A stretch of 64,000 bases of DNA, from assembly GCA_050575255.1 (NCBI GenBank), contig JBNZDD010013634.1, forward strand, positions 1,950,280 through 2,014,279. Reading direction: 5' to 3'. Source of the stretch: Harriotta raleighana. Its lineage: Eukaryota. Position 1 is the first letter of the stretch. The number at the start of each line of letters is the position of its first letter. The position numbers were made by a program, and so were the translations under genes. Positions 1 to 64,000 of the stretch are shown piece by piece. The notes under the pieces are model-generated. The model was not told the DNA's origin. It made no database searches and saw only the letters and a program-made list of their open reading frames with translations.

Positions 1-36
1 TATTGGATTCACATTTCTACCCTTACAGCAGCAGAT

Positions 37-225
37 AATAATAATAATAATAATTCTTGCATTTGATACCGCACCTTATTATGTCGTTGAGACATCTCAA
101 AGCATTTCACAGAAAATATTGTAAAATGAATTGACTATATATTTTGTGGGCGAAACGCAGCAGCCAACTGCATGCAGCCGCCTTTCCCAAACAGTTGTGG
201 ATTGAGTGACCCCATTTTTTTTTGT
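37..225 (-). mobile_element. SINE 3' half, same family
   Basis: (AAT)n followed by cttgcatttgata...gtgggcgaaacgcagcagcc. Confidence 0.8.
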
Positions 226-3178
226 GTCTCGGTGCTGGAGTGGAGTGGAGGGCATGTACAATGTAAGGTAGGAATAACCTCTTTTGTAAAGGGACCATAA
301 GACATGACGGGCACATGTGTGGCAGTTCAATCTGTGGTATTGCCTTAATAAATGGAGATTCATTCAAGTAACCTGAAAGAAATCACACACAGGGCAATCT
401 ACTAACAGAGCAGAAGCCCGGCAAGTCAATGGGTATTTCATTGGAATTCCTATACAGTTACCAATTACTAGTGATATGATTTTCAATTATGATGTAGGAT
501 CCACTTCTAAGTCACGAGTGGAGGCGACTGTCTCTGAGGGTCTATGGAGGAAATCTGAGCTATTGATAAGCTTTGTTTATATAGCGTCCTTCACGCCCGG
601 TGGCGTCTCGGAACGCTGGTGTTTAAGGCACATGAGTCACAGCTTTGTGGTCCCAGTTTTGCATCATCGGGTGCCTGACAGATGAGTTTCAGCAGCTCAC
701 AGTTTGCAGAATGTGTCATTTTGCAGGTAGGAGAAGATTGCTTAGAAATCATTTATTTTAGTGAAGCACAGGTTAAGAGGGAGAAGAGACCACACCCATT
801 CCACACACACCCCACACTGAACAGGACCACAGAGTTCCTGACAATAGTATTTTAGCAAACCCATGAATGTTAACAACCTCGACAAAAGGTTAAAACAACA
901 TTTATGATGTTCTGTCTGGATTTTTTCAGGAGCTTTGTGAATACTGTACAGTGAATCTTTCCTCCGTCCTTTTCTAGTTGGAGTGTTTATATTACCATTT
1001 CTGATCGAGTTTTTCACATCCTGAACATGTTTAAGGTACCTATGACTCATTTGCCAACAAAACTGCACAACATTGAAGGACTGCTGATAGCGTACCGTCA
1101 GCACAAGTTAGAACATTAGTTCTGGATAATATCCAGGAATTGCAAGAATAACTGAATTCCCATTGGACACATGAGTTCAGTGATAAATGACAACTCAAGC
1201 CAATAAGGCATTCGCAAACAGACTACAAGCAGAACCCAACCCTGAAGCCAAAGTCCCAACAGTGCCTTTGTTTAAATGCATTCCCAGCCATAAGTTATTA
1301 TTCAACATGTCGAATGCCATGGAACTGCAAAGCGTTACAACCTTGAGCACATTTTGAAATGTCATCTCGTTTTAACATAATCTATTCCATTTAAGCATTT
1401 AATCTTCTCAATCCACACACATCTCCCTTCCCCGCACTGCTCCGCTCCCCACCTGACTTGACAGGAGGAGCAGGTTTCCTGAGAAACAAAATTGCTTCGT
1501 TGCACAGGTTATATTACTCCTGTCCATAATACACAGGGATCCATTCCTAAGCAGATCTTATGGCGGTGGGTTCAGATTCTGTCACAAACTGCAAGTATAA
1601 GGTACAAGTACCACTGTAGCCCTCAATTCTCAGTCACTTGGCTCACACAGAATCACTGTATTCTGTACTGTATAGTACATGCATAAAATGTACCTGCTCC
1701 TTTTCAAATGGAGCTTGTGGCAACAATAGATTTCTGTTTCCTGTCGCGGGCAGTGAGTCTAAAGCTGATATTTAATGCCAGGGCATTTCAGATAATTAAT
1801 GGCACTTTAGGCCGGCCAGCCTGCTAGCTCATCCATCCTTAATGGGTTTTTCCAGGCTTGCGCAGTCCCATGTTGCTGCGGCATGTGACAGTACCCTGGA
1901 TTGATGACTGTGCTGGAATTCCCACAAGCTTACCGAATGATAATGAACAGTTAATAACCAGGAAACAAGTAATCAAATAATCAAACAACATTACACATCA
2001 TGTAAATAATGAGAACTGTGGTAAATAATCACTGTAACCGTTTATTTAAGTAGCTCAAGCAATTGCAACTCGAAAACATGCAGTAAACAGAATTCTCAGA
2101 GTCATCAACTCGATTGACTTTTATTGACTTAACCTTCCTTGGTTGTCCTCATTCACTGTTTTATAAAAAATAATCAGAGTTGATCAGAACTAGGGCAGAT
2201 GATGAAGTTGCTTCTGATCAGGGTTAGAGTCAGGTTACAGTCTAATGATTAACTTATCCTCACATGCTAAGTTGTAATTTCCATATGAAAATCTGCTGGG
2301 CTCTCCAGTCGATTGGTGAAATTCAAAGGCTAAGAGCAAAATCTGTGAGGAATGTATGTTTATTCTTTCAATGCTCTTTCTCCATTGCTTTGTGACAAAA
2401 ATAATGAATTAATGCTAACTGTGTATTATAAATAAGAGCATTGTATTAAGCCTTCTTTCACCCATACACTTCTGTGTCATGGAATTTAAGAAGTTCAGGC
2501 ACATGATCTTACCAACACCAACCAAGAAAGAACCATTAATTCTTAAACGGAGAGATAAGAAATGTAAATGTAAATTGAATTCACTCACTACAATATGGAT
2601 TTTGGTTGCTGCTTCTCTACATTATTGGTATAATCAATCACATACAGTGTAACACACTGAACAGCACAGTTACATTCTCAATGGAATATTAAGAATAGCT
2701 GGCGTCACACGTCTAAATCAGCCATTGAGAATCTGAGGTTGTACCACGCATGCTGTGAATCAGTCGCCTGGAACATTAACATTATAAAACAGCTCCCAAA
2801 TATGTCAGTAAAGCTGAGGTTTTCAATACTGTACAGGACCACAAAGATACATTTTTTATGCATTTCAAACACACATCCTTTTGACAGGAGTTCAGCAAAA
2901 AACGATGCAGACATATATTGTATGTCTGAAATAAAAACTGAAAAAAGATCTAATATTGTCCTTGTGTGATCCATTCAATATTTTGAAAGGCAGTGAGCAA
3001 ACTCACTGTATTTTAAGCGTTTCAAGACAACAACCACAAATTATATTGTATAGCACCTTTCATGTAGGGTGGACAACCCAAGGTGCTGGACAGTCAGGGA
3101 TTTGGACCCTGTGAGGGAGACGTCACCATGGCATGAAATATAAGTTGTATTGTACTCAGCTAGAATGTTCCGCTAAGT

Positions 3179-3686
3179 CAGTGGTTTCCAAGCTGTGTAC
3201 GTGCCTCTCTTGCAGGGGCACTTACCGTTGGCTGGGTGGGTAGTGGGGGGGGGGGGTTGCGCAGACGTTGTTCGCCAACGGGTGGAAAGGTGGCACAACC
3301 ACGCTCGGACCTGGGAGTGAGCCAGGCCAACACCGAGCGAGAACAACAGCGAGTGAATGAGCCGAGCAGGCAGTCAGGGAGCAGGTGAGTGAGCTAGGCA
3401 GGCAGTCACACAATAAATTCTAAGTGTCGTAAATTGTAAATGTATGTATTGGAATTGGTTTCACAATTTTAATAATTTTTTTAATTTTATCAACATTTTT
3501 AACAATTTAATGTTGTGTGTTAATACTTTTGGGAAAAAAACTGATTAAAAGCACCTAAAGAAAATATTGAATTTGCTGTTATTATTTGTGAAATAATTCA
3601 ATATGATGGAGGATGGGGGGGGGGGGGGCAACAAAAACATTGCCGAGTTAGGGGGTGCGCCACTATTTGAAGTTTGGGAGCCACTG
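3179..3686. mobile_element. Non-autonomous hAT (Charlie-like) DNA transposon
   Basis: TIRs cagtggtttccaagct / agtttgggagccactg and degenerate 8-bp TSD cgctaagt / tgctaagc. Confidence 0.75.
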
Positions 3687-3851
3687 TGCTAAGCTATATT
3701 TAAAGAAATCTGTAAGATTGTTTGCAGACATTAGAGAATTAGTCTCCAACAGAGAATAGCTGGCCGTCAACTGCGCATTCCTTACATTTCTGAAACATCA
3801 AATCGCAAACTAAAAAAACACCTGCTGGAAACAGTAACATTCAGTGTAAAG

Positions 3852-4074
3852 CAGTGGCTTCCAAACTTTGAATAGCAGCGCCCCCTTAACTCTGCAACGT
3901 TTTCATTGCGTCCCCGTTCCCCCCCCTCACACTCAGCTGTACACACTCGGGTCCTGGGCTCGGCCTTGGCTCCACATGCACTCGGGGTTTCGAGAGTCTA
4001 AAGCTCTGCCCCTCCCCCCCAAGCCAACAGTACACGCCTCCAAAGGGAGCCGCACCCCAGTTTGGAAACAATTG
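3852..4074. mobile_element. Non-autonomous hAT (Charlie-like) MITE, 223 bp
   Basis: TIRs cagtggcttccaaact / agtttggaaacaattg and 8-bp TSD gtgtaaag / atgtaaag. Confidence 0.8.
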
Positions 4075-4270
4075 ATGTAAAGCAACTTGTCCATAAGTTG
4101 TCAGCACACACCAAAAATCTTTTCTTTCTTGAAAAAGAATTTCAAATTCTTCAAATCAAAGTACTCCGATACAATTTATTGGCAGCATCAATGGAAAAAA
4201 CATCAAATGTCGGTTTGATAATAGCAGCACTTTCTGTACAAGAAATGTCCCCAAACTCTGATATCTTTAC

Positions 4271-4330
4271 CTCATCCGCCTTCAAGATGTTTGCTATCTT
4301 AGTTTGGATGGAATGTGATATCCTTTAGTC
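4271..4330 (-). other. Candidate 60-nt 5'-UTR exon (stops in all three frames, ends in ATG AG|gt)
   Basis: Acceptor tctctgtgtgctttcacag and donor GAG|gtaaag. Confidence 0.3.
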
Positions 4331-7300
4331 CTGTGAAAGCACACAGAGAGTCCGGACTTAACCAGCCTCAGAAATAAAAGGACAACTTGGCTCACCTTGG
4401 GGAGGGAAAGGAAGCAGAGGTGGATAGTCTGGTATTGNTTAGTTTGGATGGAATGTGATATCCTTTAGTCCTGTGAAAGCACACAGAGTCCGGACTTAAC
4501 CAGCCTCAGAAATAAAAGGACAACTTGGCTCACCTTGGGGAGGGGAAGGAAGCAGAGGTGGATAGTCTGGTATTAATCTATTCAGTTATAAAAATGTTTT
4601 CCATTTGTCATCATCACCACTAACTGTAGGCAAAGAAAAAGCGTTGAAGGTTGTGGACACCTTTGCCGCATCTACTCAACTATAGCTCTCTGGTAGAGTT
4701 AGGATTGGCAATGGATTGTGCAGCAAGAAACAAGGTTGAAGCTAGTTTTGTGAGCGAGGTTTTTTGTGAAATGTAGGACAGATTAAATCAGAGTCAATGT
4801 CATCTTAAGATACAACTTCATTCAACTTGTTAATCGAGTAGTGATAGTGGAGGACTCTAATGAGTGATAAATTTGCCATCCGCTCTGCTTTTATGGCATT
4901 AAATTAAAAAGATTAAATTGAAAAGGTCACTGTAAATATTTTTGTTGCAATAATGCGCTGTAGTAAAACGACAGATTTCGGAGCAAAGTACTGTACTTGA
5001 ATCAAGCTGCTGTTTGTTGCCTTTTCCAGGAAACAAGCCTGCCCCCCAGCCTCTACTCCTATTCCAACACCCTTTAGGTTAAAAAGGTCAACACAAAAAA
5101 AAACACTGAATTCCAAATACTTTTATAACCTCACAATTTCAGTGACAAGTTTGACAACATATTACTGTCATAAGAGGTTTAAGAAATGATATGTTCCACA
5201 TTTTTATGCCTTTTACTGTTAATGAGGACATATCGGTGTTGGTGAAAGCAAGGGGTGAGGAAAAGAGCATGTGAGCTCCGACAAGCCTGTGAATCCCAGG
5301 GCCTTGGGACGTCCTCCGAACATGAAAGGTACTATGCAAGTGTAATTTTTTGTTGTTGTTGAGGCTTGCTGTGTCAGAGACAGAGAGGAGAGAGGTAGTC
5401 ACTGTGTTTTTTTCCCCAGAGTTCCATCTTTGTCCAAGATGGAACATAAAGTTTACAGTCATCTTCCCAGTTCTAGAAGCTCAGTTTACACTTTACCTGA
5501 AAATAAGTCGGATGCATAAGTCGTTCAAGTGTTAACATCCAGCGTTTGGATCTTTAGAAGGGAAATATACTGGTTCAGCAGTTTGATCTATGAGGCCACA
5601 CCTCGATTGAAACACACAGATGTTTTTACTTCTTACTCAAAACAGGCCCAACGATTGAGAAACACAGATTCAGTGTTGGGACAAACCATGAGGCAACAGT
5701 CCGTCAGTGTGTGACTATTATGAACAACTGCACAGCTAAGTCATGAATCCAATTCATCTCCACCAGCTACTGTAACTCCCAATTTAATCAGTTCTGCTCC
5801 ATTCAGTTCATGCCTATTACTGTAATTTGCTTGTGTCGGGCCACAATAACAGGTGCAGATTATTCACAAAAGTGTTCTTGGTTATTTGCTGGGAACACAG
5901 CAGACCTGGCAAGTTCCTGGTTCCTCATAGGCTGCAACAAGTCTGATTCAACAAGTGATGGTTCATTCCATCGAACCCTCTGTGTCTGAGGGTCAGGGCT
6001 CCGGTTAACACGACCTGAGAGAGACTTCTGCATTGTGTGCAAAATCATCACTAGTAATCCATACAAATGTACCACACACAACAGCTGTGATTATGGGTAC
6101 TACATTCCCACCCCCTTAACAGAAAGCCTTTAGCATATCATGTAGAGCAGTCCTCGTTTCTGTAACGGCAAGTTTTATATGTTGTTCCTCACCATAGAAC
6201 TAAAGCCCACCCCAACATTGAGGAGGATTTCAGCAGCTAGCAGTTCAAAATACATCACCGAGACCACTAGCTAACGTGGAAAAAATTAGATTTTTAGCAT
6301 GAAGTTCAGGACTTGTCTGATTTTGAGAAACTTCGATCTACCTCGCACACTTGGAGGCAGAGTCACGGAACATCAGTCAGTCTTCAGCCAGTCATGCAAA
6401 ACAGTCCAACATTAACAACGGAAAAGCTGCTCCTCCAAATGATAAAAGGATGATTATGTTTCCCCATGCACATCTAATGTGCAAAGCATGGCAGTATTGT
6501 TATTAAATGGGCTGTGTTTGCAACCTTGGATTTTAATGGGAAGGTTTTATGTTCAGAATTTAAAAGGTTGAGTGTAAATATTATGAAAGCCCTTCCCACT
6601 GTGCAATTAGGTCACTAGAATCCGAACGCAAACAAAATCTTTTGGTAATTCGGGACTGATTGCAATCAGAGCACCAATTTTAGAAATTGTTTATATTTCC
6701 TACATTTTTTCTCGAAAACTATCTTAACTCCTCAGCTCTGCTCTTTTCCTCCATCTTAGCTTTATTCATTTATCACACGTTACAAAGTGCAGTGATCGGG
6801 TGCTGATGTATAAGAAACCAAAGTGGCTGAAAAGGATTTATTCCATTACCTTCCATATGTTTTGCTATTTTCAACAGGGACAGCACATTCATTTCAAATT
6901 GCTCAAAAGTGTTTTTTTCGTCCCGGAATAAATTCCAAACAAGTGATTGAAACGTGTGATTCCGACTTCCATTCCACTGGTACCATTGACACCCTTACTA
7001 TTCAAACATCTGTATAAGAGGAACCGAGCTCCATATAGCACTGCCTAAGAGAAAAGTCTGCATTGGATGAATATCTAGCACTGTATTTTGTGCAAACACA
7101 TAACTTCTGTAATCACTGAAACCACAACCCATCTCCAAAACAAGACACGCTACTTATTTATCCCCTCCATCACCCATCTCCTGTAATGTTTTTCTCCAGT
7201 TTCTTTCCTTTATAAAATTAACATTTTGAGTTTCCTTCAGCTCTTCATCGTTTTCTCATTTCCCTTCTACTCACAATGGTTCAGCTAAGGCCGAATCAAC

Positions 7301-9554
7301 CCAACAGAAATAGAATGCAACCTCAAGTACTAAGGTGGGGCTCAATTTTACTCTATTTAAGATTATATCAAAAGGTAATTTTAAATAGAATGAATAGAAT
7401 AAGACGTTTATTATTTTTAAAAGTTTGTACATAAATTGCAGATTGGAACCCACTTAATGTCGAATACAATGCATTCAGGAAACACTGGCATTCATTGGAT
7501 TTTGAGAATTAATAAAACGCTTGACCTTAAGATTCTGGTGGGAAATGCCAGGATCATTACAATTACAACCAAGACAATTCTAAAAAGTAACAGTGAGTAG
7601 TTTTGTGCTTTGCTATTGTAAGGCAGCAGATTAATTATATCACAAATGAACAGGCTGCCTTGTTGATTCTGTGTTGAGCTCTCTTGGGACTGAAGAGCAT
7701 TCCCACCAGCCCAGTTCAATAGCACTTTCGCCTTTGGGTTTTTAGCAGATTGTGGGTATTGAAGCCCATCTCTTTCTTGTCTGGGCTGCGTCAAGCAGCA
7801 ATCCCAATGTAGTGCAGTACTAGGGTAAAGCAGCATGGGTGGATGTACTGTTTTCAGGTGCTGTTAAGGATGCAATGTGTCCTCTCTTTCAGCTCAGGAG
7901 GAAATGCTCAGACAAGTGTTGCTAAACGTGTGCCAGCAACAATCAGAAGAACAGAGCAGCAAACTCAAGGGAATAAAGCAGTCGGACACTGTCTAAGCAG
8001 AAAGCCCGAGCTGTTACCTACATAGAGCGAGACCAGATTTCTGCTCCCCACTGTGATTGAGCAGTGAAGGTCTCATTTCCCCCACTTTGTTTAGTCTCGC
8101 TCCTGTGGTTGCAGGTTCTGAGTCAGGTTTCCGGAATTCATTTAGAGGATTGTGAAAACCACACCCCCCTGAGAATTGATCATCATTCCCCAGATTGTGG
8201 CTCAGGCCCATATGATCCATTATAACATCAGCAGCCCACTTTACGGAGTTAATACAATTGCCTTTTCACCTTGGATCTCTCTTCAAATGCACTACAGATT
8301 GACAGTATTAAAAGACAGCCCCCACCTCTATCCCAAGATCTGCTTAGATTTTTTTTAAGAATATCTACAGTTCCAAATGGCACAAAACACAGCAAAAGTA
8401 AAGCTCCCTCTACGCCAGCAACATGCATTAAGAACCATAAAAATAAGCTGCGCATTGGATGCAGAGTTCAAGGTTTCAAAGGCCATTGTTGTAGTGTAGC
8501 GTCTGTTGAGGGGGCCCCAGCAGCCAATGTACACACAGCAGCTCCATAAACAGCAATGGGGAATGACCAATTTGTCTGGAGGATTACAGGCAAGATGATA
8601 CAAGAAGGTCATTTTCCATTTCCCTTAGGATCAATCGTAATGAGTGAGCCTGGCAGATTAGTTCCCGTTTGGGTTGTGGATTCCCTCCCTCCCTCAGTCC
8701 CTCTCACCCTCGGTCTCTCCAGGAACTCAGATATCATCCTGGCTTCACATACTGTATTTCAATGCGAGCCCATGCTTTCTGGCAGCGAGCACCAGCTTTC
8801 ATTCCATCTGTCTGGACTCAATCGCCAGACCCTCAGGTGAAAGAATAACATTCCAAGCCCTGAGCCACCCTGGTTCAAGGTGGTCTATTTACAAAATTAA
8901 CCCCCTGTTTCCACTCTGAGGTGTAAATCCTGATTGTGCCTCAATGTGAAGAATAAAATGATTGGGATGAGGAAAAGTTTGTATAATTTAAGTGTGACTT
9001 CACTGTACTACACCAGATGGGGAGAGAGATAGCTTAAGGGCATTTAAGACAATGGTTTCTGTTTTCTTTTGCTGGATAATGCAAAGCAAACAGTGAATTG
9101 ATGCAGAAACCACAGCCAAATCTCAGTGTTTGCAAATGGAGCTCTTCGTGAGTAGATAAATGGGAGAGAATAACACTCACTAGATGCAGTGATCATTAAC
9201 CAGAGAACAGTTGATAAAGCACCATAGGCCCTCTAAAGAAAGCAGATTGCTGCATTTTTCAGTGTGAGTGAGAGAAGTATGCCAAAAAGATTCCATTCTG
9301 GCCCCAAAGTTCCTGCAGCAATTATTTTCCAGCACATATTTCGACTTGTACGTAATAGTGATAGTTTGGCATCGGTTACAGCAATGAGGGTTTGTGTGGA
9401 CTCAGCGGGAGCTTTGATTTGATTCTCCCTCAGGTTCAGCTGCAGGAGTCTAAGGTCACACTGGATCACTGTCTCCCTCACTCAGGGTCAACTCAAGAAA
9501 TCTGCAGTCTGACAGTATCACAAATGCTGGAAACTAAACTGTCCGATTCACAAT

Positions 9555-9848
9555 AATGATGATGATAATAATAATCCTTACATTTGATATAGCGCTTTTC
9601 ACGTCTTCTAGACATTTCAAAACTCCTCACAGAAAATACTGCAAAGTGAATTGACTGTATATTTTGTGGGCGAAATGCGGCAGCCAATTGTCCCACAAAT
9701 AATCTTGGATTGAAATGACCAATTTATTATTGTTTGTGAGGGATTATTATTAGAAGTGTGGAAAAACGAAATTTGCCCAAAGTTTTACCCTGCCTGGAAT
9801 TGAACACAGATCTCCCTCTTGGAAGGCGAGTGCTCTAACCACTGAGCT
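9555..9848 (-). mobile_element. tRNA-derived SINE, near full length, same family
   Basis: Same head, body and tail as 62075-62402. Confidence 0.85.
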
Positions 9849-11734
9849 CCGATAATGATCATTGGGCCTCGTTTCAGAAACAAAACCCAGTGATTTCCAG
9901 ATCCTCAGGCTAAGGCCAAAGAAATCCCTTCACTATACACACTTTGACACAAAATGTCTGGGGTGAAACAATCTAATAATCTTTACATTTGATATTACGC
10001 CTTTCATTTCTGGAGGACATTCTCACAGCTCTTTGCCGGATGCACTGCAAAATATGGGGCTGTGGGTTTGTGCAGACAAATAGTGTACACAGCTGAACGT
10101 TCATCCTCACATTTTATCATGGCCTCTCATTGCAGGCCAACGAAGGTCGAGGGAACTAAACCATCCCGCTTTTAAGAGCAACAATCTATTTAATTTATAA
10201 CCTGTCATTTTTAAGAGTGATAATAGTCCTCTGTACGTCATAAACTTTTGCAGCATTTCCTGAACCATTTCTTTATGACCTGGACTTTGACATTAGATTG
10301 CTGACTGTCACCCCTTGACTGCCATCCACTGGCCTCTTTGTGCCGCATAGAGGTAACTCTTAAGCTCTCCCATGACATGTTTACTCCCCAATGTATAACC
10401 AAACAACACAGTCTCTAGCACGTTTGCTGATCCCAGTATTCAGGACACTTTGATTGGTCTCTAAGAGGGGTGGAGAGAAAATAATAATAATCATTCAAGA
10501 TATTGAAGCTATTTAGCATTTATGAACAGAAATGCTCTCACCCGACCCACCCCCCCACTCCACCACCCTTTCCCTTTGGGGCAAATAGCAATGATACACA
10601 GACTATTTGTGAATCTGAACGGACACAAAGACAAGGGAGGCTGCATTCCTTCTGTCAGCAATTTCCTGGAAAAATTCATCGTTCTGCACTCAAGTGAGAA
10701 GAAGGGAATTTCCTCCTGCTTTTAGCCAGTTCTGCACAGCTTAACCCATGAGTCCGAGATGAATCATTTGCATTGTCACCAACCAAATAATTAATCTCTG
10801 GAACTGATGGTTTAAGAATAATAGGTCACTTGAAGTCTTTGCTTGTACAAACATTAGGAAACTAATAATAATTTGAAGTGTTATTTCAACTTAAAACTGT
10901 TGGTGAAACGTCTAACAGGATTCTCACAGCACTTGCACCTCCCATAGTCAACTCAACCTATTGAGGAAGCGAGAGGTTTTCATCAATATTTAAACACTAG
11001 TGGCTGTCACAACAACAACAATTTAAAAAAACTTAATTAAAAAAGTTACAATTTATTATTATAGGATTTGGAATGCTACCATTGCACAGAAATATTGTGA
11101 TGTGTTCTCATGGGTAAAATAATCTCTGTTGCATAAAGTAAAACATGTTTATGGTCATTCTGTCAAACTATTCAAAGAAATAAAATGTAATCGTAGCTTT
11201 AACGAAAGGATATCTGCAACTAAGGACCATGTCTTGGTGTGGAACAGTAGGCACTGAAGGAATGAATAGCACAAATGCAGCACCACTGTCTGTATCCTGC
11301 CCTCCAGGAATCCACTAGCCACCAATTTGTATCCATTTGCCAGAACCCAACAAACCACATCAACGCTAAAATCATAGGTTACTCAGTCCCGTGTGAGATT
11401 AGGGCATTTACCAAAGTGCAGTGAAGGCATTCACAGTAAAAACTCTGATTATATGTTCTGTTCTCTGTAATAAGTACCTGTAGAGATTTTGCTGGGGAAA
11501 TGCTCTCACAAATTTCCTCCCCATCTGTATTGAAGGTACTGATCATGCTGACTCCAGCGCTTTGCCCAAGTTGCTATTCTTCATGTGAGAGACTAGACAA
11601 GTAGCTTCGCCTGGCTATTTGACTCTGGGCCTATCATATAAGGCTGTACCAGAGCCCATTCACTTGGGTCATGCCACCCACATGACCACTCTTCATCATA
11701 TTCACATTATTTTGAGCAGTTTCAGACATTCCAT

Positions 11735-12110
11735 CCTTTATTAGATTCCTTAACTGTCAAAACGTCTCAAAAGCTCTTCATAGTAATCGTTGTCAAGTGG
11801 AGGGATGTAGGGCCTATTTTGTTTACAGGCAAACACAGCAACTATTTTGTGCACATCAATGAGCCAGAGTAAAAGCTTAATGGCAAGGAAAACTTCCTTC
11901 TCATTGGGAATAGCGTCATGGGATCCTTAACGTCCCATTGAGGACAGGCAGACAGACCTCGGTTTCACTTCACAGACCTCTGAAAATGCACATCAACGTG
12001 AGCACCGGACTAAAGTATTAGCCTAGACTGTGACCTCAAATCCCAACATAGGGCTTGGACCCACGACATTCTGATCCAGAGGTGAGAGGAGTACCAACTG
12101 AGCCAACTGA
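11735..12110 (-). mobile_element. Old Deu-domain-type SINE (related copies about 13835-14045 - and 42890-43300 -)
   Basis: Shared catgggatccttaacgtcc...caggcagac..cctcggtt...agcctagac...acattctga...ccaactgagc pattern among the copies. Confidence 0.6.
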
Positions 12111-14177
12111 TGTCTAGAAAAAAATAAATAATTCACAATTGTTTGTTGGACACTGCTGTGTGCAATTGGCTGCCGCATTTTGCCCACAAAATAAATAGTA
12201 AATTCACTTCACACTAAGTGCTTTGAGACATCTCCATGATGTGATAAGGTGCAATATAAATGCAAGGATTACTATTATTATTAATTATGTGGCAATTGAC
12301 TTTCGACCAACAAGCAGAACTGATCCTGCTTTACAGAGTAGTCTTTCTGACACAATCCTTTCAATTTCGCACAACAATCTGAAACATCCAGACGTGATTT
12401 GAGCAGAAGAGAGAAGATCAGAAGTCAAGGAAACAGGCCAAAGGATGACAGAGAATAAACTAGCGGGCATTTGCATTTGAAAACCTAATTTGGCTCAATG
12501 CAGAACACCACAGAATAAAAAGTAATGAAACGTGACAGATTGATAAAGTAAACATTCTGTACGTTGAACAGGGCTTTGCCAGAATAATTTTTATTTCGTC
12601 AAATGATTCCATATTTTATCTTCAAAGCGATTTTTTTCCCTTCCCTGGAATTCCACTGAACCAGAAGACAAAAGGAGACTGATTTGCTTTTGCTTTTAAT
12701 TAAAAAAATGTACTGACGACCACAGTAGAACAATATGGATTTTTTTTTCATGTAACGAGACAGCCTGGGAAGCACATTTCCTCACAAATATTCAATTTTA
12801 TTCAATTACAAAAAAAAACTGCGACTTCAAGTCTTTTCTGAATAGGCAGAAAGTAACATTGGGCAGCTGTATACTATTATAACCATGTGCCAAACTCCCC
12901 CAGCTAATCAGGGGAAGCAGAGTGCCATTACTGCACCCGGGACTGAACACCCACACACTGCCGATAATCTTCCTGGGAGGTAATATTTACTGCATTAGCT
13001 GGCATCAACATGAGCAGTGGTCGATAATTGTGCTATCGGGTTGCAAAATTATCGACTACTGACCACACTGGAAAGGATCTGAGCGAGAAAGCTCCTGTCT
13101 GAAACCTCTTATACTGGGTGTAAGGTTTATGTAAGAAATGCTCCCAATGTAAAACCAGAGTAACTGGAGAGAAATGTTAAGAGCTATCCTGCAGGGTGAT
13201 GAGAGGGGGTGGGTGGTGGGGGTGTGGGGGGGAAGGGGAAGCCACAGGCTGCCTCCAGGGACCTTCAGCAAAATGGGATGGAATTTCAGTGCACTTTCCC
13301 TTAAAAGGAAGGAATGGATATGTGCCAGGAATGGAGCATTCCGCAGGCATGTTGGGAAAGTGGGTCCTGTGAGCAACTTTGCCTCATATGGGAATAACGT
13401 GGCCGGCATGAGATTAGAGCAGATCAGCAATGCTCTGGCTTGTTGCATGAATGGCGCAGATGTGGGATGTCACGGCCTACACAGAAACCAATACCACGCA
13501 AGTGTCACTGCCCCCAAATGAGCATCACATCTTTGTTTGCTTTGAGGCCTGCACTGGTGGTGGGTCTGAAACAAAAATCTGAAACTTAACTCTTTCTTTG
13601 CTGCATACTTCTGAATTCTGTTTCAAATACTCAACCTTCAACTCCTGCTCCATCCTACTTCTATGACTTTCTAAAGCCCTCTCAAGCCGGCATCTCCCTC
13701 TGCTCAGTAGGCAATGGCCTACTATACATCCCCCGCCCTGCCCGCCTTACCATCGATAAGCAGACATTCAGCCTTACGGTCCTCACTCTCAGGATGTACT
13801 GTAGCACTATCCAAGCTCACTACGTAGAACCTGCTCTATTCAAATAGTGTCATGGAGTCTTTAATCTGAACATGCAGGCTCCAACATTTCATCCGAAGAA
13901 AAGCAACCCCAGTAACGCAGCAAAACCTTCCTAACACGGAACTGGAGCATCAGCCTAGACTAGTGAGTTCAAGTCCTCAGATGAGGATTGAAACCCCGAC
14001 ATTCTGACCAATCGGTAAAAGTGCTACTCTGAGCCAGACGGACACTTGAGTAATAGTTGTTCTTTGTTGTTATTATTGAATACATTTACCCGGCTGCATT
14101 CACCCAATGTCAAACTGCATATACAGAAGCTGGAGAATTATTACCTCTAATGCCTTGGTCTGACTATATCTTTATCA

Positions 14178-14521
14178 TACAAAACCCCGTTTATCCAGCA
14201 CCCTCGGGGTGGGGGGTTCGACTAATTGACTGTGCCGGATAAGTGGGGAAAGCCCAACAGAAAAAATTAACTTATTTTAAAACATACCATGTTAATAATA
14301 GACTAAATAGTAACAGAATATTGTATGGATACTTACCAATAAAGTATTCCAGCACACTCGGTAAAAAGATCGGTAAAAAAGCAAATTCACAAATTTAATA
14401 AGTGCGCATTGCACGCATGCGCAAAGTGAGCAAACTCGCGATTGCTGGAATGGGGAATTGCCCCGGGAGGGGGTTGAGCAATCCGGTTGATCGAGTCACG
14501 GATAAACAGAGTTTTACTATA
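14178..14521. mobile_element. Tc1/mariner (Tigger-like) MITE
   Basis: Inverted ends aaaaccccgtttatcc / ggataaacagagtttt flanked by TA, with internal ccggataa subterminal motifs. Confidence 0.65.
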
Positions 14522-15254
14522 TATGCCTGGCAACAGAAAGTGTATGATACGGTTAATAATTAAGAGGAATCGCTTCCGATTTGGAGAATGGCTGCTACTG
14601 TATTTTGACCTTGAGTACAACACCATTAACCAATAGAAGTGTATTGTCCGAAATAGGGCTAAGTAGACACCCAAGGTCATGACCAGATTTTTTAAATATA
14701 AAATTGCCAAATTGTGTAACTAACAATAAATCTCGCTGGATGAGAGATGAGTATGGGGGGAGTATTAATTGTTAACCAAGGTTATATTTTAGCCAGAAAT
14801 CACTCATGTTCTTAGAATCTCTTTACATTGGGTCCATTGAACTATTTACCAGCCATCAATATTATGGTTTGTTAAAGAAGCTCTGACAATGTTGATTGTT
14901 TAGTACAGTACAATGCTACAGTTCAACAGCAATATAAGTAGATTTCTGCAGCAATTTGATAACTGTCCTCTCACTGATGTGCCGATGTAATCCGTTTACC
15001 GTTAGACTCCATTAGAGATGAATCTTTGTGCAAGATACTGAGCTTCTGTGATGAACTTATAGTTTGGGTTTACTGTAGTAGTTTAAAGGAACGTTTGTAC
15101 CTATTGTACACTGATAATGATCAATTTGAGAGCTTTTGTGAGTTCTTTGTGAGTCACAAGTCCACCTCTGCCAATTAGTAGTGTTTTTTTTGCGATATTG
15201 TATCCATTCTATTAATCAATTTTTTTGCAACAGCACCTCCATCCTGTTTAACTA

Positions 15255-15612
15255 GTGGAATCCTGTAGCTTAGTGGATAGAGCACTTGCCTCGCAAGTGA
15301 GAGGACCCGGGCAGAGTGAAACGTTGGAAAGGTTTCCTTACCCTACAAGCCTCTTTTTTTTTTACCTACCAGTAAATAGGAACCCGGTTGCTCGTAAATT
15401 AGCAGATCACTTTTCCGTGGGTAAAAATCCCCTCAAAAGAATGATGATAATTCGGTCATTCAATCGAAGACTGTTTGTGGGGCATTAGCTGACGTGTTTC
15501 ATCCACAAAATATACAGTCAATTCACTTTATGGTATGAACTGTGAAGTGCTTTGAGACGTTTCGAAGATGTGATAAAGCACTATATCAAATGCAAGGATT
15601 ATTATTATTATT
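15255..15612 (+). mobile_element. tRNA-derived SINE, near full length (dominant family, (TAT)n tail)
   Basis: Head gtggaatcctgtagcttagtggatagagc (A box), shared body, and tail aagcactatatcaaatgcaaggattattattatt. Confidence 0.88.
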
Positions 15613-18134
15613 AACTACCTCTACTGTGGCATGTTGAAGAAAGCTCTAATATTACCATTTGAATTGTTGAGACACAGTCCAGCTCTTAGACCTGATCACT
15701 GGAGCACTGCCTAAATGCTAAACTATCATTTATACTGTCACTGCTAAACCAGGATAAGTATATCCAAGCACACACTGCGAATGAGTTAAAAGTTCTGCAG
15801 TAGCAGTAAGCAGGTGGGATGAAAAAGGACCTCTTTGATCTGGGACTGTTTTTTCCCTCAACTACTAAGGCACTGTTGTTGGCACATGCATTGTCTCTGC
15901 TCTATGAACTCTGGCCGTCTTTTTGATGTAAACTTCAGAAACATGTTATATAGTAATCCCATTGGTGACAGAGGCTTTGATCTACAAATCTGATCAGACT
16001 TATCAAAGAGGCAACTGATAGGATCGCTTTAAACATATTTAAAATATCCTCGCCACTTTGGTAACTCAGGTGAGATGGCTCTTGTGTTGGTATGCTTTGA
16101 AAATACAGTAATAAGAATCTATGAAAGAGGTACTGATATATTACTTAGAAAACTTACATAGCATCACATTCAGACCAGCCAAGGCTCATGTACCAGGATC
16201 TATCTCTATTTCTTGGGAGAGTGATGGAAGTGATGTATGAAAATCAGGCCCGTTCTCTCCCCCATTCTGTCCCCTGATGGCGACAGCCTCATAATGGGGT
16301 GAGGGGCACAAGGAAATGCAAAACCTAAAGCCAATCATTTGCACTACTACTGGATCAGAAATCCGGCAGTAGCACTGCCCCTGGGCGAAATGATCTTTCA
16401 AAGAGATAAACATTAGGTGTGAACAGAACTCCTGGTCAAACAATCATGGAGCACCTGCTCAAATTGGGTGAATGCCTGATAAGTGGACGACCCCTCCAGG
16501 GGAATTTAACCCTGACATTTCCAATCTATTCCTTACCTCTGTACTCACTCCTGTCATTCAGCGACCTGAGTTGCACTGATTAATGGGATTTTTTTTTTGG
16601 ACAATCTAAAACGAGCCAGGAGTAATGACTTCAGATATTGGAAGCTCCTCCCTTACATTGTCTTGTGAGGCCTTGGAGCTTTGGTACATTGCCAAATGTA
16701 CAATGTCATTGCACCAATCAATAGCTAACAAGCTCTTAGATTCATCGCATTTTACAGAACTAAGAGAGGCATGAGGTCCTCATTGACTCACTGAAACACT
16801 GACTCAGACATGTGCAGAGTTATGGACATTCAATGAGACACTTTGTGGAACCCTGTACAGTGAAGTAGCCAAAGATTCAGTCAGTGAGGTTACAGAGCGC
16901 CAGGGAGAGAGAGGGAGCTGCCAGATAGGAAGGATGTCAGTGAGAGAGTACAAGATGCACAATGAATTATAAAGGAAGTGAACAGCACCTATTCTTAAGA
17001 ATTGTGGCCATGTTCGCCTCATTGCTGTTGGAGTGATATTACTAGTAAACAATAACAACAAATTGCATTTATGTAGCGCCTCTCAAATCAGGAGGATGTC
17101 TCGAGAGATGGGATTTTCTGCCCAAATTTTGAACCATATTGGAAGTTGATCGCAATCTTCTTCGATTATTTCCCGAAGCTGAGTGACAGACCTCAGCTCG
17201 CCTGTCACTATTGCACAATTATCTGCTAATGGCCAGTCAACATAACTTCCCTCAGGGGAAGCCTGCTGCGCTTTGCAGCATTTTAAAATGAGGTTAGGGA
17301 AGCTGGTCAGATATTATTGTAATCAAAGCCTTTCTTTCTTCCTTTAATTCTCCGCTATTAAGATTGCTCTTTCCTTTCCAAACCTACAGTCTCTTTCCTT
17401 GGGAGCATAGGACTCCTCTATCGGTTGCTCAAAATACATTCTGAGGTGAGTTTCTCACAGGGCAGAACAGCCCCTGACAGGAACCCAACCTTTGCCCTTT
17501 CCTCTTTCACCCCCTTCCGATCAGCCTCTGGTGCCTCATCATGTAGCACCAGCTGGGAACAGGGAAAGCTTACCCACCGAGGGCAAATGGGTTCAAATGT
17601 CAAAGTATTACAGGGTTTGAACTCTGTAGCCCTTTCTGGGAGGGAGTCCAACACAATGCCCTTCTGAGCATTTCTTACAAGCTCTCTTAACCATGTTTAC
17701 TCCTCTATCCCTCTTCACACATCCTCCGCTTACATCTGAGCAGCTACAAAACATCAGCAGTAGGTCAGGGTACCGGGAGAGGAAATTAGAGCCTAGAAAG
17801 AAGAAAAAATAACACACGAACGGAAGTCTGGTTCCCTCAAGCCTGACATCTTTGAGTTATTAGGAGAAAGATGTCTCTATATCACATTTTGTTTATTAAG
17901 CAGCTGGCCTTCTGCTGCACTTCTGTACAGCCATGCTGAACTTTCACACTCTGACACACTTCCATGCAGCATTGTGCATGAAACGCGAAAATGATATTTT
18001 TTGTGATACTGCTTACTTTGCTGATATTAAAATATTTTAAATATAAATGTGTGAATATATATTTTGGTATAAATATATATAAAATCTATAGGATAATTGG
18101 AGATAAGGTGAGAGCAACCAGTCAGTAGTGTAGT

Positions 18135-18404
18135 AATAATAGTAATCCTCAAAGCACTTCACAAAATATACTATAAAGTGAATTGACTGTATAGTTGTAG
18201 GCAAAATGCAGCAGCCAATTGCGCACAGCAGTGTCCCACAAACAGTCTTGGATTGAAACGACCAATTTTTTTTTTAAATTGCGTGATTATTACTAGCTGT
18301 GTGGAGTAAGGAAACTTGCCCAAAGTTTGACCCTGCCTGGAATTGAACCCAGGTTTCTAATTTTTAAGGTGAGTGTTCTAACCACTGATCTACAGGATTC
18401 CACT
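18135..18404 (-). mobile_element. tRNA-derived SINE, same family
   Basis: A and B boxes (gggttcaattcc) and shared body. Confidence 0.85.
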
Positions 18405-19171
18405 AGTGCACATCAGTATCCCAAGTGATGTGTGTCTACGTCCAATTCTTCCTCTCTCTGGAACACAGGATGATGTTAGCTTATATATGGAACCTACACC
18501 TCAGAGTCTGGCATCGCTGCAGGAAGAAGCCAGTTGAGGCCCCTTCTCCTCACCCCAGCCCCCCTCCCCCTCCCGCACTGCCACCCCAGTAGTAGGAGAG
18601 AGTGAACATGGAAAGCAAAGTGCCCGCTGCTTTTCTCCGCATGCCCAGCAACCAACCAACTCACTAATATTACAGGATCCTTAGAGCAGGACACATCCCA
18701 GCTGCTCTGTAACTAACTCACTGCCAAGAAAACCAGAGGGAGTGTGACCCTTAGTACAGCAAATAAGCAATTCCCACTGGGAACTGCAGAGTTTCGCCTT
18801 GCACACATTGGCCTGAATTGGAAGGTCAAGATTAAAAATAGTTTCCTCACTGAAAATCCAATTTGTATTTCTCACACAACCCTGTGTTTATATGTCGCAA
18901 CCTCAATGGTGAACTTCAAATGCTGTCTCAGATAGTAACTGAGGAGGGCTGAAATTGACAGCGCCAAGTATTCTCTGTGTAATCTTTCACACAAAAGGCT
19001 GGAGAAAAATCCCAACACCTAATCCGAGTGTTTGATTAATCAAATATAATGGATTTCTTTGTACTCAAAGCAAATCTACCTCTGCCCTGTTCCCAATCAG
19101 CAACCCTTCCTGCAAACCATTTTGCATATGTGTATAGACACACTGATCGCTGACACGAACAAGGCATGACA

Positions 19172-19452
19172 GAATGGTTCAGTTAGTAACATTCTTGCTT
19201 CTGAGTCAGAAAGCTCTGGGTTCAAGCCCCATATTAGGCTTTTAAGATCACAGTTTTGGCTGGCATACCAGTGCAGTAGTTGGAGTGCACTGCCCTGCTC
19301 GAGGTGTCATATTTTGGACGAGACATTGAACTAAGGTCCCACCTTGCCTGTTTAAGTGCATGTTAAAGATCCCGTGGCATTTTTTAAAAATTTCTCCTGG
19401 GTGTTCTGACAAACAATGCTACAAATAAATTTGGTCAAGCACTTCATGACTG
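19172..19452 (+). mobile_element. Old Deu-domain-type tRNA SINE
   Basis: Head ...cttctgagtcagaaagctctgggttcaagccc, then gaggtgtcatattttggacgagacattgaactaagg, resembling the DeuSINE central domain. Confidence 0.65.
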
Positions 19453-19466
19453 ATAATCTTCATTTA

Positions 19467-20390
19467 ATCATAGAATCATAGAAGTTTATGGCCCACCTAG
19501 TCTTTGAAAAGAGCAACTCAATCCCACTGCCCAGCTTTCTCCCCATAACCTAACAGACCTGTTCTCCCTAAATAAACATCTAATTCTCTTTTAAAAGCTG
19601 TTATCGAATCGGCTTCCACCACCTTTTCAGGCAATGCATTCTAGATTCGAACAACCCGCTAAGAGAAAAAAATTCTCAGCTCCCCTCTGCTTCAATTTGA
19701 AACTATTTTAAATCTGTGATCATGAGTCACAGATTCGCCCATCAGTGGAAACAGTTTTTCCTTATTCACCCTGTCATAGAATCATAGAATGTTATGGCAT
19801 AGAAGAAGGCCATTCGGCCCATCGAGTCTGTGCTTTGACAGAGCAATGTCACTTTCATTAACTCCAATCACCATCTTTCTCCCCATAACCCTGCAAACCC
19901 GTCTTCCCCAGATACCTATCCAGTTCTCTCTTAAAAGCTGCTATCAAATCGGACTTCACTATCCTTTCAGGTAGATCATTCCAAATTCGAACAACTCTAA
20001 CTTCCCCTCTGCTTCTTTTTGTAGATACCTTAAGACTGTGACNATAGCTAAGGTTCCCCATTCCTGGAATCATTCTCGTGAATTTCCTCTGCACCCTTTC
20101 CAGTGCCTTAATGTCCTTCCTGAAGTAAGGTGCCCAGAACTGGACGCAGTACTCCAGCTGAGGCCTAACCAGTGTTTTGTATAGATTAACCATAACCTCC
20201 CTACTCTTATACTCTATGCCCCTACTAATAAAGCTCAGTACACCAAATGCCTTTTTTACTGCTTTATCTACCAGCCCTGCTACCTTTAATGATTCGCTTA
20301 CTTGAACACCACTGTCAAATCCACTCATGATTTTAATAACCTCTACTGGTCTCCTCTCAACCTTCTCTGTTCTAAAGAGAATAAAGCTAG
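19467..20390 (-). mobile_element. Two adjacent CR1 LINE 3' fragments with RT C-terminal remnant
   Basis: ORF 19858-20508 contains LYKTLVRPQLEYCVQFWAPYFRKDIKALERVQRKFTRMIPG, typical of CR1 ORF2. Two (ATTCTATG)n tails near 19467-19481 and 19775-19790. Confidence 0.92.
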
Positions 20391-23300
20391 CATAATATAA
20401 TATATGATAATATAATACGATATATAATATACCGTAACACATAATTGGAGTGCTCACCTCGCAAGTGAGTGGACCCGGCTTCAAAGAGTACGCCACAAAG
20501 TGCTTCATGGGATTTACAAATATGCAGTCAAGTCCCTTTACAATATATTCTGTGAAGCACTTTGAGACGTTGATAAGATGTGAAAAGGGCTATATCAAAT
20601 GTAAGAATGATTATTATTAATGCAAAGTGTATCAACAATTTGTTTTAGCTGAATAAGGCAGACAATTTACTCATAACAATGTCTCACAAATCCTTTTGCA
20701 ATTGCCTACAAAATACACAGTCCTGGCACATTACAGCAATTCCTTATGAATCGCTTTGTGACATTTTAGCATTATAGATCTGATATCAAATCAAAGATGA
20801 TTGAATGTTTAATTCCATACTTAGGCGTATCCTGGATTGAAATTTATTTACTTTTGAAGGGGTTTTTAAATCCCTGAAAAAGTGCTCCACCAATTGCCTA
20901 ACAACTGGGTTCCTACTTACTGCTATGTAAGCAGCGACATGTGGAGTAAGGAAACTTGCCTAAGGTTGCACCCTGGCCGGGAATCGAACCCAGGTGAGCG
21001 CTCTAACTATGTTACAGGAATTCAGTTCCCAAACAATGCTTTCCAGTATTGATTGATTATAAGCTGTACTGCTGGAATTTTCCAGTCCAACGAATGAACA
21101 TTGGGGTTTTGATAAAAAGCACATTTTTTGCATAGGTAAGCACTGATATGGAATAGAATTTATTTAAGACCTTTTCAGCAGCTGCGTTTAACTCAACCCA
21201 GAGGTTTGATGTCTTGATTAAAGCCACTACAGTATTCTAAGGCATCAGACTTGCAGATTCCGCAAGGTCAGCTGAGGGCAGCCAGTTCTGCCTCCCACTC
21301 TTGAAGCACCTTCCACCCATTGCCTCTCCCACCCACAACACCTTTTTTTGGAAAAAAAACACAGCTTTTTTCTTTCTTGTCTTTGCGTAACACAGGGCAA
21401 ATTACGCAAGGAATTTTTTTCCTTTTCAGCAGTTTTAAAAAGAAACAGCTCCGGTAACCTGTCGGGTTTCACTTGCACCATCAGTTTAGTGTCAAGTTGC
21501 AAATGAGAAAAGTTTCAGCAAGGGTTGAACTTTCCAGGCGGATGTAAGATTTGGGATGCCTGGACATGTTTTTCAATATAAGGAATCGAGGTAATGGATC
21601 CTGCCGTTCACACAGACATCATCTGTGAGGTTTCTCTTCATTTCTGTTTCTTAGGATTGCAGATGAATCAGTATTTTGAGAAAATTGCCTGTTCTCAGAA
21701 AAACATTCTCTGATCCTTCAATGTTGAACATAATGTGATTTGGGGGTTGAACATTAGTAAGACAGCCAATTCCTTGATAAACATCCCTATAATCTGAGAC
21801 TTTCACTGAAAACATACTTATGAATTCAATCCACTTTACAATAAATTCCGTGGATCGCTTTGAAATGTCTCCCCCCAAAGGCACTGCACCAAATACAAGG
21901 ATTATTATTGTTAAGTGTTCATGTCACCAGCATGGACTGGCTTGGCCGAACGGCTTGTTTCCATGCTGTATGTCTGCAACTCAATGTTTAAATAGCCGAG
22001 GATGCTGAATTAGTGGAGAACAGTGATTAGTGGAGAACAAAGTTTAAAGCACCTCAGAACATTCCGCTGAAGACTTAGATGATAATAATCCTTGCATTTG
22101 ATATAGCACTTTTCACATCTTGAAGACTTCACAGAATATAGATGCTTCAGGCCATCCTCCCAATGTGAAAGGGGCTAACAAATGTAATTTGTTATTGTTA
22201 GGCACAGCGCAGAATGCTTGAGGTTAACTAAGAAAGAATAATTGTAAATTAGATGACGTTCGTATTTAAAATAACACAAAAATGGGCTGCATGTTTCCAA
22301 CAAAGCCTCCCCTTACGATGGGGTCTAATATACACCAATTTCTAACAGCATTTCTTTATGAGCATTCCAAGTGCAAACTCCTTCCAATAAACAGAATTAC
22401 GTCACATTGACCCATAGAAACTCTGTTCATGAAGTAAATTGTGTTAAACCAGATTTTCTGCAAATCAACATGGTGCACTTTTGAGTTTCCTTCCTAAGGA
22501 AATCCATCAGAAATCGTCATATACAGTATTAACTCCACTGTCACCCTTCAGACTGGTTACATAGCCTCAAGTGGTTTGCAAGTCTGAACACTCCAGACTA
22601 GACCCCTTCAAGGAAGGATCAGGTTACCTAAAGCTATTTCTTTTCTTCTGATGAAAGTCAAAGCCAACGGCAACTGGCACTGATTGACTGGGAGACTGGG
22701 AGATTCCAATATACCTTGTGTCTAGCGCTTGACTGCCAATGTGCCTCTACAAACCATGAACTAACTCGAAAGCAATATCCTGAAACATTCGAAGTGGAGT
22801 GGAATTTACGGGCTGCCAGGCAAACTATTGGATTGCCACAGGGTCGCTAACTGAGAACAGGAGGTTCTGGGGCAAATATTTGTTCAGATACTGTACAATC
22901 TCGGTGCATTTCTGCTCCGGCTCAACTGCAGTGTTATTTCTTCGACTATCACCAAATCAAATATAACTTTCCCTTTATAACAAGGTTTTGAAACTAATCT
23001 GTTGTGGAAACTAGACTGTGTTTAACTCCCTTTATGAACATGAAGCAAAAAAATCACTAGGGTTATAATAATCCCTACATGTGATACACTGCCTTTTATG
23101 TCATCTTAAAGTGCTTGTCAAGTAAATGCTGTGACTATGTACACAAGCAGAGAATCCCATTTGCACACAGCAAGGTCTCACAAACACCCATGAAGTGAAA
23201 GACAAATGTATCTAAATAAAAATAATCCTTCCATTTGATATAGTGCCTTATTATATCTTTACGATGTCTCAAAGCACTTCATAGCAACGCTTGTGTTGTA

Positions 23301-25544
23301 AAGTGGATCGTCTGTGTATTTTTGTGGCCAGTTGTGCACAGCAATAGACTCATATCTAAGGTAGTCTGTTGTGATTTATTTCATCTCCTCCCAAGAAAAT
23401 GTTCTTCTTATTTATTATTGGATGGCCAGTGATCAGCATATGTAGTCTGTCAATGGTGTCTGCTGGTGTTTGCATCTGTAAGTCCATTCTCTGGCAGTAC
23501 AGTATTCAAAAATAGAAGGTGATTTCTCCCAGCCAACAATCCTCCCCCCAAAAATGGTCATTCATGTTTCTGCCAGATAGTGACCAGGAACAGAAACCCT
23601 GTCTGATTTGTCTCTCTCCAACCTAGATCAAATGCAGTTCCCCATACTGCTACCCAATTGAGACCAGCTAACTCCAATTACAATGTTCCTTGTCTGCATG
23701 GCTCAGCTCCTCTGTGGATAAAGGCCCAGTAAAATGGAGAAACTAACTTTCCTGGAGACTGTCTCTGAATGGCAACTTTATATTTGATCAGCCTGCTATC
23801 TGACACACAGAAATCTATCACCATCGTTTGACGTATCAAAACCAGACTGACTGAGTTTAGACACTTTTTAGGCTCAATCTAAAAGCATTATCTTATCACT
23901 CTCATGCATAGGGATGGAAAAAACTCAAGACCTCGCTAATGGAAAAGTTACTGCCTAGTGCGAAACTGAGCCTTTTTCTTAAACCAGTTGGGTACCAGGT
24001 GCCCACCTAGCTGTGTCAAGCACTTTGAGACATCCTCATGGCGTGAAAGGCGTTAAATGAATGTGAAATTGTATTGAAGAGGCAAAACATGACATAGTAA
24101 TACTGTAATAACTGAGAACCTACAATCTGGGAACTGACAATTAATCGTTTGTTAATTTATCCAGAGCCAATGCATATGGAGTCTATTTGTAAGGTTTAAC
24201 ACACCCGGATCTCATTACCCTTCACACAATCCCACAGTAACAGTACAGGGCTATCAACAGGCCTCAAATATGCTATCCCAGATTCTGCTCATGGCAAACC
24301 ATGACAGGGTCAACTTCATTTGACTCCCCCACCTATCACCCCCATCCCCAGGCAAACAAGATTAGCGTTCAGAATAAAAACTCATCCTTCGGGATCAACC
24401 ATCTGATTGTAACCAGATCAGGCTGTGGAGAGAGAGGGAATGTGTGTGTGTGTGTGAAAATACAGAAAATCTTATTTCAGAGAGATTCCTGCTAATGTAC
24501 AGTATTAAACATCCCATACTCAATACAAAGGACAGCTACAAGTGCTCCTCCTACCCCCCACCACCACCTCCTCCCTCCCTCCACAGGGCTCGACATAACT
24601 ATTACAACACTCCAAGACGCTGCCTTACGTGAAGGGTGCTATATGAATTCAAGTTGTTGTTGTTCACAGGAGTTGAGTTCTGCAGACTGAGTTCACTGAT
24701 CTGTTCTAAAGAATCCAGGCCAATTTTTTTTGTGTAGGAGCTCCCAGTCCCAGGACTGACATGCTGACATCTCCGTGAAAAACAAATCACCCCCTTTCCT
24801 ATAACCTCCAGCCTCCTTAATCCATGCATCAGGCTCAAATAGTGATGCATTGCTTATTGCCTAGCAGCCTGGGAACACTCAGAGCAGCTGAGAACGCAAG
24901 AGCTCGACACTGCTACAGATGGTCTGTTTAACTGTTAGAAATCACATCATTCCAATAAACATAGCCTTTTTTTTAGCTTGTCAGATTGGATACCCGTGAG
25001 GAATCTATGGATTTGCTCAGTTTGGCCACTCACCATGTTGGAGGATGTTTAGTTCTGTGGTTACATTCCTAAGACATTTCCTGTCGTATTGCTGTGTGTG
25101 TGTGTTTTAGTAGTACAAACTGGGTCGGTCCCCAGTCCCTGGCTGGCGTTGTCACCCCACCATCTGCAGGCTCTCCAAGTGCATTGCTCTCTCAGGCGGA
25201 GAAGCCTATTCCAACGCAGGGTTTAAGCCGGATGGAAACAATTCACATCATACAGCCTAGCTCCCCAAAGTGTTTACTTTTTTTTGAGAAGAAACAAGGA
25301 GAAGATTTGTTGCTCGGTAGGCGGAAGCTCATTGTGGACTCTTGAGTGTCAGGCTACAAGTGATTGTATGATCAGAGCTTGTCCTCCTCTCTCTGCTTAC
25401 ACTCCCCTCCACCCCCACCCCTGACCACAACAGTCCTTTTTTTTTAAACCAGCTCTGGACTGTCACAGAGCCTGTCCTGACACCAAACCTCCCTCACACA
25501 AGGAGGTCATCTTGCTATCGATCGATTGTCCCTTTATCCCTTTT

Positions 25545-27065
25545 GTGGGAAATTTTCACCCACAAAATATAAGTCAATTCATTTTATGGTATATTCGATG
25601 AAGTGCTTTGAGAAGTCTCGATGATGAGCTACATCACAAGCAAGGATTATTATTATTTTATTTCAATCAACTCAGAGCCTATGTCCTCCTGCACTTAAGC
25701 ACAGAAGCTGGCTATAATGTTCTGTCAGATCATGTGTAAATGAGGATCGAGGGTTGGAATTCCACTCTTCTCTGATACAGAGAGAGGGAGAGAAGAATGG
25801 AATGTTTTCTTGCACTCAGTTTAACCCCAATAGCTGCTTACATTGCGTATGAAGCAAATGATAATAACATAATAATAATCCTTGCATTTTGATATAGCGC
25901 TTTTCACATCTTCTAGATGTCTCGAAGCACTTCACAGAGAATACTGATACAGTAATAAGAATAACAATACTTGCTTTTGATATAGCGTCTATGTAACGAT
26001 ATGTCATGCTGGTGAGCTATCTCAAAGCGCTGCACAGAATATATCGTGAAGTGAATTGACTGTAAAATTTTGTGGGCAGCAGCCAATCACACACGCTGGT
26101 TATATGTAATGCACTGCTATCTACAAGCTTGTATGGTTCACTGCACTGTTACACGCTATCAATGTCCATCTATTTACTGCACCTTGCGTTAAGGCAAACC
26201 CAGTGCACTCAAAGACTCCTCGCCCTTGGATTATCTCCCTTCTGCTTTTCACAAGACTTGATATTTCAAGAGTGAGACCTGTGTTCGATTCCGGGCAGAG
26301 TGAAACCTTGGGCAAGTTTCCTTACTCCAAATTAATCTGTCAAAAAAAATCTGATAATAAATTAGCCATTTCAATCCACGACTGTTTGTGGGACACTACT
26401 GTGCGCAATTCACTGCCGCGTTTCGCCCACAAATACAGTCAATTCACTTTACAATATATTTTGAAGCGTTTTGAGAGGTCCAGAAAACATGAAAAGTGCT
26501 ATAACAAATGCAAGGATTATTATTATTATTTCAGGTTCCCTGTGAAATGGCGACCCCTTCAACTTGGATAGGTCCCGACAGCGGAAGAGTATTTGAACAC
26601 AAGGGGGCATCCCACCCGATATCCATATAAAAATACATTCTTTTGAGAAAAAAGATACACGGGAATGAGAGGCAAGTTGCTCAGAGAGCTGGGAGCCTCA
26701 TATCAATCCACAATTCTTGGAGGCTGACCAATTTTGCAGCGTCTCAAATTTCACAGTTGTTCCCACTCAGTAATGCTTTTTCAAGCAGTTTCCAAGCTTT
26801 TTCTTTTCCATTTCTTTGCTTCCCAGTTGATACACAGAATATTTTCGTTTTTAAATCCCACTGGTTTGCCAACACCAAAGTAGCCCATTACCAGCTGGAT
26901 TCCATTTTAATCGGGAAGCAACACTGCATTGGCTTGTTACGTTTCACCCGCAAAATATAGTCAATGCCCTTTTACAGTATATGCTCTGAAGCGCTTTGAG
27001 ACGCCTGGAGGATGTGATAAGGCGCTGCATTAAATGCAAGGATTATTATTATTTTATTATTATTG
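25545..27065. mobile_element. Cluster of partial SINE copies, same family (about 25545-25660 +, 25860-26095 -, 26270-26530 +, 26925-27065 +)
   Basis: Repeated cagtcaattcacttt...tgcaaggattattatt blocks in both orientations. Confidence 0.8.
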
Positions 27066-29304
27066 TTCCTGGTCTGGATTCTGCTTCCTTCTCCAATATG
27101 TTGATATGTTGATTCTCTATTCTCATGGGAACTGAAACCATATTGGCCAATAGGAGCAGTCATACGAATTTTATGCCTCCCAACTACACTGCCTATCATA
27201 CCGTGAGGCCAGAATTAATACCAAAAAGGTTTTCTTTACTCGAAGGGTAATTAATAACAGGAACATGTTGCCAGGAAGGAAGATTGAGGCCAAGATATTG
27301 AGCTCCTAAAAAAAACAGCTCGATGAGAGAATGGTGGGTATTCTGGAGGGATGAGATCAGATGGGTTGACAACACAATAATAAATTGTTATATTTTGTAA
27401 TTGTAACTTATATAGTGCCCTTCATAGGGAAAACACCTCAATGGTGGAATGGGAGCTGAGAGATTGGCTGAAGGCACAGTCAGAGAGATAGTGCAGAGTC
27501 TTTAAATGGAATTTTGAAAGCTTACTAATGGAGCAAGATGGATGGGTGTTGGAAGATAATTCTAGTTTGTGGGGGCACAGTGGGTGAAAGCTCACTCACT
27601 GATTGTGTAATGAAGTGGGAATGGGGTGGTAATATGGTCGCAGAAGATCATGCAAATATACAGTCAGGAAAGTCAGTGGAAGCATTTGAAAGGAAGGACA
27701 GCAGTAACCAGTACACCATTCCTACAGCAGTAACCAGTACACCATGCAACTCAAATCCTTGGAATAGATTAGCAGTCTGTAAATCAATAATAATTCTCAG
27801 GCACTGCTGGTCCAAATTCAAGTGAATCAGTTAATTTTCTGCAGTTTCCTGTTTCAGTTTGTCTGCTCTGGCGACCACTTCACAATCCAATGATACATAA
27901 CTGAGAAGATAAGTTAATGGTCAGTTAACTGAGTCCTTGAGGCTAAATATACATTAGCCATTAATGCAGGAGATATATGTCCAGTTACAGCCTGGACTGG
28001 CTCGTTAGTACATTTTTTAATATAAGATACACCTGTAACACAGGTGTCTGCTCCCTCACATGGAACATTTCGATCAATTTGTGGTGATAAGCAAAGAAAA
28101 CAGAGCTTAGATGGAAAAGTTGATGCAATGCAGACGTTTCCTGTTTCAAAAATCCGGGGAAATATCTTAAATCAGCAAAAGAAAAGGAAAATTCAGTCTG
28201 GGAACCTCAGAATGGCTTTCTTAACCTGACCTTGCACATCGGTCTGCTGATCTTGACAATGAACAAGAAAAGAGGGCCTTTGGCTGCATATTGATATGTA
28301 ACACAGTACGTTAAAGGAACAGAAGGTCAACAGTCCAAACAATGCCCATGCTGGGAGAGAAGCCTACGTCCAAGGGGTAAACTCGCCCAAGCTTCTTGCT
28401 GCATTTGCTTTCAATTAGTTCCAGGTGCGTTTCTCCACTCTCCCCCCTCCCTCCTTCCCCAGGGACAAGGGAAAGTGTTCAGCCAGCACCAGCATCTTCC
28501 ACTCAGCACCAGACACCAGTGAACCAATCTGAAGCCAGCTTGATTGTTTGCACTCAGACAAAGACACAACTGTATGTAGTACAAGAGAGAAAGGGAGAGC
28601 TGCCAGGCTTAGCCCTGGGGATACAGAGAAGAAAAATGGTTGAGAATATCAATGAACCAAGTGATAGCCCTCACATTTAACATTAAAAGCTGTTAGTTGG
28701 CAAACAAGGGACTTCTTCATCGCCCAACCACCCAGAGGTCTGTCTTCAGAAAAAAACTAAGAAAAAAAACTGCAATTAGAAGACTGCAAATCAGTTCAGA
28801 TTGTAGTAGGTACCAACCCTTTCAGCCTTTGTTTCCACTGTTTTTTTTAAAAAAGGCAACAATTGACTGAAGACACACACACAGACACACATAAGACAAA
28901 TTCAAAAACTCGAAATTGATCACTTACAGTCTGCTTTTCACAGGAACATCACTCTTACCTTCCCCCCCCACACAAAAAAAATCACTGCTCACCTTTACCC
29001 AACCTTTCCCAGCCAAACACTGAGGAACATCACCAAATATGGTTGCATTTGCATTTTAGTGATTGTGAAAATTCTCCTCTGTATTTGCTTTAATAGAATC
29101 CAACTGTTAGCAAGTTTGAGCATGACATCAGAGAGCTTAGACTTGCCAATCCTCTGGTGAAAGCAAGGGTGGGAGGGGGCCTCTACAATGCTGGAAATTA
29201 TATATATACATATATATATATATACACACTGTACACACACACACATACAAAAATCCCCCCCAATGGATCTTGTTCGAAGCAGCTGAATTAAGAGTTCTCA
29301 TTAC

Positions 29305-29337
29305 CTGCTGGTTGTAGTGGATTCCTCTCTCCTCCAT
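29305..29337 (-). CDS. Candidate alternative first exon with short coding part or uORF (MEERGIHYNQQ)
   Basis: Strong Kozak agaATGG and donor CAG|gtaatg. Upstream (CA)n/(TCAC)n tract at 29465-29515 resembles the 48.5-kb promoter-like region. Confidence 0.35.
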
Positions 29338-29932
29338 TCTGACCAGCTTCTCTTGTCCTGTTAAAGCTGAACTGACTGCAGCTCACAGCCACAGTGCCTA
29401 GTGCTCTCTGGCTGATACCTGCGGGAAATCCCTTGCCTGCACACACTTACTTTGCAGCTCCGGATGAGTGAGTGAGTGAACGAGTGAGTGTGTGTGTGTG
29501 TGTGAGTGAGTGAGTTGCACAAGGCTGACTAAGGCTGAGCAGGTCGCTGTGGCAACCACTCGCAAACCCTCTAGGCTTTCCACCAAAGCAGCGCATACAT
29601 ACATACACACACACAGTACATGCCTTCCTTGCCTTCCCACAGTGAGAAGTTTTCACTAGCTGTCTGTCTCTCTCCCTCCCTAGCAAAGCAGATCTCAGCT
29701 CCAGAGAGTTTCAGATTGCACCCTTCCTTGTAAGATATGGTCTTAACTTTGTGATTGGGGGGGGGGAAGTGGGGGAATAGACAAAAACTTTGCCTGTCAA
29801 AACGGAATATTATTACTATTGCTAATACTAATATTCCTGACATTTCATATAGCGCTTGGTAAGGTTCCCAAAATGCCTCAAAGCGCTTCACAGGATATAC
29901 TGTACTGTAAAATGAACGGACTGTATATTTCC

Positions 29933-30165
29933 ATCACCCAGAGGATTCAATCCAGTATCCTGGTCCTCACATTCAAAGCTCTTCATGGCCTTCCCCCATC
30001 CTATGTCGTCTTCGACTGTCCCATCGGTCACCCCAAATCCCCTTCCCTTCCCTCCACCCTCTCCAATTCCGATCCCAGCTCGGATCTGAAACATTGACTG
30101 TCCAGTGCCTTGGGACGTCCCCCCGACGTGAAACTGGCTATACAAATGTAATTTTATTGTTTTGT
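29933..30165 (+). mobile_element. Deleted L2 3' fragment abutting a - strand SINE tail (29810-29930)
   Basis: RIQSSILVLTFKALHGLPPSY motif and L2-type tail at 30098-30162. Confidence 0.65.
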
Positions 30166-32409
30166 GGGAGAACAAAAATATATACAGTAGTATGTGTGTA
30201 GACAGAAACGCTAAGTGATATTCAATTAGCTGAAGGAGTATTTGTGTATGTTTGTGGGGGCAGGGTGGGGAGAGACAGAAATTAGCTTGATGACATGATA
30301 AGACATTATCAAATGCCGGGATTATCATCATTATTATTAAACTTTAAAAAATATTAATTTGGCAAAGCTGAAAGATCGTTCCTTGCCTCAGTTCATTATC
30401 TCGACTTTAAGGAGAAGTTAAGCTGAGTTGAAATTAGATGTTGCCCCCAAACCCCTATGGGCACTTTTTACCTAGAAAAACGACTTGGTTTATACCTAGA
30501 GGAAAATGCCGGAGACAAGCCTCGGCTGCCTTTTCCCATCTCCCTCAAGTCAAGGAGGTCTAATCTTAATTGTTGCCAAGAGTTATATTTGGGATGTTCA
30601 TTGCTTGTCTGGTCTCCAGGCCCCCAGTAGACGAAACACCATCTGTTGTGACCGGATGTTTCACAGTTTGTTCTGAACTCCATCAGTCTATTTCTTTTAT
30701 CAAAGCTGCCTATCCTGGAGAATGCCATATCTCCCAGTCCATAGCAAAGCAAACTCATGTGTTACATCACTTGGTCTGCCTGTCCCTTTCACCTCCCAGT
30801 ATTCTCTCCGCAGTATTGAAAGTTCTGCCGCTCTGCTATTGATCTCTACCGTACAACTAAGCAAATTATGTTTTCTTTTAAAAAGTCAGCATATTGTACA
30901 GTGTCAGTGTATTATCTATGTGTTACAATTACGGTAAGACCTTAATAATCCCCAGACCCTCTTCTATCATTGTAAGGACAAAGAAACGTTTCCCTGCTTA
31001 ATTGGAAAGTATTTGACTTTCGCCTACACATTAAATCAAGTCAGCCTTTAAGAGTGAGATTTTCTTTGTTTCTACTGAATGATAAACCATCCTGGTGCCA
31101 AACAGCAGTAACATGCCAGCAGTAGATGTGACCCGCTGAAGTGGAGTTGGATAGGCTTTTAGCTGATGTCAGCCAGACTAACAACAACTACAAAATTACA
31201 TTTGTATAGTGTCCCAAAGACCTGAAGAGCAGTGATTGTTCGGACTTTGACTGGTTAAAAGATGCACTTTATCTGTAACACTAAAAAACTGTAGTAGAAT
31301 AATAGTTCTGCATATTAGAATTTAGGGTGCAAGGACATACTGAATGATTTATTGTATCTCCATTTTACTTAAACAATCAGTTTGGTATAGTAAGGTACTG
31401 AGTAGAAGCAAGGCAACTCTTTACAGAAGACACTACTGTACAGTGTCTAAGTGTCATGTACCAATTACCCCACTGCACTTCCAGCTGCTGATAAAGAACA
31501 TTGAAGAGAACATAGCATCTAGCCAAGCAGGGCCATAGATAGTGATAACATGGATAGGAGTTGCCACAAAAATCATTTCCTGGGCCTCCCCCACATTTTG
31601 CTTTTTGGAATTTTCAGGAATTAACTGGAAAAGAAATACTGCATTTCCAGAAAGTTTGGAATGACTTTTCCCAGCTACAGATTTCTGTTGTTCTCTGTGC
31701 AGCAACAACACTGAAACTCTTGTTTGCTGCTCTTCTGTATGTGTCACAGTTAAAATCAACTCTGCCTGATCGCTCCAGCTACACAAGCCTTAGCTGGACA
31801 ATTAGCCTCGCCTTGAAAGATGTTTTGTCCCACTGCAAGTTGGCGATCGAGACCTACAATTATTTGTTCAATTGGACTATTCATTTGACTATTCATTTAC
31901 ATTTACAAGTGTGCTTTCTTTCCCAAACCAAGTGCAATTGAAATTCTTTCAGAAATTAGCTTAATGCTTTATAAATAGTCCCCTGAACAGTGGAAGCAAG
32001 TCCAAGGCGATTGCCCTTGATTTACTTTTCTTTATTAAATCTTTTCACAAGATTGTGTTATGTATGCCCTTTAGGAATTTTGTCGTCAGCATCCCCACCA
32101 CTGTCTTGAAGAAGAGGTTTTCCAGGAATGGAAGCTCTACTTTCACCACTCAGTAATGTCATTCACCGTATGTTCTCTGGTCATAAGGAGACTGCCCCCC
32201 ATCCCAACCAGGTGGTATTTGTGAGATGGTCATTGTTGTTGTATACAGACAATTATTCGGCATTGCTTACATCACAGCACAAACAATGATCCTGGCAAAC
32301 AGTGCTACACAGTGAGCTTTGATCACCAGTGAAAGGGAATTGAAATGAAATCTATCGCTGATGCCTTTGAAGTATATCCTTCTCACACTCCAGCACTGAA
32401 ACCTGAGGT

Positions 32410-32725
32410 AATAATAATCGTTGTATTTGATAAACTGTAGCACTTTTCGCGTGTTCCAGACAACTCAAAGAATATGCTGTAAAGTGAATTTCACTGTATA
32501 TCTGGGGGTGAAAGGCGCTCTATAAATGTAATTTTGTTGTTGTTGTAGAAACAGGGCAGTCAATTGTACACAGCAGTGTCTAACAAACAGTTGTGGATTG
32601 AGATTACCAATTATTTTTTTTAGGGATTATTATCAGGCATGTGGAGTAAGAAAACTTGCCTAAGGTTTCGCCCTGCCTGGAAATTGAACCCAGGTCTCTC
32701 TAACCACTGAGCTACAGGACTCCAC
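32410..32725 (-). mobile_element. tRNA-derived SINE, same family, with a nested opposite-strand L2 tail
   Basis: Head at 32690-32725, tail at 32410, and insert at about 32509-32546. Confidence 0.8.
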
Positions 32726-32879
32726 AATGTGAATAAGTGGGAAATGGGGAAAGGCAGGAGAATGGACTGAGTGGTGAGCTCTTTCAGAGCAACAAGCACA
32801 AACACAGTAGACTAAATGATCTCCTTTAGTGATGTAACTTTCTATGGATCTAAAGATTCTGGGTGTATATTGTTTCTCT

Positions 32880-33030
32880 TCCCTACAATGCTGAGGCTAA
32901 TTGTGGATCACCGATTACTCCCCAGTTAAGATCTGCTAACTCAGAACAGGCCAGGAATGGGAGCTAAGGTCTTCTGCCCTTGTGTGGCTCAGCTACTCGC
33001 TAGATAAACTTGTTGAGAAGCCAGGGAAAG
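32880..33030 (-). mobile_element. Ancient SINE-like repeat, unassigned (related copies about 23570-23720, 36830-36900, 39045-39150)
   Basis: Recurring tgaggccaattgtag...ccccag.tgagatcagctaactcagcacag...ggctcag pattern. Confidence 0.45.
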
Positions 33031-34719
33031 CTTCTCTTAACAGTTATTTTGCCAACTGTACAGAGTTCAAGTTTATTCAACTGGACAATAGTTAAATGCA
33101 AATGATTTAGTGCATTAAGTGAAACACAATGATATGCTGAGCAGGTCAGGAGTTGTGGGATGCTTGGCATCTAAGCAGTTGACAGATGGCCAAGAGCAGC
33201 ATTTAATCGTTTACAAACAAATGCAGATGTGACATTTTGAATCACTAGTGCGTTGAGCATTTTACAATGTTCGCATGCCAAGATCCATTGACTTTGGTAG
33301 GACTAGGTAGTGAGATCCTGCACATAACAACAACAAATTACATTTATAGTGCGCCTTTCACATTGGGGGTATGTCCCAAGGCGCTGAAACCTTTTACCTG
33401 ATTTTAGTTCAATGTTTTTAATCTTTTTGGGGGTCTGACACATGTGGAAACCCAACATCGTGCTTAGGAGTATCCAAATCAAGCTGAGGTTTCTATACAT
33501 CCTGGCTACACATGGAAATCCTAGAGATAGATTCTTGGAATGGAATGATCACTCTCTCCCTAGAGGGACGCATTTTGCTTATCTAATTCCAGAATTATTA
33601 AGCGCAGGTTGGCAGGAGCCAAGGCTTTGGGACCCCAGGGTGTATGTTGATTTGAGACTATTGTTAGGAATATTGAACAGAGCCGAGTGGAACTAAATAA
33701 TGGCCAGTGATTTGGTTTCAACTCACAACCAAAAAGAAGAGTGGATCTTTATTCTATCTATCTCGTCTGGAGCTGAGCCCATTTCCCAGGGATACCATAG
33801 TACATTAAACCTGCCATGTCGCCCTGCTAGATTAGAGTAGAATTAATCAAGTTGTATAACTGAGGTTGAAAGGGATTGCGGAGCACAGTAAGTGGAGTAT
33901 AATGGTATGTTTGTAGCTCTACCCCTACCTTACTCTTGGAAAATTAAGATTGCTTTCATTGCATGCCAGATCTCTCGGTTGAACAGAAGAATCTACACTT
34001 CTTGAGCTTAATAGTAACTTTATCTTAATAATACAGCTTAGCGTAACTGCTGGAAACTGGTTGGAAGCTTCTTCTGTCGGTTGGCTGGGAGCTACAGTGG
34101 CCCATTGTCTGAGGGCATCACAATTGAAACTTGTTGCAGAGATGATCTGCAATGGGAAATTCTCCATCGCTAGAGTGCACATGTTTGTGAATGTGAGTGT
34201 TTGATGGGTGAGGATCAACTATCATTTGCGAGCAATGACCTTCAAGGTCAAATACCCTGTACCTTACAAACATTGCTGTCCAGAATCTAGGGCGAACTGG
34301 AGGGAAAAGAAGCCCTGGAAATCCAGCTCAACACAAAGCCAGAACCTTTAGAATGGGAGAAAAATTAACCACAAGACATCTTTTTTTATAAAAATATATA
34401 TTTTACAACATTGTGGGGTTACTTTTCCTTTGGTACAAACTATCTTGCTGACATATGACTAATGCCTACACCTCCAGGTTTTTATTAAAACACATATCCG
34501 CTGTGTTTAAAGTACATCCAGCAATTCGTTTGAAGAAAGGAATAACGTCCGTCATGAATTATTCTGCACTTTGATGCTTTTTGATATCAAACCACATCCG
34601 TCAGACTCCAAGACCAGCTGCAAGTGTAGTTACTGCGTATTTGTAAAGGCTGCAAGATCTTCCCTGCTAGGAATCAATTTGTGACTCTCACAAATTAGGC
34701 CCCTTCTCCTTGAGAATCA

Positions 34720-34792
34720 TCTGTCCAGCGCCTTGGGACGTCCTCCTGACGTGAAACGCGCTCTATAAATGTAATTTTGTTGTTGTTGTTGA
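34720..34792 (+). mobile_element. Short L2-type 3' tail with (GTT)n; representative of more than ten copies (e.g. 3025-3095, 5295-5362, 24605-24665, 33325-33385, 45860-45910, 50330-50470)
   Basis: ctgtccagcgccttgggacgtcctcctgacgtgaaacgcgctctataaatgtaattttgttgttg. Confidence 0.7.
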
Positions 34793-37700
34793 GGATAAAG
34801 ACACATTGCTATGGAAAGTCCGAGCTAGAGAGTGATGGTTGCGGAATGGTGCATGTACCCACAAACCGAGTTGTAACAGTGAGTGCAATTTCACGGCCTC
34901 CCGCTTTGCACATAAGCTTGTTGCAAGTGGCTGTTTTGTTTCACTATGAGTTTATGATTGTTGGGTCACTCAGCTGTAAAATTGCCAATAATAGCAACTC
35001 AAGGTGGCATTTGTTTTAATCTTCCACATGGGCATCACAGGGCAGATAGGTGTGAGGTCAATTAAACCCCCATTAGCTCCCACAGAGGGAAAGCAACATC
35101 GCAACAGCAACTGCAGAAACAGCCTTGCTGTGGTCAGCAGTTTTACGATGCAATTAATATAACGTTTTAAACATACATAAACGTGTGCAATTCATTATTT
35201 CCACTCCCCATAAATTATAATTGCAAATAAAGGAGGTCGGAGGTTATTTTTAAAAGTTCTTATTAGAAACACAGTTTCAAGGAAAGGGATGAAAAACCTT
35301 TATTAATTCCCAACTAACATGTTTTATTCCCTGATGGAAGAGTAATAGGGAGCAGCTAGTTACTATAATAATCCATATGGCACAGACTGTAGCCAAACTC
35401 CAAGATGGTTTAAATTGTAAGCCTTACCCAATCCCAAAGTAGCCTATACTCTAGTCTACAATGTTGTTGCTACTTTACTCATTGTGATTTATTTGTTTGA
35501 AATTCCGTGGTCTCTGATCTCCCGATAATGAGTAAGGAAATAGCAAGCTGATAAAACAAATACCATTCTGTATATAGAAGATGTACTGCAGTGTCCTCAA
35601 AGGGAACTATGTGAAACAAGGATGATGTGGTTATGCTGAAATATGCATGTGGCTCATATCAGACAACCCTGTAAATGGAGATCCTGGAGATGACCCTCGG
35701 CCATTATTTAATGAGCCAGAGAAAGGACACAGACATTAGTATCGATGACCAATTGACCCAGGAAGTCAATTCACCCAGAGGCCCAAGTGCAATTAGCATG
35801 ACAATATCATTCATCAATGCAGTCAAGTCCAACTCTCTGGATGGGATAATTCCCCATCATACGCTGGTCGGACAATTCAGGATCCAGTGGCAAACAATGA
35901 TGATGACTGTACGACACCAGCACCAAGAGCAGTTGCTGCAACAGAAACGTTTGCAGAAGTTTCCTTTACTAAATGAAACCTAAGATTTAAATAAAAATTC
36001 ATACTAGCCCATTGGTGACTTGTCATTTTGTTTTTGTTTTACTAACCTAACAGGTGACATTATTGCCCCTTCAAGTGGCGTTCATAGAAGGACAGAGAGA
36101 CCGACAGAAACAAATCTAGTCCCAAAAAGTATCACTGACCTTTACTCCACCGAAGAGTTCATTTCATTTGTGCTGGTGGTGTGTTTGCTTTGTGAGGACA
36201 CAGACTAGATTCTCTATGCAGGCTGTCCTTGGAGCTGAAGCACAAAGTGCCATGAATCAATATCTCCCCCAAAATGAGGAGCTTGTTGAAAGCCACCAAA
36301 GACGTGACATTTGTAAGAACCTCACTGTTGTTGGCTTTAAAAGGCTTGTGTTTGTGGCGCTGATGTCTAGATTCAAGCCAAATTTGGCAATAACATTTTT
36401 GACCTCTTTCAAACACTCCACAGGTTAATTTTTTTTGGGGGGGAGTGGATGGGGGTGGGGAGTGTTTAGAATTAGTTCAAAATTAGTTGACATCGCACAG
36501 CGAACATTTGCTATTTAAAACAAAACAAAATGCAATTCCGCCGATTACCCAGCTGGTAAGGATTCTGCAAAGATTTGTGTTGGGGTAGCTGAACTGAGCT
36601 GGGGTAGCTGATCTGAACTGAGCTCGGGTGGAATTATTTTTCCCCATCGTATTTACTTATTCCAGCTGTTAGTCTAGGTCAGTTGACGTGTGACCTTATT
36701 ATTGGAAAAATGTTCATCTAACTGCTCTGTTGCTAATATGACAGTGTTGCTGCTTGTTGCTAAGTGACTTCACAATCGAGACACACAAATGCAATGCTGT
36801 CCCACTGGATCTGCGAGTTTATCCAGCAAGTAGCTGGGAAGGTCCCAGGTTTCAATCCTGATCATCATTGAATTAACTGATCTTAGTAAACTGGCAGAGG
36901 TTTTAATGTATCCATTTGTACAGGAGCGGAATTATACAACTGGTTTCCCCAATGCAAGATTATTCACCACTAACCCTTTTGTAGAAAGACAATTTGACAA
37001 CGGGCAGCCCAGCATTCAACGGCGTGAGAACAAAAGCCTGCATTGTTCCCACTGGTACCAACGTCTATATCTCAGCAGACGTGTTGATTGAATTCACAAG
37101 CCTGTGTCTGTTTTTTAAAATTAGTCAAGTCGGTCAATTTTTAATGCTCTCGCTGCTGCTGCCAAACTGGCAGAACCTCCGCCCGCAATTCCCAGGAGCA
37201 GTCGAAGCAAAGAAATGCATTTCCTCGTGAATCATCAGGATAATTTGACTGATGTCCAATGTTCTAAAAATGTAATATTCATGTAATGCTCCGAAAAAGC
37301 CAAAGGACCATTTTTAAAAATGGTTTAAAAATGAGTGGCTGTCTCCAACTCAATTGACACCTAATTGGAAAAATCTGTACACACCAACCAATTTGTTTCT
37401 CGTTCTAACAGATTGCCAAACTTTTGTTTAAAAAAAACAGAATCACAAAGTAATGATGCTTTTCAGCTGCATGTATATATAACACTGGGATCACTCCTGT
37501 TGTTAATAACCCACAGTAGATCACAGCATGAAGTTGAGGAGAAACTGGTAAGTTTTATCAAGACTATATTTCTGTCTTCCACTGATTCAGATATTGTTTT
37601 GTGCAACTGGGTTATTCCAAACTTGCTTGTGAGGAGTTCTTGTGAATTCTCCAAGAATCTTGCTCATCGAATTACAAAATAGTTAAAGCCACATCCATGT

Positions 37701-40700
37701 GAGGGAGGTGCATGGCTGATGTATCACTCACAAAATACACATCAAACCATTTTACAGTGTATCCTCTGAAGAGTTTTGAAATGAGATGATGTGATAAGGA
37801 GCTATATCAAATGTAAGGATTATTATTACTATTGCTGAGGAGGTTTTTCATTTACTCCAGAATTGACCATGGAATTGAAAGCTTCATATTAAAGCATTAA
37901 AGATGGATTGAACAAAGTAGAGTGAGCTTTTGCCTGCATCTAAGTTAGAGGTTAATGCTGGCCCTAAACTGCCTGAAATGGAAAGGTTCTCCTTTGAACA
38001 TTGCTCACCTATTTGCGTCCAAAATTCACCAGAAGAAAACATTTACAAAACAAACACCAGACCAATGCAATTCTTTGACATCTGTTATTTAAGAGCTTAA
38101 AATATTTCTTCCTGGGACCGTGTGGGGTTGGGGTTGACAGGACATGCCGCCTTCCTCAAAAACTCTTATAAATGGAACAATTTCAGACGATTGTTTCTCC
38201 ATATCAAGGGAGACGTCACAAGTATTTAGGTTCTTCATCCACTTGAGAAAAGCTCATTTAACACTTGTTTTTGGTCTGCCAGCTCTAATTTTCAGAGGCT
38301 GATAAGGCATCACTGAACCAGAAACTAATCTCACAATGTAAGAGCTGAATGATGAGAAATCTATAGTTCAGAGGATAGTGTGTGTCTCTTTAACACACAC
38401 CCAACAAGAGTAATGGATAGAGAAGCTCCAGTATTGTTTAATGTGTATTTCTCTTTTTAAGTAATTTGAGAAATATGTCACTCTCCAAACAGAACATTGG
38501 AGTAAATTCTTTGCTTTTTTTTATATCTGTAGATCACAACATGTTCCTCCATCAAAGAATAGCATTACTCAGCAAACTGGTTATAGATTTATCAGGATTC
38601 AACTGTCTTAAATTATATATTTTGATACAGCAACAACTGTCATTATCAATGTTCTTAAGTAATAATATTTGCTGTACAAATCCTTCCCCAGGCAGCCTAT
38701 TGAATCTAATTTGCACACAGGAGATAGATTTCCTCTTCACACACACAAGGCAAGCTGTTCTGGGATGCAACCTCCGTAGATTGGAGTACTGCACTTGGGA
38801 GTTCCGGATTTACTACTCTGCTCCTTACCTGAAGCCAGTGACTCTTCCAGGAGTCTGTTCCATGGGGTGCTCACAGCGATTCTCCATCCAAGTACTGTTT
38901 TCCATGTTGAATCTTGAAGTGCGGCAGCTTATTCAACTTTGGAGCATTCTAAACCCACTCCGACCCCTTTCCCAAAGCCACATACTCGATTTCAGTAGCA
39001 GTTAATGGGTAAGAATCAAAGAGGCTCCCTCCATTGAAGCCTACAGACACTCAGGCCAATTGTAGTATTCATTCATGCCTGGTTAAGACGAACTAAACTC
39101 AACACAGCCAGCAATCACAATGCTCTCCAATTTGCTCAGATCCACATAATACAACTAATCCCTCAGCTAATGGATCTCAGTATTGCAATGAAACACTGAA
39201 AAAACATATTCCACATAGATACACAAAGCTGTGAATAATAATAATAAGAATTATTGCATTGATGTAGCACCTTCCGTGTTGGGAGGCTATTTCAAGGTGT
39301 TTCAAAGGATCTTACTGTGAAGTGTAGTGACATGTTTTGTAGGCCAATGCAGCAGCAATGCACCATTAAGTGAACAAACAGCCATTAAGTGAATGACCAA
39401 TTTTATCTACCCTCCAACAGTGGCACTGGATCATAGCCGAGCTATTTACTCCAATGGGTTTAACGCCGTTTTTACGTTCAAATTAAGAACTCTTAAAAAA
39501 AAGCTTTATAGAGTCCAATAAAAAGTGTTAAATTGCAATGATTTATCCGAAAATGTCAATTTCTTTTCTTACCCCTAACTATAATCTGAAAGCTGCATTA
39601 ACAGTAGAGAGATTGCGCATAACTTGAACCAGAGATCCGTTTCCCTGATAACTGGATCAAAGAGATCAGCTCAATAAAACATTATGTTTGAGGAGAAATC
39701 TGCAAACTCATTGGTAGTGCTGGAAAAAATTACAATGTATACAATGGAGTTCACTGCCAACATTTCACATTAGGTTTCAATGACCTATAAATAAACTAAA
39801 TTTATATCTGGAGTTTCCAGATCAAAGGTGCTGCAGTAAAGTTACAAACTTGATACAAGTCAGATGTATCTTTCTTTCCTTTAGAAGTTCTTAAACTCCC
39901 CCGAAAACAGGACCTCCATAGCAGTATAGACCTCCTCCAGGGCAGGAATCCCATCGCAAAAGATCCAGACACATCACCTTGGTCCCAGACATGCACATTG
40001 CACTTTATCTCACTCAGTCTAATACAGTTCTATTTCACATTATGCCTTTCCCCTTTGCTCTCTAAACTTGGCATTGATAAACTATCTTTCAGGCCACACA
40101 GTCAAGCACTTTGAGATGCAATCCACATGAAGGGCACTACATGAAGTGCATTGTTTGTTATGACTGAGTAATTATAGGCAAGCACATCAGACAATTTGCA
40201 TGCAACCAGGTCCCACAAACTGCCATGAAGTGAATAATCCATATATCTGGGAGGATTGATTGTTGGTCAGGAGATGTGGTAATATTGAGCCAGTCTCTAA
40301 AACCGCTGGAAGGTTACACATGATGACATATGCAGCAAAAACATCATAATAACAACAATAACAAAATTACATTGACTCATAACTAACAGATGGAATGGTA
40401 ATGAGACAAATTTGGGACTTTTGGAGGTTTGGTAAAATTCCTAACATTCCCACTTTCTGACCCCCCCCCCCAGTTTGATGGATTAGAGCTCTCCTGAAGT
40501 TTACTGGAAACCAACTACAAAAGTTAATTTATCAAACAATCTCAAGCATGACAAGGGACTCACATGTTGAATTTATTGTTCCAGCATCTGTTTTTCTCTG
40601 GGGCTTGAATCCCATTTTTAACCTTGGAAGAACTCACCTCGCACAAGTCCCTTTGGTTGTGAAGGAGGAATGGTCTGAGCCACGTTTCAATACTCATTCA

Positions 40701-40739
40701 GTGTCTAACTCATTGACCTTTTCAACCTACCTGATTTGT

Positions 40740-41450
40740 CCTTAAAACTCTCTGAACCCAGGCGTAATTTAGGCATCAGGATCAATCCCCAGATGTTCTT
40801 CCTCCCCTATCAATCCAATCCCCGACTTGCACCTTTTCCTTCACCTCCACCACATTCCTTGACTTCGACAATACCTTACTACGCAAGCGGCCAAAACCTT
40901 TGTCTACACCCTTGTCACCTCTGGACCATTCGAATGGCCTCCATACCGTTCTCCCCTCCTCCACTGTTCACAAAATTTAACTCACCAAAACTCCACCACC
41001 TAAATTCTCACCCACACTAAACTCTGTACCCCAATTACCCCAGTCCTCGCCAAACTCCACTGGCACCCTGTNACAGAATGGATTGACTTCAATATCCTCA
41101 CACTAATGTTCAAAACCCTCCACGCCTTGGCACTCCCCATTTCTCCAACCTCTCTCCTCACAGCACAACCCATTGTATCTACTCTACTGGCTCCAGCCTC
41201 GTCCTTGTCCCTCAAATCCTCCATTCCACCATTGGCAGTTGTGCCTTCAGTCACTACTCACTGAAGCTATGGAACTCTCTCCCTTTTCCTTGACTCCACT
41301 TGTCCCCATTTTCAGGTTATGCCTGAAGATCTTCCTCTTTGACAGTGCCTATAATCACCTCCCCCTGGTTTGGCGATCAGCCATTGTTAAGCAGTAGGAT
41401 GCCACCCGGCGTGGAAGGCGCTGTATAAATACAAGCTGTTGTTGTTGTTG
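40740..41450 (+). mobile_element. L2-clade LINE 3' fragment
   Basis: Degenerate ITPVL.KLHW.P...IDF.IL.L.FKTLH.LA motif of L2 ORF2. Ends in gtggaaggcgctgtataaatacaag(ttg)n. Confidence 0.8.
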
Positions 41451-44400
41451 ACAGCATCTGTGCTGACCAGTTCGATCTTTTCTTTGGAGGGTATCCAACT
41501 ACAGCAAGGTGCTCCACCTGGTGGTCTGGCACAGAATTGCCAATGATTCCCATCAAAGCAGAAGCAACAACAACAACAACAATAAAATTGCATTTGTATA
41601 CTGTAGTGCCCTTCACATTGGGTAGACATCCCAAGAAACAGGCCTTCAAAGTGACCATTAACATTGTTTTCCAGAAGTATTGCAAAATATGCAATTAAAT
41701 ATAGATGTTAGCCTCGCTCAGTCTGTAGTGTTATTGTCTCTGAGTCAGAAGGTTGTAGATTCAAGTCCCACATTAGCATCCTGTCCTTAGAATCGGATAT
41801 CTACACATAAATTAAATGACTTCCTATAGTTTGGAATATGAAGTTTCAATATCTAAGCAGGAATGTATGTTCCACTGCACAAAACACTTCTCCTGTTCTC
41901 TGCAGATGACAATTGCACCTAATTTATTGCCAGTGGCTGGATGTGTTCCAAGTTCCTTAGTGTCATTCATGCATGGATTGTTAGCCTTCAGGGGACAGCT
42001 TCAAATATTGTGCCAGAGTATTTCCGTTAACTTTCAACCCAAGCTAATCATAGCAAAGAGATTAAAATGAACACATTTTAATCTAAATCCAAGTGATTCC
42101 CGTACAAACTTTTCATTAGTTTCTACCACTTACAATAGAAGCTACTTATTAACTGTATGCCTGAAAATCTCAAACTTTCCAACAGCAATGGAAAGAATAG
42201 GAGAGAAGACAAGGTAAAGAAACAAACTGTATGGAGACACCAAACTTGGAACTTTAATAGACCGCTGGTAGTGTGCACCAGTCTTTCCAAAATTACACTG
42301 ATCATAAGTCACTGACACCCTTATTGGTCTGTACACACAATTCGCTTCACCAGATAACTCAAAAAGTGAACTCATGCTGCCCTGTAATGGAATAACTCGA
42401 GAACATGGCCCTCCACAACTCAGGTGGTTCATTGGTTGCTGTTCAGCAACAGGTTGCCCAAAGCTGTCTACATTGACAAACCTCCTTCATCCTTGCTGGT
42501 GCGTCAAAACTAAAATATTGTAAGAGGACCCTAATGTGACTCATAATTTGGCAACAGGACTCTTCAGAGAAAATAACAAGTTCAATTATTGCCAGGAAAC
42601 GTTACAAAATAAATCCTGTAATGTAGACCACAACATGATCAATAGCTGTCTAGTCTATGTACATCTGGGCACAATCCTAGATCCAATTACCAAATTTCAA
42701 TGGTCTTAGGAATTAGAACCCTGAACATATATTTTCAGCACAGAGCTGCAGATATGTAATTAAGGGCATGTCACATGCTTATATATTGTATTTTTTTACG
42801 TGGTCTAAGTTCAAAATTATGTTCCACAAAAATGATCAGTATCATGGACAACAGTGCAAGGCAAATGCAATTAACAATAATCTGTACACCTGATACAGAG
42901 TCTTTCATGCAAGGAGAATCTCTCAAAACTTATCATGGTACTGTATTATTGTAAAGTTTATTGGGGGTCTATTGTATAGGTGAACTCGACAGCCAATTGT
43001 GAACAACAATGTTACACAAACAGCCATGATTTGGATGATCTATTTTATATGAGGGATTATTGACCAAGATAATCTTTCTCTTTTCAGATAAGAGTGCCAT
43101 AGGACCTTTAAGGTCTGACTGAGCAGGTAGACAGTACTACAGTATAATATCTCATCCAAAGGATAGTACCTCTATCAATACTAAGCATCCCAACACTGTA
43201 TTGGAATATCAGCCTAGACAGTGAGTGCATAGTTGCAACCTGGATCTTGAACCCACAATTTTCTGATTCAAAGGCCAGAGTAACAACTAACTGAGATAGG
43301 CTAATACCTTGTTAAAAAGTTAAACAAATTATATACCATGCATTTGATATAACGCCTACAACCCTGAAATGCTTCAAAGCCAAATGCAGCCGCCAATTTG
43401 TACACAGCAAGGTCCCAGAACAACAATACCACGAGGTGAATGACCAATTTATTGGATATTTGTTGGCCTAGGATACCACGAGAAACTTCCTTCTCTTTTC
43501 GGATGATGTTATGGAATCAATTGTAATCACCAGAACAGCCAAAACATACAACACTCAGGAGACAAATAAGTGGCATCTTTCATCTTTCTGTCACTTATTT
43601 CCAGTAAAAATAGAAATAGCATCTTGTGACTAAAACATTGCTTAAATATAACTGCAATTCTCAGAGGATAAATTTGAAATATTACATTCCAGACAGTTCA
43701 ATAAATCCAACAGTATAATAAACAATGTCTTGATGCTGTAGTAATTTTCTCATATTGTTTGGAATTTAATTTCACTGGGATTTCGATTGGGATTTAGCCA
43801 AAGCAGATTTACAACAATCCAATGGCGTCTGTTGTCTATCTCGTGATAGTTAATGTTAAGTTCAATTTGTAACCATTAACATCTGTTCCCCGTATTTGCA
43901 TCTGTCGACCCTTACGTAAAATGCAGCTTCACTGTGAATAAGTCATTCCAGTTCATTTGAAAGAGCCTGTTAAAGCATCATGTTTAATTAAACAGACTGT
44001 AGTTGACCTAGCTTCTCTCCTGACCCCTCTGGGAGCCATGATATCTTGCGTTTGCCAAGCTTATAAACTCCAGTTTCCTGTGCTTGATTCCTCTTGCTGT
44101 AAAACAAACTCAAACTTTCACCTTTTCCAATTCTCAACTGAGGACTGCTAATACAATTGAACACAAGTTAAGATTTCTTTTCCCTCAAAAGCAGTGGAGA
44201 GGAGAGCAATGGGGCTGATCCCCTGTGTTGAAGGGATAGGCTGTGAGAAAGAATTAGAAAGGTAGGCGAGGGATTTTCAACCTTGAAACAAGACAGCTTC
44301 TAAATGGGTACAGTATATAAATAGGACAGAGAAAGAAAAATATGTTCAGATATCAAGGCAATAAGACAAGAAATTGCAGATTCAAGGTTATGAACCAACC

Positions 44401-45549
44401 AACAAGAAGTATTTATTTACCCAAAGAGGTCACTAACAGCCAGAGAAAGTCAATAACAACAACAACTTGCATTTATCCTGAAAGGAATAAGGTCCCAGAG
44501 CGAGGTATTGTTTTGCTTTAGATCCCCCAAAATATTCCTGAACACGTAAAAGAACATTTTTTGGCCATATTCTACAGCCCAGTCTCAGATGGGATCAGTC
44601 ACAGAAACACAGTTGGCAAGAGCTTCTGATCAGACCCATTACCCACTCAGCTTCCCTGCCTCACACATTGTCATTCACACTACACGTTTGGGTGAGGACG
44701 TGTGGGAATGTTTTTCCATTTGTCTCACTTGTAAAATATCATTGAAAAGCAAAACAAAAATTGTTGCATTACCTGGGGTCTTACAAGGCCTCGCTCAGTT
44801 ACCCCATTTCTATTGTGCTTTACACCTAGTGTTGTGTTGCCTCGCAGCAGGCAGAGGGATGAAACCCAATATCATTGCACTTCGGATCACATGGTGCCCC
44901 AATGCTCCACGTTCAGTGTGTTTTAGCAGGAAACCCAGCACTCTTCAGCTCCAGCAAGGAAAAATTCTAACCAAAGCAATGCCTTACTCTTCTCTCTCCC
45001 CAATGCAGTATATTTTGGTCACCAAATAAGCCAACCTGGAGTTCGAAAGGGTAGCGCATCTTATGAGAAATTGCTTGAGAGTCTCTCTTGCAAGTTATGT
45101 TTTCATCTCAACCAATTTATATTACTTGTAAGAGTGAGATTACGTTTAAATAAAATGCAGCCTCTGAGTGTTAACTGCAGTCTATATGTTATGTAAGGTC
45201 GGTGTGTTGTCCTAATGCACATTGAAGCCAATGTTTTACGTGCTCTGTAGTGAGTGGCACCATGTACTGTAAATACAAGATATCATTGTCTCTGCTGCAA
45301 TATCTTACCTTGTAATGTCTGTGCATTACACCTGCCCTGTGTAAAACTTTACAAAGATCTTGTAAATAGAATGTATCAGAGTGGTTCTGTGCTGTGCTGA
45401 TATCTGCCCCTCATCTCTGCTGTATTTACTCATATCAGCCAGCTGACCAGGACATATCCTTATGTCTCCACACTTGTGATGTCATAGAAACACAAGTTTG
45501 TTTAAAAATGATAAACTAAACATGTGATATATATTTGTGCGTTTTTGTA

Positions 45550-45648
45550 TGTCTGTCTCTTTCTCTCTCTCTCCCTTTCCCCCCTCTCTCCCCCTCCCCT
45601 TTCCCACCCTCTCTCTCTCTCTCTCTTTCTATCTCTTCTCTCCCTCTG
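45550..45648. repeat. CT-rich polypyrimidine microsatellite
   Basis: (CT)n and C-run tract of about 95 nt. Confidence 0.8.
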
Positions 45649-48115
45649 CCACCACTGTACCCGGGGAATAGGTAAGTGAATGGCATTTAGAGTAAATTGT
45701 CTTGTGGGAATAGATAGTGGAAGAAGAATTCTAAGCTCCAAATATCTGATGTTCACTTACCAAAATGGGGACTATAATTGTGCAGCTTGAGATCGGGTGA
45801 GAAAAATACATTGAGTAAAAATCTTTGAGTGAATTTTGCATCTATTGTCACAGTTAGGGATGTTGAGACGTCCTCCCAACATGAAAGGCGCCATATAAAT
45901 GTAATTTTGATTGATTGATTGATTGATGTTAGTGCTGCAAAATGAAAAACTAACTGTATCATGCTACCACCCTTGGGATGTTATTGGTCCTCTTACACTA
46001 CAGCCATTCATTTAGTATTTTGCCCACAAATATACAATCAATTCACTTTACAGTCTATTCTGTGAAGCGCTTTGAGATGTTGATAAGATGTGAAAAGTGC
46101 TATATCAAATGCAAGGATTATTATTTTATTATTTATTATTATTATAGTACTGAACCACTGCCCCTTTCATGCCATTGACCCACTTTATTGACGCTCAATT
46201 TACTGCACTGCTCAATTGCATTTCAGGATTCCAATGTCCCGTTGATATTCAGAAATCCCTTTATATTTCAAATAGGATTTACCCTAATGGGCTGAGGATG
46301 GATCCCTCTTTCTCCCCTCCCTCTCTCCAGCCTATTCTCATCTTAAAGTCAGGTCCCTTTTCCAGGTCAATGATCACAGCTTCTGACTGCGCGTGTTAGT
46401 GGGATAGTGGGGGGTCAATGTCAAATAAGCTTAAGAGTAAATCCCACCTCCTCAATGCAACCCCACAGAAATCAACACTGAGAGAACGGTCTCAGAGAGG
46501 GGACGATAATAATAATAATCTTTTATTATCATTTGATATAACGCTTCATCGGAATTACAAAGTTATCTCCAAGCGCTTCACAGCATATACTGAAAAGTGG
46601 AGTGACTGTATATTTTGCGGGCGCAACGCAATCCGATCAAAACAACCCCATCCATTCACACTGGATACTTAAGGAATTTCAAAATTTAACCACTTCTCAA
46701 ACTGAGTCAGAACTCTATCCCACAAACCCTCCGCCTCAACCCCCCACTCCCCCCCGCCCCTCCACTCTTGCCTCCTTCAAAGCTAAAGACCTTTCTCTTC
46801 GATCAAGCCTTTGGCCACTATCCCTCCCTCACTGGCCCCTTATTCTCCATCCCTCCCGACCCCCATCTCCCAGCTTGGGTTCAAAATTCCCTGGGACGAC
46901 TGTCCGACATGAAGTGCGTCATACAAGTGTAGTCTGTTGTTGTTGCTGCTTTTCTGTGAGATCATTGGAGAGATCAGTGGATTTCCAAGCTGACATCCTG
47001 AAGGATCAGAATANATTCTCCATCCCTCCCGACCCCCATCTCCCAGCTTGGGTTCAAAATTCCCTGGGACGACTGTCCGACATGAAGTGCGTCATACAAG
47101 TGTAGTCTGTTGTTGTTGTTGCTGCTTTTCTGTGAGATCATTGGAGGGATCAGTGGATTTCCAAGCTGACATCCTGAAGGATCAGAATAGGGAATGAGCA
47201 CCCAATGGAAACGCCACATACCATTCCTAGAGGAATGAATCGCTGGAGACTCTCGAATTCCAGCTTTAATCCACCCCCAGTGAAGTCTGGCAGCCCAGCA
47301 TTGTGATTTTTACTTGTCTCCCCATTCAGTCGACTCCTGAACATCTGATCATCTATGAAAGATCCCACCACCCCCTTTTTTTTTATTATTAAAACAAAGA
47401 AGGGAATCACAGTGAAAGTTGTTCTGTACATCAAACCCCTTTTCGGTTAGAGTGTGGAAGTTCAACTGTGACACAGAAGTTAGTCTCTACTCAATCAGCA
47501 ATAAAGGAAGAGAAAGAAACACAGCTCCCTTTTTGATCAGTATTGATTAGTGCATGTGTTACACTGTAGAATATCGACAGAACACAACTCAGCTGCCCAC
47601 TGTGACATATATATGGAGTTCCTCGCTCACAAAGTCTGTGTTCCTCTCCAACCCAACACAGTCCCATTAACGTTGACAAAAGATCAGCCTGATCTCACTG
47701 ATCCCTGCAAATGCAATGCAGTTTAAGTTGCTTTTAAGCGGTGATCACTTAGCATATAACCTCAGTTATTCTTCTCCCCACCAATCAATCGCCTGTCACT
47801 TCCACACAGAGTCCCTTTATACACAAGACAATGTTAGTACTCCCCCCCCCTCAAATACACAGCCCACCCCCCTCAAANCACCCCCCCCCCCCCCCCCCAC
47901 CCCTCACTTCTCCCCCAAAAGAATAGCCAATACAGCAATGGTTTTCCAAACACAAGAAATAGCACAACTGGTCAACTTCACATTCACTCACTCACTGCCT
48001 TTACTGAAATGAAATGTCACATTTGAACAAAGCCAAAATGAGAGAGAGCACATGGCCCAAGATGAATCAAACAATACATTGAATAATTAATGATAAAAAT
48101 AGCAAATCTCCTTAC

Positions 48116-48600
48116 CGAGCATTCCCAGCAGAATCTCACAGCTGCAGCATAAACAGTGAAGTGACCATAAGAAAGCGCGTTAGCAGAATGTGCTCCAGCC
48201 CAGGCTTTCTAAACCAGATGTAAAAAAAATTGTGTGGGGAGGTGGGGTGGGTGGGGGTAGGGGGGCGGGGGGGGTGTGTGGGAGAGAGAGGGAGAGAGAA
48301 AATATGCTTAAAGAGACGTCGGAAGCGGTGACGGAGCTGCTGTTATTTGTGCTAACTTTGCTGAGGTTTGGCTGAGGTTTGGAAGGCTGAGTGACGGACC
48401 TCAGAGGGCTGTGCTTTCTCATCTCCAACTCCGGAAAGAGCCAATTAACAGATAAATAACCTTTGCCATTTCCCGACCATTTCTGGAGAGAGAGAGGGAG
48501 AGAGAGAGAGAGAAAGGGACTGAGTGAGTGAGTGACTGAATGAGTGAGTGGGAGAGACACAAACCTCACTCACAGTCATTGTTCCCAGTGTGTCCTCAGG
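48116..48600 (-). promoter_or_regulatory. Candidate promoter/first exon of the divergent upstream gene (DENND2B/ST5 by synteny)
   Basis: Strong - strand donor TCG|gtaagg at 48115, G-rich tract with GC box, CGGAAG and TGACG motifs near 48320-48333, (GA)n and (TGAG)n microsatellites. Confidence 0.4.
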
Positions 48601-50819
48601 TTCACTTTCACAGATGTTGATGTGAAGTGACTCGCCAAATATTTCAACTGCAAATTCTTACTTTTTTTTAAAAAATAGATGGAAGATTGTGCAAATGAGT
48701 CTCACGTACTGTACTCCAACCCAGCCACGATCCCACCCAGCCCTCTTGAATTATTAGACAGTGATTTAAAAACAAATCTCTGAATGATCTTAAGAGTTGC
48801 AGAAACAACGGTGGATGGTGTGGCTGTAAATTACAGATCCCCCTGTTTGTGAAATGAGTTCATTTGCATTCAAGTTGTGCGAGAAATGTCTTTCCCTTTG
48901 ACTCTAGCTTGGTGGGACTGCCAGTCTGTTTGGAAGTTTTGTATTGTCGGGGTTTAATTCGATTCTATATATATATATACTATATATACAATATGTTTGA
49001 AAAAATACTTCACTTTATAGGCAAGTGTGATTGCTCGCTTGTTGTAGTCGATTTTGAGAATGAAGGGAAAATAATTGGATGCACTGAAAAGGGTGAAAAA
49101 TATTGTTGCCACGAAGGTCGGTGGGTTTACAATCACATATATATATATACATACAGTACACACACATACAGCCCTCCTCATTCATAAGGAGAAGGCGCTC
49201 CCCTGTGGCAAATCTGTGTAATTTACAGTGAAACAATTCCTCACCAGGTTCAGGCAACACACACTGTCTCTCTCTCCCACACTGATCTAGTCTGCGATCA
49301 GCAAGATGCCCCTTGGTGATCTAATCTCAATCCAATCCCTGTCACTCTCTCGTAAATAACCCCTTCTTTAATGTATTCTTTTGTCCCTTTTCTGCACCAC
49401 ACTGTTTAGGACATTTCACTTGAGTATTTATTGTATTGGAATTTCGGTATCGAAATCCAATAGCTCTCGGATCAATAATAAAATCGATACGCCATGCATA
49501 GCACTATCAGTGATCCATACAATGAATACGCATTCGAGCTAAAGTCTAAAGAATTTAGTATCAACTGCCTTCACTCCATAGCTTATAATAGTTCATTAAC
49601 TGAATCCATCCTTCATATCTTAACCACAACTGGGAACACATCAAATTCTATAAACATTCAGGAAAGGAGGCACACATCCAAGGTCTGAAGAATGAAGGTC
49701 AACAGACTGTTCAGATTTAATTATAGAATTCACAATCACTACACTTTACAATGATTCCCCTGAAATGCTGTGACCCAGAGGATAAATTGGGGATAATGAT
49801 GGACTTTAATCAACTAAAAATGCCTAGTTTGCCAAGGAGTGAAAGTATTTTGCCAGGTTCCATTCACTGTCCAAATAGGACAACGTTACTCATTGTATAG
49901 GACTTTGGTTTGCAGGAATAACACGAGCCAAGTGGGAAATATCTGTGACCCTAGATCCTGACAATGATCCAGGCTGGATCATCAGCATTGTGGATCCGCA
50001 AATCACAAACTAACAGGTAAGGTGGTCGTAGGTGGACAAAGGTAGGAAAGTTTGCCAAATTGCAATATCAATTGCAAGCTCTGAGTTTTAGCTGGTTAGA
50101 TTCCAGCAGTACCCCCAAAGCACGCTCTAGGGTTCCCGAGCCTTGGCTCTAGCCAACCTGTGCCTAATATTTTTTGGAATTAGGTAAACCTAAACAGGGT
50201 CCCTCTCCAGGTAGAGAGTGCAAACTCCTTGGGATGCATGGAATTCTCAGCTTGGTTTCGATACTTTTGGACATATGATGGACATATGCCAGGCACTCGG
50301 CTGACCAAATAAATACTCAAGCAAACAAACAAAATTACATTTATAGAGCGCCTTTCACATTGGGAGGACGCCCCAAAATGCTGTGAAAGGGCCTCTCCAT
50401 CCCGACAACAACAACAACTTCGATTTATTTAGCGCCCTCCACGCCGGACGGCGTCTCAGAGCGCTTCAAATCCCAACCAGTTGCAGTTTTGATGAAGGGT
50501 CACATCCAAATATTGATCTATACTTTTTCTCGCTCTCTTTCAGGTGCTGATTGACCAGATGTACATTTTAAAATTCTTTCCCCTTAGTCCTGGAGTTGTT
50601 TTTTCCAAGTCTGTCCCTGCTTCCTTTCTTTTGACTGGATTAAAAAAAAACACATCCATCCAGTTCAATTTGGGAGAAGAAATGTCACAGCTTGACTGTT
50701 CTAGATAATTGTCATCCTTTAAGGTCTCACTTCAATCACGTTTTAAATAAAGGAGTAAAAGGTATCTCTGAGCAGGTAAGGTTCCACTGTTTTGATCCCT
50801 TCTATTTAGAGACCCACAT

Positions 50820-51076
50820 TTGATTCCAGATAGAGCGAGTTTCCTTACTCCATATGCCTGATAATAATCCCTCCAGAGAGAAAATAAAACGATAATAAAA
50901 TTGGTCATTTCAATCCACAGCTGTTTGTGGGGACACTGCTGAGCGCAATCGGCTGGCGCGTTTCGCCCACAAATACACAGTCAAATTCACTTTCCAGCAT
51001 ATTCCATGAAGCGCTTTGAGACGTCTCAAAGACCTGAAAAGCGCTATATCAGATGCAAGGATTATTATTATTATTA
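50820..51076 (+). mobile_element. SINE, same family, CpG-intact (young-looking), directly beside the promoter
   Basis: Body gcgcaatcggctggcgcgtttcgcccac and tail gcaaggattattattattatt. Confidence 0.85.
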
Positions 51077-51099
51077 GTTGAGAATGTTATGGATCTTGC

Positions 51100-51300
51100 A
51101 ACCAGTGACTCAGGTGGGAAGCTGCTTCTGCGTCTGCGCGGCTTTGACCTCGCCGATGCACTCTGGGTATTGTAGTTCGGGTTGGGCGCTGACTCAATGC
51201 CAACCAGAGGACACGAGCAGACTACAGCTCCCGAGACACCCCGCGGCACAGACCCAGCGCAACATTGTAGCTAATCGCGGAAGCAAGAGCAACATTGAAT
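51100..51300. promoter_or_regulatory. CpG-enriched promoter with two divergent ZNF143/THAP11-type (ACTACAnnTCCC) motifs; likely AKIP1 promoter, possibly bidirectional
   Basis: ACTACAATACCCAGAGTGCA on - strand (51157-51176), ACTACAGCTCCCGAGACACC on + strand (51221-51240), TGACTCA near 51106 and 51190, ETS core CGGAAG near 51278, local CpG excess. Confidence 0.7.
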
Positions 51301-51527
51301 GAACAACTGGAGTCAGAAGTTCTGAAGTTCTTCAGCTTTTCACTGGGACAAGTCAGGAGAGTCAATTGCTCAAATTAAGTTTTAAAAAATTATCCAGAGG
51401 AAGAAAGAGCTGGGAGTGGAGCCGGCTACAGACCCTCTCCCTCCCACGCCACCCCTCCCCCCTACACCCCGCCACCCCCAAGGAAGAAATTCAAACCCAC
51501 AATTTGAGAAGGAAATGCTACAGCTGT
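51280..51527 (+). other. AKIP1: Candidate non-coding exon 1 of AKIP1 (5' end approximate)
   Basis: Lies downstream of the promoter motifs, with donor TGT|gtaagt at 51528. An upstream exon is required by the acceptor in front of the ATG. Confidence 0.35.
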
Positions 51528-51871
51528 GTAAGTGAATGACTTGAATGTCAAATACCAAGTTTATGATGTCAAGGGACTTGCTTTGTAAATTGCAAACCCA
51601 TTTAAAATACGGTCCTGTCTAAAGATCTTTCATCTTCCTCGTAATCAAGAGAAAAAGCGAAAACAAAAAGTAATTTTGAGTCCCGAGTGTTTTAATTTGT
51701 TTTGTTAATTGTTTTGATTTGCATTTGTTAAGTCTGGAGCTGGGGTGGTGGAGAGAGAGTGACAGTAAAACGCGGCGACTTTATTGTGAAAATAAAACGC
51801 AAAATACTGCAGATGTTGGAATTCTGAAACAAGAACAGAAGTCTCTGGGAACACTCTCAACAGGTCAGACA

Positions 51872-52105
51872 AGCAAGTTTCCTTACTCCACACGTCTAAT
51901 AATAGTCCCTCAAAAACAAAACAATAATAAAATGTTTATTTCAATCCACGACTGTTTGTGGGACGCTGCTGTGCTCAATCGGCTGGCGTGTTTCTCCCTC
52001 AAAATATACAGTCAATTCACTTTACGGTATATTCTGTGAAGCGCTTTGAGACGTTTTAAAGACGTGATAAGGCGCTATATCAAATGCAAGGATTAGTAAT
52101 ATTAC
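51872..52105 (+). mobile_element. 5'-truncated SINE, same family, inserted into an older repeat (51790-51871 and 52122-52196)
   Basis: SINE body and tail; the flanks appear to join into one - strand element. Confidence 0.8.
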
Positions 52106-52488
52106 ATTTATTACTGTGTAATATCGATGAAGAAAGGAAAGTGAGTCCATGTTTCAGGTCCACGACCCTCAGAACCCTTCGTCATGACTTCTGACCATAT
52201 ATCAGTCACATTTATATATTAAAAAAAACATGGTTCTAAAAAGTGAAGCTGGCTGACAGAAGAACAGACTCTCTCCTGTTCATACTTCTCTGATTGTGTA
52301 GATACATGAATGGAAACCAGATTAAATTTAATTGCACTTTGGAGCAATTTGCCTTTAATTTTAATTAGCTGAATGGTCCGATAAAGAATAATGTTATGCT
52401 GTGTATTACGTATTTTTGTTTGAAAGACAGAAAAACGCAATGGATATTTACAATTATTCTGCTGTCTCTCTCAGCAGGGTGAACAAAC

Positions 52489-52671
52489 ATGGACAATGAG
52501 AGCAGCCACATTGAATATTCTTTGAAATGCTCAGCGCAACTCGGGCTTGAAGTGCTGAGGCGCGCTCAGCAGAGACAAACACGTTGGTCTGTTGGTGATC
52601 CGTCATGTTCTACAACAGTTGGCGCAGAATCTTCAGCGGTGCGAGATGAGACGGCGGGACAAGCGGCAGAG
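52489..52671 (+). CDS. AKIP1: AKIP1 short (canonical-length) form of first coding exon, 61 codons, putative donor GAG|gtattt
   Basis: Phase-0 GT at 52672 is compatible with the phase-0 acceptor at 58886 and gives a length close to the human exon. An alternative phase-0 donor is AAG|gtagtg at 52720. Both donors are weak, so the exact site is uncertain. Confidence 0.55.
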
Positions 52672-55600
52672 GTATTTCCAGTAGCTACGTTTGTGAAAGA
52701 AGAAGCACCAGCACATAAGGTAGTGAGACATGGAGGGACACCTCCAGCACCTACACGTGACATGGGCAGAGCAAGAGGGCCAAGTTATACCCGTACACAA
52801 GACATGCTCAGATCAAGAGGTCCAAAACCCACACCTACACGTGAGATGGTCGGACCAAGAAGTCCACGTCCAGTCTCTACGCGTGACTTGGTCAGACCAA
52901 GAAGGCCAAGTCCAGCCTCTACACGTGACTTGGTCGGACCGAGAGGTCCAAGTCCAGTCTCTACACATGACTTGGTCACACTAAGAGGGCCAAGTCCAGC
53001 CTCTACACGTGACACTGTCAGACCGAGAGGTCCAAGTCCAGCCTCTATACGTGATACGGTCAGATTACGAGGGCCGAGTCCCGCATTTACACGTGACACG
53101 GTCAGGCCACGAGGGCCAAGTCCCGCCCCTACACGTGACATGGTCAGACCAAGAGAGCCAAGTCCCGCCCTTACACGTGTCGCGGTCAGGCCAAGAGAGC
53201 CAAGTCCCGCCTCTACACGTGACGTGGTCAGACCAAGAGAGCCAAGTCCCGCCCCTACACGTGACGCGGTCAGACCAAGAGAGCCAAGTCCCGCCCCTAC
53301 ACGTGACGCAGTCAGACCAAGAGAGCCAAGTCCCGCCCCTACACGTGACGCAGTCAGACCAAGAGAGCCAAGTCCCGCCTCTACACGTGACGCAGTCAGA
53401 CCAAGAGAGCCAAGTCCCGCCCCTACCTACCAGATGGTCAGACAAAGCAGGGCAAGTACAGCACCTGTGTATCAGATGGCCCAACAAAGCAGGACATATA
53501 CAGCACCCACACCTGATTTGGGCATGAGAGAAGGGACATTTTTGATACCCAGACAGGAGGTACTGATATCAGGATTGGTGGGACAAGCAGGGCCATATCA
53601 AGCACCAAAACCTTTTTTTGGAAGAGAAGCATGGACAGGTCCATTACCTCAGGAAGTGGTAAGGGAAGGTGGGACGGGTCCCGCACCTCGACAAGAGGTA
53701 CTGAGACAAGTAGTGCCATATCAAGTACTAAAACGAGTGGTGGTAACACAACCAGTAAGATTTGCAGGGATGCAACCAGTAAGAGGGGTTCCACTACCTG
53801 TACATGAGGTAATGAGGCCTGGATTAATGAGACCTGGAATGATGATAAATGAAGGATCTTGGCATTCCACAAAATACCCAGTCAGTAGAGAAGCCCCAAA
53901 ACATCCATTGTTGAGGCAAGGAGCTCCAAACCCACCACCAAAACAAGGGTCTATACAAGAAACACTTCTATTGCGAGATGAACCTAGCCGTGCTATACTC
54001 AGAAATGGAGCAATGAATGAGACGGTGACAAATGAACCAATAGATAAGGTGGCACTGGGTGAACCAAGGCTTGAGATGTTTAGGGATGAACCAAGATATC
54101 AGGTTTTGAGAGATGATCCAAAACATGAATTAATGAGACATCAATCAAGAAATGAGGTGTTGAAAGATGAACCAAAACATGGGGAGGGAAGAGAAGCAAA
54201 GACGATTCAACCACATGAACCCAAGGTTCCAATAGAAGAAATGACGTGTCCAACACACAATCATGACATGGTGACTGAAAAAAAAGCTTTTGAAGCACAT
54301 AAGAATCAGGTAGTCAAAAAAACAGGAAAATATCCAACCCTTACCCATGAGGTGGTGCCTGAGGTAAAGAGCTGTTTAGTACATAAACGTGAAGAGGACA
54401 CAGAAACACAGAGATGTCAAGCACATCAACGTGAAGTGATGCCAGAAGCAGGCAAATGTCCAAGGCATCACCGTGAAGGGATAATAAAAGCAGGGAAATG
54501 TCCAACACATAACCGTGAGATGGTGACAGAGACAGAGACCTATGCAGCACATAAACGTGAAACGGTAACAGATACAGAGAAGTGTCCCAAACATAACCGG
54601 GAGCTGGTAATAGAAGCAGGGAGATGTTTGGCACATAAACGTGAGGTGGTGACTGAAACAGGGAGCTGTTTGGCACATGAAGTTATGGAAGAAGCAAATA
54701 AGTATCCAGCACATAAAGCTGAGATTGTGGAAGAAGCAAAGGGATCTTCAACGCATAACCATGAGGTGGTGACAGAAGCAGAAACATCTCTAAGTTATCG
54801 TGAACCAATGACTGAAGCAGACCTTTTTCCAACATATAAACCTGAGGTTGTGACCGATAAAGAGATCTCTCCAATATATGAGATAGTGACAGAAGTAGAG
54901 ACCTCTCCAATACACAAAGCTGAAGTTGTGATCAAGCAAGAAATATATCTAAAACATAAACCTGAGATGGTAACAGAAGTGGAGATATATCCAAAAGATG
55001 AACCTGAAGTTGTGACCAATCAAGAAATAACTCCAATACCACATGAACCTGGGGTTTTGATCGATCAAGTGATATCTTCAGCATCTGAACCTGAGATGAT
55101 GGCAGATAAAGAGGCATATCCAACACGTGAACCTGAAATAGTGACAGAAGCAATATCCTCAGCATATGAACCTGACGTTGTGATCGATAAAGAGACATCT
55201 CCAACACAAAAATTGGAGATGGTTACAGAACTGGATACAGGCCCGACAAGTAAAACTGAGGTGGTCACAGAAGCAAAGACATCTCCAATACAAAAATCTG
55301 AGATAATGACTGAAGAGACTAGTCCCACACATAAATGTGAAGTGGTGATGGAAAAAGAGACCTCTCCAACACAAAATCCTGAGGCGGTGACTGAAGAGAC
55401 ATGCCCTATGCATACACCTCAGCCTGTGATCAAAGGGACATGTTCTGCACATGAAGCAGAATTGGTGATAAACAAGACCTATTCAACGTATACACCTGAG
55501 CCTGTGATCAAAGAGACATACTCTTCACATGAACCTGAGTTGGGGATCAAAGACACATGTCCTATGCATAAATCCGAGCCTGTGATCAAAGAGACATGTT

Positions 55601-58173
55601 CTGCACATGAACCAGAATTGGTGATAAACGAAACCTACTCAATGTATACACCTGAACCTGTGATCAAAGAGACATACTCTGCACATGAACCTGAGTTGGG
55701 GATCAAAGAGACATGTTCTTTGCATCAACCTGAACTTGTGATCAAAGGGACATGTTCTGCACACGAACCTGAGTTGGGGATCAAAGAGACATGTTCTTTC
55801 CATCAACCTGAACCTGTGATCAAAGGGACATGTTCTGCTCATGAACCTGAGTTAGTGATAAAAGGGATGTCTTCTGTACATAAACCTGAACTGGAGGCAA
55901 ACCTAGAGACATCTCTAGCAGACAAACCTGAGGTGGTAACAGATGAGACATCTCCCACACATGAACCTAAACAGGTGGTCATCGATGAACAGGCATTTCC
56001 AACACATGAACCCGAGATGGTGACAGATGAAGACATATCTCCAGCACACACACCTGAGGTGGTGACAGAAGAATACACATTTCCATCACACACACCTGAG
56101 GTGGTGACAAATGAAGAAATATTTCCAATACACAAGCCTGAGGTGGTGACAGAAGAAGACTTATTTCCACCACACACACCGGAGGTGGTGACCGATGGAG
56201 AGATATTTCCAATACACAAGCCTGAGGTGGTGACAGGTGTAGACACATCTCAAACAACTAAACCTAAAACAGGATTAGATCCGCCAAAACATTTGGTGGT
56301 AAGAAAGATACCAAAAGATACGTTGGCCACAGAAGGGCCAGTATCAAAAAATGTGGCAAGAGGAACAAAAACAAAAAATACACTGGAGGCACAAGCAACA
56401 ATGAAAGTGGTGAGAGGGCAATCACCAATGTATGCTAAAGGAGAAAGGATACAAAAATATGCATTAAGACTTCCATTACCAAAAACTGAAATTGGAGGAC
56501 AAGTGGTGAGTAATGTGATGAGAGGGCCATCACCAAAATGTACAGTGAGAGGGCAAGCTCCAAAATTTCCAGTGAGAGGACCATCACCAAAAACTGGAGT
56601 AGAGGGACAAGTGGTCAATAAGGTATTGAGAGCACCATCACTGAAACCTGGAGAAGACGGACAAGTGATGAGTAATGTAGTGAGAGAGCCATCAGCCAAA
56701 TCTGGAGTAGATGGACAAGTGGTGAATAATGTAGTGGGAGCACCATCATCAAAACCTGAAGAAGCAGGAAAAGTGGTGAGTAATGTAGTGAGACCACCAT
56801 CACCAAAACCTGGAGTGGGAGGACACACATCAAAATATGGAGTGAAGGGACCGTCACCAAAACTTGCAGGCAGAGGACAAGTGGCAGATAACGCAGTGAG
56901 GGGAACATCACCAAAAAATTTAGTGAGAGGACAATCACCAAAAAGTACAATGGTGAAAGAAGTACTTAAACCTGACATTGGAGGAAAAGCACCAACACAT
57001 CTGGGGAAAACAGACACAGTTATCCACTCAGAACTGATAAATGCACTAAAACAAGCTGAACTGAGAGATGCACAACAACATGCAGAGCTGAGAGAGCTGA
57101 GAGAAGCGTTGAAACAGGCAACTGAGAGAGATGTACCAAAATATGAGATGGAAAGACAAGCACCAAAACGTGCTGAAGAGAAAGAAGTGGCTAAAATTCC
57201 AATCGCGGAAGAAGCACCAAAGAAAGCGGTGGTCACAGAAGTGCCTAAACCTGTGTTGGGAGAAGCACTAAGACATCCAGTGTTGAGATATGGAACAAAA
57301 CCACTTAAGGTGTCTAAACCACCAGTGAGTGAAGCAACAAAACATGTGCTGGTGAGAGATGAGCCCAAATCACCATTGGTAAGAGATGTGCCCAAATCAC
57401 CATTGGTGAGAGATGAGCCCAAATCACCATTGGTGAGAGATGAATCTAAGCCATTAGTGGGAGACACATCAACAGAAGGAGTGATGAGAAATGAGTCAAA
57501 ATATGTGGTCGGAGTAGAAGAGATGCAGTCACATCCATCATCTGAACATAGGGCAGAGATGGTTCCAGCACATAAACATTCTGTAATGACCGAAGCAGAG
57601 ATATGTCAAGCACTCAGATATGGTTTCATAACAGAAGCAGATATCTACTCAGCCCATAAACATGGTTTGATAACAGACACAGTGATATGTTCGGGACATA
57701 AACATGGTTTGGTGAAAGAAGCCACAATACATCCACCATCAGAACATAATGTTGTGATAGAACCAGAAGAGACAAATCCGGTATCAGAAGATGAAGTAAT
57801 GGGTCAAGAGGAGACATTTCCACCATCAGAAGATGAGATGATAAGGCAACAAGAGATACAACCACCATCAGAAGAAGGAGTGATAGGGCGAGAAGAGATG
57901 GAACCATCATCAATTGATGAGGTGCTGGGACTAAAAGAGTCACGTCCACCATCAGAACATGAGTTGCTGGGACAAAAAGAGTCACTTCCACCACCTAAGG
58001 TGTTAGGACAAAGAAAGGTGACATATTCTACTCCAGAATATGAGGTTTTAAGACGGGAAAAGATCTATTCAGCACCGGAGGATGAGGTGATAGGACAAGA
58101 TAATAAATACATACTTAGAAATAAATATGCTTTAGGTTTAAAAGAGAGAGGAAATGTCTATGTTGGGAATTAA
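52489..58173 (+). CDS. AKIP1: AKIP1 first coding exon continuing as a 1894-aa uninterrupted ORF (AKIP1 N-terminus plus giant tandem-repeat extension)
   Basis: Acceptor tctctctcag/cag (NAGNAG, 52472-52477) and strong Kozak aacATGG at 52489. N-terminus SLKCSAQLGLEVLRRAQQRQTRW matches human AKIP1 SLQRSARLALEVLERAKRRAVDW (recalled). Stop-free for 5685 nt, all repeat units are multiples of 3, and no SINE insertions are seen. Confidence 0.85.
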   Translation: MDNESSHIEYSLKCSAQLGLEVLRRAQQRQTRWSVGDPSCSTTVGAESSAVRDETAGQAAEVFPVATFVKEEAPAHKVVRHGGTPPAPTRDMGRARGPSYTRTQDMLRSRGPKPTPTREMVGPRSPRPVSTRDLVRPRRPSPASTRDLVGPRGPSPVSTHDLVTLRGPSPASTRDTVRPRGPSPASIRDTVRLRGPSPAFTRDTVRPRGPSPAPTRDMVRPREPSPALTRVAVRPREPSPASTRDVVRPREPSPAPTRDAVRPREPSPAPTRDAVRPREPSPAPTRDAVRPREPSPASTRDAVRPREPSPAPTYQMVRQSRASTAPVYQMAQQSRTYTAPTPDLGMREGTFLIPRQEVLISGLVGQAGPYQAPKPFFGREAWTGPLPQEVVREGGTGPAPRQEVLRQVVPYQVLKRVVVTQPVRFAGMQPVRGVPLPVHEVMRPGLMRPGMMINEGSWHSTKYPVSREAPKHPLLRQGAPNPPPKQGSIQETLLLRDEPSRAILRNGAMNETVTNEPIDKVALGEPRLEMFRDEPRYQVLRDDPKHELMRHQSRNEVLKDEPKHGEGREAKTIQPHEPKVPIEEMTCPTHNHDMVTEKKAFEAHKNQVVKKTGKYPTLTHEVVPEVKSCLVHKREEDTETQRCQAHQREVMPEAGKCPRHHREGIIKAGKCPTHNREMVTETETYAAHKRETVTDTEKCPKHNRELVIEAGRCLAHKREVVTETGSCLAHEVMEEANKYPAHKAEIVEEAKGSSTHNHEVVTEAETSLSYREPMTEADLFPTYKPEVVTDKEISPIYEIVTEVETSPIHKAEVVIKQEIYLKHKPEMVTEVEIYPKDEPEVVTNQEITPIPHEPGVLIDQVISSASEPEMMADKEAYPTREPEIVTEAISSAYEPDVVIDKETSPTQKLEMVTELDTGPTSKTEVVTEAKTSPIQKSEIMTEETSPTHKCEVVMEKETSPTQNPEAVTEETCPMHTPQPVIKGTCSAHEAELVINKTYSTYTPEPVIKETYSSHEPELGIKDTCPMHKSEPVIKETCSAHEPELVINETYSMYTPEPVIKETYSAHEPELGIKETCSLHQPELVIKGTCSAHEPELGIKETCSFHQPEPVIKGTCSAHEPELVIKGMSSVHKPELEANLETSLADKPEVVTDETSPTHEPKQVVIDEQAFPTHEPEMVTDEDISPAHTPEVVTEEYTFPSHTPEVVTNEEIFPIHKPEVVTEEDLFPPHTPEVVTDGEIFPIHKPEVVTGVDTSQTTKPKTGLDPPKHLVVRKIPKDTLATEGPVSKNVARGTKTKNTLEAQATMKVVRGQSPMYAKGERIQKYALRLPLPKTEIGGQVVSNVMRGPSPKCTVRGQAPKFPVRGPSPKTGVEGQVVNKVLRAPSLKPGEDGQVMSNVVREPSAKSGVDGQVVNNVVGAPSSKPEEAGKVVSNVVRPPSPKPGVGGHTSKYGVKGPSPKLAGRGQVADNAVRGTSPKNLVRGQSPKSTMVKEVLKPDIGGKAPTHLGKTDTVIHSELINALKQAELRDAQQHAELRELREALKQATERDVPKYEMERQAPKRAEEKEVAKIPIAEEAPKKAVVTEVPKPVLGEALRHPVLRYGTKPLKVSKPPVSEATKHVLVRDEPKSPLVRDVPKSPLVRDEPKSPLVRDESKPLVGDTSTEGVMRNESKYVVGVEEMQSHPSSEHRAEMVPAHKHSVMTEAEICQALRYGFITEADIYSAHKHGLITDTVICSGHKHGLVKEATIHPPSEHNVVIEPEETNPVSEDEVMGQEETFPPSEDEMIRQQEIQPPSEEGVIGREEMEPSSIDEVLGLKESRPPSEHELLGQKESLPPPKVLGQRKVTYSTPEYEVLRREKIYSAPEDEVIGQDNKYILRNKYALGLKERGNVYVGN
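52730..53440 (+). repeat. 42-bp coding minisatellite, about 17 units (PSPAPTRDAVRPRE)
   Basis: Unit ccaagtcccgcccctacacgtgacgcagtcagaccaagagag, near-identical over 53140-53430. Confidence 0.95.
55395..55890 (+). repeat. 39-bp coding minisatellite (ETCSAHEPELVIK)
   Basis: Recurring gtgatcaaagagacatgttctgcacatgaacctga. Confidence 0.9.
57349..57460 (+). repeat. 27-bp coding repeat (LVRDEPKSP) x about 4
   Basis: ggtgagagatgagcccaaatcaccatt units. Confidence 0.9.
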
Positions 58174-58885
58174 ACTAGGATTCAATAGTGCAGTTTGGGA
58201 GGGCGGGGGCGAGATGGTTATTTGATTATGTTTGGGGGTACAAGGGAAAACCTAGTCAATGCACTATATCCTAAGTCAATGGACCCCACTAGCTCCTCTG
58301 AAAATCACGGTCTACTTTGAGTATATTTTATTTACATTCTGTTTTCATGTGGAATTGATCATTGATAGATTAAAATCCCAAACTGACTAACGAAAGCACC
58401 TCACTAAAAATACAAAAGTCAGCCTGTCTTTGACTATACATAATAGTGAGGAAACACTGAACTTCCCCCAGATTGTGTTGAATGATATAGAACACACAAA
58501 AAAAATTCTATCTGAGGAAGGAATGGACTTGAATGACTTTTCTCAGTAATGTACTATGTTGTACTCTGTGATGCTGCCCCTTGTGAAGGGCACTCTGTAA
58601 ATGCAAGCTGCTTTTGCGTTATGTATTTATTTGCTGTATAACTTTAGTATTGGTTAATTTTACTAAATTATTTTAATTCTACTCCATACCTCTCACTAAT
58701 AATATGATATTTGATAAATTGTTTGATGAATACTTTTTTGGGGAAATTGAAATGTTTGACTGTAACTTGCTGACGAACAAGCACATGTCAGGGAGTTAGC
58801 TCCCTGGCCAGTTTCTTAATGGCTCTGAACACTTAATTGTGAAGCTGCATAAGGGCCTCTAATAGTTTATTTCTTTTTTTGACAG

Positions 58886-58957
58886 GGTAAAAAAATCTTT
58901 GATGAAGCGTTTGCTTCAATGCTGCAGTTCATGGCTCAAACAACCAAACTGTGCCAG
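58886..58957 (+). CDS. AKIP1: AKIP1 internal exon (GKKIFDEAFASMLQFMAQTTKLCQ)
   Basis: Acceptor ttctttttttgacag, donor CAG|gtgagt, 72 nt, phase 0/0. Resembles human SASFRTMAEFMDYTSSQCG. Confidence 0.92.
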
Positions 58958-59263
58958 GTGAGTCTTGCAGTTACCAGCATCGGTACAGTATTAGCCACAT
59001 TTATTTGTTGACCAAATGCTTAAATTGTCATTACATGTACTCTGTCCTGAATCGGTGCAGGTACAGACTAGAGGCATGGTGTGGCAGAGACTATATAGAT
59101 TATATTTTAAATTGATCAACTGTAGGAGCTGGTGACAGGATTGCAACAGCAGAGTGCACTGCCTCCAGTGAGTTGGATGTGATTGATATGTTAATACAGT
59201 ACATGTGCTTGCTGTAATAATCACAACCCTTACTGCAGTATTCCTGTACCTTTCATTTTACAG

Positions 59264-59374
59264 CGGTACTGTGACAACTTGCCAGCTTCAAGTCGAAGCA
59301 AGTGGGAGGAAAATCATATTCGTAGGTACCATATGGATGAGTTTGCTCCATCTGTGAGACCGTCCAGACAGCCT
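59264..59374 (+). CDS. AKIP1: AKIP1 internal exon copy a (RYCDNLPASSRSKWEENHIRRYHMDEFAPSVRPSRQP)
   Basis: Acceptor tttcattttacag, donor CCT|gtgagt, 111 nt, phase 0/0. HIRRYH resembles human HVYRYH. Confidence 0.88.
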
Positions 59375-59993
59375 GTGAGTAACCGTTGGGGAAGCATTAT
59401 GGTCTGGGAAGCGAGCAGAAATGAACTCTGTGCTGTCACTGTGCTAATTCAACCTGTAAGTGCCTTTATGTTTAAAAAAAAATGCCAGATGTAAAAAAAA
59501 ACATACTTACACATTATCATATCTTGGGATTAATTCTTGCCTTAATTCATCATCTCAAAATACACAAACCAGTATCACCACCTGTACTTCAAAACTGAGC
59601 GAAATGTTTATTGGACAATGAAAGATCGCACAGTGTGGCAGAGCCAGGTCCAGCTAAATTAACAAAAAAAAACAGGTGAACAAACAATGGCTTATTGCCC
59701 TTGTTCGAGGCAGGAGGCCAAGTGGATTGCTGGAAAGACAGGCGGTACAGGAGATATGGCTCGTACTCTGTTTCTGTCATTCACCCGAGCTGCCTCCTGC
59801 AGCCTGTTGTGTCTGCGTGATGAGTGACAACAAGAAATTATATTAGGATGAGCCAACTAGGAGAGCTGGAGAAGAATTGAAACACCAGAGTCTTCTGGTG
59901 AGCTGGATGTGAATGATGTGTTAATATAGTACATGCGTATGCTATAATAATTACAACCCTTACTGAAATAATCCTGTACCTCTCATTTTACAG

Positions 59994-60098
59994 CAGTACC
60001 TTAACAGCAAACCAGCTTCTAGTCAAAGCAAGTGGGAGGAAAACCATATTCGTCAGTACCAAATGCGTGAGACTGCTCCATCAGTATCCAGACAGCCT
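59994..60098 (+). CDS. AKIP1: AKIP1 internal exon copy b, tandem duplicate (QYLNSKPASSQSKWEENHIRQYQMRETAPSVSRQP)
   Basis: Acceptor ctcattttacag, donor CCT|gtgagt, 105 nt, phase 0/0, open frame. Paralogous to 59264-59374 including intronic flanks. Confidence 0.72.
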
Positions 60099-60345
60099 GT
60101 GAGTAACATATGGGATGGTGTTATGGTCTGGATAGAGAGCAGAAACCAACTCTGCTGTCATTATGCTTACTTTATCCATTGCAAATGGAATAAATTATTC
60201 TTATTCTTATTGGTATTTATATGCTGAGGGAAAAGAAAATAGCACTTTACAGAATGTACGAGAAAGGGAATTGGGGCGAAACTAAGGGTCCAATAGCCTG
60301 CCTTTGGTGATCATCTCTCTCTTTCTCTATCTTTGCAACAAACAG

Positions 60346-60489
60346 ATTAATTGCACTGAGGAGATTCACATTGAAGTGGCTCCTGGCTCTTACAAGGTCA
60401 CAGCAAGCTCGAAACAATCTGACAGACAGCAGACACACGTGATAAATCTCAGGCCAGGCCAGACCATCGACCTTACCTTTACAACATGA
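60346..60489 (+). CDS. AKIP1: AKIP1 last coding exon ([47 protein letters not shown])
   Basis: Pyrimidine tract followed by aacag acceptor. Resembles the human C-terminus LYIEVYPGTYSVTVGS...THVVAVDSGQSVDLVF. TGA at 60487-60489. Confidence 0.93.
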
Positions 60490-60523
60490 AGTGTGCATGG
60501 TACAGTGGTGATGGGCATGTGGC

Positions 60524-60529
60524 AATAAA
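60524..60529 (+). terminator. Polyadenylation signal AATAAA for AKIP1 (a second one at 61011-61016)
   Basis: Canonical hexamer 35 nt after the stop codon. Confidence 0.55.
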
Positions 60530-62074
60530 ACTGTTTCAAAGGGGCTCAGTGTCCATTGCAATATTAATCTCAGGCACTTCGTGAAACTAATCACTGTTTC
60601 TGTATGCACTGTAAGTTTTACAAAAAAACAGGTTTGACGAGTCAATACTACCATAATGTGTTTTGATTAGGAGAATGTCATTTTTAAAAGATTTTCACAG
60701 ACGTTAAGCTTTTTTCTTTTGTATCATCCTATCTACACTTTACCTCATTTGAATTTGGAGAAAGTACAGATTTCATGCACAAAAACTATGCTTCAGGTGA
60801 AGATGTGATTTGTGAGATAATGCGATTTTTAAAAATGTCCTTCCTTGATGACCTTCCTTGATGGATTAAAAAAAGGATGTTAACAAGAAGCCAGAGTAGC
60901 AATGTTGAATCTATTGATTTTGCTGTCACTCTAAAGTATGAATTTTAATGCTTTCCCCTTTGGAGTGTGCCTGTGTATGTGTGTGTGTGTGTGCCTTATA
61001 TCATTGGAATGAATAAATTAACGATTTACTACTTTGTAGTTTTGACTTATGGATCTTGAAATGAGTAGACCGCTATTCAGGTGGTATGTATAGCTGGTAA
61101 TAGGAAGAAGCTATTGTCTTCATTCTGATCGAGTCTGTATTTGCCCTCTTATTGCCTTGGCTCTTTTATGAATCTCTGGTGATATGGAATTCATTGATTT
61201 CCCTCCCTCCTGTTATTTATTAATCTGTATTAAATAGTTCCCTAATCTTCCACTCTCTGTGAATGGAATCAATCAATTCTCAAAATTCATTGCTGGATGT
61301 TGTCTTATTCCAGGTTGTTCTGGAACTCAAATATGGTAAAAAAAAATCAATGCAGTGTCTTGTTTGCACATGGCATCACTTGGGAGAAAGATTTCTCAAT
61401 CCGATGTTGGTTCATGAAAATATTAATTGTCATCTAAATGAATCTGGGAAAGTGCCATTTTAAATAAGTAGAATGAACAGAAACAAAGTCTGTAATGATG
61501 ACTCAATTTTATTGAGAGTTATTTGTTTTCCTATATAATAAATAATGGTACTGTAACATGTGATGAGTAAAATTAAACAAGATGTTTTTAAGCACCAGGT
61601 TTAATTTATTTAGAGGAGAGTTTTGACAGTTCATATTTCAATATTTCAATCGCACAACTCCAATCAAATTTGCAAATTCTACAAAAAAAGGTTTGAACAG
61701 AACAGAACCAGTTTGAAAACTATTACTTTTTAGAAAATTTTAAAAATATGTATTCCTTGTCATGATAGGCTATAGCCTTCAAATTACACCCTGGAGGGAT
61801 TTCCGTTTGTAATGATTTTTAATGAGCTTCCCCTGGTAGCATCTAGAGGTAGAAAGGTAACTGAGGGGAGAATAATAGTTAATATGTTTAACTCTCAAAA
61901 TCTAACGAGGAGTGGGATCTTGCAAATCTTTGATGAGGACCTTAAACCATATTTACAAATATTAATGGGTTCTTAATGTTGGATATTAATTTTCAGTCAT
62001 TCCTCATTTCTCTCCCCCCCCCCACCACCCCCCACCACACCACCACTGCCACCCAACACAAATCACCGCACCTG

Positions 62075-62402
62075 ATTATAATAATAATAATCCTTGCATT
62101 TGATATAACACTTTTCACGTCTTCTAGACGTCTCAAAGTGCTTCACAGAATATACTGTAAAGTGAATTGACTGGATATTTGTGGGCGAAATGCGGCAGCC
62201 AATTGTGGACAGCAGAGTCCCCCAAACAGTCGAGGATTTAAATCAGCAACTTTATTGTTGTTTGTTTTTTTGGAGGGATTATTATTAGGTGTGTGGAGTA
62301 AGGAAACTTGTCCACGGTTTTGCCCTGTCCTGCCTAGGTTCGAATAGAGGTCTCACACTTGTAAGGCAAGTGCTCTAACCATTGAGCTGCAGGAGCTCCA
62401 CA
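62075..62402 (-). mobile_element. tRNA-derived SINE, full length, same family
   Basis: Reverse complement has A box, B-box-like ttcgaacc, body and (TAT)n tail. Confidence 0.88.
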
Positions 62403-62457
62403 ATTGATTGAAGACTACCATAAACATAGCGGAGATTGGAATTGGATCATTTTCCTT

Positions 62458-62592
62458 CTATAATGATGTTTGCTCTTTCCATGTTTTGGACTTTCTTTTT
62501 TCTGAGTCCCGCTCTGGAGTCAGCTTCTCTGCCTCGCAGAACTTTCCCACCGTTTCTCTGCTGCGTTCCCCCATTTGCTTCTTTCTGTCCTC
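62458..62592 (-). CDS. Probable last coding exon of the same gene (EDRKKQMGERSRETVGKFCEAEKLTPERDSEKRKSKTWKEQTSL*)
   Basis: Acceptor gtactgttgcag, phase 0 matching the upstream donor, 44 codons plus TAG, purine-rich. Confidence 0.55.
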   Translation of the reverse strand, partial: EDRKKQMGERSRETVGKFCEAEKLTPERDSEKRKSKTWKEQTSL

Positions 62593-63270
62593 CTGCAACA
62601 GTACACAGACAGTGGTATACAGGAGGACAGTTTTATTTGAACCCTATCCTAAATAAAGTAGATTCTGAAAACTTTAACATCAAATATCAAAGCAATTTGC
62701 TTTTGATTTTTTTTTTCCTTGAGCCTAGCTGGCGGTTGGCCAAGGGACCTCTGATTATTTTCTTGCCCAGTTACTGAACAGAGACATGCACCTTTGCACA
62801 GTAAATACGCCACACTATTAACTAGACAATTTATGTGCCATACTGTAGTTAATATATCTAATCAGAGCAAATACAAATGTCCTGTTTGGATGAGGAAGGA
62901 GAGGAATGTTGTTGTAGGAAATATCTCATTTAAAGTGCTGAGAATTGAAAGTGAAATGCTACAGGGTCTTAAAACAGGTGCTCGATAGGATGGCCTGGCT
63001 GCACTCGGCCTCTTCGCTTGAGAAAGTATCTAGCTCTCTGTCATGGTTTTCCATGTTAACATATGAACGTCAGGGGCACAATGTAATCATTAGGTTCCAG
63101 ATTGCACAATGATGGAAGGCGATACATCAGCCATCTACTGTCTCACAATCTCTCACTAACAACCCAACAATGTTTTTATCATTCCTGTGCAACCAATAAT
63201 GTGAATCGATCTGCCTTGTGTAAAAAAAATGTGTTGCAAGGTAATGGAGGAGAGTTTCAGGCTATCTTAC

Positions 63271-63523
63271 CTGCTGCTGAATTTCTTTCATTTCATCAGA
63301 TTTCACTTTCTGTGCCTCCACGGATTCCCGCCTGGCTGTGACTCCCTGGAGATGTGCCAGTCTGTGTACTTCTCTCACCCGGTCCTCTGAAGAGATGGAT
63401 TGAAACGCGTCCTGGGGTTTCAGCAGCTGTGAGCGTTTTTTGGCTCTGTGCCTCTCAATTAGTTCATACTCACGTTCTGCCGCCTTCTGGAAATCATCCT
63501 GCAGTTGCTGAAGTGTCTTCTCT
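63271..63523 (-). CDS. Coding exon of a convergent gene, charged helical peptide (EKTLQQLQDDFQKAAEREYELIERHRAKKR...KVKSDEMKEIQQQ); C11orf16-like by synteny only
   Basis: Acceptor cttatttctctttcag, donor CAG|gtaaga, 253 nt = 1 + 84 open codons. Identity is inferred from human gene order, not from sequence recognition. Confidence 0.7.
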
Positions 63524-64000
63524 CTGAAAGAGAAATAAGTGAAGTAATGTTACCTTAATAATAATAATTCACGTGTTACCTTGAAGAAAATAATTGGAAA
63601 TTGCAGCTCTCCCACAACTTTCATATCCTTGTATGATCTGCAATGCAACAAACCCCAGAAGAAATGTGTTCTCAATTTAGGGTGTGTGATTAGGAGAGGA
63701 ATCCAAATGTTTGTTGTTTTTAAGTACATTTGGTTTCAGTTTCGGTCCTGCAATTGAGTTTAAGCATCTGCACTTCCACCTTTGAGACATGGATCTGAAC
63801 ACAAAGAAAAGTCTCCTATCATTTCTCATTGCCCGGTGTTCGAAGATGGAATAAAGTTGTGGTGGGCATGAATGGACATCAAAGTAAACAGGTTATTGTT
63901 TGGTATTAAATTGGAAGTGGCATTCGGAAGAGTCATGAAAATGGACGGTATGGAAGATTTCGGATTGACGCATTCGAGGATTTTTTCTGAGGTTCATTTT

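What the first reader, a model, noticed from the sequence alone, without database searches (positions are those of the whole stretch)
52489..58173. Giant repeat-expanded AKIP1 isoform: a 5.5-kb open frame fills the AKIP1 intron
Seen: after about 61-77 codons of AKIP1 N-terminus the frame stays open for over 1800 more codons, and the normal AKIP1 exons resume only at 58886. The extension passes through several diverged repeat families whose units are all multiples of 3 (42, 27, 39, 54 bp). It has no stop and no SINE, in a window otherwise densely strewn with SINEs and L2 tails. Known: human AKIP1 is a ~210-aa adaptor binding the PKA catalytic subunit and NF-kB p65; I know of no giant form. Inference: the locus makes a small canonical AKIP1 and a ~1900-aa disordered scaffold sharing the same N-terminus, selected by splice-site or poly(A) choice.
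Basis: partly seen in the sequence, partly recalled or inferred. Interest (0 to 1): 0.92.

Follow-up and report, generated by a model that had tools for sequence, protein, structure and literature searches.

The report
Giant in-frame repeat extension of AKIP1
A small signalling-adaptor gene (AKIP1) of a chimaera-like fish carries, directly after its first coding exon, a 5.5-kb stop-free, repeat-built reading frame that looks like real coding sequence and could give a roughly 1,900-residue disordered protein, but whether it is ever expressed could not be checked.

Summary
52489..58173 (+) is one 1894-codon ORF with no internal stop, against 159 and 164 stops in the other two + frames. It is built almost wholly of diverged repeats with units that are multiples of 3 bp and holds no dispersed repeat.

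Its first 61 codons are the first coding exon of canonical short AKIP1. The 202-aa Callorhinchus milii AKIP1-like protein matches codons 1-61, then continues with the window's exons at 58886, 59264, 59994 and 60346. So the ORF is a read-through of the weak donor at 52672.

Coding signals are strong:
- Codon-position bias coincides with the ORF.
- About 9.8 stops are expected under neutral drift in six repeat families; none is seen, P about 4e-5.
- One array gives a frame-specific dN/dS of 0.31.

Amino-acid constraint elsewhere is weak.

No giant homologue and no paper were found. No RNA run was listed, so expression is unproven. The 3' end is unresolved: either the ORF's own stop with overlapping ATTAAA, or a phase-0 donor joined to 58886.

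The parts
51100..51527 (+). Candidate promoter and non-coding first exon of AKIP1. It is G+C-richer and CpG-containing, with an ACTACA...CTCCC element near 51222 and a GT donor near 51528.
   Evidence: Read from sequence and GC 0.50 in 51000-51499. The motif name (ZNF143/SBS-like) is recalled, not tested. The exon limits are inferred.
52476..52671 (+). AKIP1 first coding exon in its short form: acceptor after ...ctctctcag, ATG at 52489, codons 1-61.
   Evidence: 46 of 61 residues are identical to Callorhinchus milii AKIP1-like residues 1-61. The exon ends at the same place in three shark AKIP1 proteins.
52672..52677 (+). Canonical 5' splice site, GAG|GTATTT, phase 0. It is weak.
   Evidence: It scores 4.67 bits with a simple recalled donor matrix, against 12.48, 6.75 and 6.75 for the three downstream AKIP1 donors. 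Its position is fixed by the homologue.
52672..58173 (+). In-frame extension: 1833 codons plus stop TAA at 58171-58173.
   Evidence: No stop. Codon-position bias (G1 high, T1 low, A3 high, C3 low) and purine richness start at 52489 and end near 58170. There is 1 poly(A) hexamer in 5.6 kb against 1.49 per kb outside, and acceptor-like tracts run at 0.36 per kb against 2.3 per kb outside.
52741..53412 (+). Array A: 16 units of 42 bp (14 aa, SPAPTRDxVRPRxP).
54379..54672 (+). Array B: 7 units of 42 bp (AHKREVVTETGxCP). It carries Cys-x-x-His motifs.
55393..55860 (+). Array C: 6 units of 78 bp (two 13-aa subunits, KETCSAHEPELVI). This is the one array with clear protein-level constraint.
   Evidence: pS 0.389, pN 0.151, ratio 0.31, Fisher p 1e-5 in the ORF frame only; wrong frames give 0.81 and 0.82.
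55921..56256 (+). Array D: 8 units of 42 bp (HKPEVVTEEDxFPx).
56473..56796 (+). Array E: 6 units of 54 bp (PSPKxGVxGQVVSNVVRx). It holds the two strongest donor-like sites, at 56506 and 56776.
57013..57126 (+). Codes ORF residues 1509-1546, the only long helix predicted with fair confidence.
   Evidence: Model residues 509-546 of the second half. The 10-residue blocks over model residues 511-550 have mean pLDDT 65, 78, 79 and 61.
57349..57429 (+). Array F: 3 units of 27 bp (LVRDEPKSP).
57775..58110 (+). Array G: 8 units of 42 bp (xPPSEDEVIGQEEx). The 14-aa register runs past the candidate donor at 58087.
   Evidence: codon print. The last two units differ by synonymous codons at S, P, E, V and the final Y.
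58018..58092 (+). Two candidate phase-0 donors that could join the extension to exon 58886: 58018 AAG|GTGACA and 58087 GAG|GTGATA.
   Evidence: Scores are 6.63 and 5.76. All AKIP1 exons here are phase 0.
58102..58174 (+). Cluster of poly(A) hexamers: AATAAA at 58102 and 58120, and ATTAAA at 58169-58174 overlapping the stop codon. A CA at 58191 and G/T-rich sequence follow.
   Evidence: and sequence. P(3 or more) is 4e-4 at the window's background density, but the stretch is 71% A+T.
58886..58957 (+). AKIP1 exon, 24 aa.
   Evidence: 17 of 24 identical to Callorhinchus residues 62-85.
59264..59374 (+). AKIP1 exon, 37 aa: first copy of a duplicated exon.
   Evidence: 28 of 37 aligned columns identical to Callorhinchus residues 86-120. 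It lies in a 730-bp tandem duplication.
59994..60098 (+). AKIP1 exon, 35 aa: second copy of the duplicated exon.
   Evidence: 29 of 35 identical to Callorhinchus residues 121-155.
60346..60489 (+). AKIP1 last coding exon, 47 aa plus TGA.
   Evidence: 44 of 47 identical to Callorhinchus residues 156-202. Weak, sub-threshold match to Pfam CarboxypepD_reg (E 4.8e-4, 20.8 bits against a cut-off of 32.3).

Best explanation
The 5.5-kb frame is genuine protein-coding sequence that belongs to AKIP1. When the weak 5' splice site after codon 61 (52672) is used, the gene makes the conserved short AKIP1. By my sum of the exon lengths that is about 204 aa: 61+24+37+35+47.

When that site is skipped, translation runs on through about 1,830 codons of diverged 9-, 13-, 14- and 18-residue repeats. 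My preferred reading of the 3' end is a composite terminal exon: the frame stops at its own TAA (58171), which overlaps an ATTAAA poly(A) signal. That would give a protein of about 1,894 aa. It would keep the AKIP1 N-terminal region, described in human AKIP1 as one of two binding sites for the PKA catalytic subunit, and would replace the C-terminal domain by a long, mostly disordered, acidic and proline-rich repeat tail.

Shown: the ORF, its frame continuity with AKIP1, its coding-like statistics, and the short form's splice pattern. Inferred: that it is transcribed and translated, where it ends, and any function.
For: ORF and chance.

The exon 1-61 boundary and the canonical downstream exons come from the Callorhinchus AKIP1-like protein (XP_007885750.1 by the source's name) and three shark AKIP1 proteins.

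Selection to stay open: in 46 units of six repeat families, the observed divergence from each consensus would give about 9.8 in-frame stops if placed at random; none is seen, product P 3.7e-5.

Codon-position bias coincides with the ORF limits.

Frame-specific purifying selection in array C, ratio 0.31, p 1e-5.

Periodicity of 14, 13, 9 or 18 aa is the top lag in all 18 overlapping 200-aa windows, down to 0.15-0.17 against a background of 0.07. This shows old, diverged repeats that still kept the frame.

No transposon-like dispersed repeat lies in 5.7 kb.

Frame continuity with the upstream exon, through a 23-codon linker, has a chance of about 0.09.

For the 3' end:
- The donor at 52672 is weak.
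- Poly(A) hexamers are nearly absent from the ORF and clustered at its end, one overlapping the stop.
- The 14-aa repeat register, with synonymous differences, continues past the candidate donor at 58087.

Disorder: 9 of 10 segments fall on the disordered side of the charge-hydropathy line. 933 of 1000 and 812 of 894 residues have pLDDT below 50 in single-sequence models.

PKAc-binding clusters in human AKIP1 exon 1 and exons 5/6: PMC3083391, passages read.
Against: No expression evidence of any kind: 0 RNA runs were listed, so no reads could be laid.

No giant homologue was found:
- Whole ORF against proteins of 1042-3314 aa: 8000 candidates scored, none passed.
- Residues 1-1200 against 1.84 billion representatives: 73 hits, of which only the 202-aa Callorhinchus AKIP1 is a true relative among those I inspected. 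I inspected 23 of the 73, by sequence or by source name; the rest were judged only by their low identity.
- N-terminus against giant-length proteins: 37 candidates, none scored.

The sets do hold RefSeq proteins of Callorhinchus and sharks with several isoforms. A conserved and expressed giant form might therefore have been annotated.

Among adjacent repeat units the overall dN/dS is 0.75, no different from the wrong-frame controls (0.98 and 0.75). Four of five arrays tested separately show no frame-specific signal. Differences by codon position are only 126:141:165.

Two AATAAA hexamers lie before the stop and would give stop-less mRNAs if used. The hexamer cluster sits in 71% A+T sequence.

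Stronger donor-like sites inside the ORF (9.45 bits at 56506 and 56776) could cut the long form short.
Confidence: 0.4

Rival explanations
1. Giant internal exon. The extension is included and then spliced from a phase-0 donor near its end (58018 or 58087) to the exon at 58886. This would give a roughly 1,990-2,010-aa AKIP1 (my sum of the exon lengths: 1,843 or 1,866 codons plus 143) with both the conserved N-terminus and the conserved C-terminal domain, held apart by about 1,800 disordered residues.
For: All AKIP1 exons here are phase 0, so the join is in frame. The donors at 58018 (6.63) and 58087 (5.76) score close to the real donors at 59375 and 60099 (6.75). After 58110 the sequence turns A+T-rich and intron-like, and the 28-codon run-on from 58087 to the stop has a chance of 0.19. 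A transcript that kept the whole intron and was spliced further downstream would have a premature stop. That argues for either this join or a poly(A) site.
Against: The repeat register, with synonymous changes, runs past 58087. 49 phase-0 GT sites score above 4 because valine codons start with GT, so the fit of these two is not specific. Much stronger internal donor-like sites exist. There is a poly(A) hexamer cluster at the ORF end. No junction evidence exists.
Confidence: 0.25
2. The frame is not translated today. It would be a relic of a once-coding extension, or a minisatellite complex that stayed open through its purine-rich, T-poor make-up and repeat homogenisation. In that case the locus makes only short AKIP1.
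For: Weak amino-acid constraint in most arrays. No annotated giant relative. No RNA evidence. Units that are multiples of 3 keep the frame automatically when whole units are gained or lost.
Against: The other two + frames of the same purine-rich DNA hold 159 and 164 stops. About 9.8 stops are expected from the observed divergence within families. The frame is kept across at least seven unrelated-looking arrays and their linkers. Array C has a frame-specific ratio of 0.31. Codon-position bias ends with the ORF.
Confidence: 0.17
3. The frame is coding but not joined to the AKIP1 N-terminus. It would be a nested or overlapping transcription unit with its own start, for example the first internal ATG at 52762, or it would be fed by another upstream exon.
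For: The short form's donor is conserved in Callorhinchus and three sharks. The extension shows no similarity to canonical AKIP1 beyond chance: local scores of 27-32 against shuffle means of 31-39.
Against: The frame is continuous with the AKIP1 ATG and has no stop in the 23-codon linker (chance about 0.09). Acceptor-like tracts are rare in the ORF. No separate promoter-like feature was looked for or seen.
Confidence: 0.08

Closest known systems
Canonical AKIP1 (A-kinase-interacting protein 1): Callorhinchus milii 202 aa, sharks 161-174 aa; the human 1A/1B/1C splice forms
   Same: Same gene. The first coding exon (46 of 61 identical), three middle exons and the last exon (44 of 47 identical) all match Callorhinchus AKIP1-like. 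The first-exon boundary is shared with sharks.
   Different: Known forms are small. The human isoforms described differ by skipping of small exons (PMC3083391, passages read). None of the forms found has an extension. Here the donor read-through adds 1,833 codons.
Composite terminal exons made by intronic polyadenylation (a general mechanism, recalled)
   Same: A weak 5' splice site, then an in-frame run into the intron ending at a stop with a poly(A) signal.
   Different: By recall, such run-ons usually add a few to some tens of codons. Here 1,833 codons carry coding-type statistics. RNA 3' ends were not seen.
Giant single exons coding disordered tandem repeats (titin PEVK, neurofilament KSP tails, MAP4 14-residue repeats; all recalled)
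   Same: Short proline-, glutamate-, valine- and lysine-rich units of 9-18 residues, low predicted order, and fast-drifting sequence with a preserved frame.
   Different: No detectable homology. Pfam gave 0 families. The best-scoring database hits are unrelated repeat proteins of a shark, crustaceans, a snail and Hydra at 14-50% identity.
Carcharodon carcharias 'collagen alpha-2(V) chain-like' protein (P0001, 1300 aa)
   Same: It is the best hit to the repeat part (E 3e-30, 30% identity). It has 13-residue units with a P-E-V-G-L-K core, like array C's P-E-L-G-I-K.
   Different: A different architecture. By my reading of the sequence it has a cysteine-rich N-terminus and leucine-rich repeats at the C-terminus, with no AKIP1 parts. 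The E-value is inflated by repetition. I read it as convergent low complexity.

Membership tests
AKIP1 (A-kinase-interacting protein 1) | Conserved N-terminal region coded by the first coding exon | tested here: met
   46 of 61 identical to Callorhinchus AKIP1-like, E 8.4e-16. Invariant L, G, E-V-L, R-A, W-S columns are shared with three shark AKIP1 proteins.
AKIP1 (A-kinase-interacting protein 1) | Conserved C-terminal domain exon and middle exons in the same order downstream | tested here: met
   Exon-by-exon alignment gives 17/24, 28/37, 29/35 and 44/47 identical, in order along P0003. These belong to the locus. Whether the giant form includes them is unknown.
AKIP1 (A-kinase-interacting protein 1) | Match to the Pfam family listed for the homologues (PF27911) | not testable with these tools
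   PF27911.1 is precomputed for all 4 homologues. The local Pfam copy returned no such family even for P0003.
AKIP1 (A-kinase-interacting protein 1) | Binding of the PKA catalytic subunit and of NF-kB p65 | not testable with these tools
   Known for human AKIP1 only (PMC3083391, passages read).
Composite terminal exon / intronic polyadenylation isoform | Weak 5' splice site that can be read through | tested here: met
   4.67 bits against 6.75-12.48 for the gene's other donors, using a recalled approximate matrix.
Composite terminal exon / intronic polyadenylation isoform | Poly(A) signal shortly after the in-frame stop | tested here: met
   ATTAAA at 58169-58174 overlaps TAA at 58171-58173, followed by CA and G/T-rich sequence. 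This is a sequence match only.
Composite terminal exon / intronic polyadenylation isoform | Observed transcript 3' ends and unspliced reads across the donor | not testable with these tools
   The look-up of sequencing runs listed 0 RNA runs, so read laying had no run to use.
Giant internal coding exon spliced onward | In-frame donor at the end and an observed junction to the next exon | tested here: inconclusive
   Phase-0 donors exist at 58018 and 58087, but 49 phase-0 GT sites score above 4. No junction data.
Protein-coding sequence under purifying selection | Excess of synonymous over non-synonymous change, specific to the reading frame | tested here: inconclusive
   Met in array C (0.31, p 1e-5). 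Not met in arrays A, B, D and E. Overall 0.75, equal to a wrong-frame control. Selection against stops is clear.
A-kinase anchoring proteins (AKAPs) | Amphipathic helix that binds the regulatory-subunit dimer | not tested
   Only a predicted 38-residue helix at ORF residues 1509-1546. No Pfam match. The resemblance is a thought, not a result.

The most novel reading that the evidence does not exclude
Chimaeras make a second, giant AKIP1 product. The N-terminal region, which in human AKIP1 holds one PKA-catalytic-subunit binding site, is fused to an 1,800-residue disordered array. That array carries 17 regularly spaced Cys-x-x-His motifs, 43 Ser/Thr-Pro sites and one long helix. It would be a catalytic-subunit-tethering scaffold, or a condensate-forming or metal-binding protein, with no counterpart in mammals. 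It would have arisen by in-frame expansion inside an intron and would be switched on by competition between splice site and poly(A) site.
Probability: 0.12. Interest if true: 0.8.

Novelty: new variant of a known kind. Interest (0 to 1): 0.55.

Why it matters
AKIP1 is known as a small adaptor of about 160-210 residues that docks on the PKA catalytic subunit and on NF-kB p65. A lineage in which the same N-terminus heads a 1,900-residue repeat protein would be a natural experiment. It would show how a small adaptor becomes a scaffold.

It would also show how a very large coding exon can be born inside an intron by in-frame tandem expansion directly behind a weak splice donor. The case can be tested with ordinary RNA and comparative data.

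If the frame proves silent, it is still a striking example of a 5.7-kb frame kept open without detectable amino-acid constraint. That would be a caution for ORF-length-based gene calling.

Tried and rejected
Leads that gave nothing:
- RNA evidence: the look-up of sequencing runs (kind rna) on 52476-58173 listed 0 runs.
None was used.
- Pfam on the whole ORF: 0 families at E up to 1.
- ESM Atlas: no usable hit.

Homologue searches for a giant relative were negative. Caveats:
- saw only proteins of 1042-3314 aa and the 8000 candidates sharing most words.
- By my reading of alignment A1, the N-terminus used shares no exact 5-residue word with the shark N-termini. A giant shark isoform could therefore be missed.
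- The shark short AKIP1 proteins themselves did not reach E 0.001.

Idea rejected: that the repeats grew out of the last 14 codons of the first coding exon. A local alignment (SAPEDEVIGQ against SAVRDETAGQ) suggested it, but the scores of 27-32 lie within the shuffle distributions (fraction reaching the observed score 0.37, 0.92 and 1.0).

Idea rejected: that the minus-strand 405-aa ORF (56250..57467) is a gene. It is the pyrimidine-rich complement of a purine-rich coding strand, and that minus frame has 32 stops across the region.

An assembly artefact was considered. None of the window's 5 N positions lies in the region, and the repeats are diverged, not collapsed. I give it little weight.

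Literature:
- 'AKIP1'+'shark': 1 paper, passages read, nothing on gene size.
- 'AKIP1'+'splice variants'+'exon': 14 papers, 10 listed. Passages of PMC3083391 were read; it describes only the small human 1A/1B/1C forms.
- 'AKIP1'+'tandem repeat': 12 papers, 8 listed. From the listing alone, none concerns AKIP1 structure.
- 'AKIP1'+'ortholog'+'fish': 8 papers. From the listing alone, none is relevant.
- A mixed-taxon search returned papers without the word AKIP1 among those listed.
- Supplementary files were not opened.

Pfam on four other ORFs or exons of the window: 0 families.

Full report
**1. The observation**

The ORF listing gives one ORF, 52489..58173 on the + strand, 1894 aa, starting with ATG. 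In that frame there is no internal stop. The other two + frames of the same stretch hold 159 and 164 stops in 1894 codons, and the three minus frames hold 72, 32 and 75.

From base composition, a stop is expected at 5.7% of codons. That gives 3e-49 for 1894 open codons. If each of the six clean repeat families is collapsed to a single unit (1265 codons), the figure is still 4e-33.

The next-longest open runs in the whole window are 451 and 243 codons. I take the 451-codon run for the one holding the 405-aa minus-strand ORF of the same region.

Tandem Repeats Finder reports 21 rows with periods 42, 27, 39/78/156, 54/108/162, 81, 36 and 15 bp, all multiples of three. At the protein level a lag of 14, 13, 9 or 18 residues is the best lag in all 18 overlapping 200-residue windows. 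It falls as low as 0.15-0.17 identity against a background of 0.07 in residues 301-600. So nearly the whole frame is a mosaic of old, diverged short repeats.

A self-comparison of the window finds no dispersed repeat inside the ORF. Other 2-kb bins are covered up to 29%, with up to 18 copies.

**2. What the locus is**

A search of residues 1-1200 against 1.84 billion representative proteins gave 73 hits at E up to 0.001. One is a true relative: P0003, 202 aa, 75% identical over query residues 1-61 and protein residues 1-61. Its source names it Callorhinchus milii A-kinase-interacting protein 1-like, XP_007885750.1.

After residue 61, P0003 continues with the products of four window exons, in order:

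| Exon | Identical residues |
|---|---|
| 58886-58957 | 17 of 24 |
| 59264-59374 | 28 of 37 columns |
| 59994-60098 | 29 of 35 |
| 60346-60486 | 44 of 47 |

These figures are, with the sequence read.

A search with P0003 found three shark AKIP1 proteins of 161-174 aa: Heptranchias perlo, Scyliorhinus torazame and Pristiophorus japonicus. Their first coding exon ends at the same place.

So the canonical product here is a short AKIP1. By my sum of the exon lengths it is about 204 aa. Its donor is GAG|GTATTT at 52672, after codon 61.

All exons are in phase 0. I compared the spliced model exon by exon only and left out the joined step.

**3. Is the extension coding?**

For:
- Stop avoidance is specific to one frame.
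- Codon-position composition (G 0.36 and T 0.12 at position 1; A 0.46 and C 0.09 at position 3) and purine richness begin at 52489 and end close to 58170. The flanks lack them.
- In 46 units of six families I placed the observed number of differences from each family consensus at random. About 9.8 in-frame stops are expected and none is seen. The product of the per-family probabilities is 3.7e-5. This test allows for the repeat structure.
- Array C (55393-55860) shows pS 0.389 against pN 0.151, ratio 0.31, Fisher p 1e-5, in the ORF frame only. The two wrong frames give 0.81 and 0.82.
- Poly(A) hexamers are nearly absent: 1 in 5.6 kb against 1.49 per kb outside, with a codon-shuffle mean of 3.9 and P 0.08. 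Acceptor-like pyrimidine tracts are rare: 0.36 against 2.3 per kb.

Against:
- Over all adjacent units dN/dS is 0.75, no different from the wrong-frame controls of 0.98 and 0.75.
- Arrays A, B, D and E show no frame-specific signal.
- Differences by codon position are only 126:141:165.

My reading: selection keeps the frame open and keeps the composition, but mostly not the residue identities. This is common in disordered repeat proteins.

Nine of ten segments fall on the disordered side of the charge-hydropathy line. Single-sequence AlphaFold2 models have mean pLDDT 36.7 and 37.4, with 933 of 1000 and 812 of 894 residues below 50. Such models are often poor for any protein, so this agrees with disorder without proving it. 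The exception is a helix at ORF residues 1509-1546, where the 10-residue block means over model residues 511-550 are 65, 78, 79 and 61.

**4. How it would be made**

The frame runs on from the AKIP1 ATG through the donor without a stop. The chance that an independent open frame is in the exon's frame, and that the 23-codon linker is open, is about 0.09.

The donor at 52672 is weak: 4.67 bits by a simple recalled matrix, against 12.48, 6.75 and 6.75 for the other donors of the gene.

Two endings fit the sequence.

(a) Own stop and poly(A) site.
- TAA at 58171-58173 overlaps ATTAAA at 58169-58174, followed by CA at 58191 and G/T-rich sequence.
- AATAAA also occurs at 58102 and 58120.
- Three hexamers in 94 bases have P 4e-4 at the window's density, but the stretch is 71% A+T.
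- The 14-residue repeat register, with synonymous differences at S, P, E, V and the last Y, runs on to 58110, past the candidate donor.

(b) Splicing from a phase-0 donor at 58018 (6.63) or 58087 (5.76) to 58886.
- This would keep the AKIP1 C-terminal exons in frame.
- However, 49 phase-0 GT sites score above 4 because valine codons begin with GT, and the strongest (9.45) lie at 56506 and 56776.

I prefer (a) slightly. Only RNA data can decide.

Passages of PMC3083391 place PKA-catalytic-subunit binding in exon 1 and in exons 5/6 of human AKIP1, and p65 binding in exon 4. Form (a) would therefore keep one site only. Form (b) would keep both, 1,800 residues apart.

**5. What speaks against a real isoform**

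No RNA run was listed.

No giant relative was found among proteins of 1042-3314 aa: 8000 candidates were scored and none passed. None was found by the N-terminus: 37 candidates, none scored.

The other 72 hits have 14-50% identity. The 22 of them that I inspected, by sequence or by source name, are unrelated repeat proteins of bacteria, a shark, crustaceans, a snail and Hydra.

The sets do hold RefSeq isoforms of Callorhinchus and sharks. A conserved and expressed giant form might therefore have been annotated.

These negatives have limits. Short shark AKIP1 proteins themselves did not reach the threshold. By my reading of alignment A1, no 5-residue words are shared between the chimaera and shark N-termini. 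Only isoforms X2 and X3 were within the length range of my searches.

**6. Comparison with what is known**

The locus is a member of the AKIP1 family (section 2). The extension has no detectable relative and no Pfam family.

By recall, it works like a composite terminal exon or a giant repeat exon. Its product would resemble disordered repeat tails such as titin PEVK or neurofilament KSP regions in composition only.

Five literature searches found no description of a large AKIP1. Of these papers I read passages of PMC5526564 and PMC3083391. The rest I saw as listings.

**7. Verdict**

The ORF is real, belongs to AKIP1 by position and frame, and bears clear marks of selection to stay open. That it is translated as a giant AKIP1 isoform is the best reading, but it is unproven.

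My odds are:

| Reading | Odds |
|---|---|
| Read-through ending at its own stop and poly(A) site | 0.40 |
| Read-through spliced onward | 0.25 |
| Not translated | 0.17 |
| Coding but independent of the AKIP1 start | 0.08 |
| Other | the rest |

It is a new variant of a known kind. Interest is moderate to high, pending RNA and comparative data.

Noticed in passing
window 59168-59430 and 59898-60154: A 730-bp tandem duplication at 81-83% identity carries two copies of one AKIP1 exon (37 and 35 aa). Both copies are present in the 202-aa Callorhinchus protein, but only one is present in the three shark proteins (161-174 aa). The exon duplication therefore looks chimaera-specific, and both copies are spliced in.
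   Followed up: partly
window 60346-60486: The last AKIP1 exon gives a weak, sub-threshold Pfam match to CarboxypepD_reg (E 4.8e-4, 20.8 bits against a cut-off of 32.3). This hints at a beta-sandwich-like C-terminal domain.
   Followed up: no
window 51100-51530: A CpG-containing stretch holds an ACTACAGCTCCCGAG-type element, recalled as like a ZNF143 binding site. A good GT donor lies near 51528. It is a candidate AKIP1 promoter and non-coding first exon.
   Followed up: no
window 63271-63525 (minus strand): An 85-codon open, charged, helix-like exon lies on the minus strand, flanked by an acceptor-like and a donor-like site. It is probably part of the tail-to-tail neighbour gene. Pfam found nothing.
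   Followed up: partly
window 50880-51070, 51880-52090, 62100-62400: Copies of one dispersed SINE-like family, with up to 18 self-hits in the window. Two copies sit in the intron just upstream of the AKIP1 coding exon. None sits inside the ORF.
   Followed up: partly
window 54200-55850 (ORF residues 587-1115) and ORF residue 1734: There are 17 Cys-x-x-His motifs, mostly 13 or 14 residues apart, in arrays B and C. This is a regular spacing of possible metal ligands.
   Followed up: no
window 56250-57467 (minus strand): A 405-aa ORF on the opposite strand of the extension. It is explained by the pyrimidine-rich complement of a purine-rich coding strand and is not a separate gene.
   Followed up: yes
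protein P0001 (Carcharodon carcharias, 1300 aa): A shark protein named collagen alpha-2(V) chain-like holds a long array of 13-residue units with a P-E-V-G-L-K core, like array C of the ORF (E 3e-30). I read it as convergent, but it was not examined further.
   Followed up: no

What the first reader, a model, noticed from the sequence alone, without database searches (positions are those of the whole stretch)
52672..58260. Isoform switch: weak proximal donor, many in-frame distal donors, and a poly(A) hexamer overlapping the stop
Seen: the canonical-length donors (GAG|gtattt 52672, AAG|gtagtg 52720) are weak. Val codons in the repeats create stronger phase-0 donor-like sites: GTG|gtgagt 56506 and 56776, CCA|gtgagt 57325, TTG|gtaaga 57379, and GAG|gtgata 58087. 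All are in phase with the 58886 acceptor. ATTAAA (58169-58174) overlaps the TAA and is followed by a G/GT-rich tract. Inference: three product classes are possible, namely short AKIP1, giant AKIP1 retaining the C-terminal domain with variable spacer length, and an intronically polyadenylated giant form lacking the conserved C-terminus.
Basis: partly seen in the sequence, partly recalled or inferred. Interest (0 to 1): 0.72.

Follow-up and report, generated by a model that had tools for sequence, protein, structure and literature searches.

The report
Giant repeat extension of chimaera AKIP1
In a chimaera-like fish, the first coding exon of the small signalling-adaptor gene AKIP1 runs on without a stop through 1,833 repeat-built codons, so the gene likely makes a giant, mostly unstructured protein as well as the normal short one, while the many extra splice sites proposed inside that stretch look like a by-product of its valine codons and were not tested on RNA.

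Summary
All listed motifs are at the stated places. The gene is the single AKIP1 of a chimaera-like fish. The predicted elephant shark protein joins donor 52672 to acceptor 58886, so the 'weak' donor is the ordinary one (204-aa product). Behind it lies a stop-free 1,833-codon extension grown from one 42-nt unit (0 stops against 157 and 159 in the other frames). It is very likely coding. The 'many in-frame distal donors' are not special. Their number matches synonymous shuffles (P 0.05-0.35). They are mostly Val-Arg/Val-Ser codon pairs. The two best survive in 2 of 6 repeat copies. The frame stays open 264-555 codons past four of the five. Only 58087 could close the exon. Two giant forms remain open. 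One is a 1,894-aa form ending at ATTAAA 58169, whose downstream G+T content beats all 161 background hexamers, though 9.5% of TAA triplets overlap such a hexamer by chance. The other is a 2,009-aa form spliced at 58087; the last 28 codons look intron-like. No RNA run was listed and no giant homologue was found. The scan had no earlier AKIP1 note. Both mechanisms are known; a giant AKIP1 was not found in print.

The parts
52478..52671 (+). AKIP1 first coding exon (acceptor at 52478 inferred, NAGNAG alternative 52475; ATG 52489; 61 codons)
   Evidence: 46 of 61 residues identical to C. milii P0001; acceptor candidates
52672..52677 (+). Proximal phase-0 donor GAG|gtattt, the junction of the orthologous predicted protein; lowest-scoring of the gene's four coding donors
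   Evidence: junction; scores
52672..58173 (+). In-frame extension: 1,833 codons plus TAA; rich in Pro, Glu, Val, Thr; built from a 42-nt (14-aa) unit and 27/39/54-nt units; whole ORF 52489-58173 = 1,894 aa, 209.5 kDa
   Evidence: 0 stops vs 157 and 159 in the other + frames; 21 of 21 tandem-repeat rows have periods divisible by 3 vs 2 of 14 outside; 61 of 63 self-alignment offsets in frame; mass
52720..52725 (+). Second proximal donor-like site AAG|gtagtg; not used in the orthologue model
56506..57384 (+). Four listed donor-like sites (56506, 56776, 57325, 57379) inside the coding repeats; read as codon by-products (latent or cryptic sites)
58087..58092 (+). Donor-like site GAG|gtgata, 28 codons before the stop; the only listed distal site that could close a 5,609-nt internal exon (predicted 2,009-aa protein)
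   Evidence: run-off P 0.23; rank 17 of 182; tail composition
58102..58125 (+).
58169..58245 (+). Candidate intronic poly(A) site: ATTAAA over the TAA, CA at 58191 (16 nt downstream), G/T-rich tract
   Evidence: G+T 0.75, reached by 0 of 161 background hexamers; GU/U-rich triplet count reached by 42%; CA position
58886..58957 (+). AKIP1 second coding exon (24 codons, phase 0-0)
   Evidence: 17 of 24 identical to P0001
59264..59374 (+). AKIP1 third coding exon, first copy of a tandemly duplicated exon (37 codons)
59994..60098 (+). Second copy of the duplicated exon (35 codons); also present in the C. milii protein
60346..60529 (+). AKIP1 last coding exon (47 codons, TGA at 60487-60489) and AATAAA at 60524
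   Evidence: 44 of 47 identical to P0001; hexamer

Best explanation
The first coding exon of this fish's only AKIP1 gene continues in frame past its normal splice donor (52672) through 1,833 stop-free repeat codons, so the gene likely makes two main products: the ordinary 204-residue AKIP1 when that donor is used, and, when it is skipped, a predicted 1,894-residue, largely disordered protein that would end at an intronic poly(A) site right behind its stop codon. SHOWN from sequence and tools: the gene's identity, the short form's junctions in the orthologous predicted protein, the open frame, its growth from a 42-nt unit in whole codons, and that the internal donor-like sites match a synonymous null. 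INFERRED: that the extension is translated (about 0.85); that the internal sites are latent by-products of Val-Arg/Val-Ser codon pairs rather than a selected ladder (about 0.8); that the giant transcript ends at ATTAAA 58169 rather than splicing at 58087 (roughly 60:40). By analogy with the human peptide mapping (PMC3083391), the giant form would keep the N-terminal exon, where one PKA-catalytic-subunit contact was mapped. It would lose the exons homologous to the p65-binding motif and to the main C-terminal PKA contact. It would thus be a different protein, a long Pro/Glu-rich, Ser/Thr-Pro-rich scaffold with an AKIP1 head, and making it would cost short AKIP1. Tissue and regulation are unknown.
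For: Orthologue junction and exon match. AKIP1 family PF27911. DUF4537 and bHLH genes downstream, the recalled human order AKIP1-C11orf16-ASCL3. One N-terminal match in the genome. Coding signal: 0 of 1,833 stops vs 157 and 159; 835 codons outside tandem arrays also stop-free (P 6e-20); repeat periods all divisible by 3 (21 of 21 overlapping rows vs 2 of 14); 61 of 63 offsets in frame; about 250 inter-unit substitutions without a stop (P 4e-4). Donor null; loss in 4 of 6 repeat copies and long run-on. Poly(A): hexamer within 30 nt of a stop triplet in 7.5% of background cases, downstream G+T above all 161 background hexamers; CA 16 nt downstream. The 14-aa register seems to run on to the stop (P 0.01-0.02 against codon shuffles). 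Composite terminal exons are the commoner class of intronic polyadenylation in human (1,648 of 2,675; 80% with AAUAAA/AUUAAA; PMC5928244, passages read).
Against: The 28 codons after 58087 look less coding than any part of the body. Their GC is 0.286, below all 64 body windows. Their codon log-odds is -0.28, reached by 0 of 60 body windows and exceeded by 15.6% of 595 non-coding windows. At DNA level the tail shows no clear in-frame match to the body (best 23 vs 21 and 22; 21 vs 20 and 19 of 42). Two AATAAA lie before the stop and would risk stop-less mRNA. The G+T window was chosen after seeing the sequence; the tract is G-rich rather than U-rich (triplet count unremarkable), and no UGUA lies between 57582 and 58550. 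Amino-acid constraint in the repeats is weak (pN 0.230, pS 0.285; ratios 0.34-1.52 over seven arrays). Donor-like sites do exceed codon-order shuffles at low thresholds, and the top two are borderline against the synonymous null (P 0.053). The only C. milii records returned encode the short form, and no giant homologue was found. In human desmoplakin the real distal donor scores below internal ones (PMC2896628), so the low score of 58087 does not exclude it.
Confidence: 0.42

Rival explanations
1. The giant form is an internal 5,609-nt exon closed by one distal donor at 58087 (or 58018). It gives a roughly 2,000-residue AKIP1 that keeps all C-terminal exons, with the repeats as a spacer between the N-terminal and C-terminal halves. 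The last 28 codons are decayed intron, and the hexamers are chance or are held silent by U1 bound at that donor.
For: Phase 0 and in frame with 58886. A run-off of 28 codons is unremarkable (P 0.23; 58018: P 0.07). Codon and GC make-up falls to intron-like values after 58087. Two AATAAA before the stop fit an intron better than a coding end. The C-terminal exon is the best conserved part (44 of 47). Desmoplakin precedent of a weak but real distal donor (PMC2896628, passages read).
Against: Ranks only 17 of 182 in-frame GTs. The fall in coding score is gradual from about 58003, not a step (0.38, 0.16, -0.22, -0.35 per 14 codons). The site sits inside a repeat unit whose register seems to continue past it. 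The ATTAAA and top-ranked G+T tract must then be chance. G-runs start 78-110 nt after it, against 13 nt after two of the three real downstream donors (none after the third).
Confidence: 0.28
2. One reading: several internal donors (56506, 56776, 57325, 57379, 58087) are used in a regulated way, giving giant AKIP1 forms of 1,482-2,009 residues with different spacer lengths.
For: All are in frame. 56506 and 56776 are the two best-scoring GTs of the ORF and pair well with U1 (-10.8 kcal/mol). No in-frame stop precedes them, and removing such stops has been reported to activate latent donors (PMC1524910, abstract read). Desmoplakin uses three in-frame donors in one exon (PMC2896628). Low-level cryptic use is likely even on my best reading.
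Against: No enrichment over synonymous shuffles. GTGAGT is present at 2 of 6 equivalent repeat positions and the GT itself is lost at 2. Unlisted sites score as well. The frame stays open far beyond four of them. Cryptic sites in ultra-long exons are described as decoys held down by RBMX-family proteins (PMC11446547, passages read).
Confidence: 0.08
3. The giant protein comes from simple retention of the whole intron 52672-58885, with the normal 3' end at 60524 and no intronic poly(A) site.
For: Gives the same 1,894-aa product. Stops in exons longer than 407 nt are described as partly escaping nonsense-mediated decay (PMC11544006, passages read).
Against: The stop would lie 785 nt before an exon junction with three junctions downstream; the same paper finds the long-exon rule adds only marginal predictive power and that downstream exon count matters most. 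It leaves the hexamer and G+T tract unexplained.
Confidence: 0.08
4. The extension is not, or is no longer, translated: an intronic repeat array, a recent relic or an assembly artefact, with only short AKIP1 made.
For: No giant homologue in five protein searches. Weak amino-acid constraint. Only short C. milii models were returned.
Against: A satellite would not keep 835 non-array codons stop-free and all periods divisible by 3 while its oldest copies diverged to 44-60% identity. Both probed parts of the extension match only this locus in the genome. The AKIP1 exons lie in the right order on both sides, and no N falls in the ORF.
Confidence: 0.12

Closest known systems
AKIP1 (A-kinase-interacting protein 1; Pfam PF27911); C. 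milii XP_007885750.1 (P0001) and UniRef100_A0A4W3JS26 (P0002)
   Same: Five coding exons match exon by exon; same junction at 52672 to 58886; same duplicated internal exon.
   Different: The records are 202 and 208 aa and the three Atlas clusters shown are 156-170 aa; none has the 1,833-codon extension. Human isoforms 1A, 1B and 1C are short exon-skipping forms of at most 210 aa (PMC3083391, passages read; 1B lacks exon 3).
Composite terminal exons from intronic polyadenylation (IGHM secreted form as the classic case; PMC5928244, passages read)
   Same: A donor is ignored, the exon reads on to an intronic AAUAAA/AUUAAA, and downstream coding exons are lost.
   Different: Here the read-through would add 1,833 codons, nine times the length of the parent protein, rather than truncate it; no 3'-end data here.
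Desmoplakin exon 23: DSPI, DSPIa, DSPII (PMC2896628, passages read)
   Same: Several in-frame donors in one long exon share one acceptor and set the length of a central spacer; the true distal donor scores low.
   Different: DSP forms are shown by RT-PCR, ESTs and protein, and span 599 aa of coiled coil. Here the spacer is a disordered repeat of 1,833 aa and the internal donors show no sign of selection.
Ultra-long exons with cryptic splice sites repressed by RBMX/RBMXL2 (PMC11446547, passages read)
   Same: An exon of more than 1 kb that is purine-rich and holds many decoy donors.
   Different: Shown in mammals for internal exons; no binding or knock-down data here.
skNAC (NACA with a spliced-in proline-rich exon; seen only as a reference title and figure legend in PMC10340688); BRCA1 full-length versus delta-11q (recalled, from no call)
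   Same: A small or short form and a giant form of one gene, differing by one multi-kb, low-complexity coding stretch.
   Different: skNAC uses a separate cassette exon, whereas here the stretch directly continues the first coding exon; unrelated sequences.

Membership tests
AKIP1 (PF27911) | Sequence homology across the AKIP1 coding exons | tested here: met
   Exon-wise identity to P0001; P0001 carries PF27911 and its nearest Atlas clusters are AKIP1 at 0.95-0.96. The local Pfam copy gave no AKIP1 hit.
AKIP1 (PF27911) | Orthologous neighbourhood (C11orf16 and ASCL3 downstream; order recalled) | tested here: met
   DUF4537 hits in L004 and an HLH hit in L005, minus strand, in 66 frames scanned. 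DENND2B upstream was not identified.
AKIP1 (PF27911) | Binding to the PKA catalytic subunit and p65 | not tested
   Only the human mapping was read (PMC3083391); the duplicated exons resemble the p65 motif quoted there.
Composite terminal exon / intronic polyadenylation | AAUAAA or AUUAAA in the intron at or after the in-frame stop | tested here: met
   ATTAAA 58169 and 58369; chance of at least one in a 717-nt stretch is 0.66, of overlap with a TAA 0.095.
Composite terminal exon / intronic polyadenylation | Downstream GU/U-rich element and upstream UGUA | tested here: inconclusive
   G+T 0.75, above all 161 background hexamers; GU/U triplets average; no nearby UGUA.
Composite terminal exon / intronic polyadenylation | Coding character maintained up to the stop | tested here: inconclusive
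   Protein register P 0.01-0.02 versus intron-like codon and GC make-up of the last 28 codons.
Composite terminal exon / intronic polyadenylation | Mapped polyadenylated 3' ends and read-through coverage | not testable with these tools
   No RNA holder was listed.
Desmoplakin-type alternative 5' donor series | Several donor-like sites in frame with one acceptor | tested here: met
   trivially so, as 181 of 294 GTs are phase 0.
Desmoplakin-type alternative 5' donor series | Sites in excess of, or kept beyond, what the protein code gives | tested here: not met
   Synonymous null P 0.053-0.35; 2 of 6 repeat copies.
Desmoplakin-type alternative 5' donor series | A distal donor that closes the coding stretch | tested here: inconclusive
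   58087 fits but ranks 17 of 182.
Desmoplakin-type alternative 5' donor series | Junction reads for each donor | not testable with these tools
   No RNA holder was listed.

The most novel reading that the evidence does not exclude
An old, chimaera-grown 5.5-kb repeat exon turns a 204-residue PKA/NF-kB adaptor into a regulated family of giants: a tailless 1,894-residue form and full-length forms of 1,482-2,009 residues. In these, latent donors born from the repeats' own Val-Arg/Val-Ser codons tune the distance between the N-terminal PKA contact and the doubled p65-type motif. Because every coding intron of the gene is phase 0, the repeat would supply both the spacer and its own length control.
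Probability: 0.1. Interest if true: 0.72.

Novelty: new variant of a known kind. Interest (0 to 1): 0.42.

Why it matters
If reads confirm it, a gene known only as a 200-residue adaptor of PKA and NF-kB has a hidden form nine to ten times larger in a slowly evolving vertebrate lineage, absent from the protein records returned here. It would be a clear case of an exon lengthened by in-frame repeat growth right behind a weak donor, the route proposed for adding disordered regions (PMC9825244, passages read). It also gives a method lesson: in Val-rich repeat exons, phase-0 donor-like sites arise by default and are no evidence of alternative splicing. The splicing and polyadenylation mechanisms themselves are standard, which limits the interest.

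Tried and rejected
RNA: one search for sequencing runs (kind rna, window 52400-60550) listed no RNA holder; this is no evidence either way, and no reads could be laid. Homologues of the giant form: word-index searches with the whole ORF (1041-3315 aa, 7,982 candidates scored, none at E<=0.001), the first 80 aa (1 hit of 227 candidates, the short C. milii protein) and the last exon (1 of 9). HMMER over 1.84 billion representatives with residues 1-1200 gave 71 hits. P0001 matches the N-terminus; none of the other 70 matches any of three AKIP1 segments at E<0.1. Ten of them were looked up: three named records are uncharacterised invertebrate repeat proteins, a fourth is a Hydra low-complexity protein, one is a shark protein named collagen-like, and the rest are unnamed or carry only a gene id or 'hypothetical'. 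I read these as composition matches. These searches did not even return shark short AKIP1s, so they are insensitive and do not show absence. The ESM Atlas gave no usable hit for the extension. Pfam: no family for the ORF. Depletion of poly(A) hexamers in the ORF body (1 vs 6.3 expected, P 0.0025) was rejected as evidence: 3.5 of the 6.3 come from one array of related copies, and AATAAA ranks only 29 of 797 hexamers. dN/dS between repeat units gave only weak constraint. A separate acceptor defining the extension as its own exon: best candidate 53434 of 154 has 13 pyrimidines but only 3 T, against 6-13 T at the five real acceptors, and the frame is continuous with the first exon; not favoured. 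A mobile or multi-copy origin: two probes matched only this locus. MaxEntScan and SpliceAI are not available; the weight matrix uses recalled human frequencies and ignores position dependence, so it may under-score AG|GTA-type donors such as 52672. No structure or complex was predicted: no alignment depth, and no binding claim rests on it. Papers: searches for AKIP1+isoform+splice (30 papers, 20 listed), akip1+shark (1), akip1+zebrafish+fish+exon (15 listed) and giant exon+elephant shark+isoform (0) showed no giant AKIP1. No supplements were read.
Full report
What the locus is. The finding lies in a 1,896-codon stop-to-stop frame, 52483-58173, with its ATG at 52489. Its first 80 residues found one relative among 227 candidates, the Callorhinchus milii 'A-kinase-interacting protein 1-like' prediction P0001 (202 aa, PF27911). 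Its nearest Atlas clusters are AKIP1. P0001 maps on five window exons: 52489-52671 (46 of 61 identical), 58886-58957 (17 of 24), 59264-59374 (28; 37 vs 35 aa), 59994-60098 (29 of 35) and 60346-60486 (44 of 47). All junctions are phase 0 and the short product is 204 aa. A second record, P0002, has the same junctions. Both are predictions; I did not see their RNA support. Downstream on the minus strand lie DUF4537 and HLH matches, the recalled human order AKIP1, C11orf16, ASCL3. The N-terminus matches once in the 1.1-Gb genome. The animal is a chimaera-like cartilaginous fish, from this similarity and from earlier scan notes on the same genome.

Observation check. Donor 52672 is the one the orthologous protein uses, so it is the ordinary donor; 52720 would insert 16 residues that the orthologue lacks. 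On a weight matrix from recalled human frequencies and on duplex energy with this genome's U1, 52672 is the weakest of the gene's four coding donors (0.76 and -5.8 kcal/mol, against 8.23, 2.78, 2.78 and -12.2, -7.1, -7.1), and all five distal sites outscore it. Neither measure is MaxEntScan, and a simple matrix may under-score AG|GTA sites (own knowledge).

The extension is very likely coding. From 52672 to the stop there are 1,833 codons with no stop, against 157 and 159 in the other two forward frames and 30-74 in the reverse frames. 835 of these codons lie outside any tandem array (P 6e-20 at the window's 5.2% stop rate). All 21 Tandem Repeats Finder rows inside have periods divisible by 3, against 2 of 14 outside; the rows overlap and are not independent. 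61 of 63 self-alignments are offset in frame. Four arrays spread over the ORF share one 42-nt unit at 44-60% identity in an in-frame register, against about 26% at other shifts. Amino-acid constraint is weak (pN 0.230, pS 0.285 over seven arrays), as expected for a spacer whose frame and make-up matter more than its sequence. The product would be 1,894 aa, 209.5 kDa, with 43 Ser/Thr-Pro sites, no transmembrane-like stretch (highest 19-residue hydropathy 0.74) and 76% of windows below the FoldIndex disorder line. Internal clock (inference): the intronic flanks of the duplicated exon, which C. milii shares, are still 76-79% identical, so repeat copies at 44-60% probably predate the split from C. 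milii, unless the arrays evolve faster or the flanks were homogenised.

The many distal donors are a by-product. Val is 9.9% of the extension, so 181 of 294 GTs are phase 0. With the protein and codon usage fixed, 300 shuffles give as many donor-like sites as observed at five thresholds (P 0.11, 0.10, 0.35, 0.19, 0.053). Shuffling codon order gives fewer at the two lowest thresholds (0 of 300; P 0.027), so the surplus comes from amino-acid order: 19 of 32 sites are Val-Arg or Val-Ser, and Arg is mostly AGA. Density is 2.7 per kb at score 2.5 or more, against 1.6 in the rest of the window and 2.0 on the ORF's own antisense strand. The two best sites, 56506 and 56776, are the same position of a 54-nt repeat; 4 of the 6 equivalent positions lack the motif and 2 have lost the GT. 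Four unlisted sites outscore two listed ones. The frame stays open 555, 465, 282 and 264 codons past the first four listed sites, so none is the sole end of the exon. They may be used at low level: they are in frame and no stop precedes them (PMC1524910, abstract), and long exons are known to hold cryptic sites that need repression (PMC11446547, passages). Nothing shows selection for them.

How the giant transcript ends is open. For an intronic poly(A) end: ATTAAA overlaps the stop (9.5% of TAA triplets by chance; a hexamer within 30 nt follows 7.5% of 5,564 stop triplets); the 40 nt from +15 are 75% G+T, more than after any of 161 background hexamers; and the 14-aa register seems to continue to the stop (P 0.023 and 0.010 in 20,000 codon shuffles). 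A CA lies 16 nt downstream. Against: the GU/U triplet count is average, no UGUA is near, and two AATAAA lie before the stop. For splicing at 58087: only 28 open codons follow (P 0.23), and they are intron-like, with GC 0.286, below all 64 body windows, and a codon score below all 60 body windows but above 84% of 595 non-coding windows. They show no clear in-frame DNA match to the body. Against: the decline is gradual from about 58003 and the site ranks 17 of 182, although desmoplakin shows that a true distal donor can score low (PMC2896628, passages). I put the terminal form at about 0.42, the internal giant exon at 0.28, the regulated ladder at 0.08, full retention at 0.08 (nonsense-mediated decay expected; PMC11544006, passages) and 'not translated' at 0.12. 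The first two may coexist.

Likely consequence. In human AKIP1A, PKA-C bound an N-terminal cluster and one in exons 5-6, and p65 bound a 12-mer in exon 4 (PMC3083391, passages). The chimaera's duplicated exons resemble that 12-mer. A terminal giant would keep only the N-terminal exon; an internal giant would keep everything but hold the halves about 1,800 disordered residues apart. Both are inference by homology; no binding was tested.

Comparison and novelty. It is an AKIP1 orthologue. It would work like a composite terminal exon (PMC5928244, passages) or like desmoplakin exon 23, but membership in either class needs RNA, and the enrichment test for a donor series was not met. No giant AKIP1 appeared in five protein searches (low sensitivity) or four paper searches. 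The scan's index holds no note with the word akip1 and no look-alike of P0001, and nothing near this place; two notes describe analogous read-through or giant terminal exons in other genes, unchecked here. No RNA holder was listed, which says nothing about expression.

Verdict. A real and striking hidden coding extension with an ordinary short form. The donor ladder is mostly chance, the poly(A) site is plausible but unproven, and a single distal donor at 58087 is a strong rival. New variant of a known kind; interest 0.42.

Noticed in passing
window 59086-59463 and 59823-60188: Tandem duplication (286 of 361 bases identical) of the AKIP1 exon that resembles the human p65-binding 12-mer quoted in PMC3083391; both copies are in the C. 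milii protein, so chimaera AKIP1 may carry the motif twice.
   Followed up: partly
window 52489-60489: All four coding introns of this AKIP1 are phase 0, so any internal exon can be skipped and any phase-0 donor stays in frame.
   Followed up: yes
window 54247-55840 and near 57690: 17 of the ORF's 22 cysteines sit in C-x-x-H motifs, mostly at 13-14 residue spacing; Cys alternates with Tyr between copies, so metal binding is doubtful.
   Followed up: partly
window 58102 and 58120: Two canonical AATAAA before the stop; if used they would cut the mRNA upstream of the TAA unless the poly(A) tail itself completes a stop codon. Unexplained.
   Followed up: partly
window 52480-52488: An in-frame TGA lies two codons before the ATG, so the 6-residue N-terminal extension of the C. 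milii UniRef model P0002 cannot be read in frame here.
   Followed up: partly
window 51150-51540: CpG-richer stretch with several ACTACA-type motifs (recalled as ZNF143-type promoter elements) and a GTAAGT near 51529; probable promoter and non-coding first exon of AKIP1. Not tested.
   Followed up: no
L004 8584-8811, 6303-6548, 5653-5991, 4484-5236 (minus strand): The C11orf16-like gene has DUF4537 exons preceded by a weak VWA match (E 0.004, below cut-off) and followed by a 251-codon open frame; it may be a longer, VWA-bearing form.
   Followed up: no
window 56250-57605 (minus) and 52785-53568 (other frames): Long open frames antisense or shifted over the repeats (451, 213, 180, 167 aa); read as shadows of the repeat codon usage.
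   Followed up: no
window 19858-20589 (minus): 243-codon frame resembling the end of a CR1/L2-type retroelement ORF2 (recalled resemblance; no Pfam hit).
   Followed up: partly
window 50820-51070 and 51870-52100: Two similar interspersed-repeat copies flank the probable AKIP1 promoter (seen; not aligned).
   Followed up: no
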